From: Bdellovibrionales bacterium
Lineage (GTDB): Bacteria > Bdellovibrionota > Bdellovibrionia > Bdellovibrionales > UBA1609
Direction of reading: 5' to 3'
Assembly: GCA_965199825.1 (NCBI GenBank)
Contig: OZ241329.1
Coordinates: 64,001-128,000 of the forward strand
DNA length: 64,000 nucleotides
The notes below the pieces were generated by a model. That model saw only the letters and a list, made by a program, of their open reading frames with translations, did not search any database and was not told where the DNA came from. The position numbers and the translations under genes were made by a program. Within the stretch, counting starts at the first letter, position 1, and the number at the start of each line of letters is the position of its first letter. This document shows, one piece after another, positions 1 to 64,000 of this stretch.

Positions 1-565
1 CATTCAAATTTCCGATCGATGCCGAAAGGGCCCATGTTTGAAGGTGTGGATTTAGACTGCGTAAATAAGAAAGATTGAGCTCCATCAAACTGCCGCGTTT
101 TGTGGATAAGAGCTCATGCCACTCATCAAGAATCACAGTGTCGATATTGGCCAATACCTTTTGTGAATCCGCCCGCGCAATCATTACCGCAAGCGATTCA
201 GGTGTGGTGAGTAAAATATCGGGAGGATGCTTTATTTGTCTGAGCCTCACCGAATTGGGTGTGTCACCGGTTCGAACACCCACGGTGAGCGGCCATTTTT
301 GCTCCTTGATGGGTTCGTCAATGGCAAGGGCCAGATCCCGACTAAGCGCTCTTAAGGGAGTGATGTAAAGAAGCTTTAAACCTTTTCGAGGGGATTTAAG
401 ATAGCGCATCATTGGGCCAAGGACTGCCGCAAAAGTTTTGCCCGCTCCCGTTGGGACGTGAAGCAAACCCGATTGCCCTTGGGCATAATGCTCCCAAACT
501 TTTTTTTGAAATGGAAAAGGCTTCCAGCCTCGAGACTCAAAAAACTTTTCGGCTTCAAAACTCAT
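1..565 (-). CDS. Ligase-associated DEXH-box (Lhr-core) helicase, N-terminal part; runs off the window start
   Basis: Not in the ORF track; translated by hand from the ATG at 565, which overlaps the ligase TGA. It reads MSFEAEKFFESRGWKPFPFQ...VPTGAGKT (Walker A)...LYITPLRAL...LDEWHEL (DEXH). It lies downstream of the ATP-dependent ligase. Confidence 0.93.
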   Translation of the reverse strand, partial: MSFEAEKFFESRGWKPFPFQKKVWEHYAQGQSGLLHVPTGAGKTFAAVLGPMMRYLKSPRKGLKLLYITPLRALSRDLALAIDEPIKEQKWPLTVGVRTGDTPNSVRLRQIKHPPDILLTTPESLAVMIARADSQKVLANIDTVILDEWHELLSTKRGSLMELNLSYLRSLNPHLQTWALSASIGNLN

Positions 566-2169
566 TGGCGATTTTCGAGTAAGAGTTTGGCGTTACTCAA
601 GGTGTCGGCATCGGCAACCGTTTTGTCTTTTCGCCATCGCAATATTCGAGGAAATCTCACCGCAATACCTGATTTGTGACGATTGGATTCAGAAATTCCT
701 TCGAATCCAATCTCAAAAACATGCTTGGCTTCAAGCGAACGTACAGGCCCAAATTTTTCTTTGGTGTGGCGCCGTATCCAATGATCAAGCTGATCAATCT
801 CTTTTTGATCAAGGCCTGAATAGGCTTTGGCAAAGGGCACAAGTTCTTCGCCGTTCCACAGTGCGAATGTATAATCGGTATAGAGGTTAGCGCGTCGACC
901 CGTTCCGGCTTGAGCATAAAGTAAAACCGCATCAAGGGTGAGCGGATCGACTTTATATTTCCACCACGCCCCAGTTTTACGGCCCACAACATAGGGACTA
1001 TGCGCCGACTTGATCATTAAGCCCTCGGCATGTTCGCCTCTTGCCCGAGCACGAAAATTTTTTAAGTCTTCGAGCTGCGGGATCTCTAAAACCTGAGAAA
1101 CAAAAAGGCGATCGGTCTGTTTATGATCAAATAAATTTTTTAATGTTTGTTTACGTTCCTTGAGGGGGAGGGGTCTGATGTCTTTACCCTCATGCTCCAA
1201 GATATCGTAAGCAATAAATCCTGCAGGATAACTTTTTAATGTTGGAGCAGAAACTTTTTTGCGCCCTAAACGTTTTTGCAAATCTTGAAACAGTGCGATC
1301 TTTTTTTCTTTGATCACAATGATTTCGCCATCCAATACCACACCCTCGGCAAAATCCTTAAACGCCTCAACAATGTCAGGAAATGAGCTGGTGATTTCTT
1401 CTTCCCCCCGCGACCAGATCCAAACTTTGTGATCGCGTAAAATCACCTGCGCCCGGATGCCATCGTATTTCCACTCGGCAATATAATCCTGAGGCAACCA
1501 GGTTTTTTCAACTTTTTCAGACCACGAATGAGCTAAACAAAAAGGATAGGGCTGGCTGGGTAAGAGCTCTTCGGTTTCTTTTGAGACCAAGGCTCTAAAG
1601 CTTTCTTCACCGGGAGTTTTTGCACCGGTTAAGCGGTGGGCCAACTGATCGGTGGGCACATCATACACTTCACTCAGGGCCCGAATAATCAATTTCTCGC
1701 TCACACCCACCCGAAAGGATCCGGTCATTAATTTACTGAGTAAAAAAATCTCAAGCGCATCAAGATTGTTCCAAAGCGACAAGAGATACTGAGCGCGTTC
1801 AACATCGTTTTCGATTTTTGAGAGCTTTGGAATCTCAACTTCGAGCCATTCGGTCAAACTCCGTTGCACTTGGGCTTTACCGGTTAGCCCCTCGGTTTGA
1901 AGGAGGAGACTGATAGTCTCTGCGGTATCGCCCACATGATGTCGACTTTCTTCGTACAACCATTCCGGATAACCGGTTGAAAGGATAAACATCTGACGCA
2001 AATTTCTTGAGGTGATATTTCTTTTCACCGTTCGGCCAGTTAAAATAAGAACCGCCCACATCGCATCCGAAGCCGAGCTTGCCGAAAAATATTTTCTTAA
2101 AGCCGCGATCTTTTCTAATGTCGATGTTGTGGAGTCGAGTTCGTCATAAAGTTTGGCAAACTCGTTCAT
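562..2169 (-). CDS. ATP-dependent DNA ligase (Lhr/exonuclease-associated type)
   Basis: EWKYDGIRAQ adenylation motif, LDGEI, EGLMIK, WWKYK and RFPR motifs. Confidence 0.96.
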   Translation of the reverse strand: MNEFAKLYDELDSTTSTLEKIAALRKYFSASSASDAMWAVLILTGRTVKRNITSRNLRQMFILSTGYPEWLYEESRHHVGDTAETISLLLQTEGLTGKAQVQRSLTEWLEVEIPKLSKIENDVERAQYLLSLWNNLDALEIFLLSKLMTGSFRVGVSEKLIIRALSEVYDVPTDQLAHRLTGAKTPGEESFRALVSKETEELLPSQPYPFCLAHSWSEKVEKTWLPQDYIAEWKYDGIRAQVILRDHKVWIWSRGEEEITSSFPDIVEAFKDFAEGVVLDGEIIVIKEKKIALFQDLQKRLGRKKVSAPTLKSYPAGFIAYDILEHEGKDIRPLPLKERKQTLKNLFDHKQTDRLFVSQVLEIPQLEDLKNFRARARGEHAEGLMIKSAHSPYVVGRKTGAWWKYKVDPLTLDAVLLYAQAGTGRRANLYTDYTFALWNGEELVPFAKAYSGLDQKEIDQLDHWIRRHTKEKFGPVRSLEAKHVFEIGFEGISESNRHKSGIAVRFPRILRWRKDKTVADADTLSNAKLLLENRQ

Positions 2170-3152
2170 GCCTGCTCCTCAGGATCGGCAAACTCTGTTT
2201 TAAATAAACACACCTGATAATTTTTTTGGGTCAAATATTTTTCTAAAATATCGGTATTGCCATGAGTTAAGAACACACGGCGAGCCCCGGTTTCCTCGAT
2301 CGTTTTGATTAGATCATTCCAGTCGGCATGATCAGAAAGAACAAAACCTTTTTCGTAACCCCTGCGTCGGCGTGCACCCCGCAGTTGCATCCAACCTGAT
2401 GCAAAACCGGTTTGAGGGGCCTTGAAACGTTTCATCCAGGTAGAGCGATGGGCCGAGGGTGGAGCCAGAATCAGGTCTCCTGCAAAATTATAATCCTTGG
2501 GCATATCGGTCACAAGTTTGGTGGGTAAGATCGGAATGTTTTGGTCTCGGTAAATCTCGTTGAGTGATTCAACCGCACCATGAACAAACACGGTTCGATT
2601 GGTGAACTTTAAGAGCTCGGCCAAAATTCTCTGGGCTTTTCCTAAAGCGTAGCAAAACAAAAGAGACGGCCTTTCAAGATCAGAATGCCACCACTCGAAA
2701 ATCTTTTTGGCGGTGAGTTCACCACTTTCCCAATTGTAAATCGGGACGGCAAAAGTGGCTTCAGAAATAAAAGTGTCACAAGGAACAACCTCAAAGGGAT
2801 CGCACGAAGGATCCGCACCTCTTTTGTAATCTCCTGATGCAACCCAGACCTCACCTTTGTGCTCGACCCGAACTTGGGCCGATCCCAAAATATGCCCCGC
2901 CGAATGAAAGCTCACCCAGGTGTCACCCATCCGAAATTTTTCGCCAAAGGGGTAGCCCTTGGCAGTGACACGCAGTCGCCGATCCATCAATGGAATCGAA
3001 GCATTGCAACAGGTGTAATGATCGTTTCCAGGACGAGCGTGGTCAGCATGAACGTGTGTGATCACCGCATTTTTTACGGGCCGCCACGGATCAATAAAGA
3101 AGTCTCCCGGAGCGCAGTAGAGCCCTTGTTTTTCGATTCGAATAAGATCCAT
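2166..3152 (-). CDS. Ligase-associated DNA damage response exonuclease (metallo-beta-lactamase fold)
   Basis: ITHVHADH, AGHILGS, SGDYK, YALGKAQR and SDHADW motifs; start trimmed to MDLIRIEK (ATG 3152). Confidence 0.95.
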   Translation of the reverse strand: MDLIRIEKQGLYCAPGDFFIDPWRPVKNAVITHVHADHARPGNDHYTCCNASIPLMDRRLRVTAKGYPFGEKFRMGDTWVSFHSAGHILGSAQVRVEHKGEVWVASGDYKRGADPSCDPFEVVPCDTFISEATFAVPIYNWESGELTAKKIFEWWHSDLERPSLLFCYALGKAQRILAELLKFTNRTVFVHGAVESLNEIYRDQNIPILPTKLVTDMPKDYNFAGDLILAPPSAHRSTWMKRFKAPQTGFASGWMQLRGARRRRGYEKGFVLSDHADWNDLIKTIEETGARRVFLTHGNTDILEKYLTQKNYQVCLFKTEFADPEEQA

Positions 3153-3248
3153 CCGAGATCTATAGCAAACCAAATACCATCTCAAAACCTAGACAGAATC
3201 AAAGAATGTGATAGCCTCAATCACACTCTTAAAGGGGGGCTTTCAAGT

Positions 3249-4412
3249 TTGTATAAGATCTTAATTTGTTCATTGTTGATGGGTTGTGGCACATTTAAAA
3301 AACCAGAAGCCGAGCGCCAAGATCTTAAATCTCAATTGACCGCTTTTTTTTCGGAACCCACAAGTCTTGGGCTTACCAAGATCTCGCAGCGAATCCAGAC
3401 CCAATCTTTGATCGATGACAATTATGCCCTTGCGGTGGGATTTGAACATGCCCTTGACCCAAAGATGATGGAGCAAGCGGCGGCTGCCTTTCAAAAAAAT
3501 CCGGAGCTCACATATCAAATGCTTTTTTTGTTGGCCTTTGATCTTTCAAACCACGTTGGTTTTTTGCCCATGCGCGAAGCTTATTTTGAGTATCGAAAAA
3601 AACATGAGGCCCTTGCGCCGTATGACAACTTGATTCAGATGTTGTCGGGCGATTCTCTCATTAGCCAAACCGAAACGGTCATACAGAGCTTGAAATCTCA
3701 GTGGAATCAATTGTCGATGGGTCAAAAAGTTCGAATTATAAAGGGACTTGCTGATAGTCACATTGATGATCAAAAATTTGTGGCGCGCAGCTTCAGTAAC
3801 CATGACGAATTTTTAAGGACCAAGAGAAAGCGCATTAGCACCGTGGCTAAAAAAGAATCCGAAGAGATCTACTCGTTGTTTGCAACCACTCAGCTTTTTA
3901 AAATGCAAACTCCTGTGATCAACGAGCTCGAGCGCTTTGCCGACAATCCCACCGAAAAGTCACTACGAAATTTGCGCCACGTGTGTGCACAGGTAAATCG
4001 AACCGACGACACCCCGACTCTTGATCAATTAAATCCGCGCCACTTTCGCGATATCGAATCCCACTTGGCGAGTGGTGATATCACCACCGCTCGAGGACTG
4101 ATTATGATGATGGAAAAAAAATGTCTCAAAGACCCCGCGGTCAAGGGCCCGGTGGCTTGGTTGGGTTCGACTTTGAGTTGTCAATATCCTGAAATTTTGC
4201 TCGAAGGATTAACTCTAGAACATCCCAAAGCATCGACCACTTTTCAGATTATCAATTACGACAATGGCCAAAAATGTGGAGTAAATAAGAACTTTATTTT
4301 TCACAAAATTCAGTTGTTGTCTGAAGTCGAAACCCAAAATCCTTCAGAAGAAGATACGCTTGAGGAGATTCTTCACCATTTTAAAATATCTCGCCGCAAG
4401 CCGCAGTTTTAA
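3249..4412 (+). CDS. Hypothetical lipoprotein
   Basis: The ORF-track start (2859) overlaps the exonuclease. An in-frame TTG at 3249 after a G-rich RBS-like tract gives MYKILICSLLMGC (lipobox). Confidence 0.7.
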   Translation: MYKILICSLLMGCGTFKKPEAERQDLKSQLTAFFSEPTSLGLTKISQRIQTQSLIDDNYALAVGFEHALDPKMMEQAAAAFQKNPELTYQMLFLLAFDLSNHVGFLPMREAYFEYRKKHEALAPYDNLIQMLSGDSLISQTETVIQSLKSQWNQLSMGQKVRIIKGLADSHIDDQKFVARSFSNHDEFLRTKRKRISTVAKKESEEIYSLFATTQLFKMQTPVINELERFADNPTEKSLRNLRHVCAQVNRTDDTPTLDQLNPRHFRDIESHLASGDITTARGLIMMMEKKCLKDPAVKGPVAWLGSTLSCQYPEILLEGLTLEHPKASTTFQIINYDNGQKCGVNKNFIFHKIQLLSEVETQNPSEEDTLEEILHHFKISRRKPQF

Positions 4413-5170
4413 AGCAATGGCCTGTGCACTTTTAAAACCTCATCGTGCGCAAGCTTTGCCTTTGCTGCCAAGTCATCTTCGGATTGAATGATGAACGAAG
4501 GTAAGAATTCAACACTGACGGTGGCCTCTCTAAAACGGGCGACGTTGAACAAATGCGGAACAAAACTCATCGAGCCATACCAGCAAATGCGATCGCGCAG
4601 CTCGAGATCAATTTTTTTGCCATCAATCGTTAAATAGTTAATACAAAATGGCATAACCGGCTTCCCAGATTGCTGAGCTGCCAAAAAAAGCGAGCGCCGA
4701 AATCGAAGTACGGTTTCGCCATTGGTGCTGGTGGCTTCGGGAAAAACCATCACATGATTGCGATGTTCAAGCACTGTTGCAATCTCGCTGACTTCGCCAA
4801 GAATTTTGAGTTGTTTTTTTCGATTTACAAAAACGCAACCGGCTAGCCGACAGATATGACCCAAAAAAAAGGAATCTCTCACCTCGGTTGAGGTCACAAA
4901 GCATGCGGGCACGCAATTAGATAATACAAGCACATCAAGATATGAGACATGATTGCCGGCAAGGAGAGTGCCTGAAATTTTTGGTAACTCTCCTTTTACG
5001 CTCACTTTAAATTTTAAGACCTTGATCGCAAAACGACAATAGAGCGCGATCACCTCAACCAATCGTCGTCGCCGCTCCCACGTGTCGCGTTTAAAAATCC
5101 ACACCGCACTTGCATGAACAAAGTAGGCACCAATCACCGCGACGATTTGCAAGAGTTTAAAAGCAATCAT
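4409..5170 (-). CDS. Lysophospholipid acyltransferase (PlsC/OlsA-like)
   Basis: NHVSYLD (HX4D), FVNR and VFPEATST motifs; coupled to the upstream GNAT gene. Confidence 0.9.
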   Translation of the reverse strand: MIAFKLLQIVAVIGAYFVHASAVWIFKRDTWERRRRLVEVIALYCRFAIKVLKFKVSVKGELPKISGTLLAGNHVSYLDVLVLSNCVPACFVTSTEVRDSFFLGHICRLAGCVFVNRKKQLKILGEVSEIATVLEHRNHVMVFPEATSTNGETVLRFRRSLFLAAQQSGKPVMPFCINYLTIDGKKIDLELRDRICWYGSMSFVPHLFNVARFREATVSVEFLPSFIIQSEDDLAAKAKLAHDEVLKVHRPLL

Positions 5171-5940
5171 ATGGAATTAAAAAATCGTTCGCGAAAACGC
5201 CGATTGAGTTTTTTTAAATCAAGAATGGTCAGCAAATCGACACAAGAAAAGACCTTATCGTGAGCGGGCTCACCATAAACTGCTGCACCTGCCTGCAAAT
5301 AACTTCGAAGAAGCGGAGGCAAAAGCTCACGCAATTTTTTACCGTCAGCACTTTCAGATTTGTTATTAAATTTGAAAGTTTCGAATTTATATTTGGAGGT
5401 CGAGCAAATATCAAATTCATGTAGCCACTGATGTTTTTTAGAAAGCTCAAAATAAAGCGCCTCAAAAACAACATGATCAACTGTCTTCACACTCGAGCAT
5501 CCGAATAAATAATCCGCCTTTGAGGCCGAAATGTAGCGAGCAAGTCCCTTCCATAAAAGATCGATGGTGATCCCGTTACGAAATTCATGATGAATGCAAG
5601 CCCTGCCCAGTTCGAGTTTAATCCCCTCTGATTTTAAAAATTGATCCATCTGAAATTCATCTTGAGAGTAAAAACTTTCGACAAAATTCGAACAAAGCAA
5701 ACGATACGTCCCAACAAGCATCTGGTCTACTTTTCTTATTATGAGAAGATGATCGCCCGAATAGTCAAAAGGCTCGAGATCCAAGCCACTTTCTTTTTCA
5801 CGCCCCTGCCATTCGCGGATAAAAATCTCGTGACGCAGTTTTAAGACATTAATAAATTCGGATTGGGTTTCGGCAGTTTTGACTAAAAAACCGTCACCTT
5901 CAAATTGTACGTGGAGCTTGGGCTTAAAGGGGTGAATCAC
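5167..5940 (-). CDS. GNAT N-acyltransferase, OlsB-like (ornithine/amino-lipid synthesis)
   Basis: LRHEIF...DxxDHLL...VGTYRL, ELGRACI, YLFGCSS and LPPLLRSYL motifs. Confidence 0.85.
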   Translation of the reverse strand: MIHPFKPKLHVQFEGDGFLVKTAETQSEFINVLKLRHEIFIREWQGREKESGLDLEPFDYSGDHLLIIRKVDQMLVGTYRLLCSNFVESFYSQDEFQMDQFLKSEGIKLELGRACIHHEFRNGITIDLLWKGLARYISASKADYLFGCSSVKTVDHVVFEALYFELSKKHQWLHEFDICSTSKYKFETFKFNNKSESADGKKLRELLPPLLRSYLQAGAAVYGEPAHDKVFSCVDLLTILDLKKLNRRFRERFFNSI

Positions 5941-6039
5941 GAAAAGACTGTGTCAGTTTTTCGTTCACTTGAAAAGACTTTCGCTGCAGGCGGACAAAAA
6001 TCGATTTATGCCAACCCTCGAATCAACCGAAATTATTCT

Positions 6040-6639
6040 ATGGGAATGTTAGATCGATATAAAAAATCAGGTGGATTTCTTCAGCTTGTTCAATTGGTCG
6101 AAACCACATTGGGCACAAAGCGCGAGCAAATTCTCAAAATCATACATGATGAAAATCCTCGATGGGCCGAGCAAGTAAAAACAAAAATGCTGACGGTCGA
6201 AAAAATTCTCGGGTGGGACGATCAGATCGTTGCCGACATCATGAAACTCATGAATGATCTGACTCTCTCAGTTGCTCTCATGGGACTTGGCAAAAAGTAT
6301 GAAGATAAAGTTTTTGAGTTCTTTGATAATGGGCGTAAGCGACGCATTCGCGATCTGATTGAAATCAAGAATCCAACTTCTGGTGAAATTGCCGCAGCCT
6401 ACATAAAAATTGTTGAAGAAGTTCGGGCAATGCTGATGAATGGATCCCTTCGTTTTGATAAACTGGATTTAAGCCTTCAGATAGAACAAAATATCGAAGA
6501 CAAATTGGCTTCGAACGTCAGCGAAGATTTTGAGCGCACCAGCAAACAGATCACAGTTTTGACCTTTGAGAACAAAAAACTGCAAAACGAGATTAAAGTT
6601 TTAAAAGACAAGCTGGAGCAAATCAAAAAAATCGTTTAG
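6040..6639 (+). CDS. Orphan FliG C-terminal-domain-like protein with C-terminal coiled coil
   Basis: MGMLDRYKKSGGFLQLVQL..., followed by a segment resembling the FliG C-domain (LSVALMG...RRIRDLIE...IVEEVRAMLMNGSL); start trimmed to ATG 6040. Confidence 0.65.
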   Translation: MGMLDRYKKSGGFLQLVQLVETTLGTKREQILKIIHDENPRWAEQVKTKMLTVEKILGWDDQIVADIMKLMNDLTLSVALMGLGKKYEDKVFEFFDNGRKRRIRDLIEIKNPTSGEIAAAYIKIVEEVRAMLMNGSLRFDKLDLSLQIEQNIEDKLASNVSEDFERTSKQITVLTFENKKLQNEIKVLKDKLEQIKKIV

Positions 6640-6648
6640 AACTAAACA

Positions 6649-7554
6649 ATGAGAAAAATATGTTTAGTTTTAGCTGTCTTTTTTTCTGCCTGTACCACGA
6701 CTCAAAAAACACCCGAACTCATTCGTAAACCTCTGACATTTAGCTTAGGCGAAGTGCTTTGGACGGTTCACAATCAAACCAAGGCGAATACTTTTTTTGC
6801 CGACAATTTGCGGTTTCGTGTTCAGTCCTCACTTATTGAATCCCCGACAGTTGAGGCAAAGACCATCAAATTTCTCAATGAAACACAAATTCAGATCTTA
6901 AGCAGCCATGCGCACAGCGACTTGATCTCGACTTTGGTGTCCGAAGCGCTAAGTGAGCGCGAGGGCGTGGCATTCGTCGGCATCAAAGTAAACGACCTGG
7001 CGACACTCAAAGATATTTTAAAGCAGCGCCAAATTCCTTTTTCAGAAGTTCAATGGGGAAACACTCAGGCTTTGTTCTTTCCAGAATTTTTGCGGCTCAA
7101 AACATTTTATTTTTTTCAAGCTCCAGAACCAAAAATCATGACGATGGAAACACACCCCAACTCGGCCGAAGGATTAGAAGAGGCGTGGATTGCGGTGGAT
7201 GATTTTTATGCTCTCGAGAATGATTTTGCAGCTTTTGGTTTTCCCGAGTCGCAGCCCACTCTGCTCCAGCCCTTTCGAGCCACCGCAAAGAGCATCGTAT
7301 TTCAGTCAGGATCGCTGCACTTTGTGCAGCGTGAACATCTTGAGGAAAACGACAAACAGTTTTTGCGCGGTGACACCAACACAGTTCTTGGAGTGTCCAT
7401 CAAAGTCTCAAGCATCGAGACCACTTCTAAACTATTGACCGGAAAGCACAGAGTGGATCATGCCACCACTCGGTATAATCAAAAATCCTGTATCTTGATT
7501 CCGGCAAAAAACAGTTTGGGAAGTTGGCTTGAGCTCGCAAGACCGATGAACTAA
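6649..7554 (+). CDS. Lipoprotein with VOC/glyoxalase-like repeats
   Basis: Lipobox FSAC; HPNSAEGLEEAWIAVDD and GVSIKVSSI...GSWLEL resemble VOC modules. Confidence 0.6.
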   Translation: MRKICLVLAVFFSACTTTQKTPELIRKPLTFSLGEVLWTVHNQTKANTFFADNLRFRVQSSLIESPTVEAKTIKFLNETQIQILSSHAHSDLISTLVSEALSEREGVAFVGIKVNDLATLKDILKQRQIPFSEVQWGNTQALFFPEFLRLKTFYFFQAPEPKIMTMETHPNSAEGLEEAWIAVDDFYALENDFAAFGFPESQPTLLQPFRATAKSIVFQSGSLHFVQREHLEENDKQFLRGDTNTVLGVSIKVSSIETTSKLLTGKHRVDHATTRYNQKSCILIPAKNSLGSWLELARPMN

Positions 7555-7576
7555 ACCATCGTACACAGAAGAAAGT

Positions 7577-7653
7577 TGGTAGCGAGGGAGAGACTTGAAC
7601 TCCCGACACGCGGATTATGATTCCGCTGCTCTAACCAGCTGAGCTACCCCGCC
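7577..7653 (-). tRNA. tRNA-Met (CAT), probably elongator
   Basis: GGCGGGGTAGCTCAGCTGGTTAGAGCAGCGGAATCATAATCCGCGTGTCGGGAGTTCAAGTCTCTCCCTCGCTACCA folds as a cloverleaf with encoded CCA. It has a G1-U72 pair rather than the initiator C1:A72 mismatch. Confidence 0.95.
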
Positions 7654-7670
7654 ACTTTTAAGGAATTAAT

Positions 7671-7699
7671 GAGATAGCTGGACTCAGAAATCGTGTCAA
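7671..7699 (-). promoter_or_regulatory. Sigma70-type promoter for tRNA-Met
   Basis: TTGACA-N17-TATCTC upstream of the tRNA. Confidence 0.55.
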
Positions 7700-7750
7700 C
7701 ACAGCTTATTTTTAATTGCGACAGTCCATACAGACCTCCATAATTGAGAG

Positions 7751-8239
7751 GTGCAAAAAATCCTTTTTCTTTTTATTTTTGCTTTGGCGGGTTGCGCCCT
7801 GTTTCGCGAAAACGCTGGACCTCCACCCTCCTTTGGACCTCGAGAGCAAGTTTACAATGGAGCTTATGATTCGATTTGGCGAGCCACACAAATTGTGATG
7901 CAGTCTTACCCGTTAAGGGTCAACAACATGGATGGCGGAATGATCGAGACCGAATCCATCCGTGGTTTTAAAGGTTTCACCCCACCTTATGAACCCAACA
8001 CGACATCAGCAGGACTGAGCTATGCTTTGACCGTGCGTTTGGTAAAGGGGTTTGTAAACGACAAAGATACGGTCAAGGTGAGTATTCTAAAATCAATTGA
8101 GCTCACTCCCGATTTTTTTTCCGAACCTAAGAGATTTCCGTCAGACGGGATGGAAGAAAAAATGCTTCTTTACCGAATCCATCGCGAGATGCAAATCGAA
8201 AAAGCCATGGAAAAAGCCCAAAAGAAAAGTTTAAAGTGA
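7751..8239 (+). CDS. Hypothetical lipoprotein (helix-grip/BamC-like fold possible)
   Basis: Lipobox LAGC; YDSIWRATQIVM...GMIETE pattern. Confidence 0.7.
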   Translation: MQKILFLFIFALAGCALFRENAGPPPSFGPREQVYNGAYDSIWRATQIVMQSYPLRVNNMDGGMIETESIRGFKGFTPPYEPNTTSAGLSYALTVRLVKGFVNDKDTVKVSILKSIELTPDFFSEPKRFPSDGMEEKMLLYRIHREMQIEKAMEKAQKKSLK

Positions 8240-8884
8240 GCGTGTTTGGAGCCACTCTTCGCGGCTCAAATTTTTGCCCGTCACCTTTTGTAGTCCATGA
8301 AGAGCCATGGGGTGAAGCGTGCTGTCTTTATCTTTTAACAAATCCTGAAATTGATTGCGGCTGCCACGATTTGAAAACTGAAGTAGAGTCTGTGCGATAT
8401 GCTTCCTAATCCAAAGACTTTGACCGTTACGAAAGTTTTCTTCGGCAAACAATTTTTTCCATAACACGCCACTGCTTTCTGCCGCATTGAGATCGCTCAA
8501 AACCTGCACCGCCGAAGTCCTGACCACAAGTGCTGGATCGGAAAGTAAACTGGAAGCGGCTTCAATCGCGCGCGGCCGACTACAATTTTTGAGAGCAATC
8601 AGTGCGGCATTACGTAAAAACCATTCTTTTGAACTTAAATTTGCTTGTAGAATTGGGATTGATCGCTCGGGATCAATCCTGCTCAAAGCGGTTAAAGATC
8701 TCCACCGCACCTGTAGCGGCTGAGAAGAATCCTCGCTCACCGTCTTGAGGGTGGCAAAAGGTTGCCGAATTGTTTTTAAAACTTCGATTCTTTTTTCTAG
8801 GGGCAGCCGCAGAGCCAAGACAGCATCCTCAAAGGGCGTCGCAAAAACATTAAAAACTACAAGTAAACAAAATAAATTTATCAT
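8231..8884 (-). CDS. Secreted HEAT-repeat protein
   Basis: Signal peptide; repeats VRWRSLTAL, LRNAALIAL, VRTSAVQVL and IRKHIAQTL. Confidence 0.8.
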   Translation of the reverse strand: MINLFCLLVVFNVFATPFEDAVLALRLPLEKRIEVLKTIRQPFATLKTVSEDSSQPLQVRWRSLTALSRIDPERSIPILQANLSSKEWFLRNAALIALKNCSRPRAIEAASSLLSDPALVVRTSAVQVLSDLNAAESSGVLWKKLFAEENFRNGQSLWIRKHIAQTLLQFSNRGSRNQFQDLLKDKDSTLHPMALHGLQKVTGKNLSREEWLQTRSL

Positions 8885-9747
8885 GTTTTACCTTGTGTGC
8901 TTGTGCCGTCCATCAGGGCTGCCATCGCCGCAACTTCTTCGATCATTTTTGAAGTGCTACTATCAATTTCTAAACCTGTTTCGGCTGCCGAATTGGCGGT
9001 TTCGTCGATCATTGCATTTGCAGTTTCAGGATCAGAGAATTCGGCGAGCACATCTTCAGAACTGATCATCGCGATTCTCTCTTTGATCTCAACAGGTGGA
9101 GCTGTGGGTTCGGTCGCATCGGTGACCGCCGCCTGAAATTCGGCAACGATATCGTCTTGTGTTTGATTGTCTTCAGGCGCTTCCGCTTCAGTGGGTTCGG
9201 CTTCAAAGGGTTCGTCCTGTGCGATTTCAACCAATGCCGGCATTGACCCTTTATTGTTGAGAGCATCCAGTTGGGCTTTTAAGCGAGCATTTTCTTCTTT
9301 AAATAAAGAGAGATCGGCAATGTCATCCTCAAGGATTTCGTACTCAGCCAATCGACTTTCGAGATCCTTTAATTTTTCCGAAACATCACCCGAATCGGCA
9401 ACAGCCACAGGCATCGATTTAAGTTGGACTTTTAAATCTTCAATTTCTTTTTCGCGGAGCGAAAGTTGTTCTAAAACTTTTGGGTCAGCCACGGTTCTCA
9501 CCACACTTGTGTCGACCGGAGGTGCCGTGGCGAGATGAAGTTTTATCCCTTGAGTCTCTTCTAATATTTTATCGAGTGTGCCGGCAAAGGGCGTATCCCC
9601 TTTTGCTGTTTTAGTCTCAGACTTTCCAAACACAAGTCGGAGCATCATCAATGTGGTGATCAAAGCAATGATAAACAAAAGCCATTGAATAATGGACTGA
9701 TTATTAGCGGTGTTGGTCACGTAATGAAGAAACTCATCCAATTTCAT
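8881..9747 (-). CDS. Hypothetical single-pass membrane protein with coiled coil and acidic tail
   Basis: One TM (WLLFIIALITTLMML), heptad region LESRLAEYEILEDDIADLSLFKEENARLK, acidic C-terminus; probable start ATG 9747. Confidence 0.75.
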   Translation of the reverse strand: MKLDEFLHYVTNTANNQSIIQWLLFIIALITTLMMLRLVFGKSETKTAKGDTPFAGTLDKILEETQGIKLHLATAPPVDTSVVRTVADPKVLEQLSLREKEIEDLKVQLKSMPVAVADSGDVSEKLKDLESRLAEYEILEDDIADLSLFKEENARLKAQLDALNNKGSMPALVEIAQDEPFEAEPTEAEAPEDNQTQDDIVAEFQAAVTDATEPTAPPVEIKERIAMISSEDVLAEFSDPETANAMIDETANSAAETGLEIDSSTSKMIEEVAAMAALMDGTSTQGKT

Positions 9748-9802
9748 ATTGCTATTGTCTTGAATGATACGAAAATTGGTCAAGGCCTCTTGCTAAAAAG
9801 GT

Positions 9803-10399
9803 CTAGGGCTTAAAATCGCTACAGTCTGCAGCTCGTCGGATTGCCACAATCTGGTTGTGATAACAAACCGTTTCACATGTGGTGGCCTGTTGTCCGGTGA
9901 CGCTTGAAGTCCACTCTGAATTTCTCAACTCTTTATAGCAAATGTCTGCCCCATCTTGCGATATCGAAACTTGCTCTGCCATCGTCGGAGAACATAAGCG
10001 GACAACTTCAAGATTTTGATTGGTGTCTTTGCTAGCCGCCGATTGCAGTTTTAAAATTCGACTGCAGGGATATTTGGCCAAAGCTTTGAGTTCAATTTGA
10101 AAAGAGCCCGAAACGCAATCCGATACGCCGCCTTCGATCATCTTGTCGTCTTGCTGAACAGACCAACTGATCTGTTGGGCTTTAGCGCAAAGTCCATTCA
10201 ACAAAACAGATTTAGCCGAATCATAAACTTCAAATTTGGTTGAGAGAAACGCAACTTTTTGCTGCGCCAACTCTTCAACTATTTTAACATTTTGGGTTGA
10301 AGAATTTGTGGGCGTGTTCATGGCGCAGTTTTGATACTGCGTCAGAACGATTGTCATTAAACCAACTACAGCTAAGATCGACCATTTTCGTTTAAGCAC
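9803..10399 (-). CDS. Hypothetical exported Cys-rich protein with YQNC-type signal
   Basis: MLKRKWSILAVVGLMTIVLTQYQNC signal; multiple further Cys. Confidence 0.7.
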   Translation of the reverse strand: MLKRKWSILAVVGLMTIVLTQYQNCAMNTPTNSSTQNVKIVEELAQQKVAFLSTKFEVYDSAKSVLLNGLCAKAQQISWSVQQDDKMIEGGVSDCVSGSFQIELKALAKYPCSRILKLQSAASKDTNQNLEVVRLCSPTMAEQVSISQDGADICYKELRNSEWTSSVTGQQATTCETVCYHNQIVAIRRAADCSDFKP

Positions 10400-10586
10400 T
10401 TCTTATCCTGGCGGTTTTTTTTAATCGGCGCAACTTGGAGTTGCTTCTGACTTAGACCTTTGATGAGAACTGTACCTAAAAGAATGGCAGCAATAAGTGT
10501 CATTCTTTAAGTTTAATCTAGTCTGAGGATCATCACCTCAAAATTTTTTTGATGCGTTTTATAATGAGAAATCTTTGGTCAAAGAT

Positions 10587-11813
10587 CTAGTTGCGAGAGA
10601 GCCGAGCTGCATAAAACCCATCACCCGGAGAGGGGGGCAAAATCATTTCGTCTTCAAGTTCAAATTCAGGATGGTTTTTCAAAAAAGTTTGAATCTGATT
10701 CTGATTTTCAGAAGGAAAGATACTGCATGTGGAATAGACCAATTTTCCTTTTGGCTTAACCATTCGGCTGTAACGATCAAGAATTTCGTGCTGAACTTTT
10801 TTGAGTTCCTCACTGGGCTTAAATCCAAACTTCCATTTGGCATCGGGATTACGTCTTAAAACTCCTGACCCAGAGCATGGCACATCCAGCAGCAATCGAT
10901 CGGCCGAACTCTCTAATCTTTTTAAGACCTTTGTAGTGTTGATATGACGACTTTCAACAATACTTGTCTTTGCGCGACGGGCCCTGCGTTTGAGATCTAA
11001 AAGTTTTTTGTCGTGAATATCAAGAGCAAGAAGTTGCCCCTTATTTTTCATAATGGCCGCAAGATGTAGGGTTTTTCCTCCAGCTCCTGCACACGCATCG
11101 ACAACCCTGTGGCCAGGTTCACACAACAAGAAAGGTGCAACTTTTTGCGAATGCAAATCCTGCATTTCAAATAGTCCGTCATTAAATGATTTTGATTTAA
11201 AAATTTGAGCACGGGTTTTTAATTGCAAGGTAGTATGATCAATTTTTTCAACATCAAATCCTTCACCCACCAATTTTTCAAACAACTGATCGCTCGATCC
11301 GAGCAAGGTGTTGGTACGAAGAAAAACTGGTGCTTCACGATTAAGATCACTTAAATACGAATCAAAAGTCGACTGCAGTTCTTCTTTCCCACGTTCATAA
11401 AACCAATTGGACACAGACTCTTTGGATGCGGTCTCAGTCAAAGCCTCCCATCGGGCCTGAAATTCAGGATCAGGTGTCGGAAGCGATTCACCGCGAAAAA
11501 TCTTACGATTAAAATGAAGCCAATTGGCAAGCCATTGTCTTAAATCTTCGGGCTCGAATTGCAGATTAAATCCACCATCGCTACTTAAAAGATCATCAGT
11601 CCAAGTTCCGCCCGAGGCTTCATAGATTCTACGAAACCAACGAACAATGCCGTAGCAAGTTTCGGCAAATAATTTTCGATCGCGACTGCCAAATTTTTTT
11701 TCAGAGCGGAGATAGTGCTCAATTGCTTTATCGGCAAGGCGGCCCCCATTAAAAATATCTTCAAGGGCCATATTAATCGAGCGCACGATTGGATCATGAA
11801 CGAAGTCTGTCAT
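10587..11813 (-). CDS. RsmB/NOP-family RNA m5C methyltransferase
   Basis: FGSRDR, FEMQD, DACAGAGGKT, DVPCSGSG and YSTCS motifs; start at ATG 11813 coupled to the upstream stop. Confidence 0.92.
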   Translation of the reverse strand: MTDFVHDPIVRSINMALEDIFNGGRLADKAIEHYLRSEKKFGSRDRKLFAETCYGIVRWFRRIYEASGGTWTDDLLSSDGGFNLQFEPEDLRQWLANWLHFNRKIFRGESLPTPDPEFQARWEALTETASKESVSNWFYERGKEELQSTFDSYLSDLNREAPVFLRTNTLLGSSDQLFEKLVGEGFDVEKIDHTTLQLKTRAQIFKSKSFNDGLFEMQDLHSQKVAPFLLCEPGHRVVDACAGAGGKTLHLAAIMKNKGQLLALDIHDKKLLDLKRRARRAKTSIVESRHINTTKVLKRLESSADRLLLDVPCSGSGVLRRNPDAKWKFGFKPSEELKKVQHEILDRYSRMVKPKGKLVYSTCSIFPSENQNQIQTFLKNHPEFELEDEMILPPSPGDGFYAARLSRN

Positions 11814-12439
11814 CAAAAAGTGAATACCGTGCCCACGGTTAAAAAGACACTGTTGTATTGGCCCGGGCTTAACAAATGAATATGGTTTTTTAAACCGGTC
11901 TCGATGTTGAATCCGACCCGATCCCAAATATTGAAAAATCTTAAGCCCGCAATAACCTGGTATTCAAAGGAGAGTGCAGAAGAACCATGGATTTGCTTTA
12001 AGAACACACCCAAACCCGCACCTGCTCCAAAATACAAAGGGAACTGGGTTGCGGCATTGGGAAAAATAACCATTGGTAAGAGGCTAAATTTTACTGCATC
12101 ACCCGCATTAAGTTGGTAGGTAAAAAAATCGGCGCGCAAAATCAAATCGAGTGAGCGGGTCCATTCGTTGATAAGATAATCCAAACCAAAATTTATTTTT
12201 CCAACATTATTACCGTTATTTGTTCCCCAATCATATTGTTCCTGGCTCACAAATCCGCCCACATGAAGGCCTAAGTACCTGAGTGATTCGAGGCTTTGAC
12301 GATTTGGCGCGCTATGCTGTGAACGATTTTGAAAATAAGGGTCGGCCTGTTTTTTTTCGCCTGTGTCGGGCTCGTCGTAGACTTGAACCTGTGCAACAAC
12401 TTGCAAACTTATAAAACAACTCAATAATATTTTGAACAT
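11813..12439 (-). CDS. Small outer-membrane beta-barrel protein
   Basis: Signal peptide, alternating beta-strands (LYFGAGAGLG), C-terminal ...GTVFTF. Confidence 0.75.
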   Translation of the reverse strand: MFKILLSCFISLQVVAQVQVYDEPDTGEKKQADPYFQNRSQHSAPNRQSLESLRYLGLHVGGFVSQEQYDWGTNNGNNVGKINFGLDYLINEWTRSLDLILRADFFTYQLNAGDAVKFSLLPMVIFPNAATQFPLYFGAGAGLGVFLKQIHGSSALSFEYQVIAGLRFFNIWDRVGFNIETGLKNHIHLLSPGQYNSVFLTVGTVFTF

Positions 12440-12445
12440 ACCAAA

Positions 12446-12488
12446 ACACTAACCACTCTGTTGACGGGACTCAAGCATCCTTTATACT
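12446..12488. promoter_or_regulatory. Overlapping divergent sigma70-type promoters (nrdR operon on +, beta-barrel/methylase operon on -)
   Basis: + strand TTGACG-N16-TATACT (12461-12488); - strand TTGAGT-N17-TAGTGT (12474-12446). Confidence 0.5.
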
Positions 12489-12510
12489 GCCAAAACGTGA
12501 GATCAAAACC

Positions 12511-12960
12511 ATGAAATGTCCCGAATGCGGTAGCCTTGAAAATCGAGTTTTAGAAACACGGGTTCAACGTGATGTCGAAATCCGGCGTCGCCGTGAATGC
12601 CTGGATTGCCACACACGATTCAGCACTCTTGAAACTGTGGTTGTGCAATTTCCCCATATTGTTAAAAAAGATGGTCGCCGCGAAGCCTTTTCGCGCGACA
12701 AGTTACGGCGTGGGATACAGATTGCATGTAAAAAGCGTCCCGTCAGTATGGCAGAGGTCGAGCAGGTGGTCTTTCGTATTTCAAAATGGGTGGAGCATCA
12801 TGAAAAAGCGGTGCCTGCTCATGCGGTTGGCCAAAAAGTGGTGGATGAGTTGCGTGAACTCGATGGTGTGGCGTACGTGAGATTTGCAAGTGTATATAGA
12901 ACGTTTCAGGATATTGCAGAATTTGTTGAAAGTTTAACTCCCACAAGGCGGCTCGATTAA
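12511..12960 (+). CDS. nrdR: Transcriptional repressor NrdR
   Basis: MKCPEC...IRRRRECxxC zinc ribbon, ATP cone, VAYVRFASVY. Confidence 0.97.
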   Translation: MKCPECGSLENRVLETRVQRDVEIRRRRECLDCHTRFSTLETVVVQFPHIVKKDGRREAFSRDKLRRGIQIACKKRPVSMAEVEQVVFRISKWVEHHEKAVPAHAVGQKVVDELRELDGVAYVRFASVYRTFQDIAEFVESLTPTRRLD

Positions 12961-13379
12961 TGACAACACTAGGATTAAGACGCCAAGCGCGCGAAGTGGC
13001 TCTTCAAGCTTTATTTCAGCTTGAATATTCGCCAGACGATACCTTCGATCGCACGATCGATACCTTTCAGGGAAATTTTAGAGCTCCTCAAGATGTGTGG
13101 CAGTATGCGTCCTCTCTTTTGTCGGGGATTCATTCTCATCATAATGAAATCGATTCGTTGATCGAATCCCAAAGTGCTCACTGGCGCCTTAATCGAATGG
13201 CAATGGTTGACAGGAATTTATTGCGAATTGCGGTTTTCGAAATCCATTTTTCGCGCGGCGAAGTTCCTCCAAAGGTCGCAATCAATGAAGCCATCGAGAT
13301 TTCAAAAAAATACGGCAATACCGATTCGGCATCTTTTGTGAATGGATTGCTTGATCAAATTGCTAAGCGGCAAACTTAA
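12960..13379 (+). CDS. nusB: Transcription antitermination factor NusB
   Basis: RRQAREVALQALF, DRNLLR, VAINEAIEISKKY and FVNGLLD motifs. Confidence 0.97.
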   Translation: MTTLGLRRQAREVALQALFQLEYSPDDTFDRTIDTFQGNFRAPQDVWQYASSLLSGIHSHHNEIDSLIESQSAHWRLNRMAMVDRNLLRIAVFEIHFSRGEVPPKVAINEAIEISKKYGNTDSASFVNGLLDQIAKRQT

Positions 13380-13387
13380 AAAATCAG

Positions 13388-13855
13388 ATGGTACCCCAAA
13401 AACTCTCTCAGGCTGCAGCTCTCAGCCCCGGATCAGACCTTTGGATTTTTGCTCAGCCACGCATCTCTGCGTTTAGTCGTAAAATTGATTTTTATCTTAA
13501 TTTTCAAATGGCCAAGGCTGAACAGAGGGAATTTCCAAGTCTCTCAAAAAAATTAAAAGAAATTATTGAGCAAAATGATTTGGGCGAATTGCTTAAGCCC
13601 ATTCCCACTCCAAATACGATTTTAATTTCGGCCCAAACTCAACTGCCCTGTACACAAGTGGTGGTCATTAACGAAGTCGGCAACAAAGAAAATTATATCG
13701 AGGCTGTCTTTGATATTTGGAAAAAATTGGGAAAACCTTCGGTTCGGGTATTTATGCCGTCTTTTTTGGATGAAGCCGATTTAAAAAATAACAATTTTGA
13801 AACCGTGAGCGGCACATTCACCTATGTGGCGGGGGATCTCGATCTTGATGCCTAA
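13388..13855 (+). CDS. Hypothetical protein (possibly M17 aminopeptidase N-terminal-like domain)
   Basis: In the operon between nusB and ppsR; weak resemblance only (KIDFYLNFQM). Confidence 0.6.
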   Translation: MVPQKLSQAAALSPGSDLWIFAQPRISAFSRKIDFYLNFQMAKAEQREFPSLSKKLKEIIEQNDLGELLKPIPTPNTILISAQTQLPCTQVVVINEVGNKENYIEAVFDIWKKLGKPSVRVFMPSFLDEADLKNNNFETVSGTFTYVAGDLDLDA

Positions 13856-14687
13856 CGGGACAATTTTTATTTTGTCCGATGGCACTGGCGAGACTGCGAG
13901 TACCATGATCCGCGCAGCCCTTGTTCAATATCAAAGTCATGAAATCAATATTGTTCGATGCAAAAATGTTCGAACGCCCGCACAAGTGGAAGCCTTGTTC
14001 GAAGATGTGGTGTCACGTCGAGGATTTGTGGTGCACACGGTAGTGAGCCACGAGATGCGACACAAAATTTTAGAGCTTGCCCAAACAAAGGGAATTTTGG
14101 CGGTGGATCTGCTTGGTCCATTGCTCTCAAAGCTTGATACCTATTTTAGTGTGAGCGATGAAAATGATCATGAGGCCGGACTTTTAAGAACAACCGATGA
14201 GCGCTATTTTAAAAGAATCGAAGCCATCGAGTTTACGGTCAAGCATGATGACGGCAAAAACTATCAACATCTTGATCAGGCCGATATCATTTTGGTGGGC
14301 TTAAGCCGTACAAGTAAAACACCTCTTTCGATTTTTTTAAGTCACAAAGGATGGAAGGTCGCCAATGTCCCGCTGGTTCTGGGCTCGCCAGTTCCACAAA
14401 CTTTGTTTGAAGCGGACCAACGAAAAATTGTGGCTTTAACCATTGATCCCAACAGCCTTGGCCGAATTCGAAAAAAACGATTAGAAAAATTTGGTCAAGA
14501 TCCTGGCAGCACTTACGCCAGTGCCGCACACATCCAACAAGAACTTGATTACGCCACCCAGTTATTTCAACAAAATCGAAAATGGCCGGTGTTTGATGTG
14601 ACTGATCGAGCACTTGAAGAGACCGCCGCCGAAATTGTTCGGGTGGTGGCTTCGCGCATGGACTTGCCCTTTGGGGCCGAAGTTTAG
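13848..14687 (+). CDS. ppsR: Pyruvate,water/phosphate dikinase regulatory protein (kinase/pyrophosphorylase)
   Basis: SDGTGETA, YFKRIEAIEFTVKHDDG, GLSRTSKTPLS and EETA motifs; start ATG 13848. Confidence 0.92.
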   Translation: MPNGTIFILSDGTGETASTMIRAALVQYQSHEINIVRCKNVRTPAQVEALFEDVVSRRGFVVHTVVSHEMRHKILELAQTKGILAVDLLGPLLSKLDTYFSVSDENDHEAGLLRTTDERYFKRIEAIEFTVKHDDGKNYQHLDQADIILVGLSRTSKTPLSIFLSHKGWKVANVPLVLGSPVPQTLFEADQRKIVALTIDPNSLGRIRKKRLEKFGQDPGSTYASAAHIQQELDYATQLFQQNRKWPVFDVTDRALEETAAEIVRVVASRMDLPFGAEV

Positions 14688-15586
14688 TTAAGGCCTTGTT
14701 GTTGGAGCGCGCGATATAAAATATCGACCATTTGATCTCGGCCCAAATTTTTGCGGACATATAAAAACACATCCACCGAATATTTAAGCTCATCCACTTC
14801 GACACGAGTCAGACGACCCATCCGCACTTGCTTGCGAATACTGTGGGCAGGTAAAAATCCCCAGCCCAATCCCGACTCGATCACTCTTTTTAAAGTTCCC
14901 ACATTGTCGGTTTCAAAAACGGGTTGATAGTCCACTTTAAATTCTTGGAGTCGACGCTCCAGAGTGTTTTTAAAGCTGGGATATTTTTCGGTAAATGAAA
15001 CGATCTGATGGGTGGGGAGTGACTTTATGTCACAGCTTGCAGGCACTCCGGTGTCGCGCCCTGAGGCCACGAGCCACATTTCGTCTTTAAACAAAAATCG
15101 TTTTTCAAAATCCTGAAATTCAATTCCGTATTCGCGCTTAAGATCTGGAAGGATAACCATGTCGACACGGTTGTTGCGCATCTCATTAATGATCGAGTCG
15201 CCCGCACCGTAGGTCAGCCGAATTCGCAATTTAGAATTGTGCTTTAAAAATAATCCAACAATTGGCGAAATCAAATAAAGACCAATCGAATTGAGAGTGC
15301 CTAAGCGAAGATTGCCCGAAATTTCTTGTGAAATGGTTTGGATCGCAACTTCGGCCTGCTGAGTAAGATGGAGGATCCGTTTTGCATAATCATATAATAA
15401 CTGACCTTGAAGCGTCGGTTTGACCTGCCGCACCCCCCGCACGAGGAGGTCGACTCTGAGTTCCTCTTCAAGATTTCTAATTTGTTGGGACACAGCGGGT
15501 TGGGTGAGAAATAATTTTTCGGCCGCTGCGGTCATGCTGCCTTCGGAAAGCACAGTGCAAAATGTGGTCAGTTGCTGAAGATTCAT
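14684..15586 (-). CDS. LysR-family transcriptional regulator
   Basis: N-terminal HTH GSMTAAAEKLFLTQPAVSQQIRNLEEEL. Confidence 0.96.
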   Translation of the reverse strand: MNLQQLTTFCTVLSEGSMTAAAEKLFLTQPAVSQQIRNLEEELRVDLLVRGVRQVKPTLQGQLLYDYAKRILHLTQQAEVAIQTISQEISGNLRLGTLNSIGLYLISPIVGLFLKHNSKLRIRLTYGAGDSIINEMRNNRVDMVILPDLKREYGIEFQDFEKRFLFKDEMWLVASGRDTGVPASCDIKSLPTHQIVSFTEKYPSFKNTLERRLQEFKVDYQPVFETDNVGTLKRVIESGLGWGFLPAHSIRKQVRMGRLTRVEVDELKYSVDVFLYVRKNLGRDQMVDILYRALQQQGLN

Positions 15587-15695
15587 TGGGCATATATGCC
15601 AATAAGCGCAATTTTTCGCAAGCGACTTCGGCTTAAGTCGGGATTCTGCAATTGTGGTACTTCTTATTTATCATGCCATTCACTATACTAAATGA

Positions 15696-16430
15696 ATGAA
15701 ACGGTATGTTTGTTTGTTCCTTGGGTTTTTTGCTGTTAGCGCTCACGCCAAACTTTTTCGAAATGCCTATATCAGTTTCGAACTTCCACCAAACTGGAAT
15801 TGCTCGGCTGAGGGAACCTCATGGGTTTGCGTCAATCAGTACGATGCGAAAACCAAAGAGGCCACCATCATGCTCACCGCAAAGGAGGCTGGACCTTCGG
15901 ACTCAACAAATATTTATGAAACCTATCTTCGTACACCTCACGCAATCAAAGCAAGCGATGGTCGAATGCTTCAAGCGACGGTCATCAGCGTAAAACAAAA
16001 TCAGGTGGCGGGCCAAACTTGGATTGATAGCATGCACTCAGCAAGTGAGGTGCCTGGTTACTATACCCGCTACTTAGGTACAGTGCGCGATCGTGTCGCA
16101 ATTTTAATCACCTTTAGTGCTCTCAAAACTCAATTTACAAAATACAGTAATGATTTTATCCACGCGGTCGAAAGCCTTCGAGTCATGGCGCCAAAAGATA
16201 TTTTGGATGAAAAACCAATGATGATGGCCACTCGGGGATCAGGAACAATTGGTGCACCCATCGGAAGTTCACTTCCTGTTGATCTGAACAATGATCAAGC
16301 CCCACCAATGGAAGATTCAAGCGCCTTAGGGCAAGGTGGATCAAAAATTATTGGTATAGTTTTAATTGTAATCGCCATTGCCATATACTTTTTGTTTAAA
16401 TCACGCAAAAAACCCAAAAAGAAAAAATGA
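15696..16430 (+). CDS. Hypothetical exported protein with C-terminal TM anchor (paralog 1)
   Basis: Signal peptide AHA|KLF; C-terminal TM followed by KSRKKPKKKK. Confidence 0.8.
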   Translation: MKRYVCLFLGFFAVSAHAKLFRNAYISFELPPNWNCSAEGTSWVCVNQYDAKTKEATIMLTAKEAGPSDSTNIYETYLRTPHAIKASDGRMLQATVISVKQNQVAGQTWIDSMHSASEVPGYYTRYLGTVRDRVAILITFSALKTQFTKYSNDFIHAVESLRVMAPKDILDEKPMMMATRGSGTIGAPIGSSLPVDLNNDQAPPMEDSSALGQGGSKIIGIVLIVIAIAIYFLFKSRKKPKKKK

Positions 16431-17137
16431 TCAAACATTTTATTGTTGTTGGTGTTTTAATTTTTTCGACTGCTGCATCAGCCAAGGTTTTTAAAAATTC
16501 ATTTATTGAATTCGAACTCAGCGATTCTTGGGGTTGCGTATTGGCTGCGGCCGAGTGGATTTGCAATCCCACGAGCCACACCGAAAGTCGCGAGGCCGCG
16601 CTTGTGATCTCGGCCAAAGTCACCGGACCCGAAGAAAATTTTGAGGCTTTTAAAAAAGGTTTAAAAGAGCCGCGCACCATACAGGCCCGAGTGGGAACCC
16701 CAATACAATCTAAAGTCCTCCAGTTTCGCGAAGTCCTGTTACAAAATCAAAAATGGATTGAGGCTTATCATTTCAATAGTGAGATCGAAGATTTTTATTC
16801 GCACTACCTGGCCACGGTAAAACAAAATCTTGCGGTGATGATTAGTTTTAATGCTCATAAAGCCCATTTTAATAAATACGAATCTATTTACTCAAAAATG
16901 ATCTCCACTCTTAAACTGATCGCCTCAAAGCAAATGCTCGAATCTCCCCTACCTGTTTTAAAAATTGAACAAACTGCGACCCAAGCACCTCCTGCGGTAG
17001 CTGCGGTTGAAATTCCTAAAACTCAAAAGCGACCCTGGTTGTTTTACCTACTTGTCGTTTTGTCAGTCACTATGGTGATTTTGTTTATTTACACACTGGT
17101 TGATTCTGGCAAAAAACCCAGACGTAAGCGCCGCTAA
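16427..17137 (+). CDS. Hypothetical exported protein with C-terminal TM anchor (paralog 2)
   Basis: Signal peptide ASA|KVF; aligns by eye to the previous gene; C-terminal TM followed by KKPRRKRR. Confidence 0.8.
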   Translation: MIKHFIVVGVLIFSTAASAKVFKNSFIEFELSDSWGCVLAAAEWICNPTSHTESREAALVISAKVTGPEENFEAFKKGLKEPRTIQARVGTPIQSKVLQFREVLLQNQKWIEAYHFNSEIEDFYSHYLATVKQNLAVMISFNAHKAHFNKYESIYSKMISTLKLIASKQMLESPLPVLKIEQTATQAPPAVAAVEIPKTQKRPWLFYLLVVLSVTMVILFIYTLVDSGKKPRRKRR

Positions 17138-17175
17138 AACTTGACACAACTCAGTTTCGGTTTCAAAGTGACACG

Positions 17176-17457
17176 ATGGATTTCGACACTACGCTTTATT
17201 TTTTTCGCGATACTTTGACCCAACTGGGTCTTGATTCTTTCCGTCTTTATCTGATCGCCCTGACCCTAGTGATTCTATTTACTTTTAGTTTACGTGAAGT
17301 GTTCCGCTATTTTTCAGGAGTCAGCCAACTTGCTGAGCGATTAAACTCTCTTGAGAATCAAATCGCCGAATTGCAAAAGACCGATAAAAAAAAATTGATT
17401 GAACCCCAAATTCAGAAAGCTGAATTTGCGGCTCGTGAATTTTTAATTCGTAATTAA
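17176..17457 (+). CDS. Small hypothetical membrane protein
   Basis: One TM plus short coiled coil; TTGACA-based promoter upstream. Confidence 0.65.
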   Translation: MDFDTTLYFFRDTLTQLGLDSFRLYLIALTLVILFTFSLREVFRYFSGVSQLAERLNSLENQIAELQKTDKKKLIEPQIQKAEFAAREFLIRN

Positions 17458-18875
17458 CGATTCAGCTGCTGGGCAGTTAAGGCTTCAACCTCGCCAATCG
17501 TTTTTAAATCAGACAAAAGACTTCGAGGTGCAAACACTTGGATCTTCATATTTTGAGGATTGATATGTTTTGCGATCGCCAAATCCACATCTTTTTTGGT
17601 GATACGATCTATGTTTTCAAAATAATATTTGAGGTAATCGTCTTTGATTCCATAAAATCGTAAAATCAATAAGTTTTGGGCAAGACGCTCTGAAGTTTCG
17701 AGCACCTGTGGGAACAAACCTTTTAAGTAGCTCTTTGCACTCGCCAACTCTTGTTCGGTCACACCGGTTTTTTTGAACGTCTCTAAAACCTGAAACGCAG
17801 TTTGAATCAGCTCTTTGGTTTTTTCGATTCGTGTGGGGCTTGAAATCTCAAATGGCCCAACTCCTAAACGGGCGTCAAAATTAGAATCCACCGAGTAAGT
17901 TAAAGCGCGGCGAATTCTTATTTCATCAAACAAGCGCGAGGTAAAACTCATTCCACCAAGAATCGAATTGGCCACTCGGACGGTTAAAAAATCTGGATCT
18001 GATCTCTTGATCCCTTCGCTTCCGATTCGAACTTGGGCTTGCTTTAAATCGGCTCGCTCAATCAAACGGATTTTAAGTCCTTCAATTTTAGGAAAGCTAT
18101 CCACCGGTGGAGGCTTAACTTCCTTAGGTTCCCAATTTTGAGTAAATGTTTCGAGTTGGGTTTGAATATTGGGATCAAAATTGCCAACAACCGCCAAGAT
18201 CGAATTGTTGGGACGAAAGGTATTTAAATATTGGCGAATAATGGTTTTACGAGTCATCGCCTTGATACTTTTTAATGTTCCATGAGTGGGGCGTCCATAA
18301 GGGTGATCCACACCGTAGAGATAAGTTTCGAATGCCTCTGCAGAAAAGTGTTCGGGATCATCAAGCACCTGCCGAATACCCGACAGTGCGCGGCTGCGGA
18401 TCCGCTGAAGTTCGGCCTCAGAAAATGCGGGCTCGGTGAGAATCTCAAAAAAGTTTTTTAAAATAATATCTCGGTGCTGCGACAAGCCTTGTGCTGCAAC
18501 CACGGTGTATTCCTTATCAACATGAGCCGAGAAGCTTGCACCCAGTTGGCCAAAACTATTTGCAATTTGTGAGGCCGATTGATGAACAGTTCCCTGATCA
18601 ATCAGTGCTCCCACCATAAATTGAGCGCCCGGCGAATCTTTAGGATCTGATGTGCTTCCCGACTCAACCAAAAGTTGAAGACTAAATGTCGGCAGGCGAT
18701 CATCGTCGATCAACAAAACTCTTAAACCATTTTTTAGTTTTATTTCTTTAAAGGGATGAACATTGTAGGTCGAAGAATTAAATGTTTTTTGAATTTTGCC
18801 CATTGAAGCGCAGCTCAGAATACCAGTGCAGCTGAAAAAGCCACCTACCGCTAACATTAAAAAAAAATTTTTCAT
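17454..18875 (-). CDS. M16 peptidase, non-catalytic (beta-type) subunit, probable lipoprotein
   Basis: M16 fold, lacks HXXEH, retains SRLFDEIRIRRALTY; AGGAG RBS before ATG 18875. Confidence 0.9.
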   Translation of the reverse strand: MKNFFLMLAVGGFFSCTGILSCASMGKIQKTFNSSTYNVHPFKEIKLKNGLRVLLIDDDRLPTFSLQLLVESGSTSDPKDSPGAQFMVGALIDQGTVHQSASQIANSFGQLGASFSAHVDKEYTVVAAQGLSQHRDIILKNFFEILTEPAFSEAELQRIRSRALSGIRQVLDDPEHFSAEAFETYLYGVDHPYGRPTHGTLKSIKAMTRKTIIRQYLNTFRPNNSILAVVGNFDPNIQTQLETFTQNWEPKEVKPPPVDSFPKIEGLKIRLIERADLKQAQVRIGSEGIKRSDPDFLTVRVANSILGGMSFTSRLFDEIRIRRALTYSVDSNFDARLGVGPFEISSPTRIEKTKELIQTAFQVLETFKKTGVTEQELASAKSYLKGLFPQVLETSERLAQNLLILRFYGIKDDYLKYYFENIDRITKKDVDLAIAKHINPQNMKIQVFAPRSLLSDLKTIGEVEALTAQQLNR

Positions 18876-18879
18876 CAAA

Positions 18880-20187
18880 CTACTCCTGTTTTCCTTGAGG
18901 CACGACCTGAACCAATGACTGACGCTGCGGAAGTAAATATTTTTTTGCGACCGATTGAATTTGTTCGGCGGTGATTGCCTTATATCTTTCGAGGTCGGCA
19001 AAAAGCTCACGATAATCCCCGCGCAACATTTCGTTAATCTCAAACGCTCGAGCTTTACCGTTATTGGTTTTTAGTGAATTCACATAATCGTTCATCACCT
19101 GATTTTTTGCTTTTTCGAGTTCAAGTTCAGACACCGGTTGCTCGCGAAGTTTGCGAATTTCTGCGGCCACACTTTGGGCAGCGCCTTGAGGCGAGCCGCC
19201 GGGCTTTAGAGCCACGTTGACTTCAAAAAGGCCTGCAAACTGCGGTGTCCAAGAAGAGGCTTGGACATTTGCGGCGATTTGTTTTTCATAAACCATTTTA
19301 CGATACAGACGTGATGACGGCCCTTCACCCAAAATTCCTGAGAGCAGATCCATGGCATAGGCATCGGACTCACCCGCTTTTGCCGCAGGATAAACCATTG
19401 CAAAAGTGGCGTTTTGAACTTGGCGCGAGATCGTCACGTTGCGTGGCGATTTTTGTTCAGGCTCAGGTTTTATCACAATTGCTGGCACAACTCCTCGGGG
19501 AATTGCCGAATAATATTTGTCGATCAAGATTTTTGCGTCTGATTTTTTAAAGTCACCAACAATGGTGATCACCGCATTACTTGGAACATAGTACGTGTTA
19601 TAAAAAGTTTTAAAATCTTCGATTGTGGCGGCATTTAAATCTTTCATGCTCCCGATCGTTGTGCCGCCGTAAGGATGAATTTTAAAAACGGTTTTAAAAA
19701 GTGCATCTTGTAGAATGCCAGAGACCTCATCATCAAAGCGCATTCTGCGCTCTTCTTTCACCACTTCGCGCTCTTGATTGATCGGTCCTAAATCAAATTT
19801 TAAATTTCTTAATCGGTCGGCTTCAAGCTCAACGATGGTTTCTAATTTACCCGCAGGAAGTGAAGTATAAAAAGCGGTGTAATCAACAGTGGTTTCGGCA
19901 TTAAAATCTCCACCGCGCGATCGGATAATATTTTGAAAATCTCCGTCGGGATGTTTGGTGGTCCCTTTAAACATCAAGTGCTCAAAAAAATGGGCAAGAC
20001 CTGTGCGGCCTGGCTGCTCGTAGGCAGAGCCCACCCGAATCCACTGATGATAGGTAAATGCCGGAGTGTTATGATCTTCGTAAAGCAAAACGGTTAAACC
20101 GTTGCTCAGCTGATATTTTTCAACATCAAGATGGATTTGTTGCGAAAAAGCGAGGGATTGAAAAATAACAAAAAACAAAAACAGCAT
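18880..20187 (-). CDS. M16 zinc peptidase, catalytic subunit (exported)
   Basis: GLAHFFEHLMFKG (HXXEH) and EREVVKEE; signal peptide from ATG 20187 with AAGGAG RBS. Confidence 0.95.
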   Translation of the reverse strand: MLFLFFVIFQSLAFSQQIHLDVEKYQLSNGLTVLLYEDHNTPAFTYHQWIRVGSAYEQPGRTGLAHFFEHLMFKGTTKHPDGDFQNIIRSRGGDFNAETTVDYTAFYTSLPAGKLETIVELEADRLRNLKFDLGPINQEREVVKEERRMRFDDEVSGILQDALFKTVFKIHPYGGTTIGSMKDLNAATIEDFKTFYNTYYVPSNAVITIVGDFKKSDAKILIDKYYSAIPRGVVPAIVIKPEPEQKSPRNVTISRQVQNATFAMVYPAAKAGESDAYAMDLLSGILGEGPSSRLYRKMVYEKQIAANVQASSWTPQFAGLFEVNVALKPGGSPQGAAQSVAAEIRKLREQPVSELELEKAKNQVMNDYVNSLKTNNGKARAFEINEMLRGDYRELFADLERYKAITAEQIQSVAKKYLLPQRQSLVQVVPQGKQE

Positions 20188-20242
20188 TAAGTAGTTCTCC
20201 TTCAAGCTGTTTTAGTCTCAACAGAATTTTAAAGGATGTCAC

Positions 20243-20746
20243 TTACTGAATGACAAAATCATTAAAGTAAACTTGGCGAACCACTCCACGTTTCATGTAT
20301 CCGTTGAGTTGGGCAAGAATCTGATTTTTTAATTGAAGCTTACCTTGAACCGTTTCAAGCTCATCGTAGGTTTTGCTATTTAATAAATGCATCAAACTAT
20401 CTCGAGCCGCAGCACCGAGTTCGACCGCTTCTTCAAAACCATTTTGATCCAGCATTTCTAAAGAGATTTGCAAACGAACGAGCCGTCTTGGAATCCCATC
20501 AAGATTTGTCGTGAGCGTATCCATGGTGTAAACCGCAGGTTTTGTATCAAGTTCTTTATGAAATTCTTCGAGCTCATGAAGGGCCTGTTGCTCACTTAAG
20601 GACTTTGGTTCAAAGCCTAAAGTTTGGGTGTAAATATAAAACACCACCCCGCCTAAGATTGCGAGATTGATTCCAAAAAAAACTGGACCGAAAAGTTTTC
20701 CCAGTTTACTGGATGACGGTGATGAGGGTTTTGCTTCGTCTGCCAT
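20243..20746 (-). CDS. fliL: Flagellar basal body-associated protein FliL
   Basis: N-terminal TM, TTNL, RDSLMHLL...GKLQLKNQI and VYFNDFVIQ terminus. Confidence 0.9.
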   Translation of the reverse strand: MADEAKPSSPSSSKLGKLFGPVFFGINLAILGGVVFYIYTQTLGFEPKSLSEQQALHELEEFHKELDTKPAVYTMDTLTTNLDGIPRRLVRLQISLEMLDQNGFEEAVELGAAARDSLMHLLNSKTYDELETVQGKLQLKNQILAQLNGYMKRGVVRQVYFNDFVIQ

Positions 20747-20755
20747 GCTTATTGT

Positions 20756-20782
20756 TTATCGGCATTTTGTGCGAGGATTAAA
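20756..20782 (-). promoter_or_regulatory. FliA (sigma28) promoter for fliL
   Basis: TTTA-N15-GCCGATAA with a consensus -10 element, 9 nt upstream of the fliL ATG. Confidence 0.65.
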
Positions 20783-20865
20783 GTCGAGGATGCTGAATTT
20801 TTACGAGTGAGAAACAGACCTGGACCGATCTTGACAAGACGCTCTGACTCAGCGGAAATGAATAT

Positions 20866-21840
20866 ATGCCTTATGTTTATGCCCTAAGCTTTTTAACCGC
20901 CTGGTTTTGCCTTGCCCAAGACGATCTTGACCCCAAGGCCGTAAAACCTCCAGAAGGGCTTGTGCCCGAAGCCCTGCTCCAAATGGGCGACACCTTCACC
21001 GATTACGCCTTTGTGATGGATAAGACCTCGCGCACATTAAGTGTTTGGAAACATGGCAAAGATCATCCCGAATTCGTGGCGGCTCATCCCGCCGATATGG
21101 GCCGAACGCCTGGCAACAAATCTTCAAGCGGCGATTTTAGAACTCCCGAAGGGATCTATTTTTTTGAAAAAAAGCTCGAAAGCAAAGAGCTCGATTTTAA
21201 CGAATACGGCAACATGGCCTTTACAATGAACTATCCCAATCTCTTTGATCGCTTTGAGAAAAAAACGGGCGGTGGAATTTGGCTTCATGCGATCCCCGAC
21301 ACAAAATCTTTGTTAAGAGGATCACGCGGTTGTGTGGTTGTTCGTAATAATATTATTTCGACTTTAAATCCTTATATCCAAATCGGTCGCACTCCGATTG
21401 TTGTGACCGATAAGGTGAAATATGTTTCTGCCGAGGAGCTTGTGATCAAGCGGAGTGAGGTCCTAACCTGGCTTGAAGCTTGGCGTAAAGATTGGGAATC
21501 AAAAGATATTGATGCCTACATCCAATTTTATCACGATGGCTTTAGTAGCACCGGAATGAACAAATCGGCATGGCGAAATTTTAAAAAGACCTTGAACGAA
21601 AAATACTCATTTATAAAAGTTGAACTCAAAGAGCCCGCAATTTTTGTTCAGGGCGACAAATGGATTATCCATTTTTATCAGGTGTATCAATCTGATCAAA
21701 AAACCGATTTTGGTGAAAAGACTTTATTTGTCACAACATCAAAAAGTCGACCCGCAATTTTGGGCGAAGTTTGGCAACCTCTTGCCGATCAACAAATTGC
21801 CCGAAAGCTTTCTTCGCAATCCGAGCCTCAGACTTTTTAA
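20866..21840 (+). CDS. YkuD-family L,D-carboxypeptidase with C-terminal NTF2 domain (Bd1075/Csd6-like cell-curvature enzyme)
   Basis: GDFRTPEGIY and IWLHA-x13-C (SRGC) catalytic motif; C-terminal WRKDWESKDIDAYIQFY...FYQVYQSD...GEKTL NTF2-like domain; divergent from fliL. Confidence 0.88.
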   Translation: MPYVYALSFLTAWFCLAQDDLDPKAVKPPEGLVPEALLQMGDTFTDYAFVMDKTSRTLSVWKHGKDHPEFVAAHPADMGRTPGNKSSSGDFRTPEGIYFFEKKLESKELDFNEYGNMAFTMNYPNLFDRFEKKTGGGIWLHAIPDTKSLLRGSRGCVVVRNNIISTLNPYIQIGRTPIVVTDKVKYVSAEELVIKRSEVLTWLEAWRKDWESKDIDAYIQFYHDGFSSTGMNKSAWRNFKKTLNEKYSFIKVELKEPAIFVQGDKWIIHFYQVYQSDQKTDFGEKTLFVTTSKSRPAILGEVWQPLADQQIARKLSSQSEPQTF

Positions 21841-21850
21841 TTAAAAACGA

Positions 21851-22039
21851 CTAATAATTAAAACGGTCTGAGTTGGTGGAGTTATCCATCTTCAATTTTT
21901 CAGCTTGATGATTAAGATCTGGAAGTTCACGCATGCGCGTCTCAACTTCTTCTTCACTGATCACACCGAGGGTGAGATTGCGTTCGATCAATCGCGTATC
22001 AAATTTTTTTGCTTCTAAAGCTGAACCTAAATCTACCAT
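21851..22039 (-). CDS. Small hypothetical protein
   Basis: GGGAG RBS; KFDTRLIERNL...LPD; last gene of the sppA-HIT-mce-rhomboid run. Confidence 0.75.
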   Translation of the reverse strand: MVDLGSALEAKKFDTRLIERNLTLGVISEEEVETRMRELPDLNHQAEKLKMDNSTNSDRFNY

Positions 22040-22047
22040 CTAACTCC

Positions 22048-22815
22048 CTAGTTCCAGTATCGTGGGCCTTTTTGTTTATCTTCGTCTTGTGGATTGTTAT
22101 TTACTACAAGCTTCAATTGGCGTCCATGTCTTTGAGTTCCCTTGCGCACGCGCCGGCTTTGGTAGCGGTTATAGCCCCACAAAAATAAAAATCCCGAAGC
22201 AATTCCACCCAGATGGGCAAGGTTGGCAATATCTCCACGAAAGCCTGACTCTAAAAGCATCACAAATTCGATTCCGCCCAAAAGCATCACAAAGTAGCGC
22301 GCCTTCATCGGAAACAGCATCATGAAAAAAACCAAACGCTCACCAAATAAAATTCCGTAAGCTACGAGCAATCCAAAAATTGCACCCGACGCGCCCACCA
22401 CCGGAATCGTCAATGGAACAAAATTGTTGGTGATCAAAAAATAACCGAGCACCGCAAGCAAATACAAAATTCCCGCACCCGCTCCAGAAACCAAATAATA
22501 GGTGAGAAAAAACTTAGATCCCCAACGCTGCTCAAGTTCTGATCCGAGCCACCACAACATCACCATATTAAACACAACATGCATCACACCTTGGGAATGG
22601 ATAAACATGTACGTGAGTGGTTGCCATATCCAAAAGCTGTTGATCATTTTTTCAGGAATCAGTCCGAGATACAAAAAGAGTGAGGCATCACCCATGACTA
22701 GATTTTGAAATATTAAAACACCAAAAAGCCAAACGCTCATATTGATGATGATGAGCCATTTTACTATTTTGGTCAGCGGCATCACCATCTGCATATTGTA
22801 ATTCTGATTATTCAT
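22048..22815 (-). CDS. Rhomboid-family intramembrane serine protease
   Basis: WQPLTYMFIH, HVVFNM, VGASGA and AHLGG motifs. Confidence 0.95.
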   Translation of the reverse strand: MNNQNYNMQMVMPLTKIVKWLIIINMSVWLFGVLIFQNLVMGDASLFLYLGLIPEKMINSFWIWQPLTYMFIHSQGVMHVVFNMVMLWWLGSELEQRWGSKFFLTYYLVSGAGAGILYLLAVLGYFLITNNFVPLTIPVVGASGAIFGLLVAYGILFGERLVFFMMLFPMKARYFVMLLGGIEFVMLLESGFRGDIANLAHLGGIASGFLFLWGYNRYQSRRVRKGTQRHGRQLKLVVNNNPQDEDKQKGPRYWN

Positions 22816-23240
22816 GGATTCACCTTTTGGGTTAATTCAATCAAAACACCCCCTGTTGCCCTCGGATGGACAAAAGCGATGAGACACTGATGGGCTCCCG
22901 GTTGTGGTTCTTGGTGCACCAACCGGATGTTTTGGTCTTTTAAATTTTTAAGAGTTGAGCGCAAATCCTGAACTCTAAGAGCGATATGGTGAATTCCGGG
23001 CCCGCGTTGATCAAGAAATTTTTGAACAGGTCCGGTTTTATTCAATGGTTCTAAAAGTTCGATCCGTGATTGATTTGTGAGCTCAAGCATTCCAACGCGC
23101 ACCTTTTCATTTTCGACGATTTCAATATTCATGGTCTTAAAGCCAAGAGCCTCATAAAATCGAAAACCATTTTCAAGATTCTCAACCGCAATCCCAATAT
23201 GATCGAGTTTATAACCTGCAAATGTCTCAGGAATATTCAT
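22812..23240 (-). CDS. mce: Methylmalonyl-CoA epimerase
   Basis: LDHIGIAV, IELLEP, GPGIHHIAL and AFVHPRATGGVLIEL motifs. Confidence 0.92.
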   Translation of the reverse strand: MNIPETFAGYKLDHIGIAVENLENGFRFYEALGFKTMNIEIVENEKVRVGMLELTNQSRIELLEPLNKTGPVQKFLDQRGPGIHHIALRVQDLRSTLKNLKDQNIRLVHQEPQPGAHQCLIAFVHPRATGGVLIELTQKVNP

Positions 23241-23755
23241 AGCTCGAGGTTATCAAATCTTGGTTTTAATTTGTAGTAAGACTGCTCCAAAGTTTCAGGA
23301 AGGACTTTGGTGTTGGCAATCAGTGGAAAAAAGTTGGTGTCGCCCTTCCACCTGGGAATCAGATGCCAATGCAAATGGTCCGGAATCCCCGCCCCTGCTG
23401 CTGAGCCATGGTTGAGTCCAATGTTGAGTCCAGGACACTGATAGGCTTCAAGTAAAATTTCAGCACAGTGCTTTACGACTAAGCTCAACTTTTGAAAATC
23501 ATCGTTTGAGAGCTTGGTGAGTTCCCCTAAATGTTTTCGAGGCAACACTAAGAGATGACCGGTATTGTAGGGATATTTATTTAAAATCACAATTTGCTTT
23601 GAAGAGCGCCATAGGACCAAGGTTTCAAAACTTTTGGTCTTTACCTTTGCGGCCTCACAAAAAACGCAAGCTTCGGAGCGCTGGCCCCGAACATAATCAA
23701 GGCGGTCCGGCCGCATGAGAATCTGACGCTCATTGGGCCATTTCGCCTTGGCCAC
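23237..23755 (-). CDS. HIT-family hydrolase (Ap4A phosphorylase-like)
   Basis: CVFC, NKYPYNTGH and AGAGIPDHLHWHLIPRW motifs. Confidence 0.93.
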   Translation of the reverse strand: MAKAKWPNERQILMRPDRLDYVRGQRSEACVFCEAAKVKTKSFETLVLWRSSKQIVILNKYPYNTGHLLVLPRKHLGELTKLSNDDFQKLSLVVKHCAEILLEAYQCPGLNIGLNHGSAAGAGIPDHLHWHLIPRWKGDTNFFPLIANTKVLPETLEQSYYKLKPRFDNLEL

Positions 23756-24667
23756 TTAAAAGCTCCAGCTCCCAGGAACAAGATAAAGAGGCTTTCCTGA
23801 GAGGGCCAACGGGGTCACTCCAAGCACGTGGGACACACTGCTTTTTGCTTCATCCGAAAAATAATCCAAAAGGCTTTCGCGTTTTTTTGGTGGCTTAAAT
23901 AATTTTGGTTTACCACTCAAACCCGCGAGCTTTCCGGCAATCCGGACCGCATCTTCAAATGTGCCAACCTCATCCGCAAATCCGAGTTTGACCGCGGTTT
24001 GACCCGTAAACACGCGGCCGTCGGTATTTTCATCGAGCACTTGCGGATCGATTTTGCGATTGTCACGCACGGTGGATTTAAATTGCTCATACACTTCGCT
24101 GATTAAAGATTGAAACAGCTTGTGCTCTTCGGGTCGCATCGCGCGATACTCGGAACCCGAATCCTTAAATTGACCTGAGGTGATTGTATAACGATGGACC
24201 TTGGCCCAGTCGTAGAGTTTTTCGAGATTTGCAAATTCCATGATCACACCAATAGAACCCATCAGGGTGCCCGGATTGGTGATGATCTTTGTTGCCGCAA
24301 CCGCGATATAGTAGGCCCCACTGGCCGCAAGACCCGAGCAAGAAACCACAACCGGTTTTTTTAATTCATCACGAACACGCTTTAATTCCGAGAAGATCTC
24401 TTGGCTTGGACCTACCACTCCGCCGGGTGAGTTGACCTGGACCACAATGCCCTTAATTTTATCATCGTCGCGATAGTTTTTAAGCTTTTCTAAAAAATCT
24501 TTGCCATCGAGAATCATTCCCTCAAGCTCAAGATGAAGCAGAGAGTTTTCGCTCACCTTCGGATTAGATCCCCCCATCATTTGCATAACGCCGGTAAGGG
24601 AAATCAAGATCCCAACCAAAACCAAAAATCCAACCGCGGTGAAAATCCAACGAACCATTTTACTCAT
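23756..24667 (-). CDS. sppA: Signal peptide peptidase SppA (36K type)
   Basis: NSPGG, AASGAYYIA, GSIGV and DGRVFTG motifs. Confidence 0.95.
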   Translation of the reverse strand: MSKMVRWIFTAVGFLVLVGILISLTGVMQMMGGSNPKVSENSLLHLELEGMILDGKDFLEKLKNYRDDDKIKGIVVQVNSPGGVVGPSQEIFSELKRVRDELKKPVVVSCSGLAASGAYYIAVAATKIITNPGTLMGSIGVIMEFANLEKLYDWAKVHRYTITSGQFKDSGSEYRAMRPEEHKLFQSLISEVYEQFKSTVRDNRKIDPQVLDENTDGRVFTGQTAVKLGFADEVGTFEDAVRIAGKLAGLSGKPKLFKPPKKRESLLDYFSDEAKSSVSHVLGVTPLALSGKPLYLVPGSWSF

Positions 24668-24701
24668 GATGTTTTAACTCCTGGAAAAGCTACAATAGGT
24701 G

Positions 24702-24741
24702 AAAATAAAAAAAACCCAAAGCCTTTTCGACTTTGGGTTTT
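24702..24741 (-). terminator. Rho-independent terminator after rpsA
   Basis: Stem AAAACCCAAAG/CTTTGGGTTTT with 9-nt loop, followed by a U-tract on the minus strand. Confidence 0.75.
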
Positions 24742-24765
24742 GCAAATTTTTAAAAAATTTTAAGA

Positions 24766-26601
24766 CTATTCTTCTTTACGATTTGCCTCGATCGATGCCT
24801 TGAGAGTTTCGCCAAAAATATCACCTAAGCTCGTTTTAGAAGAGCTTGTTACTTTTTTAACGTAGTCTTCAACATCCACTTTTTGCTCTCTTAGTTTCAC
24901 AAGCTTCACGCTTAAACCAATTTTTCGAGCATCTTTGTCGATGGTGATGATCTCGGCACGGACCGTATCGCCCACTTTGACCACATCTTCAGGTTTTTCA
25001 ACACGCTTGGTGCTGAGCTCACTGATATGGATCAAGCCTTCGATATCGGATTCAAGTTCAACAAAAACTCCAAAATCGGCTGTTTTTGTGACCTTCACAT
25101 CGTGTTGCGAACCAATCTTATATTTGTCTTCGATATTGGCCCATGGATCATTTTCGAGTTGTTTGATTCCGAGGCTAAAGCGCTCGTTCTCAATATCAAC
25201 GCCCAAAACAACCGCGCGCAATTTGTCGCCCTTCTTAAACATTTCTGAAGGATGATTGATGCGTTTGGTCCATGAAAAATCAGAAACGTGAACAAGTCCG
25301 TCAATGCCATCTTCAATTCCGATAAAGATCCCGAAATCGGTGATCGACTTGACCTCGCCCTCGATGATTGTTCCTGGAGGATAAGACTCTTTCATATCGA
25401 GCCATGGGTTGGGCTCAAGTTGTTTCATCCCCAGACTAATACGTCGGTTGGGAGTATCAACTTCAAGCACGATCACATTGACCTCATCGCCTACTTTTAC
25501 AAGCTGCGAGGGGTGTTTGATTCGCTTGATCCAACTCATTTCGCTGACATGAATGAGACCTTCGATGCCTTCGGCCAATTCAACAAATGCGCCGTAATCT
25601 GCAAGCGACACAATTTTGCCACTGAGTTTTTTGCCCGTAGGAAATTGCGCCATAACGCTTTCCCATGGATCTGCATTCAGTTGTTTAAGACCGAGACTCA
25701 CACGCTCTTTTTCATTGTCGAATTTGAGTACTTTGACTTCGATTTCGTCGCCCACATTGACAAGTTCTGAGGGATGTTTCACACGACCCCAGCTCATGTC
25801 GGTAATGTGAAGGAGTCCATCCATTCCGCCAAGATCGATAAATGCACCATAGTCAGTAATGTTTTTAACAATACCGCGAACAACCGATCCTTCTTTCATC
25901 GCATCCAAAGTTTGGGTGCGAAGAGTCTCGCGTTCTTCTTCTAGAAGTGCGCGACGCGAAAGAACAATGTTGCCACGTTTTTTATTAAACTTAATAACTT
26001 TAAATTTATAGCGCTTACCAATGTACACATCCATGTTTCGCACTGGGCGAAGATCAATCTGTGAACCCGGCAAGAAAGCTTTCACACCGATATCGACAGA
26101 CAATCCACCCTTAACTTTGGCGATAATTGTACCTTCGATCACCTCTTGGTTTTCGGCGGCTCGTGAAATATCGTTCCATGCGCGCAACATGTCGGCTTTG
26201 TCTTTACTCAAGACCACCATGCCATTTTCATTTTCAATGCGATCAATATAAACTTCGACGACTTCGCCGACTTTTACATTACGTTCACCTTCGACAACCC
26301 GAAACTCAGAGATAGGAATAAGACCTTCGCTCTTGTAACTGATATCGACAAGAACGTAATCTTCTTGCACTTCAACGACGCGACCTGAAACAACGTCACC
26401 AACTTTGAAATCACTATCTTGAAGGCTCTGCTTGAACATCTGTTCAAACGTTTCGCCATTTGCTTGTTCCGGATTTCCGTAGAGACCCGGATTTGCGGGG
26501 ACTTCTTTATCAGCTTCGTCGAGGATCGAGAGAACTTTGTCGCGTTCCGATTGTGCTTTTGATTTACTCAACTTAGACCCCATCTGTTCTGCCATACGCA
26601 A
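24766..26601 (-). CDS. rpsA: 30S ribosomal protein S1
   Basis: Six S1 repeats (AFLPGSQID, DGLLHITDMSW, EGLIHVSEMSW and others); GAGGAGG RBS before TTG. Confidence 0.98.
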   Translation of the reverse strand: MRMAEQMGSKLSKSKAQSERDKVLSILDEADKEVPANPGLYGNPEQANGETFEQMFKQSLQDSDFKVGDVVSGRVVEVQEDYVLVDISYKSEGLIPISEFRVVEGERNVKVGEVVEVYIDRIENENGMVVLSKDKADMLRAWNDISRAAENQEVIEGTIIAKVKGGLSVDIGVKAFLPGSQIDLRPVRNMDVYIGKRYKFKVIKFNKKRGNIVLSRRALLEEERETLRTQTLDAMKEGSVVRGIVKNITDYGAFIDLGGMDGLLHITDMSWGRVKHPSELVNVGDEIEVKVLKFDNEKERVSLGLKQLNADPWESVMAQFPTGKKLSGKIVSLADYGAFVELAEGIEGLIHVSEMSWIKRIKHPSQLVKVGDEVNVIVLEVDTPNRRISLGMKQLEPNPWLDMKESYPPGTIIEGEVKSITDFGIFIGIEDGIDGLVHVSDFSWTKRINHPSEMFKKGDKLRAVVLGVDIENERFSLGIKQLENDPWANIEDKYKIGSQHDVKVTKTADFGVFVELESDIEGLIHISELSTKRVEKPEDVVKVGDTVRAEIITIDKDARKIGLSVKLVKLREQKVDVEDYVKKVTSSSKTSLGDIFGETLKASIEANRKEE

Positions 26602-26673
26602 AGGTTACCTCCTCTGGGACACCCAACTCCCTTGCTTTAGAGGGGCCCTATTGAATTGAAAGTGATCCTCGGT

Positions 26674-26701
26674 TTTATAGACTCTCGCTTCGCAATGTCA
26701 A
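26674..26701 (-). promoter_or_regulatory. Sigma70-type promoter for rpsA
   Basis: TTGACA-N16-TATAAA. Confidence 0.6.
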
Positions 26702-26704
26702 CAA

Positions 26705-27367
26705 TTACAAATGCACACGGGCGCAAATGACCTGATCCACGGCCTCGATCACCTGATTCAGAGTCATTGAACTCGAATCGATGACCACCGCATCGGTGGG
26801 AACTTGTAACGGAGCAATTTCGCGATTTGTGTCTTGAGAATCACGTTTTTTTTGTTCGCGCTCGACCTTTTCGAATTGCAAACCGTGTTCGATCGAACGT
26901 CTTTGGGCGCGGTCTTGAGCGTTGGCGGTTAAATAAATTTTTATTAACGCCTCGGGAAAAATCACGGTTCCGCAATCGCGTCCTTCGGCAATTAAGACCT
27001 CTAAACCCTTTTGGCAATCCCGCTGAGCTCGTAAAAGAGCCTGGCGCACGAGTGGAAATTGGCTGATCACGCTTGCGGCCTGCCCGGTTTTTTCAGAATA
27101 AATATCGTTGGTGATATCTTTATGATTATAAAAAACCTGGGTGCGCTCCAAGTCCATCTCCACACTCCATAATGGTTCGCGTGCAAGAACACTCAAAGTG
27201 AACTCATCTTTAAAATCAATTTTTTCTAAAAGCGCAACTTGAGCAAGTCCGCGAAAAAAAGCGCCAGTTGAGACCCAGGTCCAGCCGTGGCGCCGAGCAA
27301 TTTCTCGGCTCACACTGCTTTTTCCTGAAGCGGCGGGTCCATCTAGGGTAATTATTTTTGTCGACAT
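26705..27367 (-). CDS. cmk: Cytidylate kinase
   Basis: ITLDGPAASGKSS, AEGRDCGTVIFP and RDSQDTNREIAPL motifs; upstream of rpsA. Confidence 0.96.
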   Translation of the reverse strand: MSTKIITLDGPAASGKSSVSREIARRHGWTWVSTGAFFRGLAQVALLEKIDFKDEFTLSVLAREPLWSVEMDLERTQVFYNHKDITNDIYSEKTGQAASVISQFPLVRQALLRAQRDCQKGLEVLIAEGRDCGTVIFPEALIKIYLTANAQDRAQRRSIEHGLQFEKVEREQKKRDSQDTNREIAPLQVPTDAVVIDSSSMTLNQVIEAVDQVICARVHL

Positions 27368-27446
27368 ATTTAAAACCAATGCTTGAGCGAAATTCTGTAA
27401 AAGTTTATTTGTACCCGTTAATTGTTGCGATTATTAAGGACACAAT

Positions 27447-28688
27447 ATGAACTGGTCAATGGCCTTAAACATTGGTGAGGCCTTCGCCGAGGTTGTTCTC
27501 GTACGCGGAACCGAACAGCGGTCTCATCGATGGTTTCTTCCGGGTTTGCAATTTCCAAAAGTCCTTAATGAGTGGCTCAAGGCCGAAGACATCGGCGTGC
27601 TAGATTCTGTCCGAATCAGTGTTGATTGGATCAACACCATCATTCATCGAAAATTGGGACATCTCTGTGCGCTGATAGTCACCACCGGCTTTGAAAATCT
27701 TTTGGAACTGAACGGCCTTACTTCGATTCCGATTTCGCGTGATCATATCTTAGGATTATCTGAGCGCACTTTGGCGTTGGGGGAAATTTTGATCGAGCCC
27801 TCCACCGAAGATCTTGAATTTTTGGTGGCAAAACTTGAGCTCTTAAAAATTCGTCATGTGGCCGTGGGTCTTTTGCATAGTGATAAAAATGCGGCCAATC
27901 AAAACAAGGTGAAAACATTTTTTGAGGCTCATGGATTGAAAGTCTACACCTCAGAAACTCATGGATCAGAAAAAGAGCGCTGGAACGAAGCCTTGCTCAA
28001 TGCCTCTTGCACCGAACTTTATGAGCAGTGGCTTGAGGCGATCATCACAACTCTCGAACCTTATGTTACTCTTGAAACTCCGATAGAGATTTTGACCGAA
28101 AATGGTTTTATTTCTGCTCGCCAAAAACACAGCGCGGTGAGCACCCGCTCTGGACTCAAAAATTCACTCAAACGGTTTTTTAAATCTCAACCCTTTACTT
28201 ATTTTGGTTTAGAGCAATTTTTTGATTTCACCGACGAAGACCTGCCGCTTCAACCTCTAAACACCTTACGCACCGGATTTTTTGGCGTGGTGGAATTCCA
28301 TACCAAGTCGGTTCAATATGAAGTTGGGCCAATGGGATTTGGTCGCGGACAAAATGTGACGGTTTTAGATATAGCGTGGCAGGAACTGCAGATGAGTGAG
28401 CCCGCAGAACTGCTTCAAAAATTTTCGGACAAGAGCAGAAAAAGAATTAACGAAGCTCTTTTGGCTTTGTCGCGACCTCTCTTAAATGAAGAGCGCACAA
28501 GCGCATTTAATCTTTTAGAAATTTTAAAATCTGAAATGCGCTACGCGTTTGCCGATCTCAAGGGCCATCAAATGAGTGGTCCACTGGCAAAAACATTTGC
28601 CCCTCTGATGCCGCACCCTTCGCATTTGATCAAACAGGGTTTGGGATTTGAAGCCTCGCTTGGACTTTTAAAGGAACGTGATGAATAA
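27447..28688 (+). CDS. Degenerate hydantoinase A/5-oxoprolinase alpha-like protein
   Basis: ALIVTTGFENLLEL, VAVGLLHS, ERWNEALLNA and GPMGFGRG...TVLD resemble the family; short, with an altered ATP motif. Confidence 0.7.
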   Translation: MNWSMALNIGEAFAEVVLVRGTEQRSHRWFLPGLQFPKVLNEWLKAEDIGVLDSVRISVDWINTIIHRKLGHLCALIVTTGFENLLELNGLTSIPISRDHILGLSERTLALGEILIEPSTEDLEFLVAKLELLKIRHVAVGLLHSDKNAANQNKVKTFFEAHGLKVYTSETHGSEKERWNEALLNASCTELYEQWLEAIITTLEPYVTLETPIEILTENGFISARQKHSAVSTRSGLKNSLKRFFKSQPFTYFGLEQFFDFTDEDLPLQPLNTLRTGFFGVVEFHTKSVQYEVGPMGFGRGQNVTVLDIAWQELQMSEPAELLQKFSDKSRKRINEALLALSRPLLNEERTSAFNLLEILKSEMRYAFADLKGHQMSGPLAKTFAPLMPHPSHLIKQGLGFEASLGLLKERDE

Positions 28689-30060
28689 ACGAATTGATTC
28701 GCAACATTTATTTGCTCAACTCAAAAGTTGCGTGCGCAAATCTCAGTTGCTCGCCCTCTCGCTCAACGGCAAAACATGCCTTTCGATGGAAGCCCAAGAA
28801 TTGGTCGATCTTGGTTTGATTCCCTTGGCTCTTGAAACCACCACCAAGTATTTTAGTCTCAAACCGGGCGAGATGGTGATGCTCAATGATCCCTACAGTG
28901 GTGGATCTGGGCCGATGACTCTGACGGTGATCGGAGCGATCACTAAAGACTTTTTTGCGGTCGACCGTATTGGTTTTAGAAATCACGGAACTTTGAGAAT
29001 TCCCCCCACTCCGGTTCAACCTGCGATACTTGAGATCTTAAAAAATCATCCTGAAAGCTCAAAAGACTTTGAAATCTTGGTTCCTGAATTTATTAAAAAA
29101 TTTGAAACCAAATTGCAGAACTTAAAAACAAGTCGAAGTTTTATAGATTTACAAAAAAGTATTCCGCGCATTCATGAGGCGCTGACATTTTCGCAGCAGA
29201 TCTTTTCGGATCGACTACGCGAAATGCCCAGTAGCGAAGCGATTGATGAGATCCACTTCCAAGACCACACAAAAATCCGATTAAAAACTTCGATCAAGCA
29301 TGGAGATATGAGTTTTGATTTTAGTGGAACATCCGCACCTTTAGGTTTTGGAATCAATGACCGAGCGACCGCAGGGGTTTGCCTTTCGTCTTTACTTAAA
29401 GCGATTCAGTTTAGTGGACCAGTTCATTCAAAACTTTTTGATTGTTTAAAAATTCAGACCCCCCAAAATTCTATTGTGAATGCCAAATTTCCATTTTCGC
29501 TCGAGCTTGGTTTAACCGAAGGGGCACGAGCCTTATCGGTTTTGGTTTTACGCACTCTTCGGCATCTGGATCGAAGTCTTTCCACCGCAGAAAATTGCAC
29601 AGGGCTTTGCACTTACAAACTCAAATTTGAATCCGGCAAAAGCTTTAGCGATCATCTGCTGCCTGGGACCGGAGCCAGTGATCATTGCCATGGCACGCAT
29701 GGGGTCCGGTTTTTAGAAAGTGTTGAGAATATCGAACAACACTTTCCGTTAAGATTTCATACTTTTAATTTGCGCAAAAATTCTGGCGGCGGCGGTGAAT
29801 ATCTCGGAGGACTGGGTCAAACCAAGGTGATCGAGGTGCTTGAAAATGGCCATCTCGATTGGTCGATGCTGCCTTATCACCATAGCCCCGAAGGGGTTCA
29901 GGGCGGTCAAGCCGGGAGTTTATCTGAAATCGCTTTGATTCGAAAGGGTCATCACGACCTGATTCATTTGCCTTATAAGGGACTCGAGACTGTTTTCGCC
30001 GGTGACCGTATTATTTTACAGACCGGCGGGGGTGGTGGGTTTGGCGAGGTTCAGGTCTGA
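28678..30060 (+). CDS. Degenerate hydantoinase B/5-oxoprolinase beta-like protein
   Basis: LNDPYSGG, FDFSGTS, SIVNAKFP, SGGGGEYLGGLG and QTGGGGGFG motifs. Confidence 0.8.
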   Translation: MMNKRIDSQHLFAQLKSCVRKSQLLALSLNGKTCLSMEAQELVDLGLIPLALETTTKYFSLKPGEMVMLNDPYSGGSGPMTLTVIGAITKDFFAVDRIGFRNHGTLRIPPTPVQPAILEILKNHPESSKDFEILVPEFIKKFETKLQNLKTSRSFIDLQKSIPRIHEALTFSQQIFSDRLREMPSSEAIDEIHFQDHTKIRLKTSIKHGDMSFDFSGTSAPLGFGINDRATAGVCLSSLLKAIQFSGPVHSKLFDCLKIQTPQNSIVNAKFPFSLELGLTEGARALSVLVLRTLRHLDRSLSTAENCTGLCTYKLKFESGKSFSDHLLPGTGASDHCHGTHGVRFLESVENIEQHFPLRFHTFNLRKNSGGGGEYLGGLGQTKVIEVLENGHLDWSMLPYHHSPEGVQGGQAGSLSEIALIRKGHHDLIHLPYKGLETVFAGDRIILQTGGGGGFGEVQV

Positions 30061-31271
30061 ATCACCGCGCCTAAAGAAATTAATTTTTGACGGATCTCAT
30101 CAATATGATCGAGACTCTTAGTCTCCAAAACAAATTCAATTTGTGTTTCGCTAAATGTTAGGTGGGTACTCAACCGGTCGTGATGGACTTGGAGGATATT
30201 GGCCCGTGTTTCGGCGATTGCACCGGTTAACAAATGAAGAATTCCGGGACGATCAAAAACGGTAACCCGAATGCGCGTGAGTCTTCCGCGTTGTGAGAGC
30301 CCGCGCTCAATCAATTTTGACATCATGTTTAGATCAATATTGCCGCCACATAAAAGAATGCAGGTCTTTTCGCCCAAGTTCCAGTTGGCTTTGGCTGCGG
30401 CTGCAAGTCCAATCGCTCCCGATCCTTCGACCACCGCCTTTGCGCGCTCGAGCAGCATCACGATGGCCTCTGCAATTTCGTCTTCTTTTACCGTTACAAT
30501 ATCATCCACATATTTTGAGAGATAGAGATCACAGATTTCGGGAGTTGCGGTTTTGATCGCAAGCCCCTCGGCAATGGTTGGCCGCTTGGTCGATTGCTTT
30601 TGTCCTTCACCCTTAAAAAGATGATACATCGCAGGTGCATGCTCAGGTACCGCCCCGTAAATCCGCACCTTGGGATTTAACGTCTTGATTGCTGTGGCGA
30701 TGCCACTCATCAACCCACCCCCACCCACCGGGATCACAATCGAATCAAGGTCAGGAAGTTGCTCTAAAACTTCAAGCCCGATTGTGCCTTGTCCGGCAAT
30801 CACCAAAGAATCAAGATAAGGGTGAACGAAGGTATAACCCTTTTGTTTTTCGAGCTCGCGCGCGTGAGCATAAGCCTCATCATAAATATCGCCGTGAAGA
30901 ATGACATGAGCCCCGTAACCCTGAGTCGCCGCGACTTTAACAAGCGGTGAGGTCACGGGCATTACGATATTGGCCTTTACCCCAACACGCGCTGCCGAAT
31001 AGGCAACACCTTGGGCATGATTGCCCGCACTGCTTGCGACAACACCGCAGCGCTTTTCTTCTCCGTTAAGATTTAAAATTTTATTAAGAGCACCGCGAAT
31101 TTTAAAACTTCCGGTGGTCTGTTGATTTTCAAATTTGAGATATGTTTTTGCACCCAGCCACTTGGTAAAACTTCGCGAGTAGCCCAGTTGGGTGATTTGA
31201 ATTTCATTTTGGATCAGCTTGCGAGCGCGCTCAATATCTTCAAGCGTGATCGCCTTCACTCTTGTTCCCAT
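30051..31271 (-). CDS. ilvA: Threonine ammonia-lyase with C-terminal ACT domain
   Basis: GSFKIRGA (PLP Lys), SAGNHAQG, VGGGGL, GGNID and ACT DRPG motifs. Confidence 0.95.
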   Translation of the reverse strand: MGTRVKAITLEDIERARKLIQNEIQITQLGYSRSFTKWLGAKTYLKFENQQTTGSFKIRGALNKILNLNGEEKRCGVVASSAGNHAQGVAYSAARVGVKANIVMPVTSPLVKVAATQGYGAHVILHGDIYDEAYAHARELEKQKGYTFVHPYLDSLVIAGQGTIGLEVLEQLPDLDSIVIPVGGGGLMSGIATAIKTLNPKVRIYGAVPEHAPAMYHLFKGEGQKQSTKRPTIAEGLAIKTATPEICDLYLSKYVDDIVTVKEDEIAEAIVMLLERAKAVVEGSGAIGLAAAAKANWNLGEKTCILLCGGNIDLNMMSKLIERGLSQRGRLTRIRVTVFDRPGILHLLTGAIAETRANILQVHHDRLSTHLTFSETQIEFVLETKSLDHIDEIRQKLISLGAVIQT

Positions 31272-31483
31272 AAAGCATTAAGGCCTTGAATTGGCCAACA
31301 TTCGCCGGGCAGAAACACAGGGCGGAGACCAAAATCTGAGGATAGTGGAGCAAGCGCTTGATCAAAAAAATAAAAGGGCGAAAAGTGTTTTCCACATCCG
31401 TCACATTTTGAAACAGATTCGATCTTGGATTCGGTGATGCTGCTACAAATGTGACATCTTCGGATATTTGATATTGATTTCAA
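31256..31483 (-). CDS. Small zinc-ribbon protein
   Basis: CHIC...CDGC; GAGGGG RBS before TTG 31483; overlaps the ilvA start. Confidence 0.7.
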   Translation of the reverse strand: MKSISNIRRCHICSSITESKIESVSKCDGCGKHFSPFYFFDQALAPLSSDFGLRPVFLPGECWPIQGLNALWEQE

Positions 31484-31599
31484 AACTGTGCCCCCTCTTT
31501 CTAGTTTAGTCTGATAAACAGAGGGGCCGCAAGAGGGTGTGGTGACCAATGACTTTTCACACCGTTGTGATTAAAGGACTTAACGCAGACTTGCCCTAA

Positions 31600-32319
31600 T
31601 TATTCTTCGCACACTTCGGCAATGGACGCGAGCGTCACCGGATCCAGCGAGGCTTTGCCAATCAAAAACCCATCGACCACCGCAAGTTGAGCCAAGGATT
31701 TTGCGTTCTGCTCGTTAACACTTCCTCCGTAAAGAACCGGCGCTTTTTTGGGCAATATATCCAATATGATCTGATGCGCCTCTTTGACCTGTTCGATACT
31801 TGCCACTTCGCCGGTCCCAATTGCCCAAACCGGCTCATAGGCAATCACAAATTTTTTGTTTGGATCTAATAATTTTAAGCCGACATCAAGTTGGCGTTTG
31901 AGAACTTCGCGCACCTGATTATTTTTTCGCTGATCTAGGGTTTCGCCCACACAGAGTAGCGGAATGAGTCCGGCTCCTTGAGCGATCTTAAACTTTGTTT
32001 GAATGATCTCGTCGGTCTCGTGAAACAATTGGCGGCGTTCGCTATGTCCAACCAGTGCATAACGGGCGCCGCACTCTGCAGCCACACTTGCCGAAATCTC
32101 TCCGGTCAATGCTCCTGTCAATTCGGTTGAGATATTTTGAACCCCTAAAAATAATTTTGATCCCCTAATTTTTTGATCCGCTGTTTGCAAGACCAAAGCT
32201 TGAGGGAAAATCAAAAACTCATGGGGTGAGCTTTTGATCATAAATAAAAATTCTTCTAAATATTTTTTGGTTTCGCTTAAGCCCTTATTGAGCTTCCAAT
32301 TTCCGGCAATGATTTTCAT
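31600..32319 (-). CDS. tpiA: Triosephosphate isomerase
   Basis: AGNWK, GHSERR, AYEPVWAIGTG and YGGSV motifs. Confidence 0.98.
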   Translation of the reverse strand: MKIIAGNWKLNKGLSETKKYLEEFLFMIKSSPHEFLIFPQALVLQTADQKIRGSKLFLGVQNISTELTGALTGEISASVAAECGARYALVGHSERRQLFHETDEIIQTKFKIAQGAGLIPLLCVGETLDQRKNNQVREVLKRQLDVGLKLLDPNKKFVIAYEPVWAIGTGEVASIEQVKEAHQIILDILPKKAPVLYGGSVNEQNAKSLAQLAVVDGFLIGKASLDPVTLASIAEVCEE

Positions 32320-33551
32320 ATTTCGTCCTCAACAATTTCGGAGCGTTTGCGCGCTCTCAAAGCTTCAATCCCAGGTAATTTACGGCCTTCGAGATATTCT
32401 AAGCTTGCGCCTCCACCGGTGGAGATGTGGCCCATTTTTGAAGCGTAGCCCGAGGCTTCGGCCGCTGCGGCTGAATCACCGCCGCCAACAATTGTGAGAG
32501 CTGAACTCTCCGCCAAGGCTTTTGCCACCCCAAAAGTCCCTTGCGAGAGTTGAGGCTTTTCAAAAACACCCATCGGTCCATTCCAAAAAATTGTGCGAGC
32601 GCGGGCAATGACCTTTTGAAATTCGATTAAAGTTTTTGGACCAATATCAAGACCCATAAATCCATCATCAATGGCCGAGGAATTTGTGGTGCGCAAATTT
32701 TCAACCCGATCAAAACTTTCGCTCACTACATGGTCCACAGGCAGATAGATTTTTTTATTGCGCGCACTCATCCGGTCTAAAAGTTCTTTGGCAAAACGAA
32801 CCTTATCTTTTTCAACACGAGAATTTCCAACTGAAACATTTTGTGCCGCCAAAAATGTATACGCCATGGCACCGCCGACAATAAACGAGTCCACACGGTC
32901 CACCAAATTTTCGATCACTTTAATTTTGTCGCTCACTTTTGATCCGCCCAAGATTGCAACAAATGGCGACTCACTTTTAAATCGAACCAGATCGAGCATT
33001 TCGATTTCTTTTTTGATCAAAAATCCAATGCCGTGTTTGGCCACGAATTCGGGTAATCGTGTTATCGACATGTGCGCCCGATGTGAGGCCCCAAAGGCAT
33101 CGTTGATATAAATATCAACGTACTCGGCAATCGCTTGAGCATATTCGGGTTCATTTTTTTCTTCACCTGGATCAAATCGTAAATTTTCGAGCAAGATCAG
33201 CTGATTTTTTTTGAGTCCCGAAAGCAAAGCCTTTGGAGTTTCAGATCGCGGATCTTCGGTAAGAATCACATCCATATCTAAAAGAGCCTGAAGTCGTCGC
33301 GCAATCGGCTCCATCGATAAAGTGGTTCGGTCTTCGGGTGTGGTGGGACGACCTAAATGGGAGGCCAACACTAATTTTGCGCCGTGATCGCGTGCAAACT
33401 CGATGGTTGGAATGGCGGCTCGAATGCGGGTGTCATCAGAGATTTCGCCGTTTTGTAGCGGCACATTAAGATCTAAGCGAAGAAAAACTTTTTTTCCTTC
33501 CAGCTTAAAATCATTGATCACTTTGATCCCGTCGAGGGTTTTATTATGCAT
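32316..33551 (-). CDS. pgk: Phosphoglycerate kinase
   Basis: RLDLNVP, SHLGRP, LENLRF, WNGPMGVFE and HISTGGGASLE motifs. Confidence 0.98.
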   Translation of the reverse strand: MHNKTLDGIKVINDFKLEGKKVFLRLDLNVPLQNGEISDDTRIRAAIPTIEFARDHGAKLVLASHLGRPTTPEDRTTLSMEPIARRLQALLDMDVILTEDPRSETPKALLSGLKKNQLILLENLRFDPGEEKNEPEYAQAIAEYVDIYINDAFGASHRAHMSITRLPEFVAKHGIGFLIKKEIEMLDLVRFKSESPFVAILGGSKVSDKIKVIENLVDRVDSFIVGGAMAYTFLAAQNVSVGNSRVEKDKVRFAKELLDRMSARNKKIYLPVDHVVSESFDRVENLRTTNSSAIDDGFMGLDIGPKTLIEFQKVIARARTIFWNGPMGVFEKPQLSQGTFGVAKALAESSALTIVGGGDSAAAAEASGYASKMGHISTGGGASLEYLEGRKLPGIEALRARKRSEIVEDEI

Positions 33552-33554
33552 TCT

Positions 33555-34556
33555 TTAAATTCCTTTTTTAGCCATATCCAATGCCATGTCGACCATACGT
33601 TCTGAAAAACCAACCTCATTGTCATACCAAGAAAACACTTTGGCAAAATTCGAACCCATCACCATCGTGCACTGAAGATCAACAATCGAGCTGTGGGGAT
33701 TTCCGATAAAATCAACACTGACCAACGGATCTTTTTCCACCGCAAGAATTCCTTTAAGGGTCGTATTTGCAGCCTCAGTCAAAGCTTGATTGATCGATTC
33801 GACACTCACCTCTTTTTTAGAAATAAAAGTCAGATCAACAAGACTGACATCGGGTGTGGGAACACGGATCGATGTGCCATCAAATTTTCCTTTTAGTTCA
33901 GGAATGATTTCGCCCACCGTCTTTGCGGCACCAGTTGTAGTGGGAATCATCGAGACCGCAGCCGAGCGCGCGCGGCGCAAATCCTTGTGTGGAGCATCGA
34001 GAAGTTGTTGATCATTGGTGTAGGAATGAATGGTTGTCATCAATCCCTTTTCGATTCCAAATCGATCTTCCAAAACGCGAGCAATCGGCGCCAAACAATT
34101 GGTGGTGCACGAGGCATTGCTAATCACATAGTGTTTTTGTGGATCATACATTTGATGATTGATTCCGTAGACCATTGTCAAATCCACACCGGGTGAGGGT
34201 GCAGAGACCAAAACACGTTTCGCTCCGGCTTTGATATGTTTGGTAAAATCCTCTTTGGTTTTGAATACACCCGTGCATTCCAAAACTAGATCACAACCCC
34301 ATGCCTTCCACGGAATATCTGCTGGGTCTTTACAGGCCGAGAGCGCAATTTTTTTGCCATTCACGATCAGATTATTTTTGTCGTGTTGAACATCCGCTTT
34401 GAATTGGCCGTGGGTGCTATCATATTTCAACAGATGTGCGGCTTGCTCAGCATCACCTAAATTGTTGATACCGACAATATCGAATTTTTCAAAACCCGCA
34501 CGAAATAAAATTCGTCCGATACGTCCAAAACCATTGATGCCTACTTTTAATTTCAT
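33555..34556 (-). CDS. gap: Glyceraldehyde-3-phosphate dehydrogenase type I
   Basis: GINGFGRIGR, SNASCTTNCLAP and WYDNE motifs. Confidence 0.98.
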   Translation of the reverse strand: MKLKVGINGFGRIGRILFRAGFEKFDIVGINNLGDAEQAAHLLKYDSTHGQFKADVQHDKNNLIVNGKKIALSACKDPADIPWKAWGCDLVLECTGVFKTKEDFTKHIKAGAKRVLVSAPSPGVDLTMVYGINHQMYDPQKHYVISNASCTTNCLAPIARVLEDRFGIEKGLMTTIHSYTNDQQLLDAPHKDLRRARSAAVSMIPTTTGAAKTVGEIIPELKGKFDGTSIRVPTPDVSLVDLTFISKKEVSVESINQALTEAANTTLKGILAVEKDPLVSVDFIGNPHSSIVDLQCTMVMGSNFAKVFSWYDNEVGFSERMVDMALDMAKKGI

Positions 34557-34581
34557 ATTTCCTCCAAGCCAGATGTTTGGC

Positions 34582-35355
34582 TTACATGAAGTTCATTTTT
34601 GAAAATAGCTTTTTTGCGTTATCTTGGGTGATCTTCGAAAACTCTGTTAAAGAAATGTTTCTCATCTCGCTCACACACTTTGCAGTCTCAACCACAAAAG
34701 CGGGAACATTTTTTTTACCACGAAAAGGCACTGGACTTAAGAAGGGCGAATCGGTTTCGACATGAATCCGATCAAGTGGGATAGTTAAAACCACATCACG
34801 CAAAGCTTGGGCATTTTTGAATGTGACAATTCCACTGATCGAAATATTGAGTCCCAATTCGAGCGCTTGATCACACAACCACTGCGTCCCGGTAAAACAA
34901 TGAAGAATCCCGCGAACCCGGCCGCCAAATTCTTTTAATATTTCCACCGTGTCCTGTTCGGCCTCACGGGTATGAATCTGCACCGGTAAATCTTTGCTCA
35001 AAGCAATTTCAAGCTGACGCCGAAAAACTTTTTTTTGAACCTCGCGATCCGAAGTCTCGCGGTAATAATCAAGCCCCATTTCGCCTGCGGCAACAACCCT
35101 TGGATGCTCAAAACTCTGAAGTAAAAACTCTTCGATCTCTGTTGAATAGTGCGCAGCCTCTTCGGGATGAATTCCCAAACTGGCATAAACATAGGGCGAA
35201 AATTGATCGGCGTAGCCTAACACTTTTTTGAGGTCATCGGGATGGGTCCCAATCGAAATCATGCGGGTGACATTGGCCGCTTGCGCCTGCTTGACCGCTT
35301 CTTCAGGCGGGATCTCAAGGATGTTGAGATGTGCATGAACATCGGTCCACTCCAT
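34582..35355 (-). CDS. tatD: TatD-family hydrolase
   Basis: DVHAH, GIHP, GEMGLDY, HTREA, HCFTG and ETDSPFL motifs. Confidence 0.93.
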   Translation of the reverse strand: MEWTDVHAHLNILEIPPEEAVKQAQAANVTRMISIGTHPDDLKKVLGYADQFSPYVYASLGIHPEEAAHYSTEIEEFLLQSFEHPRVVAAGEMGLDYYRETSDREVQKKVFRRQLEIALSKDLPVQIHTREAEQDTVEILKEFGGRVRGILHCFTGTQWLCDQALELGLNISISGIVTFKNAQALRDVVLTIPLDRIHVETDSPFLSPVPFRGKKNVPAFVVETAKCVSEMRNISLTEFSKITQDNAKKLFSKMNFM

Positions 35356-35356
35356 T

Positions 35357-36223
35357 TCAAAAATTCTCCATAATTAAATTTTTATCGACATGAGCTTTTA
35401 AATCATCATCCATCTTCAACAGATTTTTAAAAATCAGATCGAGCTGACGTGTCTCGAGTGGAATCGCCTCAATCAAATCTTGATGAATCAAAGAGGTCGA
35501 GAGTTTTTGCACCCGAAAGTCGCGCACCATCTGTCTTAATAAACGTGTGACCTGATTGAGATCTTGATTTTTAAGACCCGCAAAAATTTCCCTCGTCGGT
35601 TGATTTTTCAGCCGCTTTTTTAAAAGGTCGTAGCAGGTTTGTCTTAAAGAATTATCACCCATAAGATTCTTTAACGCCTCAACCTGACCGAGCGAGGCCT
35701 TGTACATCCACGGCTCAGCGGCGGGCTCAATTTTTTTTAAGGCCTCTTGAGAAAGTGCACCAAATCGGACTTGCTCGGATCGTGAACGTAGAGTTGGCAA
35801 AACCATATGAAGATTTGAGGTGATCAAAAAAAAGAAAGTGTCTGGAGGTGGCTCCTCAAGATTTTTGAGCAAGGCATTGGCCGCAGGTGGAGTCATTTGA
35901 CTTAGATCATCGATAACAATCACTCGCTTGGCGCTTTTCAGTTTTAAAAAATCAATCACAGTTTCGGACTGGGCCAATTTGATTTGGGTTTCTGATCGAA
36001 CCACCAGCAGGGATTCATGCTGCTCATTTTCTACACGCAAACAAGACCCGCACTGTCCGCATCCACCAGAAACACACAATATCTTTTGGGCAAATCCGAG
36101 GGCCACCTTTTTTTTGCCCACATTGGGTGGCCCAACCAAAAGGTGCACTGGCTTTTGGAGCGATCGATCGAGTTTTGAAATTGCGGCATCTTGGCCAAAA
36201 ACATTTTTTAGGATTTGAGCCAT
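35357..36223 (-). CDS. holB: DNA polymerase III delta' subunit
   Basis: GPPNVGK, CxxGCGQCGSC, ANALLKNLEEPP and LPTLRSR motifs; tmk-holB-tatD synteny. Confidence 0.9.
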   Translation of the reverse strand: MAQILKNVFGQDAAISKLDRSLQKPVHLLVGPPNVGKKKVALGFAQKILCVSGGCGQCGSCLRVENEQHESLLVVRSETQIKLAQSETVIDFLKLKSAKRVIVIDDLSQMTPPAANALLKNLEEPPPDTFFFLITSNLHMVLPTLRSRSEQVRFGALSQEALKKIEPAAEPWMYKASLGQVEALKNLMGDNSLRQTCYDLLKKRLKNQPTREIFAGLKNQDLNQVTRLLRQMVRDFRVQKLSTSLIHQDLIEAIPLETRQLDLIFKNLLKMDDDLKAHVDKNLIMENF

Positions 36224-36822
36224 TGTCGCCTTTTTAATTCTAACAAGAGATTATCAAAAAGAACTTCTGGCGATTGGCTCGAGGAATCGAGCACCAGCCA
36301 AGTTTCGGTCACCAGTTCGAGATATTTTTTGCGCACGCGTTCGTGAAAGTCCTTGGCTTCAGCTTCGAGACGATCAAGTTTAAAGTTTTTTTTGCGTTCG
36401 GCACTTTTTTCTACGCTGAGGTCTAACAGAACTGTGAGGTCGGGCTTGATATTTTGGGTGGCAAAATTGTCTATAGTCTCGATCATTTTGAAATCCAGAT
36501 TTCTCCCGCCGCATTGAAATGCATAGGTCGAGGCCGAAAAACGATCACAAAGCACCCACATATTTTTTTGTAAACTGGGTTTGATTAATTTTTCCACATG
36601 CTGACTGCGTGCGGCTTCGTACAACAAAACTTCGGCTAATGAAACAGGCTCGTCAGAAGTTTTTTTTAACAACAAGGCCCGAATCTCTTCGGCTAAGGGG
36701 GTTCCGCCGGGTTCGCGCGTGACCACATGCTCTTGACCCTTTTGTTTTAAATAAGTGCTGAGGCGTCGGACCAGGGTGGATTTTCCCGAACCATCAAGGC
36801 CCTCAAAAACAACAAACGGCAT
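36208..36822 (-). CDS. tmk: Thymidylate kinase
   Basis: FEGLDGSGKST, TREPGGT and CDRFSASTYAFQ motifs; start ATG 36822. Confidence 0.96.
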   Translation of the reverse strand: MPFVVFEGLDGSGKSTLVRRLSTYLKQKGQEHVVTREPGGTPLAEEIRALLLKKTSDEPVSLAEVLLYEAARSQHVEKLIKPSLQKNMWVLCDRFSASTYAFQCGGRNLDFKMIETIDNFATQNIKPDLTVLLDLSVEKSAERKKNFKLDRLEAEAKDFHERVRKKYLELVTETWLVLDSSSQSPEVLFDNLLLELKRRQWLKS

Positions 36823-36877
36823 AATCTTTGACTCCGTGAATATCCATCCTCTATACCTGTTGATCGGAGGAATTGAA

Positions 36878-37234
36878 ATGATCACACTTGTCGCCGTACT
36901 TCACCTGCTTTCTGCTCTAACTTTGATATTGCTAGTTTTGATTCAAGATCCAAAAGGTGGGGCCATGGGCGTCTTTGGCGCTGGCGGAAGTAGCTCAAAC
37001 AGTTTCTTTGGCTCAACCGGTGCAACTAATTTTTTATCAAAATTGACCCGCTGGATGGCGATCGTTTTTGCTTGCTGCTGTTTGATGTTGGCCTATCTCA
37101 ACACTCGACACGGCGGCAGTGCGATGGATAATTTTGCGGCACCTTCAGCTCCCGCTGCACCTTCGGCACCCGCAAGTGCTGCTCCCTCTGCCCCAACCTC
37201 CGAAGCCCCACAGACTCCTCCCGAAAGTAAATGA
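36878..37234 (+). CDS. secG: Preprotein translocase subunit SecG
   Basis: LVLIQDPKGG...FFGSTGATNFLSKLT; GGAGG RBS before ATG 36878; Ala/Pro tail. Confidence 0.93.
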   Translation: MITLVAVLHLLSALTLILLVLIQDPKGGAMGVFGAGGSSSNSFFGSTGATNFLSKLTRWMAIVFACCCLMLAYLNTRHGGSAMDNFAAPSAPAAPSAPASAAPSAPTSEAPQTPPESK

Positions 37235-38034
37235 GCTATTTTTGGCAAGGGCTAAAAATTGGTTTAGCTCTGCTTGCGCTCTTGGTGTTGTGGAAAAATC
37301 AATCGATTGCCAATTATTTTAATTCTCATTTTTTTGCAAAGCCCTCTGCACCCCTCTTGCGTGAGGTTGCAACCGTTTTAGAAATTAAAGGACATGTGAC
37401 CACACCCTCAGCGTTGGTGGAAAATACCGAAGTCGAAATCGGTAAGGAGAGTGCACTCCGGGTTCAATTTTTTGATGGCACCGAACTCGAATTTTTATCT
37501 GAAACCCGAGTGGTCTTTGATTTTTGGAATCGGATGATGCCCAACTCACCGGCACTGGTATGGATGCTCAACGGCGATTTTAATTTGATCAAAGCAGGCT
37601 CAATGGATCAGGTTTTTATGGTGCATGCGGGCCAAATATTTACTCCTTCCACCAAACCGAAAAAATGGACCCCGCCCGTTGTGGTTGCGGTTGAAACCGA
37701 AAAAACAGAAGCGCCTGCGCCACTTGTTGTTCAACCAAAGAGCCAGTCCCTTTCGTTAACGAATGAATATATGGACGACATGATCGCCAACCAACGTCAG
37801 CGTCTTATCAATTGTCAGCAAAATACGGCGCGCGCCGAAGGCGAGGCAAACGGGTTGATTGTGGTTGGATTTCGAATTACCAACGAGGGCAAAGTTTTGG
37901 AGCCAAGAGTGATTGGTGCAACCGAACTGGATCAAGGACTGCAAAATTGTGTTTTAGAAGTGATCTCCGAAATACGATTTAAATCTTTTGTGGGAGCTGA
38001 GATTGTGCGCTCCATTGAATTCAATTTCGAATAG
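37231..38034 (+). CDS. Membrane-anchored protein with FecR-like segment and AgmX/TonB-C-like C-terminal domain
   Basis: N-terminal TM; VQFFDGTELEFLSETRV; C-terminal NCQ...GLIVVGFRITNEGKV...NCVLEVISEIRF. Confidence 0.7.
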   Translation: MSYFWQGLKIGLALLALLVLWKNQSIANYFNSHFFAKPSAPLLREVATVLEIKGHVTTPSALVENTEVEIGKESALRVQFFDGTELEFLSETRVVFDFWNRMMPNSPALVWMLNGDFNLIKAGSMDQVFMVHAGQIFTPSTKPKKWTPPVVVAVETEKTEAPAPLVVQPKSQSLSLTNEYMDDMIANQRQRLINCQQNTARAEGEANGLIVVGFRITNEGKVLEPRVIGATELDQGLQNCVLEVISEIRFKSFVGAEIVRSIEFNFE

Positions 38035-38036
38035 TT

Positions 38037-39116
38037 TTAGCGATAGTCATGAAGATAGTCGACGTCATTGGGAACCCATGGATCTGTCGCCCCTTCGACC
38101 TCAAATACCCGCGAACCAATTTGGGTTGTGACTGATGAGGGCTCAACCGGACTCAACCATCTTTTTGGAAAAATCTGATGTTCGATCAAATAAGGAATTA
38201 TTTTTTCGACCACGGGTGCACCCAAAACTTTTCGTTTGATCATGTCGACTAAGCTTCCCTGAAGCTCTTCGCTGGTGAAAAAAAAGTTGAGCATCAGATC
38301 CTGGGCAATTTTTAAAACCTGTTCTTCGGTCAGACGCTGATCCTGACAGAGATCAAGAGCCACCTGAAAACTGTTGTAGGTGGGCACAGTTCGTCTGCCA
38401 AATTTGGCGTAGTATTCGGCATCGGTATCATCAGCCAAATTGATATAAATCTTTTCGATCGGATCTTGTTCAGGCACTTGAGATTGTAAATTTAAAATCA
38501 ATTCGGTTTGCTCACCGGTCACACGGTAGGCCTTTAAGATGTGTTCCAATCGTGAGTCTTTTATTCGTCGGGCGCAAATGTCTGAGTACAGAGAATAGAT
38601 CACCGCATCGGATTCGCTATCATCGCCCCACATCACCTGTCGCACACGCTCGCCCAAAAATAATCGCATCTGCAAAAGAGCTTGAAGTTTGTAGCCGACC
38701 TGTTGGGTCAGCCGCCACAGTCTTGAAGGCACAAGGTTTTGAAGATTGTCTTTAAAAAAAATGCCAAAGGGATAAATACCATCAAGGTTGAGTTTTTGAT
38801 GAATGCGGTATTCGAGTTGCGGCGGCGATCCGGTGATAAAATAAATCGGGAAATCAAAAGGAGATTTATTTGATTCTTGCAGCGAATTTCTTAAAGCGCG
38901 AACTAAGGTAGCGGTGCCGGGAACATTGCGTTTTTGAAATGCTTTTTCGAGCGCTGTTTTGATGAGCCCGATTGGCGACTCAAAGCGTGTGTCCAAATAA
39001 GTTTTATCGAGATCCCAAACAAATACCTCACGGGAATCTTTCTCTGCGGTACCTTGTGCGTAACGAAAGAAAACGACATCCTGAGTAATTTCAGCTCGAT
39101 CGCGCCAGTCAGACAT
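38037..39116 (-). CDS. HAD-superfamily phosphatase, App1/lipin-like
   Basis: VWDLDKTYL (DxDxT), FITGSP, YKL and WGDDSESDA motifs. Confidence 0.7.
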   Translation of the reverse strand: MSDWRDRAEITQDVVFFRYAQGTAEKDSREVFVWDLDKTYLDTRFESPIGLIKTALEKAFQKRNVPGTATLVRALRNSLQESNKSPFDFPIYFITGSPPQLEYRIHQKLNLDGIYPFGIFFKDNLQNLVPSRLWRLTQQVGYKLQALLQMRLFLGERVRQVMWGDDSESDAVIYSLYSDICARRIKDSRLEHILKAYRVTGEQTELILNLQSQVPEQDPIEKIYINLADDTDAEYYAKFGRRTVPTYNSFQVALDLCQDQRLTEEQVLKIAQDLMLNFFFTSEELQGSLVDMIKRKVLGAPVVEKIIPYLIEHQIFPKRWLSPVEPSSVTTQIGSRVFEVEGATDPWVPNDVDYLHDYR

Positions 39117-39156
39117 GCCGTGGACAACCTCTTTTACCGTGTGCTAGTGAATCCTC

Positions 39157-39912
39157 ATGATACTGAAAAGCATTGAAGAATGCGATCGCCGATTCGATTT
39201 TTTTTCATTAAAGGTCTGGCCCACCGCTTTGCCTCCCATTGCGTATAAGTCACACCTTCTCTGCGGCTTTGCGCGCCGTGATGGAATCGCAATCTCGATA
39301 GATAACACTGCACTCGAGATCTTGCTGATTGCCATCTACAAAGAATTAAATATTTTTGAACTCTCAAGGCTTTTTGCGATTGAGCCTCAACTTGATTTTT
39401 CTTACCTCGCCGAAAGGTCAGGTTTTTCTTGGTGTGAAAATCTTAAACTCAGTTTGATCACGATAAAGAATCTTGATTTAGCCACTCAGCACTGGATGGA
39501 ACAAAAAAGTTTTTCGGCACGGGATATACAAATACTTCGATCTTTTTCGGATTATCAAAAGTTGATTCCAATTTTTGACTATCTTAAAAATTCTTCGGCC
39601 TCAAAATCAGAAGCGGTTCAAATTTTAGAGATCGCGGGTGAGCTGATTCTTTTAGAGCGCCCTCTTCCCCAACTCAATACTTCGTCAGCCGCCCTCATTG
39701 AAGATCTTGAAAAATTAAGATCACCAATGGCCAACTCCACGACCCAAACCAAAAACAATAAATTGGGTGAGTGGTCATGGCCCAAGTCGACCTCAGGAAA
39801 ATTTATGAGGCGTGGAGACCAAACTCAAATTGAAGTGAAAATCCAAGCAAGCTCTGCCCAAGAACTCAAAACTAGGTTAAGCGCCTTGGAGGGTTTGAGT
39901 GCCTACCTTTGA
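39157..39912 (+). CDS. Hypothetical protein, degenerate ParB-like
   Basis: LPPI...LLCGFARR resembles the ParB GxRR box; C-terminal IEVKIQASSAQELKTRL resembles the ParB dimerisation domain; overlaps the radical SAM gene. Confidence 0.55.
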   Translation: MILKSIEECDRRFDFFSLKVWPTALPPIAYKSHLLCGFARRDGIAISIDNTALEILLIAIYKELNIFELSRLFAIEPQLDFSYLAERSGFSWCENLKLSLITIKNLDLATQHWMEQKSFSARDIQILRSFSDYQKLIPIFDYLKNSSASKSEAVQILEIAGELILLERPLPQLNTSSAALIEDLEKLRSPMANSTTQTKNNKLGEWSWPKSTSGKFMRRGDQTQIEVKIQASSAQELKTRLSALEGLSAYL

Positions 39913-41008
39913 TCACATATTTATTGATGAGCGAGCAAAGACCAGTGCTGTGGCCCAAAGATTTAAAACTTTGTTTTCAAATTGGACCATCACAACATCG
40001 CAGCCATTTGATGAAGGGACTTTGTCGCCTCAAGAATTTGATCGCTCTAAAAGAAATTTATTTATAACACCTTTCGAAGGTCAGTTTTTTAAGCGGTGTC
40101 CAGGTTCACGACCAGGCCTTCAGTGCTGCAATTACTTCGTGCTGAATCTTGGACTTCAATGCGATATGAATTGTTCCTACTGCTATTTACAAAGTTTTAT
40201 TAATTCACCGGTACTTAAAGTTTACAGCAATATCGAAAAAGCTTTTTCAGAACTTGATCAATTTTCAAATTTAAATGGATTGCGGATTGGCACAGGCGAA
40301 GTGATTGATTCATTAAGTCTTGATCCTTTGACGTTGTATTCGAATCTTTTGATCGAGTACTTTCGATCGCGTCCTCAATGGACACTCGAATTTAAGACCA
40401 AATCGGCCCATGTCGATCAGTTTTTGGATTGTCCCCATGCCCAAAATGTTTTGGTCAGCTGGTCGATCAATCCCCAATTTATTATTTCAAGCGAAGAGCA
40501 TTTAACCGCTTCGCTTGATGAGCGCTTTGAAGCTGCCAAAAAATGTATAGCCAATAAATTTAAAGTGGCCTTTCATCTTGACCCATTGATTTGGCATCCC
40601 GAGTGGAAGCAAAATTACGGCGAACTTGTCGACCGTATCTGTGCGGAGTTTTCGCCCGAAGATTTGACCACATTGTCGGTAGGTGCATTGCGCTTTCAAC
40701 CCGAGCAAAAAGCGATGATGCGCGAACGCTTCGGCATGAAGAGTTATGTCACACAGGCAGAGATGTTTAAAAGCAAAGATGGAAAGTTACGATATGCCCA
40801 AGAAATCAGAAACGAAATGTTTGAGTTTGTGGTCAGTCGATTTCGCCAACATGAAAAAAAATGGCGCATCTTTTTGTGCATGGAAACTCCCGAATCTTGG
40901 CTTAAGGCATTTGATTCACAACCCCAAAAGCTCGAAAATCTAAATTCACTTTACGATTCGACCAATCTTAGAAATTATAAAAAATTGCGTTTAGAGAGCG
41001 AGCAATAA
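39899..41008 (+). CDS. Spore photoproduct lyase (SplB)-family radical SAM protein
   Basis: CDMNCSYCYLQ (CX3CX2C), RIGTGExxDSL, LEFKTKS, SWSINP and FLCME motifs. Confidence 0.88.
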   Translation: MPTFDHIFIDERAKTSAVAQRFKTLFSNWTITTSQPFDEGTLSPQEFDRSKRNLFITPFEGQFFKRCPGSRPGLQCCNYFVLNLGLQCDMNCSYCYLQSFINSPVLKVYSNIEKAFSELDQFSNLNGLRIGTGEVIDSLSLDPLTLYSNLLIEYFRSRPQWTLEFKTKSAHVDQFLDCPHAQNVLVSWSINPQFIISSEEHLTASLDERFEAAKKCIANKFKVAFHLDPLIWHPEWKQNYGELVDRICAEFSPEDLTTLSVGALRFQPEQKAMMRERFGMKSYVTQAEMFKSKDGKLRYAQEIRNEMFEFVVSRFRQHEKKWRIFLCMETPESWLKAFDSQPQKLENLNSLYDSTNLRNYKKLRLESEQ

Positions 41009-41914
41009 GAAAGCGGCGATATTTCCGATAAAGGTCACTGCGGCTACCAGCGGCTTCCACTCTCGAACTTGTGTTTGAACCGGACTCATCTCGGGATTGT
41101 AGATTGCGGGATTGGCATTTTTTAATTTGTCGCTTAAGCGAAATTCCGACTGCAGCCGATTGACCTCTTTTGGAAATCGCACCAGCGCAAATTCTTTGAT
41201 TGGATCTTTGGTTGTGCGCGTGAGCTCAACCACCGCAAATTCTTTTTCGATTCGCGACACCTTGCCTTCGGCATAGACTTCAACTTTTCCACCTTCTAAA
41301 AAGACAGGTTTAAAGTTGACCGCTTCCACTTTGATCAGCTGAGCATCATCGCCCGGATGAATATGGGTGTTGAGACCCATCTCCACATGAATATAACTTT
41401 TTTTATTTTCCTTATAGACTGGCGCATTTTTGATCGGATCAATTTCAACATAGGCCTGGTAGGGAATGCTTGCCAAAAAATCATTGGCCAATTTTTTTGC
41501 TGCCGGCATCAATTGATCTTGGATCGGGACTGAGGGATTCACATTGAATTCATTGTTCCAAAGTAATCGTCCATAGTCGGCATCGTAGACAAGCATATGC
41601 AGTTTACGATCACGGTAGTAAAGGGTGATCAGCGCATTGGCATCCAGAATGGTGCCTAAGGTGATTGCATCTGCAGGAGTCAATTCACCTCGGGGCTGAT
41701 AGACATCTTTTTGTTGAAGAAAATTTTTTGAGGCAATCAAAAATCTTTTGTTGGAGGTCAGGATCTCTCGTACCGCAAACCAGGAATCCTCAGATCCCTT
41801 CGCAAGTCCTGGATCGGCCTTCATCGGAAACACCGAAATCCTGCGCACCAGCTGATGTTGGCTTTGGCCCATTGCCGAATAACTAAAAAGGACCAAACAA
41901 AAAAGAAATTTCAT
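40991..41914 (-). CDS. Hypothetical exported protein with C-terminal hydrophobic tail
   Basis: Signal MKFLFCLVLFSYSAMG from ATG 41914; C-terminal TM-like segment. Confidence 0.7.
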   Translation of the reverse strand: MKFLFCLVLFSYSAMGQSQHQLVRRISVFPMKADPGLAKGSEDSWFAVREILTSNKRFLIASKNFLQQKDVYQPRGELTPADAITLGTILDANALITLYYRDRKLHMLVYDADYGRLLWNNEFNVNPSVPIQDQLMPAAKKLANDFLASIPYQAYVEIDPIKNAPVYKENKKSYIHVEMGLNTHIHPGDDAQLIKVEAVNFKPVFLEGGKVEVYAEGKVSRIEKEFAVVELTRTTKDPIKEFALVRFPKEVNRLQSEFRLSDKLKNANPAIYNPEMSPVQTQVREWKPLVAAVTFIGNIAAFLLLAL

Positions 41915-41924
41915 CTCGCTAAGT

Positions 41925-42782
41925 TTAAACGAGAGCTTTTGGAATAGCAATCCAGCCTTCGAGCTTAGGAAAATCCTTGGGCCGTGGCTCGCAATGACCT
42001 TGAAATTGTAAAACCGCGGTCAGTGCACAAATAAATGCTTCAAACGCCTGATTATTTTCAACCATCACCCGTTTATCTTGCTCGTAAACAAATGAGACCT
42101 GGCTCGCGATGATTTGCTCGATGATGGCGCGGCGAGAAACATCTCCACCCACGCTGTGTTTGTGAAAGAGCAGATGCCTTTTATCAACACCAATCGATCT
42201 GCCGATCCGATAAACACTTAAAGTTGGAAACACCTCGATTTTTTTTATATCGATCCTTCGCATGAGATAGTTCATGCGAGCTGTGAGCGGGGCCATATTT
42301 GCGCCGAGGGCATGACCCAGATGAAACGGAATTTCGAGTTCGGTTTGAAGATACTGCTCTACACAGCGCTCGGTGTAGGGAGTAAATAATTTTTTACGCT
42401 TGTCGGTTTTTTTTTGATGATGCTTCCACATCCATAAAATTTCGGGCTCGGTGCAAGTTTCAAAGCCGGGACATTTGCAAGTGCAGTCAAAACATTTTGG
42501 CAAAGTTAATGGGGCATCGAATGCGATCAACTCCACTTTGCCAATACTTTGAATCAGATTGAGAAGTTCGGCGTCCCCGCTGGTGTTAAGCTCACTCGAG
42601 ATCCGGTCAAACAAGCGCGAGAGAAAAATCTTTTTTTGTTGAGGAAAATATTCGATCAATGCCAGCCGTGTGCGGTCGGTTTTTCCACCCCCTAGGGCCA
42701 CTCCTAAAAAGCGGTGAACTTTAAGATCCATTTGGGTATGAGGCGCCCAATCGACATCCTTCGATTTCTTTTTTTTGGCCAT
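41925..42782 (-). CDS. DUF429-like (RNase H-fold) protein with Cys-rich insert
   Basis: IAFDAPLTLP, IEVFP and FEAFICALTA motifs; CxxCxCxCxxxxxC insert. Confidence 0.75.
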   Translation of the reverse strand: MAKKKKSKDVDWAPHTQMDLKVHRFLGVALGGGKTDRTRLALIEYFPQQKKIFLSRLFDRISSELNTSGDAELLNLIQSIGKVELIAFDAPLTLPKCFDCTCKCPGFETCTEPEILWMWKHHQKKTDKRKKLFTPYTERCVEQYLQTELEIPFHLGHALGANMAPLTARMNYLMRRIDIKKIEVFPTLSVYRIGRSIGVDKRHLLFHKHSVGGDVSRRAIIEQIIASQVSFVYEQDKRVMVENNQAFEAFICALTAVLQFQGHCEPRPKDFPKLEGWIAIPKALV

Positions 42783-43756
42783 TAAAATAAGAGCCTTGCG
42801 TCTAAGACTTTAAATCCTTCGTCGGTGCAGGCTCTTGCCACTTGGGATTTCAATTGGGATTTTGACCAAATAAAAACACAGCCTCCACCGCCGGCTCCAC
42901 AGATCTTGATGGTGTCAGCACCTGACTTGAGTGCAACCTCATCCAGTCGCAAAATCTCTGGGCTCGAAAAAGAATCGGTCAGGAGCAAGCGACATCGCAA
43001 CTCTTCACGCAGACAATCTTTTAAATCTTCAAACCGCTTTTGGGTTAAAACTTTTAGAGTTTTGTGTGAGACATCACGAAGACTTTTTAATGCGCCAAGA
43101 ACAGTGGCATTGCCCTCCACCGCACCCTTGATCACCTGCCAATTATTAAGTCCCGAGTGATGAGGTTGGCCTGTATAAACTAAAGTGATCCGATCGGCCA
43201 ATTCTGTAAGAGGCTCCATTTTAATTGGCTCAAGGCCCCGCGGGCTAAAATGAATCGCATAGAGTCCAGGATCAAACGCGGGCACATAGTCTTGCGTGCC
43301 CGTTGGTTTTTTTAAAACAAAGGCTTCGATATTGTGAGCAATGGTCACTGCGGTTTTGAGATCTAATTTTTGATCTGTGAATTCAGCAAAAGCTTTGATT
43401 AGAGAAATGCATAAGCTTGAGCTTGCACCCAAGCCACCGCCAACAGGGCTTTCGGAGCGGGTCGAAAGCCGGAATCCTTTTTGGGGTTTAAAAAAATTAA
43501 TCACCGCTTTGATCAAACTCAACTGAGGCGAATCATTATTCAAAAATTCGGTTAAATCTTTTACGCTACAACTATAATCAAGATCAGTAACATGGACCTC
43601 AATGCTTTGATCATTCAGTGCTTCAAGATCGGCATAGGTAAAAACATCGATAGACACATTGAGGGTCACACAATCCGAAATTAAATTATAGAGTGGCCAA
43701 CAGTCCAACGTTCCACCCGCAAGGTCGATACGCGTTGGGCTTTTGATTTGAATCAT
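42782..43756 (-). CDS. GHMP-family sugar kinase (HddA/galactokinase-like)
   Basis: PTRIDLAGGTLD, PVGGGLGASS, GTQD and KICGAGGGGC motifs. Confidence 0.9.
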   Translation of the reverse strand: MIQIKSPTRIDLAGGTLDCWPLYNLISDCVTLNVSIDVFTYADLEALNDQSIEVHVTDLDYSCSVKDLTEFLNNDSPQLSLIKAVINFFKPQKGFRLSTRSESPVGGGLGASSSLCISLIKAFAEFTDQKLDLKTAVTIAHNIEAFVLKKPTGTQDYVPAFDPGLYAIHFSPRGLEPIKMEPLTELADRITLVYTGQPHHSGLNNWQVIKGAVEGNATVLGALKSLRDVSHKTLKVLTQKRFEDLKDCLREELRCRLLLTDSFSSPEILRLDEVALKSGADTIKICGAGGGGCVFIWSKSQLKSQVARACTDEGFKVLDARLLF

Positions 43757-45108
43757 TGTTTTGGACTACTTTTGATAAGCGTCTGAAACGGAAGAACACT
43801 AAACGCCCCCGTTTTGACTCCCACCACTTCTTTAACCAAAGAGGTCTTTACAAAATAGGTGGGGGGCGAATTTTTGTCTCGTTGATATTCATCACCCCAA
43901 AACAAGCTGTATACCACACTGCCTTCAGCATCTTTCATCACCACGCTGTTTTTGGGAGGAGTGAGACCTTTGGGTGCGACTTTAAACGAAAAGGTGTCGA
44001 CCTCAAGATTTTTTAGTTTTTCAAAAAGTTCCTGAAGCTTATCCACATCCAATTGTTTTTGCTCAGCAGGTTGTGCAAGTTCCCACGTTGTTCCATTTTT
44101 TTTGACGTCCACCGAAGTGAGTGCTGTGTGGATTGAAACCGTCTGCACTTTTTCGAGATTAAACCGAAAGGGCTCTTTGCGATCTCGCAAATCCAGAGAG
44201 GATTTATTGAGTTTTTCGACAAGAATTCGTGCGACTTTAAAAATTTGTGGTCGTGTGCTGGTGGTCACAAAAAAATCTTCGACTCCGTGTTTTTGACCAA
44301 ACTGGAGCTCGATCGGGGCTTGGTCTTTTTCGGCCAAGGTCAATTTGATTTTAAAAATGGGTTTCTGAAGCCCGGTGTCACTTAAAACTTTTGGATCCTT
44401 AGTTTCGGAAACAAATTGCTGGGCCTTAAGGGCTTTGATGTCGGTGATAAAATTTTCGACCAAGCTTGTTTCAAGAGGAAAACTTGGCCCCTTTTTAAAT
44501 TTCCATTTTTCGCCGTCTTTAACTAAATCAAAATGATCGACCCCATCAACACTCAGTTCTGATAAATTAAAGGATGGAGATAAAATTTGTTTATTGCGGA
44601 AATCAAGCGCCGATTTGGACGCGAGCCTTGTCCATGCCGCGGCCCCAAGATAGAGTTTGTCGCTAAATTTAATATAGGTGCTTCCGTCATAAGCGGTCTT
44701 TGGACTCACCAATAAAACCAAGATTTTTTTAGATGCGGTCGTTAGTTCAAATTTTTGAACCTGGGCACTTTCAAAACCAAATTCTTCCCATTTGATCGCG
44801 CCTTCGGTATCCAAAGTTTTGGCTTTTTGAGATGCGATGTCGTCAACATAGGTACTCACCGCTTGCTCATCAACCTGATCTTCAACTGGACTTTTGAGTT
44901 TCCAGACCGAATCGGTTTTTTCGAGCGCGACTAGGGTCTGATTATTTTGCGACAATTGAATCCGATCAAAATCGGTTTCAGAAAACAAGCGACCCTCTTG
45001 AACTTTTGCAACTTCGTCAGTTTCACTTTGCTTGTATTCGTAAATTGCAAATCCGCCGATGGCTAAAACGAGTGCCACCATAATCCAAGTGGAACCAATT
45101 CTTTTCAC
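43753..45108 (-). CDS. DUF4340-domain protein
   Basis: N-terminal TM; three repeats of W-x-L...GL-x-x-P...FG...LRD; follows the gldG-like gene. Confidence 0.85.
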   Translation of the reverse strand: MKRIGSTWIMVALVLAIGGFAIYEYKQSETDEVAKVQEGRLFSETDFDRIQLSQNNQTLVALEKTDSVWKLKSPVEDQVDEQAVSTYVDDIASQKAKTLDTEGAIKWEEFGFESAQVQKFELTTASKKILVLLVSPKTAYDGSTYIKFSDKLYLGAAAWTRLASKSALDFRNKQILSPSFNLSELSVDGVDHFDLVKDGEKWKFKKGPSFPLETSLVENFITDIKALKAQQFVSETKDPKVLSDTGLQKPIFKIKLTLAEKDQAPIELQFGQKHGVEDFFVTTSTRPQIFKVARILVEKLNKSSLDLRDRKEPFRFNLEKVQTVSIHTALTSVDVKKNGTTWELAQPAEQKQLDVDKLQELFEKLKNLEVDTFSFKVAPKGLTPPKNSVVMKDAEGSVVYSLFWGDEYQRDKNSPPTYFVKTSLVKEVVGVKTGAFSVLPFQTLIKSSPKQ

Positions 45109-46661
45109 GCATTCCTCCTACGAAACCAAAGAGTGGCCGAGGTGATCAGCAAAAACAGGGGAAGTAAAATGCAACCAATAAAGATGGCAAACACAGTCAC
45201 TCGGGTTAACACCACTTTTGTGCCCTTAGGAACTGGAGCACGAATCGAAACCAAATCGCCTTGGTTTGCCAAAACCGCGATCGAATTCAGGGCCATATCT
45301 TTGTTGAGGCCCTCGCCAATCGAATGATTGGTTAAAAAATCCGAATCCCCAAACACCACCATCTCAAATTCTTTTTTGCTCTCATCCTTTGAATCGGTTT
45401 TAAGTTTACCCTTAACGTCCACACCTAAAGTCACAGTTCGTAAGGCTACATCACTTTTTGGTTGCTTGAGTTCGAGCATGGTAAAGCTTGAGGGATCGGT
45501 TTGCAAAAATTCGGCGGCTTTCAACTCAGGGTGACCCGCAGTCGCGGGCTTCACTTCGGAAGCTAAATCAAACGAAGTGTAATTGCGGCCGGTTTGAAAG
45601 CGCTTGGTGATATCGCTTGTGGCATCAAACTTTAAACCCATCGCGGTGACAGCACCCTTGCCCAGCAATTTATTATTTATGCTGGCGCTGACGATGTAGT
45701 TGTTCATGTACTCAACACCAAGATTTTTAGTGAGGTTTGCAAGGTTGTGTTTTTGGCCAGGGTCGACAGCAATAAATAATCGCCCGCCACCCTCAGCATA
45801 TTTGTGTAAGACTTCAAGCTCTTGAGGAAACAACTGGCTGGTTGTTCCAACAATCGCCACCACATCGGCGTCTTCGGGAATGACCCCTTTTTCCATTAGA
45901 CTTAATTTTTCAACCGTCATCGCATCGGCCAAAAGATCTTTTTTAAAATCAGAAAGGCCTTCGACGTCTGAGGATTCAAGATCGCGCTCGCCATGGCCTT
46001 GCAAAAAATAAATTTTTCGCGAGGGGTGAGTGGCTTTAATAAATCCTTGGGTGATTTGCTCCTCAGAGAAAGGGGCATCGATCCGAATTTTTTTACCCTG
46101 ATACTCGGCAAAAACAAAAACTTGGGCCTGTTGTTTATCCGGAAGGGCTCCGAGATATTCCTGTGCTTTTAAATTTTCAACGTAAGAGTTGTAGTATCTC
46201 ACTTTGAGTTGCGGATTGGCCTCTTGATAAAGTTCAAAGGCTTGTTTGACTTGGTTTCGTTGCTCGCGCGCATCTTCACCTTTATAAAACACCACCACAT
46301 TCACGTCGCCTTTGAGTTTTTTCAAAATATCAAGGGTTTGAAGTGAAAGAGAATTAAGGCGCTCTTCGGTAAAGTCGGCGGTTTTGTTAAATCGCACACC
46401 AAGATAATTGACCGCAACAAGAAGGATCAATCCAAGAAGGATCATCACTCCCATATTCATGCCGTGTTTGGTTGTTCGCATCGTAAAGAAATCTTTGTAC
46501 AAGCGAAAATCAATAATCACGGCGAGAGCAAAACACACCACTAAGACACCAAGTGGAATGGACATGATATTTGTCCATCCCTCAAGCAAGTAGCGCATCG
46601 ACATCAAAACAATAAGTGCAATTGCACTGACAAATAAAAATGTTTTACCTAATCGACTCAT
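45105..46661 (-). CDS. GldG-like ABC auxiliary component
   Basis: DFTxxxxNSLSxQT, YFLQGHGE, GGRLFIAVDP and VFGDSDF motifs; C-terminal TM plus WFRRR. Confidence 0.9.
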   Translation of the reverse strand: MSRLGKTFLFVSAIALIVLMSMRYLLEGWTNIMSIPLGVLVVCFALAVIIDFRLYKDFFTMRTTKHGMNMGVMILLGLILLVAVNYLGVRFNKTADFTEERLNSLSLQTLDILKKLKGDVNVVVFYKGEDAREQRNQVKQAFELYQEANPQLKVRYYNSYVENLKAQEYLGALPDKQQAQVFVFAEYQGKKIRIDAPFSEEQITQGFIKATHPSRKIYFLQGHGERDLESSDVEGLSDFKKDLLADAMTVEKLSLMEKGVIPEDADVVAIVGTTSQLFPQELEVLHKYAEGGGRLFIAVDPGQKHNLANLTKNLGVEYMNNYIVSASINNKLLGKGAVTAMGLKFDATSDITKRFQTGRNYTSFDLASEVKPATAGHPELKAAEFLQTDPSSFTMLELKQPKSDVALRTVTLGVDVKGKLKTDSKDESKKEFEMVVFGDSDFLTNHSIGEGLNKDMALNSIAVLANQGDLVSIRAPVPKGTKVVLTRVTVFAIFIGCILLPLFLLITSATLWFRRRNA

Positions 46662-46664
46662 TTT

Positions 46665-47435
46665 TTATCTCCACCTTGCCGACTCAACAACCCGTTGAGT
46701 GAGAAAAACAAATAGCGCAATAAAACTTGTCAGAAAAACCACCGAACTCAATTTGATTGAGCCTTTAATAAAATTCATAAATTGAGCACCCAACGAAATG
46801 TGCTCAAACGTTGCTGTCATTAATGGGGAATCCGACATATCCGCACCTTGACTCACAAACCACAAAACCAAATTAAAAATCATTCCTAAAATAACCGCTA
46901 ACACCACCGACTCGGTGAGAGAGGATGCAAACAAACCAACAGCAGCATAAAGTCCCAATACCAAAATCAATCCAAAGTAAGAGGTTGCAAGCGGCCCATA
47001 GGGAAAGCTCGCAAATAGACCGGTGGCCAAGGGATAAATAAATGAAATCGCTGCGAGCGCAATTGCTGCACCAAAAGCGGCCAAGTATTTACCAACCGCA
47101 ATGTCGGTGGCGGTGATCGGAGCTGTGAGAAGCAAATCAAATGTGCGGAGCTTTTTTTCCTCAGATAAGAGTCTCATGGTCAACGCAGGGATTGCCACAA
47201 TACCTATAAGATTGATGAGCGAGATGTGAGCCACAAAAACCGCAAAATGGATATTTTCTTGCTGGCCTCCGCCGCCCATCATGCTGCCCATATGAGCCTT
47301 TTGTGCAAAGCTCACCATATTTCTAAAATAAATGCCGCTCCATAGAGCCGAACAAAATCCTGCAATCAAAAAAAACATCGGACTAAAAACTAAATTTTTA
47401 AAATCTTTTTTAGCGATAACAAAAATAGCGCTCAT
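46665..47435 (-). CDS. GldF-like ABC-2 permease
   Basis: Multi-TM; PALTMRLLSEEKKxxTFDLLLTAP and GKYLA motifs. Confidence 0.92.
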   Translation of the reverse strand: MSAIFVIAKKDFKNLVFSPMFFLIAGFCSALWSGIYFRNMVSFAQKAHMGSMMGGGGQQENIHFAVFVAHISLINLIGIVAIPALTMRLLSEEKKLRTFDLLLTAPITATDIAVGKYLAAFGAAIALAAISFIYPLATGLFASFPYGPLATSYFGLILVLGLYAAVGLFASSLTESVVLAVILGMIFNLVLWFVSQGADMSDSPLMTATFEHISLGAQFMNFIKGSIKLSSVVFLTSFIALFVFLTQRVVESARWR

Positions 47436-48364
47436 ATGGATTTTCCTCCCACAGTGGATGTGAGCTTAATAAAGATATCTTCAAGATTCATGGTTTCGGT
47501 ACGAAGTTCTAAAAGGCCTGCTCCAGCACCGATCACATGTTTTGCAATCACTTCGACTGTTTCATCATTTTGATCGGCATCGATCACAAATCCAGATGCT
47601 TCACCCTCGACTTTGATTACACCTTGAAGCTGCGACAACGAAGTGATCAGTGCGGGTTGGACTTTGCGCACACGAATATGAAGCCGACGTCCCGCAGACA
47701 TTCGAGTGGCAAGACGATCAAGTGTATCTTCGGCCACAATCTTACCCTGATTGATAATGATCACACGCTCGCAGCTCGCTTGAACTTCGGGCAAAATATG
47801 AGTGGATAAAATGATGGTGTGTTGACCTTTGAGAGCTTGAATCAAATGGCGAATCTCTGCCACCTGTTTAGGATCAAGACCAACAGTAGGTTCATCCAAA
47901 ATTAAAATTTCGGGATCACTCACTAGAGCTTGTGCAAGACCCACTCTTTGGCGAAAACCTTTTGAGAGATTTTGGATCAAACGTTTTTTAACTTCGGTCA
48001 GATTTGTTTTTTCAAGTGCCGAATCAACAAGGGATCGAACGCGTTGTGGAGCAACTTTGCGAAGATTTGCAACATAAACTAAGTAATCATCCACCCGCAT
48101 ATCGCCATACACCGGAGGCAACTCGGGCAAATAGCCGATTCTTTTTTTGACCTCAATCGGATTTTCAAAGACATCAAAGCCTGCCACTTGAACTTGGCCC
48201 GAACTCGGCGCCATGTAGCCGGTAATGATTTTCATCGTTGTAGTTTTACCAGCCCCATTCGGGCCCAAAAAACCAACAACCTCGCCTTTGTTCACTTTAA
48301 AGTTGAGGTGGTCAACAGCGAGCCGATCTCCGTAGCTTTTGCTGAGGTCTCTCACTTGGATCAT
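47432..48364 (-). CDS. GldA-like ABC transporter ATP-binding protein
   Basis: GPNGAGKTT, LSKGFRQRVGLAQA, ILDEPT and STH motifs. Confidence 0.96.
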   Translation of the reverse strand: MIQVRDLSKSYGDRLAVDHLNFKVNKGEVVGFLGPNGAGKTTTMKIITGYMAPSSGQVQVAGFDVFENPIEVKKRIGYLPELPPVYGDMRVDDYLVYVANLRKVAPQRVRSLVDSALEKTNLTEVKKRLIQNLSKGFRQRVGLAQALVSDPEILILDEPTVGLDPKQVAEIRHLIQALKGQHTIILSTHILPEVQASCERVIIINQGKIVAEDTLDRLATRMSAGRRLHIRVRKVQPALITSLSQLQGVIKVEGEASGFVIDADQNDETVEVIAKHVIGAGAGLLELRTETMNLEDIFIKLTSTVGGKSI

Positions 48365-48433
48365 AAAGTGGTCTCCTTATTTTATAAGCCAACTTTTTAA
48401 AGATTTAAAATTTGGATGGAGTCCCGACTGCTG

Positions 48434-49597
48434 TCAAGATGTAAAGTCGGAGGGAACAAGCAGTGTGCGTGCATTGTGATGAGTCACCCGACCTAATTTA
48501 TCGCCTTTGATTGGACGCACAAAACGACACTCCGCAATCAACACTTCAACGCGGTCATATTTTTTATTCATATTCTTTAACAAAAACATCGCAGCTGTGA
48601 AGAATTCTTTATCTGTGATCGTTCGATTTTTTGATCGAAAAAGGATCGCATGACTCGAAGGCACGTCTTTCAGGTGAATCCAATAATCCCAACTTCGGGC
48701 CTGGCGAAGAAGTGTGAGATTGTCCTTGGCCGACTTTCCCACACGAAGTTCGAGCTGATCGTCCATATGAAGAGTCCGAGCTTTAAAATTTTGGGCCGAC
48801 TTTAAAATCTTTTTTTGCTCTACTGGTTTGTTGACCAACAATTCTTTGAGCCGCGATTGGGTGCGCTCAAGTTTTTGCTCCACTTGCTTGGCTTTAAAAA
48901 AAACATTTTGAATATTTTCGCTCAAAGTTTTGGTTTTATCGATAAAGGATTGGAGGTGCAGCGGAACATCTAGGGTTTGATGTTCGACCAAAAACTGACC
49001 GAGCTCACGAAAAGGCTGAGAGGTTTTTTTATCCAGTTCGGCTCTGACCTTGGCAATCGCTCTTGCATTTTTATCTTCGGCGACTTGGGGTTTGGCGATA
49101 GCTTTTTGTGCAGCCTTCCATTCGTTAAAAATATCTTGAGGTGATCTTAAAGTTTGGTCGGGCATGGCGATCTGAGGCTTCAGTTCACGAGGTTTTTCAA
49201 ACGCCACCGTTTTTTGATCATGAAAAGCCAAAATATTTAATTGCGATGGAATCAGGATCATCTGAATCCGGGCTTGATTGCTAAATTCAAGATCCAAGAC
49301 CCGCCCCAACTCCTCATTTTGCCGAATACTGAGCAAGCGTTTGTCACGAATATGGGCTGCGATAAAAAGGGTGAGTGGTTTTTTTATCGCGAGACCTTTT
49401 GGTTTTTGATCGCCCAAAAAAATGGTGGAGGTCTTAGGACGAAGATCGAGAACAATCCATTTTAAATCACCGCCGCCATAAAAGCCGAGTGAAAAAAAAT
49501 GTTGTGTGAGCTCAATTTCTTGCAGTCTTGAATGAAGCAGAGGTTCAAATGTCAAAAAAATTTGCGACAGTTCCTGTGCATTGGCCGGCTTAAACAT
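48434..49597 (-). CDS. Short NFACT (RqcH/FbpA-like) protein
   Basis: C-terminal NFACT-R VGKSAKDNxxL...DYWIHLKDVPSSHAIL; central coiled coil; start trimmed to ATG 49597. Confidence 0.8.
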   Translation of the reverse strand: MFKPANAQELSQIFLTFEPLLHSRLQEIELTQHFFSLGFYGGGDLKWIVLDLRPKTSTIFLGDQKPKGLAIKKPLTLFIAAHIRDKRLLSIRQNEELGRVLDLEFSNQARIQMILIPSQLNILAFHDQKTVAFEKPRELKPQIAMPDQTLRSPQDIFNEWKAAQKAIAKPQVAEDKNARAIAKVRAELDKKTSQPFRELGQFLVEHQTLDVPLHLQSFIDKTKTLSENIQNVFFKAKQVEQKLERTQSRLKELLVNKPVEQKKILKSAQNFKARTLHMDDQLELRVGKSAKDNLTLLRQARSWDYWIHLKDVPSSHAILFRSKNRTITDKEFFTAAMFLLKNMNKKYDRVEVLIAECRFVRPIKGDKLGRVTHHNARTLLVPSDFTS

Positions 49598-49611
49598 GTT
49601 AGGATTTGTCC

Positions 49612-49863
49612 ATGGCTGAAAGCGTCGCCGACCTTTTTGAAATTTGCAAGGTTCATCTCGATGACAAACAGTTTTTGGATGAGTTGCCCGATCAGTTTGT
49701 GATTTGGGTGAGAGATGATTATTTAAAAAATCTAAAGACTCATCATCAAATACCAACCGGATATGTTGAAGACGTGCGCGAAGAGATCGATTTGCAAATT
49801 GATCAGTGGTTAAGGGTTAAGCTTTACGGCAAAACCCTTATTGAATATCGAAAAAACCTTTAA
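49612..49863 (+). CDS. Small hypothetical protein
   Basis: Helical acidic ORF ending ...LRVKLYG...; promoter-like TGtTAGGAT 6 nt before ATG 49612. Confidence 0.65.
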   Translation: MAESVADLFEICKVHLDDKQFLDELPDQFVIWVRDDYLKNLKTHHQIPTGYVEDVREEIDLQIDQWLRVKLYGKTLIEYRKNL

Positions 49864-51182
49864 GGTTGAACCATTTTGGCTGCGGTTTTATAATCCCTAA
49901 AATTTTCGCCCAAAGTTGATTTTGTCATTTTGAGACTGACATCGTTGGCATCAGTGCGCTCAAAGTTAAACGCCGCTTTTTGATTGCTGTCGGGTTCATC
50001 GCGATGAGCATCAACAGTAACAAACACCGAGTGACAATCTTCTGTTGCACAAAGTGCTTCGACTTTTACTTTGTTCGAAATTTTCGCTTTAGTAGTAAAA
50101 TCAATCACGTTATCAAAGGTGGTCATTTTGATCACAGGCTTGTTGTCCGCACCGACTTCGATATCACCAACAGCATAAGCGGTATAAAAGTCTTTTTTGC
50201 GATCATTTTTTGGTGTGATCAGCATCATCAACGAAATGGTAATGGGTCGATTGTCAGGATTGGTAATTTGATTGGCTGATAAACCAAAGATGGTTTGCGA
50301 TGCATCTTTGCTTACGGTTGTAAGAGCGCTATCAATCACTTTTTGTACAGGATCGCTATTTGTGGCTTGCGGAGCAGCTGGTGCAGGTGCAGCGACTGCG
50401 GGTGTCGCTGCTGCGGTTGGTGCAGAGGCTGGAGTGGCTTCGGGAGCCTTATTCAAATCGGCTTTGACATCATCCGAAGCTTTAAACAAAGTGCCAACCG
50501 AAGTGTCGGTTAAACTCTTGATTTTGAAATCAGCCAATTTTTCTTGCTGAACAAAAACGTAGTAGCTTGAATCTTTATCAACACTGACCGAAACAAAAAT
50601 TTCTTTACAATCATCAGTCAAACATGCGGCTTGAACGTCGACCTGAGCAAGCGCTAGAGGCTGTCCCTCTTGGTTTTTGACCGTGTCGAATTTAACAAGC
50701 TCTAAAGGCCACTTGTCGTTCTTCATTGTAAAGGTTCCGGTTGAGAAAGCTTCAACAACTTTGCTGTCGATTTTTAAAATCGATCGAACTTCAATTTTTA
50801 AAGTTTTGTCTGCCGACTCAAGACGAGCGGGAGTGACACCCAAAATTGTTTTGACCGCATCTTGTCCATTAGCTTTGGCCTTTAGAATTTCAAGATCGGA
50901 TTTGAATTTGTCTGCTTGTTGGCCCACTTCGGTTCGGCTCACCTCTAAAGGTGTGCTTGAGACTGTTCCGCCTGAGGCTTGTGTGCCTGTGGCATGTTGA
51001 TCGGCTTGTGAAGTTGCTCCAGGCGCACCACTTGGTGTGGTCTGTGGAGTGACCGCTTTGCGATCCGCCGCTTGTGAAAGATCTGGCTTTGCTCGAAAGC
51101 TATGTTGATCTGTTGGAGCGCAACTCACAACCAAAACGGTTCCTGATACGGCAACAATAACCATAGACGTAAACGTACGCAT
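49860..51182 (-). CDS. Lipoprotein with internally duplicated beta-rich domain
   Basis: Lipobox VVSC; two copies ending in AxCxxxDCxxxFVxV separated by an Ala/Pro linker; AGGAG RBS. Confidence 0.8.
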   Translation of the reverse strand: MRTFTSMVIVAVSGTVLVVSCAPTDQHSFRAKPDLSQAADRKAVTPQTTPSGAPGATSQADQHATGTQASGGTVSSTPLEVSRTEVGQQADKFKSDLEILKAKANGQDAVKTILGVTPARLESADKTLKIEVRSILKIDSKVVEAFSTGTFTMKNDKWPLELVKFDTVKNQEGQPLALAQVDVQAACLTDDCKEIFVSVSVDKDSSYYVFVQQEKLADFKIKSLTDTSVGTLFKASDDVKADLNKAPEATPASAPTAAATPAVAAPAPAAPQATNSDPVQKVIDSALTTVSKDASQTIFGLSANQITNPDNRPITISLMMLITPKNDRKKDFYTAYAVGDIEVGADNKPVIKMTTFDNVIDFTTKAKISNKVKVEALCATEDCHSVFVTVDAHRDEPDSNQKAAFNFERTDANDVSLKMTKSTLGENFRDYKTAAKMVQP

Positions 51183-51214
51183 AATTTCTCCTCTGTTCTA
51201 CCCACATTGAGTTG

Positions 51215-51230
51215 AGCAAAGCCGATGCCG
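51215..51230 (-). promoter_or_regulatory. Sigma54 (-24/-12) promoter
   Basis: CGGCATCGGCTTTGCT equals GG-N10-GC, with GGCA and TTGC consensus bases, 33 nt upstream of the lipoprotein ATG. Confidence 0.65.
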
Positions 51231-51357
51231 TCTTCATTCGGCTCTAAACCATTTAGGTTTTATCAGGTGCCGTTTTTGGGCTTTTCACTCTGCCAAAGTT
51301 TGGCTCTTTTGCTGTCATCGTGACTTCAATTGGGATGTGATATTCAATGCGCGACCT

Positions 51358-52437
51358 ATGACATATCTATTAGTTATATTTTATTTAGTTCAGTTTGCTC
51401 AGGCGATGCCTTTGAGCTCTTTTCCTTTTTTAAAAGGATATGTGGCCGAACGCTCCGAAGAATCACCCTTTGCCCATTTTGGCTTTTTTGAGCCTCAGAC
51501 GGCTTTGCGCTATTCGGCTCAAGACCTCCAGGGTCTCGATATTCTTAATGACTGGGTGGTGAATAATAAAAGTTTAACCAAATCGAGTCGTATGGTCTTT
51601 GGTCATTTTATCAATTCAAGTGTTGAAGGTAGAACTCCCCTTCCCTCTCGTGAATCTGCAATACGAGAATCGATTTTAAAGATGATGGTTGATGCACCCT
51701 GGGTCCATCACAATTATCTCGATGTGTTCTCTGGCCGACTGAAAATAGCTTGGCATCTCACAGCCGCCGAAACTGGTATTCCGCCCCAAAAACTTTTTGA
51801 AGTGCTCGATCTCTTTTTAAATCGTGAGCCTGAAGATGTATTAGTGGGTTTGCTGAACCGAAAATTAGACCAAAGAATGCTTGATGGGGTCAAAGATCGG
51901 GTCTTCCAAAAATTTTACTCTCATGTGCTGGTATTTTCACCTTTGATGGCCAAAAAAATCCACTACCAATTGATTGGGAGATATCGCCAGCTTCAACAGT
52001 TTAATTTGGAGCGAAAGCAAAACTACAATAGCTCGGTGGCATATCAACCCGCACTAAAAAAAGTTTTTGGCTATGAACATCTGGACGAGGCATTGAGCTT
52101 TGGATTTCGAAGAGAAGAAGATTTTAACATGATCGTCGAGCGCTATTTCAATACGATTAAAAAGCTAGAAGAATTTCAATCGCGACTGGCTTGGGTCTCG
52201 GCATCGAGCTTTGACTTAACCCTTAAAACCTACATCTTAGATGTCTTAACACAACTGCGGAGCGAACTGCTTACCCTTCCCGCACGCTTAAGTTTTATAG
52301 AGTCGCGGAGCAATCAGAATCCGCAGAATGTCAGTTGGTTTTTGATTCAGCCCAACAAACAAAAAACCGGTTTTGATTCTCTAGCCGAATGGGCACGGTA
52401 CTTGAACGTTCGTCAATGCAACAAACTGCTCGAGTAA
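51358..52437 (+). CDS. Hypothetical secreted helical protein with C-terminal CxxLL
   Basis: Signal MTYLLVIFYLVQFAQA|; the only Cys is in the terminal QCNKLLE. Confidence 0.75.
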   Translation: MTYLLVIFYLVQFAQAMPLSSFPFLKGYVAERSEESPFAHFGFFEPQTALRYSAQDLQGLDILNDWVVNNKSLTKSSRMVFGHFINSSVEGRTPLPSRESAIRESILKMMVDAPWVHHNYLDVFSGRLKIAWHLTAAETGIPPQKLFEVLDLFLNREPEDVLVGLLNRKLDQRMLDGVKDRVFQKFYSHVLVFSPLMAKKIHYQLIGRYRQLQQFNLERKQNYNSSVAYQPALKKVFGYEHLDEALSFGFRREEDFNMIVERYFNTIKKLEEFQSRLAWVSASSFDLTLKTYILDVLTQLRSELLTLPARLSFIESRSNQNPQNVSWFLIQPNKQKTGFDSLAEWARYLNVRQCNKLLE

Positions 52438-52440
52438 AAT

Positions 52441-54333
52441 CTAATTGAGATCCTCGATATTGCTAAGGGGTGCAAGACATCGCCCTTCGTAACAAACCTG
52501 AATTTTTAATGGGGATGGAGTCTCAGTCGAAATCACAAGCTGATAGGGATTAAATTCTTTAGCAAGCGTGAGCCTCGCCTTTTCAATTTCGGTCTTGGGC
52601 CCTTCAATCTCAATCACCGCCACATCATGGATATAAAAATCGTAAGCGAGCAGCAAATAAGACATCGAAAGAGATCGATCGTTCAGCATCAGTTTAAAAA
52701 TATCTTCGGCTCTTCTCTTATATTTTGAATCTTGTGTGAGATGATAAAGTCTCAACAAATTCATCGCCGATAAAGAATTCGAACTCGGCCTGACACCATC
52801 TTGATCATCTTTGAGGCGCACCACCAGGGTTTGGTCTTGACCATCATCGCGAAAGTATCCCAGTCCTTGATCATCCCAAAAGAGTTGGTCTTGGATCTGT
52901 TGTAGATTTTGAGCCTGACTCAAAAATTCTTTTTCGCCACTCGAAAGATATATATCGAGAAGTGCCGCAACCATCGCAGCGTAGTCATCCGAGAATCCAG
53001 AGATTTCGGCAGCACCCTCACGAAAACGGCGATACAAGCGATCGTTTTTAAATAACTCAGACATCACAAAATGGGCGGATCGTTTGGCAATATCCAAAAA
53101 TCGCAGATCTTGGAGTGTGCGAGATGCTAGAGCGAAGGATGAAATCATCCAGCCATTCCAGGCGGTCAAGATTTTATCATCTGTTAATGGCAGCGGCTTT
53201 TGTAAGCGCAATTTTTTGAGTTTGATTTTGATTTCTTTGAGATCTTGCCAATCGCCGGCCAAATAAAGAACATTGCGACCCTCAAAGTTTCCGTCAATTT
53301 TAATCCCATAAACATCTTTTATTTGTTGAATTTGATCGGGATTGAATGCGGCTTCAAGTTCGGTCCAAGTGTAAGTTGCAAAATAACCCTCCTCCATTTT
53401 TTGAGTCTGAGGGTCGAGACTGTCGGCATCTTGGGCCGAATAAAATCCACCTTGGGGATGGGTCATTTCGTCTGACACATAATTTAAAATTTCAGTCGCA
53501 ATCCGTATGAATTCGGGATCTTTAAATTTTTGAAATCCCTCTAGATAAATTCTGCTGAGCCAAGCTTGGTCATAAAGCATTTTCTCAAAATGAGGCACCG
53601 TCCAAGTTCGATCGGTCGAGTAGCGATGAAATCCACCATGGAGCTGATCATACATCCCCCCACGCAGCATCGCGGTCAGTGTCGATCGCACCATCTCGGG
53701 CTTATTCAGCCTTAATAACAGCATCAGGTTCATCGACTGCGGAAATTTAGGGGCTCTTCCAAATCCAGCTTCTTGTTTGTCGTAATTTTGTTCATGCCAG
53801 TTTTTGAAACTCTCGAGATAGGCCGATCCATCAAGCGGCTCTTTGTCGTTTGGAGTTGTAAGTTTAAGGTGCTGATACAAAGTTTCGGCGTCGCCTTTAA
53901 GTTCGGTCGCATTCGACTTCCATAAATCGGCAATCCGCTGATTGAGGCCAATAAAATTTTGTTTAGGAAAGTATGTCCCGCCAAAAAAAGGTTTGGCCTC
54001 AGGGGTTAACCACATCGAAAGAGGCCAGCCCCCTTGCACACCCAGCGAATGGAGTGCGGTCATGTAGATGTCGTCCACATCGGGCCGCTCTTCGCGGTCG
54101 ACTTTGATACAAACAAAATTCTGATTTAAAACATTGGCAACATCTTGGCTTTCAAAAGATTCGTGAGCCATCACATGACACCAATGGCAAGTGGCATAGC
54201 CGATCGATAAAAATATCGGCTTGTTATTTTGTTTGGCAGTGTCAAAGGCCTGTTGATCCCAGGGTTGCCACTCAACAGGATTTGTTTTGTGTTGCAAAAG
54301 ATAAGGGGATTTTTGTTGCGCAAGGCGATTCAT
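52441..54333 (-). CDS. Thioredoxin-domain YyaL/SPATA20-family protein
   Basis: [41 protein letters not shown] and [10 protein letters not shown] motifs. Confidence 0.94.
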
Positions 54334-54953
54334 AATTTAAGAACCGAAACCAAATTGTGCCCGTGGTTGAAATCTTCGATTACTCTTAGGCATTCCATAC
54401 CGGCGGCGTGGGCGGCTTCGATCCCCAATATGCCGTCTTCAAAAACCAAACACTCTTTAGGATTTACGTTTAAAGCTTTTGCCGCTTGCAAAAAACAATC
54501 GGGAGCAGGTTTGCCCATCAGATAATCTTCGGCCGCCACAATCACATCAAAATATTTTTTGAGTTTCAGATGCTCCATGGTCGACAGGATCGGCTGACGA
54601 CGACTGCCCGAGACAATCGCCATCGGAATTTTGCCATGATATTCACGGATAATGTCCACCACCGGAATCACCTCGGTCACACTCGCGATGCCATTGAGAT
54701 AATGGGTGGATTTATTTTTTAAAATTTCATCAGCCGATAATTTGATCTTGTGAAGCTCTGAAAGTCGCTCGATGATCGCTCGCGTGGGCATGCCTGCCCA
54801 TTCTCGATGCTGATCTACAGTAAGAGTTAGATTGTAGACCGAAAGGGCCTCATCCCAAGCCTTTTGGTGGAGCGGCATGGTGTCGGCCACGGTGCCATCA
54901 AAATCAAAAAGAAACGCCTTAAACTCAATATCTGGAAAAAAATCTTTAATCAT
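54330..54953 (-). CDS. HAD-family phosphatase (YqaB/beta-PGM-like)
   Basis: FDFDGT, GKPAPD and FEDGILG motifs. Confidence 0.92.
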
Positions 54954-55054
54954 TGCTGAGTTTTACTCAACTTTTTTTGGTTTGTCGATGTGGCTCCGGA
55001 TTAGACGGTGATTTTAAATTTAAGTTTTGATACTTGAAATGCTTCTCTTTTAGA

Positions 55055-55131
55055 GACCACGTAGCTCAGTTGGATAGAGCGGCAGTTTCCTAAACTGTAG
55101 GTCGCAAGTTCAATCCTTGCCGTGGTCGCCA
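55055..55131 (+). tRNA. tRNA-Arg (CCT)
   Basis: GACCACGTAGCTCAGTTGGATAGAGCGGCAGTTTCCTAAACTGTAGGTCGCAAGTTCAATCCTTGCCGTGGTCGCCA; acceptor stem GACCACG/CGTGGTC; encoded CCA. Confidence 0.95.
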
Positions 55132-55246
55132 ATACTGCAATTCCGTCGACACGTCTTCCTGACTCGACAAATTGGCAATCAGCATCCAAGCTGATTGGCC
55201 CCTTTGGGGCTTCCCAATTTGAGGTCGACTGCATTGCAGTATTGGC
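55128..55246. repeat. ~119-nt structured element bounded by a perfect 14-bp inverted repeat
   Basis: GCCAATACTGCAAT (55128-55141)/ATTGCAGTATTGGC (55233-55246), plus nested stems GTCGAC/GTCGAC, CAAATTGG/CCAATTTG, CAATCAGC/GCTGATTG and GCCCC/GGGGC. Confidence 0.8.
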
Positions 55247-55252
55247 TCCTTT

Positions 55253-55858
55253 TTATCGTGGATCAATGAGGACGAGGCGTCCATTTCGAATATCCACGAC
55301 GTGATTGAAATCAACAGACTCATGCTCATTGGCGAACCATTCTGAAATTTCTATTGCTAAACCATAGTCCATTCCGAACTCATTCAGATGAGTTTCGCTT
55401 GAGATGATTTCGGTTTGAACACCAGGTACGAATTCTAAATAGAGCAGTCGCTGGTCAACACCATAGGCTTGAAGGTCAACGTATTTGCCAGCTTCGATAT
55501 AAATATCAGACTTTCGATAAAATTCTTTAATCACTCGAGCTCCGTGTTTTGTTTCGACCACATAAACAATTCCCTCGGATCCAGCACCTAAGATGGCAAT
55601 CACTCGGAATGTTTCATCCTTAAATTTGATAACCGATCTGACCGGAAGCCCAGAGTTAATAAAATCGGGTGATTGCAATGCTCGCTCTTTTGATTCGATA
55701 AGAAAATTGCGAAATACGATTCGTAATGGAACTCGAAATCGACGAGGATACGAATCTAAGAGTTGAAGGCATGATCGCTTTGTCACTGCCCTATCTATCC
55801 AGTCTGCACTTTTTGCGGCGAGATTCATATTGATTACAAGTATGAGCACTATAAACAA
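55253..55858 (-). CDS. Secreted minimal protein-kinase-like protein
   Basis: Hydrophobic N-terminus; ILGAGSEGIVY glycine loop, VIKEF lysine, LEFVPG hinge, terminal N...LVLID; AAGGAG RBS before TTG. Confidence 0.65.
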   Translation of the reverse strand: MFIVLILVINMNLAAKSADWIDRAVTKRSCLQLLDSYPRRFRVPLRIVFRNFLIESKERALQSPDFINSGLPVRSVIKFKDETFRVIAILGAGSEGIVYVVETKHGARVIKEFYRKSDIYIEAGKYVDLQAYGVDQRLLYLEFVPGVQTEIISSETHLNEFGMDYGLAIEISEWFANEHESVDFNHVVDIRNGRLVLIDPR

Positions 55859-56207
55859 ATTTTAATTTCTCCTTTCAAATCAGTTTTAGATTATCTGCGA
55901 ATTTCAACCTAATATTCGATCCTATCTTTTGCAATCCAAACACTTTTGAGCAGCAGGGTTTGGAAAATATAAAAAGAATTACAAATTTAGTTTATGCATC
56001 GCCTGATTTTTTGAGCTCACACATGCTGCAAAGATGAACTTTTAATAAAAATAAGTTTTGTCCCCGGGTTCACACACTCACAAGTGACAGAACACATAGG
56101 CTCTTCAAAAAGGATCGTTTTTTGAATACGTTTCGCTCGGCATGGGCTAGCAGTGGTCTGAGTCCTGCAGTAAAAAGAGATCACATTAATAACCTTGTGG
56201 AGTGTGC

Positions 56208-56621
56208 ATGCGATTTTCGATTTTGAATCTGCTTTTTATCTTCGTTTCCCTAACGCCTTTTGCCACTGCCAGCACTCAGACCTACAACTGGATCTATGTC
56301 CCATTTCAAGAGTCCCATTGCGCTCGCCTCAATGCCGACGGAACAGAGGCCGAAAAAGTCGATAATAGCAAATGCTCTCAAGAGGGATTGAGTCTAAGTT
56401 GGCATTACATGGTGACCGGCTTTGAATGTTCTCTTATCTCACCCATCAATTCCTACTTTTTTATTCTTGTGGATAATTCTCGCTGCGGAATTCCGGCGAA
56501 TGCTTACTACAAGCGGCAACGAAAGGGGTTAGGACCGAAGGATTTTGAATGTGTGATGAAGACGCGCGACAGTGAGTTCTTTTACGTTCGGGTGGCCGAC
56601 ACATTTTGCTCTCTAGACTAA
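56208..56621 (+). CDS. Secreted Cys-rich protein with three tandem repeats
   Basis: Signal peptide; three C...V(D/A)xxxC units; GGAG RBS before ATG 56208. Confidence 0.75.
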   Translation: MRFSILNLLFIFVSLTPFATASTQTYNWIYVPFQESHCARLNADGTEAEKVDNSKCSQEGLSLSWHYMVTGFECSLISPINSYFFILVDNSRCGIPANAYYKRQRKGLGPKDFECVMKTRDSEFFYVRVADTFCSLD

Positions 56622-56715
56622 ATTGAGCAATGCCATCGGGTGCTACAAATCAGTTGCAGGCCAAAACAAAAAGATGATTAAATTTTAAAATAATTTCTAA
56701 TCATCGGGGATAAAA

Positions 56716-57066
56716 ATGAAACGTCTTTTGTTTTTGGGTTTGTGTTTGCAACTGGTGGGATGTGCCTCAGCAAAATTGATCGAGAGCCGTTATGAGCCCG
56801 TCAAAGGCGGAGTGGTCAAGTTCAAGCCCGAGATGATGGGGAAAGAAACCAGTGCGGATAAAGCCAAAAACATCATGTCTGACTTTTGTGCGCCCGCTAA
56901 ATATGTGGTGGTACAACAAAATCAGACCGAAGAAATCACAGGATACAGCTCAAACACCAATTCAAGCCAAAATGGCAGTTTTGCAAACCAACACACAACC
57001 ATAAATCCCTTAAGCCAAGAATACACTTTTATTCATTTTCGTTGTGGAGCGGGCAAAACCAAATAG
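56716..57066 (+). CDS. Small hypothetical lipoprotein
   Basis: Lipobox LVGC; two additional Cys (MSDFC, FRC). Confidence 0.8.
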   Translation: MKRLLFLGLCLQLVGCASAKLIESRYEPVKGGVVKFKPEMMGKETSADKAKNIMSDFCAPAKYVVVQQNQTEEITGYSSNTNSSQNGSFANQHTTINPLSQEYTFIHFRCGAGKTK

Positions 57067-57187
57067 CCGGTCATTGTACCTTCGATCACACTCGACATGT
57101 TTGCCGATCTGGTGTCGGGTGTGTAAATGATTTCAGGATCTCTTTTGAGCGCCTCGTGCCTTAAATCTTATGGTATGACCGCACACC

Positions 57188-58276
57188 ATGATTTTTATTG
57201 CAGCCCTCTTTTATTTTTTCACCGCCCACGCCGCTCCACAGGTTTGTAATGAACAGCTGCAGAGTTTCCCGCCGGGTTATGGGATCACCACCGAAGACCT
57301 AAAGCTGATTGCCAAAAACTTACCCCTCAAGGTTGAGCGACTGATTGAGATCCAGAATTTTTTAAACCAAGCTGCGGACTTGGAGTACAAGAATTTTTTT
57401 ATTTTAATCATGAGTATTGGCGACAAAAGAAGCTCAAAACATTTTAACGAACTTTTTTCGAATTATTCAGATTACTACAAGCTTGATGATCAAACTAAAA
57501 AGGTTTATCTTAAAAAGATCTATATTGCTAATCGTATTTTCATAACTTTGGCGAACATCAGTAATAAGAGATCTGATTCCCAACGCCCATTGCTGCAGGC
57601 AGCGCTTGCGGCTGATCTGGGTGGGGCTCCAGAGAATTATTTAGGCCCCGGGATGTCACCTCGAGCCCTTACGATTGATCAGGTTCACAAACTTTCATTG
57701 GATATGATCAAAAATCCACGCGATACAATATTCAGATTATTTTCGGTGGGACGCAAAGTTGATTTGGAACTAAAAAACACATTCAAATGGATCTCAAAAT
57801 TAATCGAGGATTTTGAGCAATCCGCTGAGGAACTTGACGCCAGAAACTTGACCTCGGAATGTTTAGCCAAAGCGATGCTTGAGACAAACCTCTTCAAAGT
57901 GGATGAGTATTCCTTTTTGATTAAAAGCCTTCAGATCAGATTTACTACTGAGCTCACAGAGTATAAAAAAGCGGCCCAAATGATCGAAAAGTTGAATCAG
58001 CCAGTGGAACCTGTCGCCATACACAAAACGATTGTGGAAGTTCAGCTTGCACCCCCATCGCCTTTGAACAAAAAAGGTGAACGAAAAAAAAGAATGGCCG
58101 AACGCAAATTAGCAGAAGAGACGGAACAATTAGAGCAGCAAAAAGAATTTGAGGCGCTCAAGAAAAAACAGCGCAAAGAACTCAAACATAAGTCACCCGA
58201 GTTTTCGTTGTACTATGGCCCGCGACCCGACTCAATTTTCGACAAGACCAAGATTGATAGCTCGGATAATCATTAG
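57188..58276 (+). CDS. Hypothetical secreted helical protein
   Basis: Signal ...TAHA|APQVCNEQL; charged coiled-coil C-terminal region. Confidence 0.75.
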   Translation: MIFIAALFYFFTAHAAPQVCNEQLQSFPPGYGITTEDLKLIAKNLPLKVERLIEIQNFLNQAADLEYKNFFILIMSIGDKRSSKHFNELFSNYSDYYKLDDQTKKVYLKKIYIANRIFITLANISNKRSDSQRPLLQAALAADLGGAPENYLGPGMSPRALTIDQVHKLSLDMIKNPRDTIFRLFSVGRKVDLELKNTFKWISKLIEDFEQSAEELDARNLTSECLAKAMLETNLFKVDEYSFLIKSLQIRFTTELTEYKKAAQMIEKLNQPVEPVAIHKTIVEVQLAPPSPLNKKGERKKRMAERKLAEETEQLEQQKEFEALKKKQRKELKHKSPEFSLYYGPRPDSIFDKTKIDSSDNH

Positions 58277-59431
58277 GCTCGAATTGCCCTGATGCTCACA
58301 GCTAAAATTATTTTTTTCTAAAAATTTTAAAACAGTTAAAGCGTCGCCGTGGATCGAACCCCCGGCTTCACAAATCAAAAACCGCACCCGTTTTAGTAAA
58401 TCAGGCTCAGCCATCAAAATCGCCTGCTCAGAGCCTTCCACATCAACCTTTAGAATATCAATCACCGGATTTTTAAAATGATCAAAAATATTTTTTAAGG
58501 TTGTGACTTCAACTCGCTCAGAAGTTTTGGAGTTAGATTCTGGAATATGGAGTCGATGTCCGCCCGTATTGTCCTCGCTTAAGTGGAGTTCGGCATGGCC
58601 TGGGCGATCCGACACCGCCATCTGAAACGGGCTTATATTATCAAGTTGATTGAGCGACATATTTTGTTTGATGAATTCGAAATTTTTTGAAAATGGCTCA
58701 TAAGTTTCTATCATTGATTCGTTGCTGACCAGTTTGCTTAAGAGTACCGAAAAACCTCCAATATGCCCGCCGATATCGACCGCTTGAATTCGCCCACTGA
58801 TCCGAGGCTCAAGCCACTGGATATAATCACTATAGCATTCCCCGATCACATCCCGATCAATCGTATGGGGACGAATGTAAAACTGAGTTTCGAGCGGGCC
58901 CAAAATTTTTGTTTCGGTCTGGTTTAAAAATTGATCTAAAAAGACTTGGAGATTTGTCGACTGAGCTTCTGATTGAGACTGAACCATAAAGAAATTGGGA
59001 TTTTCATAAATTGATTTCCAGTGCCTTTGCTTTTGCGAGATCAATTGAAAAAGAGGCCCTAAAAATCCGATCTGCAAAATAATGAGAGTGTAATCGGTTT
59101 CGGGCTGTGCGTCGCTGTAACCCACAAACTCAATATTTTTATTTTTAAAAAGTGGTAGGAGTCGAACAAAAACCGGCTTCAAATAACTCGGTACCATGAC
59201 CTTGCCATGGAGTCCGGGGGCCAATTTTATAAATTGATTGAACATCCCAACGCTTGCCGCATCTCCGGACTGCTTTTTAAAAATAAACCGACAGGCCCAA
59301 GGCCAACAGAATGGCACAAGTTGTCCTACAACCAACAACAATTGGGTAAATAAATAATTGAGCACTCGAATGCTCGTTTTGAATACGCCAACTTCGCGAC
59401 CATAGACTAATAACGAATCAATGCGATTCAT
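58232..59431 (-). CDS. FkbM-family methyltransferase with N-terminal extension
   Basis: VDIGGHIGGFS, YEP, MAVSD and LKVDVEGSE motifs. Confidence 0.88.
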   Translation of the reverse strand: MNRIDSLLVYGREVGVFKTSIRVLNYLFTQLLLVVGQLVPFCWPWACRFIFKKQSGDAASVGMFNQFIKLAPGLHGKVMVPSYLKPVFVRLLPLFKNKNIEFVGYSDAQPETDYTLIILQIGFLGPLFQLISQKQRHWKSIYENPNFFMVQSQSEAQSTNLQVFLDQFLNQTETKILGPLETQFYIRPHTIDRDVIGECYSDYIQWLEPRISGRIQAVDIGGHIGGFSVLLSKLVSNESMIETYEPFSKNFEFIKQNMSLNQLDNISPFQMAVSDRPGHAELHLSEDNTGGHRLHIPESNSKTSERVEVTTLKNIFDHFKNPVIDILKVDVEGSEQAILMAEPDLLKRVRFLICEAGGSIHGDALTVLKFLEKNNFSCEHQGNSSLMIIRAINLGLVEN

Positions 59432-60398
59432 CGGCCACCCGAATCTGATTCAACCGCAATGAGTTTAAACCAATGTGTTGATCTGTATTGGTCATCACAA
59501 AAACTTTTGAGTTGGCCCCCCGGGCGATTTTTTTAACAACTGCAAATGCACCATTGACCTCAATTTCAACTTTACGATGGCTTAGTAAACACGAATTTAA
59601 AAAATCAATAACCGCTTGTTCAAAGGACGAATCTTTAAGGGGCTTCGGCTCAAGAGTTAAAATCGAATCTGTAATCACCGAATAAAGTGAGATATCCACT
59701 TTTTCACCATTGTCTTTTAAAATACGCACAAAAAGTTGGTGCGGGTCTTCGATATCGTCAAACGCTTCGTCCAAATCTTCGGGATCTCGAGGATCAAAAA
59801 CTCCAAGATTTTCTCCTTGGATTTGTATGAGCTTATGGGGCTCAGTTTTGTAAGTCAGAGTGACATGATGAGGCAGCGAAAGGGGGTCGGCCAATTTTTC
59901 ATAGACTTCCGACAAAAGCGTAAAGGAGATCATTTTTTGGTGTAAATAGAAACTATTTGTGTCGACGTTTTCGAAATATTGAGCGAAGCCGTCTTGAGTA
60001 ACGAATGCTGGTTTGTGCATTTTATCAAAAAACACATATTTGATCACCCCCACTCGCGCCTCATACCCATGATCGATTAAAGTTCTAAAGCTGATAGGCC
60101 AATTGTTTTTTTGTGACAATTCAAAGGCTGCAAAAAGGGGTTGCGATTTTTTATCTCCATGGGGAGCGGCTGCGGGCTTGATCGATTCAATCACAATTTG
60201 ATTAAGCTCAATCAAATGATCTTTTCCGCTATCGCCCACAACCGCAACATGATTTTCGCCGAACTCAATAAGAGTTCTCAAATTGGGTTTGAGTTCATTT
60301 ATATATTGAAAAATAAAGTGATCGCCGCGCTGAAGTTGAATCGCGCAGGCATCGTGTGCCAGCGCTGGCTGAAGCAATAATGCAAATACAAAAAACAT
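59418..60398 (-). CDS. Hypothetical secreted protein with repeated small beta-rich modules
   Basis: Signal ...PALA|HDACAIQL; approximately four degenerate repeats. Confidence 0.7.
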   Translation of the reverse strand: MFFVFALLLQPALAHDACAIQLQRGDHFIFQYINELKPNLRTLIEFGENHVAVVGDSGKDHLIELNQIVIESIKPAAAPHGDKKSQPLFAAFELSQKNNWPISFRTLIDHGYEARVGVIKYVFFDKMHKPAFVTQDGFAQYFENVDTNSFYLHQKMISFTLLSEVYEKLADPLSLPHHVTLTYKTEPHKLIQIQGENLGVFDPRDPEDLDEAFDDIEDPHQLFVRILKDNGEKVDISLYSVITDSILTLEPKPLKDSSFEQAVIDFLNSCLLSHRKVEIEVNGAFAVVKKIARGANSKVFVMTNTDQHIGLNSLRLNQIRVADESH

Positions 60399-60404
60399 TT
60401 GAGA

Positions 60405-61877
60405 TTAATCCTTTGTGGTCAGCTTTTCTTGCAGCGCTAATGCTGCAGAATAAATACGATCTTTTTTTGAGGGGTCCATCTTGGCAACCGTTCGTGCCAT
60501 CATCGAGAGGCGCGGATTCTTCATAAAATAGTCGCTGTGTTTTTCGATAAATCTCCAGTACAGCCCATCCACTCCATCGCACCAATCGCCTTTTTTATAG
60601 CCCCCCATTTTGCGATAATAGTTTGATCCACAAATATAGGGTTTGGTCGCAAAAATTCCGCCATCACTAAAAATCGCCATGCCGTAAACGTTGGGGCCCA
60701 TCACCCAGTCCGAAGAATCAATAAACATTTCCATAAACCATCTGTGAGCTTCGTGGGGATGCACCTCAAGAAGAAGCATCAAAGATCCCACCACCATCAA
60801 GCGCTCAATATGATGGGCATAGCCATAGGTCGAAACTTTTTTTAATACGGTATCGAGTGGAGGAATTCCGGTTTCTGCCTTGTACCATTGGTCATTGAGT
60901 TTTCTTGTGTGCTTAAAGAAATTCTTTGAGTCTTCTTCTTCACTATAATTTTGATAGATGCCGCGGATAAATTCGCGCCAGCCTATGATTTGCCTCACGA
61001 ATCCTTCCAAGGAATTCAGCGGAATTTTATTTTTGCGACCAAAACTGATCACCTCGCTGATCACTTCGCGCGGAGTTAAAAGTCCGGTGTTGAGATAGGG
61101 GGTGAGCACAGAATGATTCAAAAATGGAAAATGATCTGAGAGGGCATCTTCGTAGGGACCAAATTCTTTGAATCTCTCTTTTAAAAATTTTTTGAGATGG
61201 TTAAAGGCCTCGGGCTTTGTTGTGGCTAACCACACTTCTGAAGATCCCGGATGACTTTTAAAGGTCTTTTCAACGAGCGTTCGCACCTCATCATCAATTT
61301 TGTCGGCTTGGTATTTTTCGAGAGCAGGAGCTACGTAATTTTTGGGTAAACTTTTTCTGTTGTCTTCATCAAAACTCCACTGCCCACCAGTGGGCTGAAG
61401 CTCTTTATCCACCAATATATTTAAGCGCTTTCGTTGAGCTTCATAAAAATTGCGCATAAACGGTTTTTTGGTTTTTCGTAAATAAGATTTAAATTGAGCT
61501 CTTGTGGTTAAAAACATAGGGCTTGGAAGCTCTTCGTATTCAACTTCATTTTTATTTAAAGCATTTGCGATGCGGGTTTCAAAAAATTTATCTTCGATTT
61601 CGAAACTTGAAATCTTTTTGATTTTTTTTTGCTTTAAAAAATCAATCAAAGACTCCTCGTACGAGACCTTACTAAAGGTCTCGTAGTGCACAGAGATCCC
61701 TCGCGAACGAAGGTCTGCGGCATATTTTCGCATCGCACTTAAAAAGAAACTGATTTTAAGCTTGTGATATTTAAAATGACTGCACAGATCAATATCTTCA
61801 CGCATAAAGACATGAGCATCTTGAGGAATCAATTTGGGATCAAACAGCTGATTACCAAGAATTAAAAAACCAAGCAC
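60405..61877 (-). CDS. Cryptochrome/photolyase family, bacterial (6-4) photolyase (PhrB-related)
   Basis: ILGNQLF, HKLK, MRxFY, GGQWSFDEDNR, FGPYEDA, EGFVRQIIGWREF, YAHHIERLM and WVMGPNVYGM motifs. Confidence 0.93.
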   Translation of the reverse strand: MLGFLILGNQLFDPKLIPQDAHVFMREDIDLCSHFKYHKLKISFFLSAMRKYAADLRSRGISVHYETFSKVSYEESLIDFLKQKKIKKISSFEIEDKFFETRIANALNKNEVEYEELPSPMFLTTRAQFKSYLRKTKKPFMRNFYEAQRKRLNILVDKELQPTGGQWSFDEDNRKSLPKNYVAPALEKYQADKIDDEVRTLVEKTFKSHPGSSEVWLATTKPEAFNHLKKFLKERFKEFGPYEDALSDHFPFLNHSVLTPYLNTGLLTPREVISEVISFGRKNKIPLNSLEGFVRQIIGWREFIRGIYQNYSEEEDSKNFFKHTRKLNDQWYKAETGIPPLDTVLKKVSTYGYAHHIERLMVVGSLMLLLEVHPHEAHRWFMEMFIDSSDWVMGPNVYGMAIFSDGGIFATKPYICGSNYYRKMGGYKKGDWCDGVDGLYWRFIEKHSDYFMKNPRLSMMARTVAKMDPSKKDRIYSAALALQEKLTTKD

Positions 61878-61889
61878 AAATCGATTCCT

Positions 61890-62324
61890 TTATGCCTGGA
61901 CGTCGAATTGAAATTGAATCTGGGTTTTTACCGAATTCAGAATCAGACAATTTTTTGTGGTCCGTTCCAACAAGCGCTGAATGCTTTCGACTTTTGATGC
62001 TCCCTCAACAGTTACGGTAAGCAAAAATTTTGACATCCATGGATGCCCGTCTTCACCGCGATCCACTTGGAGAAGACCCTTGGTTTTAAGTTTCGAGTAG
62101 GTCAGTCGTGATTTTTCGGCAAAAACTTTGAATGACGCCACAAAACAATTTTGCAATGCCATGGCGTAAAGATCTTCAGGGCTCAATCCACCACCAGGTC
62201 CATCAAATTCCTTTGGGATGCCCATCTTAATCGGTTCTGCGGGGGGCGCGGTGGAGGTCCATAAGGGCTGGATGCCTGCGGTCGTTTCGGCATTAACGTT
62301 AAATGTAAGGGGATATTGAACCAT
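61890..62324 (-). CDS. OsmC-family protein
   Basis: PKEFDGPGGGLSPEDL...C and second Cys in CLILNS. Confidence 0.9.
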   Translation of the reverse strand: MVQYPLTFNVNAETTAGIQPLWTSTAPPAEPIKMGIPKEFDGPGGGLSPEDLYAMALQNCFVASFKVFAEKSRLTYSKLKTKGLLQVDRGEDGHPWMSKFLLTVTVEGASKVESIQRLLERTTKNCLILNSVKTQIQFQFDVQA

Positions 62325-62428
62325 TTAAAAAAACCTCCGTTACATTGGATTTAAGGAAAACAATTTGATTGGTCAATCTTAACAGATTCCTAATTTTGTC
62401 CTTTATAAAGTATGGGTCAGACTGAAGC

Positions 62429-63427
62429 GTGCAAAACATTTTTTTCACCCTCCTTTTGGTCATTCATCCCGCCTTTGCTAAAACTTGTAGCGACGCCCTG
62501 AGTGGCATCGAACACCACTTTAAGGATTGGCAAGCCGAACGCCGAAGCTTCAATCTCCACCGCGTGCCGACCGCACGATTACGAGTTGCCACTCTCAATC
62601 TTAATTTGATCAATGGCATTTTCGTACGAAATCCCATTTATACTCAAAACAACCCAAATGTTCTTGAAGGCTTAAAAAATTATCTTCACTCGAATGAAGC
62701 ACCTGACATTGTGGCGGCGCAAGAAATTTGGGAGCGCAAAGATCATCACGCAATTTTAAAAATTGCACTGGAGGCGGGCTTTGCTCCCGCGGTGACCGAT
62801 GAAGATCAGATGATTCAAACCGGGCTTCAAATCTTAATCAAACAAACAATTCTTCAATCGCCCGCACAATCGGAATTTAGGGCCTTTTTGTCGACCAACA
62901 ACAAATGTGTGAGCTCCAGTTGGGAAAAGATGGGACGAAAGCAGCGTGGAGTTCTGATTACCGAATTGAATTTGAAAGAGGGTTTAACATTGAGATTCAA
63001 AAACACTCACCTTACCCCCCTCAACTGCCATGGCAAAACCCGCGAACAACAAATTGAGGCGCTCAAACAAATTGCAATGACCCAAAAAAAGCGAAATTTT
63101 GAAATCTTGGTGGGCGATATGAATATCGCGGCTGAAGGTGTTGAAAAAGACTTAAGCACTTATCAAAGTCTTTACTCCCAACTCGGTATGATCGACAGCT
63201 TTCGTGCGGTCTCAGATGAGTTTGGCTCGACCGTCAATCGAGCCTTTCCCCAAACCGTAGCATTACGACTCGGAAAATTGATCGATCGACGAATCGATTA
63301 TATTTTGATCGATAAGGCTTCGGATAGGAATATTCAAATTCATAATTCCAAGGTGATCTTTGATAATCGTCATCAAAAAGCGATCTCGGATCACTACGGA
63401 GTCGAAACAGCATTTGAAATTTTTTAG
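62429..63427 (+). CDS. Secreted endonuclease/exonuclease/phosphatase (EEP) family hydrolase
   Basis: VATLN, DIVAAQE, NTHL, VGDMN, RIDYI and SDHYGV motifs; signal ...PAFA|KTCSDAL. Confidence 0.9.
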   Translation: MQNIFFTLLLVIHPAFAKTCSDALSGIEHHFKDWQAERRSFNLHRVPTARLRVATLNLNLINGIFVRNPIYTQNNPNVLEGLKNYLHSNEAPDIVAAQEIWERKDHHAILKIALEAGFAPAVTDEDQMIQTGLQILIKQTILQSPAQSEFRAFLSTNNKCVSSSWEKMGRKQRGVLITELNLKEGLTLRFKNTHLTPLNCHGKTREQQIEALKQIAMTQKKRNFEILVGDMNIAAEGVEKDLSTYQSLYSQLGMIDSFRAVSDEFGSTVNRAFPQTVALRLGKLIDRRIDYILIDKASDRNIQIHNSKVIFDNRHQKAISDHYGVETAFEIF

Positions 63428-64000
63428 CTTGGTAAAAGAGATTCGCTGGTGGCAGGTGCATCTCGCACCGTTTGAAGAGTGGCATTACTTCTAAGAACAA
63501 TGGCCGCCAAGACCTGCTTTTCTGACCGCCACATCAAAACATCCACCGAGATTTTAATTCTTTGGGTTTGGGCCGAAAAGTTTTCGAGCAATAAAGTTAA
63601 CGACAACAACCCAGCAATTTCTTCGAGTTTGTTTTCGTGATGAATGATTTCATTCAGCTGACTTGGATGAGCATAAGCACTCGAAAACAACTCAGGCCCA
63701 ACCTTAAAATCCTTGGACCAATACGACCACTCTAAACTTGAAGCCCTAAAATGCCGGATCGAGTCTCTAAGCGAAGTCGCACTCTGATTGACGCTCGCAA
63801 AGTATCGAAAAGGATAATCCACCGCACCAAGAGCCATCAAAAAACAAATCTGAAATGGAATGTGACTAAAACCTTGTTGGGAAGCCATCGGGCTAAAAAT
63901 CAAAAACAGAAGGTAGACGTCTGCGACTAACGAGATCATCAATCCAACGTTGGAATACATCAAAAAATTTTCTAAGCGTCTGCCTTGGGACTGGCGATCG
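63424..64000 (-). CDS. Hypothetical membrane protein, C-terminal part; start lies beyond the window
   Basis: The frame of the 63424-63963 ORF stays open to the window edge (DRQSQGRRLENFLMY...); two hydrophobic segments. Confidence 0.6.
   Translation of the reverse strand, partial: DRQSQGRRLENFLMYSNVGLMISLVADVYLLFLIFSPMASQQGFSHIPFQICFLMALGAVDYPFRYFASVNQSATSLRDSIRHFRASSLEWSYWSKDFKVGPELFSSAYAHPSQLNEIIHHENKLEEIAGLLSLTLLLENFSAQTQRIKISVDVLMWRSEKQVLAAIVLRSNATLQTVRDAPATSESLLPS

Follow-up and report, generated by a model that had tools for sequence, protein, structure and literature searches.

The lipobox of bacterial lipoproteins follows the pattern [LVI][ASTVIG][GAS] directly before the cysteine, and the type IX secretion system (T9SS) works with a C-terminal Ig-like domain (CTD) and a PorV shuttle. 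Cys sorting signals with Rce1-type sortases, namely MYXO-CTERM, JDVT-, Synerg- and CGP-CTERM, are described by Haft (10.1101/2023.06.07.544157). In AB toxin A subunits (CdtB-PltA, typhoid toxin), a Sec-exported enzyme is tied to its carrier by one Cys and is released by reduction (PMC6469816). For the Bdellovibrionales, a review from 2025 describes the evidence on the roles of their secretion systems as still limited (PMC12428579).

The window, that is the whole stretch of 64,000 nucleotides that was analysed, belongs to a Bdellovibrionales genome (G000). An earlier note had pointed to five unrelated proteins in it with signal-peptide-like N-termini and a Cys followed by Leu at +4 near one end. 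All five open reading frames and motifs were found at the reported positions, and all five proteins were called Sec/SPI by a hydrophobicity heuristic, which re-picks start codons. The proteins and their tags are as follows.

51358..52437, plus strand: exported orphan protein of 359 amino acids with a C-terminal tag and a lone Cys (ORF and motif check)
52417..52431, plus strand: tag CNKLL, Cys354, 6 residues from the end, with Glu as the last residue before the stop
55253..55858, minus strand: exported protein-kinase-like protein of 201 amino acids with an N-terminal tag and a lone Cys, member of a tagged family (homologues, structure model, Foldseek)
55757..55771, minus strand: tag CLQLL, Cys30, with the Cys kept in 15/15 signal-bearing homologues
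57188..58276, plus strand: exported orphan protein of 362 amino acids with an N-terminal tag, a charged C-terminal region and 2 Cys
57245..57259, plus strand: tag CNEQL, Cys20
59418..60398, minus strand: exported orphan protein of 326 amino acids with an N-terminal tag and 2 Cys
60333..60347, minus strand: tag CAIQL, Cys18
62429..63427, plus strand: exported EEP (endonuclease/exonuclease/phosphatase) family hydrolase of 332 amino acids with an N-terminal tag and 3 Cys (Pfam)
62486..62500, plus strand: tag CSDAL, Cys20

With five tags in 12.1 kb, the window holds the densest tag cluster in the chromosome. Counting confirmed that the tag Cys is the sole Cys of the 51358 and 55858(-) proteins. 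The core exported proteins had been described as untagged, and indeed the M16 peptidase, the L,D-transpeptidase-family protein and the HEAT protein (0, 1 and 1 mature Cys, respectively) have no motif at their ends. The cargo labels fared unevenly: EEP was supported by Pfam (E-value of 1.8 × 10−6) and kinase-like weakly by Foldseek, where every top match of the model was a protein kinase, yet with a best E-value of 1.1 × 10−3, while "helical" and "beta-repeat" found no confirmation in Pfam, NCBIfam or the Atlas. No Pfam or NCBIfam match was obtained for the 51358, 57188 and 60398(-) proteins, and the ESM Atlas gave no match for the first and no usable match for the last. The model of the 60398(-) protein, which covers the first 98 mature residues and was made from a single sequence with a pLDDT of 65, was left out of the fold search. 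Homologue searches with the EEP protein returned only itself. The amphipathic helix of the earlier note, which derives from the hydrophobic pattern at 0, +3 and +4, was not seen at the tag in either structure model.

To assess the motif genome-wide, C-x3-L was counted within the first 20 mature residues (N test) and the last 12 residues (C test) of 577 soluble predicted Sec proteins, a set affected by the heuristic having miscalled several cytoplasmic proteins as exported, and of 1231 cytoplasmic proteins and 179 lipoproteins. The controls were 300 whole-protein shuffles and, in addition, local shuffles. At the N end the motif was present in 62/577 Sec proteins (whole-protein shuffles, mean 8.0 and maximum 17; local, mean 16.8 and maximum 29) and at the C end in 36/577 (3.7 and 10; 9.3 and 20), as compared with 9/1231 and 13/1231 cytoplasmic proteins; none of the 179 lipoproteins had it at the N end. 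Cys was enriched 7.3-fold (N) and 10.6-fold (C) at the motif position, while the remaining 19 residues put in its place reached at most 1.35 and 2.0. The second Bdellovibrionales genome, G006, replicated the enrichment with 16 and 18 of 206 proteins (shuffles 3.7 and 1.8). A relaxed tag was counted in 174/743 proteins against 56 expected, and tags at both ends occurred in 1 protein against 3.9 expected, a weak deficit. The enrichment is thus positional, Cys-specific and spacing-specific, and the observation is far from chance: about 120 predicted-Sec proteins of the genome share one short tag at either free end. Absence of genome-wide enrichment over background, named beforehand as refuting the tag, was not what was observed. 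As a sequence rule, the tag selects about 5% of a mostly hypothetical proteome as one class.

The consensus of the tag is C-x-x-[L/I]-L, with F at +4 in some relatives. The Cys lies from +2 to past +20 of the mature N-terminus, or the tag sits 5–16 residues from the C-terminal end, N-terminal tags being the more numerous. In 32/62 N-tagged and 20/36 C-tagged proteins it is the lone Cys. A polar or charged residue separates the SPI site from the Cys in 56/62 N tags and, in line with the earlier note, a lipobox precedes it in 0/62; by this pattern, the third outcome named as refuting, ordinary lipoprotein +1 residues, did not arise either. The proposed use at either terminus was borne out by the enrichment at both ends and also within one domain family, as among the 34 exported ankyrin proteins of G006 three were N-tagged, 16 C-tagged and 15 untagged. 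No k-mer indicative of a promoter shared by the tagged genes survived multiple testing; sigma-54-like promoters were found for 5/105 tagged genes vs. 49/2448, and sigma-28-like ones for 0/105 tagged genes. Searching PDB sequences with the tag profile produced nothing beyond chance matches (plant virus coat proteins), and a search for related loci in named relatives gave eight unrelated weak loci. No description of the tag was found in the literature covered, to which supplements of bioRxiv preprints did not belong.

Loss of the Cys in homologues had likewise been named as refuting, and the Cys proved conserved in two families, in 15/15 signal-bearing kinase-like homologues and 11/11 exported PrkA paralogues from other genomes. 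In the latter it lies in the linker, with L or F at +4 in eight; all 11 have an intact Walker A motif, and nine have no Cys after it. Native PrkAs, on the other hand, were without signal and without tag in 18/18 cases and had 2–7 internal Cys each. The PrkA profile collected three further sequences, one with CAALL after the signal, one with CGDFL at a truncated start and one without a tag-like Cys. The exported PrkA paralogues have gained tag and signal peptide together. A signal-plus-tag profile run over 60 relatives, which gave 0–4 matches per genome, many of them signal-only, was not sensitive enough to count tags and was used just to gather examples.

Cargo was counted in a strict set of 86 soluble Sec proteins with C-x3-L within 20 (N) or 16 (C) residues, cut from a broad list of 132. 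The cut dropped membrane-protein false positives (two AcrB, EamA, Band 7, TgpA, Omp85 and others) and also lost two plausible true cases, AIM24 (F at +4) and MutS V. Pfam matched 15/86, leaving 71/86 with no recognisable domain. Among the recognisable cargo, 11/15 tagged vs. 8/50 untagged proteins were of cytoplasmic type by our judgement of the Pfam matches (Fisher p = 6 × 10−5). These comprised DnaJ with HPD, SpoVR-DUF444, AAA, PrkA, two OmpR-type winged helices, for which homologue searches returned only the query itself, peptide deformylase with its Cys and HExxH, ABC1 kinase, two GNATs and MaoC; G006 added MoxR/vWA pairs and ankyrins. The earlier note had argued that an exported kinase-like protein would need another compartment, and for most of the recognisable tagged cargo (11/15) the need for a cytoplasm-like one holds. 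The cargo bodies contain 0.41 Cys per 100 residues vs. 1.05 in cytoplasmic proteins, and 30 odd to 17 even Cys counts vs. 76 to 119 in periplasmic proteins, that is, no even-number bias. Their composition was shifted towards that of cytoplasmic proteins (p = 0.002); neither this shift (p = 0.36) nor the odd-Cys bias (7 odd, 15 even) was replicated in G006. The canonical tag was missing from nine ClpB-like ATPases that bear a signal and come from eight genomes. ATP-dependent cargo therefore does not require the tag to be exported, and these ATPases count against a universal effector signal. The tree of exported Clp proteins was saturated and uninformative.

Our leading reading, at a little under an even chance, is that the tag is a covalent, probably disulfide, handle by which periplasmic cargo of cytoplasmic type is selected, exported in a second step and then released in a prey or host cell. 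The cargo is predicted to be exported by Sec and then cleaved, leaving the tag on a variable-length linker that the alignments place outside the folded domain, where model confidence is lower. The lone tag Cys would then pair with, or be modified by, a single common receptor; one such receptor taking a lone Cys would explain why each protein carries a single tag and why the cargo has lost its other cysteines. The likeliest way across the outer membrane would be the type II secretion system (T2SS), with Tad or type IVa pili as possible alternatives. Finally, much as with the disulfide-tethered subunits of AB toxins, reduction in the target cytoplasm may free enzymes that depend on ATP, acyl-CoA, DNA or nascent chains. 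A bolder version, which we consider doubtful, is a Bdellovibrionales effector pathway in which a direction-independent Cys tag clips at least 100 Sec-exported cytoplasmic machines to a common carrier for delivery into living prey cytoplasm and its reprogramming, and in which the untagged ClpB-like ATPases of some lineages serve as an unfolding motor akin to PTEX. The machines would be transcription-factor DNA-binding domains, peptide deformylase, PrkA-SpoVR-YeaH, MoxR/vWA ATPase modules, kinases and DnaJ. Such cargo suggests that, besides digesting their prey, these predators may also control its physiology (transcription, translation, stress ATPases).

Comparison with 79% of G006 gave 119 shared pairs of exported proteins, and no receptor, carrier, or binding or translocation subunit was recognised among them. 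The exported ClpB-like ATPase was rejected as an obligatory receptor, as it was not found in the tag-bearing genomes G002, G017, G052 and G053. A search of weak sensitivity for a PorV-like barrel as obligatory partner likewise found none in these four small genomes; over 61 genomes such barrels gave weak matches in 47 and none over the family cut-off. The Rce1/CPBP sortase (PF02517, two genes) and MBOAT were found in G000 and in 0/4 other tag-bearing genomes, which are 93–95% complete. The phage-type sheath PF04984, the only family searched for contractile injection of the eCIS type, was found in 0/5 tag-bearing genomes. G000 has a gspC-N-like T2SS cluster (C1:2569911-2583548), and the tagged proteins combine a Sec signal with a complete T2SS in the genome, as T2SS substrates should. 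GspD-N0 was matched in 61/61 genomes of the order, 1.2-Mb ones included, but five small genomes keep all four secretins (T2SS, T4aP and Tad types), so T2SS is not set apart by being retained. Among the T2SS components, none was seen with a free periplasmic Cys that is conserved, and the gene that lies between gspD and gspE and has a lone Cys in CEDLL had no homologue in 60 relatives. When a G006 tag segment was co-folded with the G006 GspC and PorV-like barrel, the score was 0.00 and gave no verdict.

A dedicated periplasmic enzyme might instead lipidate the tag Cys (S-acyl or diacylglyceryl), making it a non-lipobox anchor in the outer membrane, vesicles or the target membrane. Such direction-blind side-chain modification would suit a flexible end whose lone Cys is part of a small hydrophobic face (0, +3, +4), the cysteines of MYXO-CTERM have been proposed to become lipidated (10.1101/2023.06.07.544157), and the sub-threshold PorV-like barrels point the same way. 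We nevertheless regard it as unlikely: no lipobox precedes the N tags and no transmembrane helix follows the C tags, Rce1/CPBP and MBOAT are confined to G000 among the five genomes, and an anchor by itself supplies the cargo with neither ATP nor DNA. Equally, the tag could be a general signal for outer-membrane secretion or vesicle loading, its cargo reaching ATP and nucleic acids in the prey periplasm or in leaking prey with no translocation device. G006 does tag extracellular-type hydrolases that need no cytoplasm (three trypsin-like proteases and a poly-gamma-glutamate hydrolase) alongside ATPases. In G000, though, the classical exoenzymes (S1/P1 nuclease, trypsins, GDSL lipases) are untagged, and known T2SS recognition does not involve an invariant Cys, so this explanation seems improbable to us even with T2SS retained across the order (PMC8067016). 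We give a smaller chance still to docking on a periplasmic scaffold or holdase, or cross-linking of cargo, by which the predator itself would store cargo or assemble complexes. This would fit the PrkA cassette, tagged on every member in both G000 and G006, and the clustering of tagged genes (31 adjacent pairs vs. 18.8, p = 0.001), but unrelated singletons make up most of the tagged genes (the 129 proteins fall into 113 clusters), none of the shared exported proteins looked like a scaffold with repeated free Cys, and the cytoplasmic-type cargo is left unexplained. Chance or a gene-calling artefact, conceivable for a short motif and re-picked starts, has a negligible probability given the agreement of shuffles, residue controls, second genome and two homologue families, and given that the C tag stayed enriched with starts fixed by codon usage alone (27/528 vs. 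30/1620, p = 1.4 × 10−4).

A five-residue sorting signal for either end, with neither a membrane helix nor a domain, had no counterpart among the families tested. Like the tag, the lipoprotein signal (Lgt/LspA/Lnt) gives unrelated Sec-exported proteins a functional Cys close to the start of the mature chain, but there the Cys is at +1 and the conserved residues form the lipobox before it, whereas in the tag they follow a Cys that ranges beyond +20 and also has 36 C-terminal copies. The T9SS CTD is likewise a portable address, read after Sec to direct a second export step, and distant PorV-like barrels, all below the cut-off, are present here; yet it is an Ig-like domain rather than five residues usable at either end, and CTD families matched none of 127 (Pfam) or 85 (NCBIfam) tagged proteins. 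CFI-box-CTERM (NF041770) is a Cys-containing terminal signal of the same genomes, but as a C-terminal domain of 69 residues it matched none of the 85 scanned tagged proteins, nor did any other NCBIfam sorting model. The MYXO-CTERM type also puts a short motif with an invariant Cys on dozens of unrelated signal-peptide proteins and has a T2SS link (10.1101/2023.06.07.544157). It differs in its transmembrane helix and Arg cluster, in being C-terminal only and in its pairing with Rce1, a family not found in four tag-bearing genomes. The likeness to AB toxins is one of working principle, the lone Cys for an inter-chain disulfide being present in about half of the tagged proteins; the tag differs in bringing about 120 unrelated cargoes under one consensus, and these cargoes point mainly to a bacterial cytoplasm.

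The window occupies C1:64001-128000 of the source genome (G000; 2.84 Mb, 100% complete), in which 2553 genes were called by a codon-usage model; proteins of relatives in its order carry the source labels Bdellovibrionales or Bdellovibrionaceae. The earlier note had described five genes whose predicted exported products share a terminal Cys with Leu at +4 (C-x3-L), leaving chance open, and all five genes and motifs are present as it gave them; they form the densest cluster of the tag. Signal peptides were predicted not with SignalP but with a purpose-made heuristic, which miscalls some cytoplasmic proteins as exported and thus dilutes the tag enrichment rather than creating it. The genome-wide comparison with shuffled sequences proposed in that note gave a clear excess. 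Among 577 soluble predicted Sec proteins, C-x3-L lies within the first 20 mature residues in 62 and within the last 12 residues in 36, while 300 shuffles gave means of 8.0 and 3.7 with maxima of 17 and 10, and local shuffles gave means of 16.8 and 9.3. Cytoplasmic proteins carry the motif at their N- and C-terminal ends in 9/1231 and 13/1231 cases, and lipoproteins at the N-terminal end in 0/179. The Cys-Leu spacing has its maximum at three residues (62, versus 37 at two and 10-17 at other spacings), and the enrichment with Cys is 7.3-fold (N) and 10.6-fold (C), against at most 1.35-fold and 2.0-fold when any other residue is substituted. The C-terminal tag was still enriched (27/528 vs 30/1620) when codon usage was the sole basis for choosing starts. 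A sole Cys is found in 162 exported proteins and is located close to one end in 102 of them, against 34 expected; Leu follows at +4 in 65 of the 102. A relaxed tag was counted in 174/743 proteins versus 56 expected, an excess of about 120 that estimates the number of true tags. Across two genomes, the 117 terminal Cys that are alone in their protein give the consensus [D/E/S]-x-C-[E/A]-x-[L/I]-L-[S/E/T]. We conclude that the tag is real and not a product of chance.

The tag is conserved among relatives. Fifteen of the 18 homologues of the kinase-like protein encoded at 55858(-) start with a hydrophobic N-terminus. Every one of these has a Cys between that segment and the kinase lobe, and L or F occupies +4 in 13; in the other three, either the N-terminal part is missing or there is no Cys. 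In the structure model the pLDDT is above 90 for the body and about 70 for the tag, and the closest folds are protein kinases, with weak E-values. A second case is a cassette whose three tags are all retained in G006, another Bdellovibrionales genome:
L009:8188-19047 (G000 C1:1097685-1108547), (-): exported PrkA, giant AAA protein and SpoVR-DUF444 fusion, tagged N, C and N

The exported PrkA paralogue is present in 11/60 relatives. A signal peptide was recognised in every one (by the heuristic in seven, by eye in four), and each carries a Cys at a variable distance along its N-terminal linker, followed by L or F at +4 in eight. No Cys occurs past Walker A in nine of them (one sequence is partial). 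None of the 18 native PrkAs has a signal, and each contains 2-7 internal Cys; at the level of sequence this contrast shows that the tag was gained together with the signal peptide.

The enrichment was reproduced in G006 (1.28 of 1.61 Mb examined), where either end is used inside one domain family: of 34 exported ankyrins, 3 are N-tagged and 16 C-tagged. Among selected matches, tags having L or F at +4 were seen in 19 other genomes belonging to three families, the statistics being for G006 only; in the examples seen, the tag is order-wide. In one relative, G031, only a shorter variant was seen, within 160 kb: exported ankyrin and Sel1 proteins (L117:4241-5380(-), L195:2166-3575(-)) have C-x-[F/Y]-stop ends, possibly a shorter form of the tag used in another family. 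Six tandem exported paralogues (L008:17770-19982(-) and G000 C1:460767-465603) carry a C-x-x-L variant directly after the signal peptide.

Clustering divided the 129 tagged proteins into 113 groups. A Pfam scan of 86 strictly tagged proteins left 71 without a match and gave one for 15: 11 in families assigned as cytoplasm-acting from established knowledge, one EEP and three others (abhydrolase, PLD and PAD; 2-13 Cys), which are probably chance matches. Among 123 untagged neighbours, 50 had a match, of which eight were cytoplasmic-type, several of them signal miscalls, and the others envelope proteins and hydrolases. Catalytic motifs were intact in tagged cargo where examined (HPD, HExxH with Cys, Walker A). 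The PrkA, SpoVR-YeaH and OmpR-type winged-helix cargo points to a bacterial target, the last including:
L005:3679-5301, (-): two tandem exported tagged OmpR/PhoB-type DNA-binding proteins with no receiver domain match

Tagged cargo of G006 includes ankyrins and MoxR/vWA modules, but also three trypsins, a GmrSD-type nuclease domain and a poly-gamma-glutamate hydrolase. Cargo bodies are poor in Cys in both genomes; loss of even Cys parity and a cytoplasm-like composition are found in G000 and absent in G006. Twice in the 1.6-Mb G006 genome (L103, L146), a tagged exported MoxR AAA+ protein adjoins a large tagged partner, one with a vWA domain.

The likely mechanism is a cysteine handle for second-step delivery. 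After Sec export, one common receptor would bind the tag Cys through a reducible bond, and a second export step would be followed by release of the cargo in the target; this full set of steps we offer tentatively, at slightly less than even chances. G000 carries a full T2SS cluster, a type IVa pilus, two Tad secretins, TAM, DsbA and DsbD, with counterparts in the examined part of G006. GspD-N0 was matched in 61/61 genomes (one weakly), and all four secretins are retained in five small genomes. That the tag is a plain secretion signal appears improbable, as does lipid anchoring through its Cys, and docking to a scaffold seems less probable still. Searches of four further genomes that carry the tag found no Rce1/CPBP, MBOAT or phage-type sheath. 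Shared exported proteins included none with a convincing conserved free Cys. Other components considered were:
L249:49-549 (G000 C1:2573149-2573652), (+): orphan exported protein between gspD and gspE, carrying a lone CEDLL at 39 residues from the start of the mature chain
L104:2871-3890(-) and G000 C1:855554-856384: PorV/PorQ-like outer-membrane barrels

Such barrels occur in 47/61 Bdellovibrionales genomes, often several each, every match lying below the family cut-off. A conserved lipoprotein and exported HEAT-repeat protein pair (window 7751-8884) is present in G006 too.

A very divergent, untagged family of ClpB-like AAA+ ATPases with signal peptides was found in eight Bdellovibrionales genomes:
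L027:141-2798(-) (G000 C1:2033138-2035798): exported ClpB-like ATPase
L149:10105-12753(-): exported ClpB-like ATPase
L242-L248: exported ClpB-like ATPases

These proteins (790-895 aa) lack the Clp N domain and usually have one intact ring, and a signal-like N-terminus was seen in 7/7 two-ring paralogues whose starts were inspected. The canonical tag occurs in 0/9, and searches of four genomes that have the tag did not detect the family. It is thus either an exception to a universal signal or a motor confined to particular lineages. The G000 gene is first in an operon that also encodes two large exported proteins bearing hydrophobic segments. The family is reminiscent of HSP101 of Plasmodium PTEX. 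Further Clp-like proteins (G034:C6, G045:C5, G008:C2, G060:C24, G021:C47, G042:C1) are 1160-1480 aa long and give three AAA-like matches; their N-termini lie mostly outside the captured sequence.

The tag does not fit the lipobox, MYXO-CTERM-type, T9SS-CTD or CFI-box signals and matches no tested family. The full-text literature searched, including the accessible parts of Haft 2023, PMC12034629, PMC3239186, PMC12428579, PMC8067016 and PMC6469816, holds no description of it, most subscription papers and bioRxiv supplements being out of scope; PMC11656739 does not mention cysteine or a signal peptide. This analysis adds the controlled comparison of tagged and untagged cargo, the contrast between exported and native PrkA, and the use of both ends within one domain family. 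It also excludes several processing enzymes and brings in an exported ClpB-like family without the tag. For a cysteine handle, AB toxins, as described in PMC6469816, may serve as a works-like analogy only.
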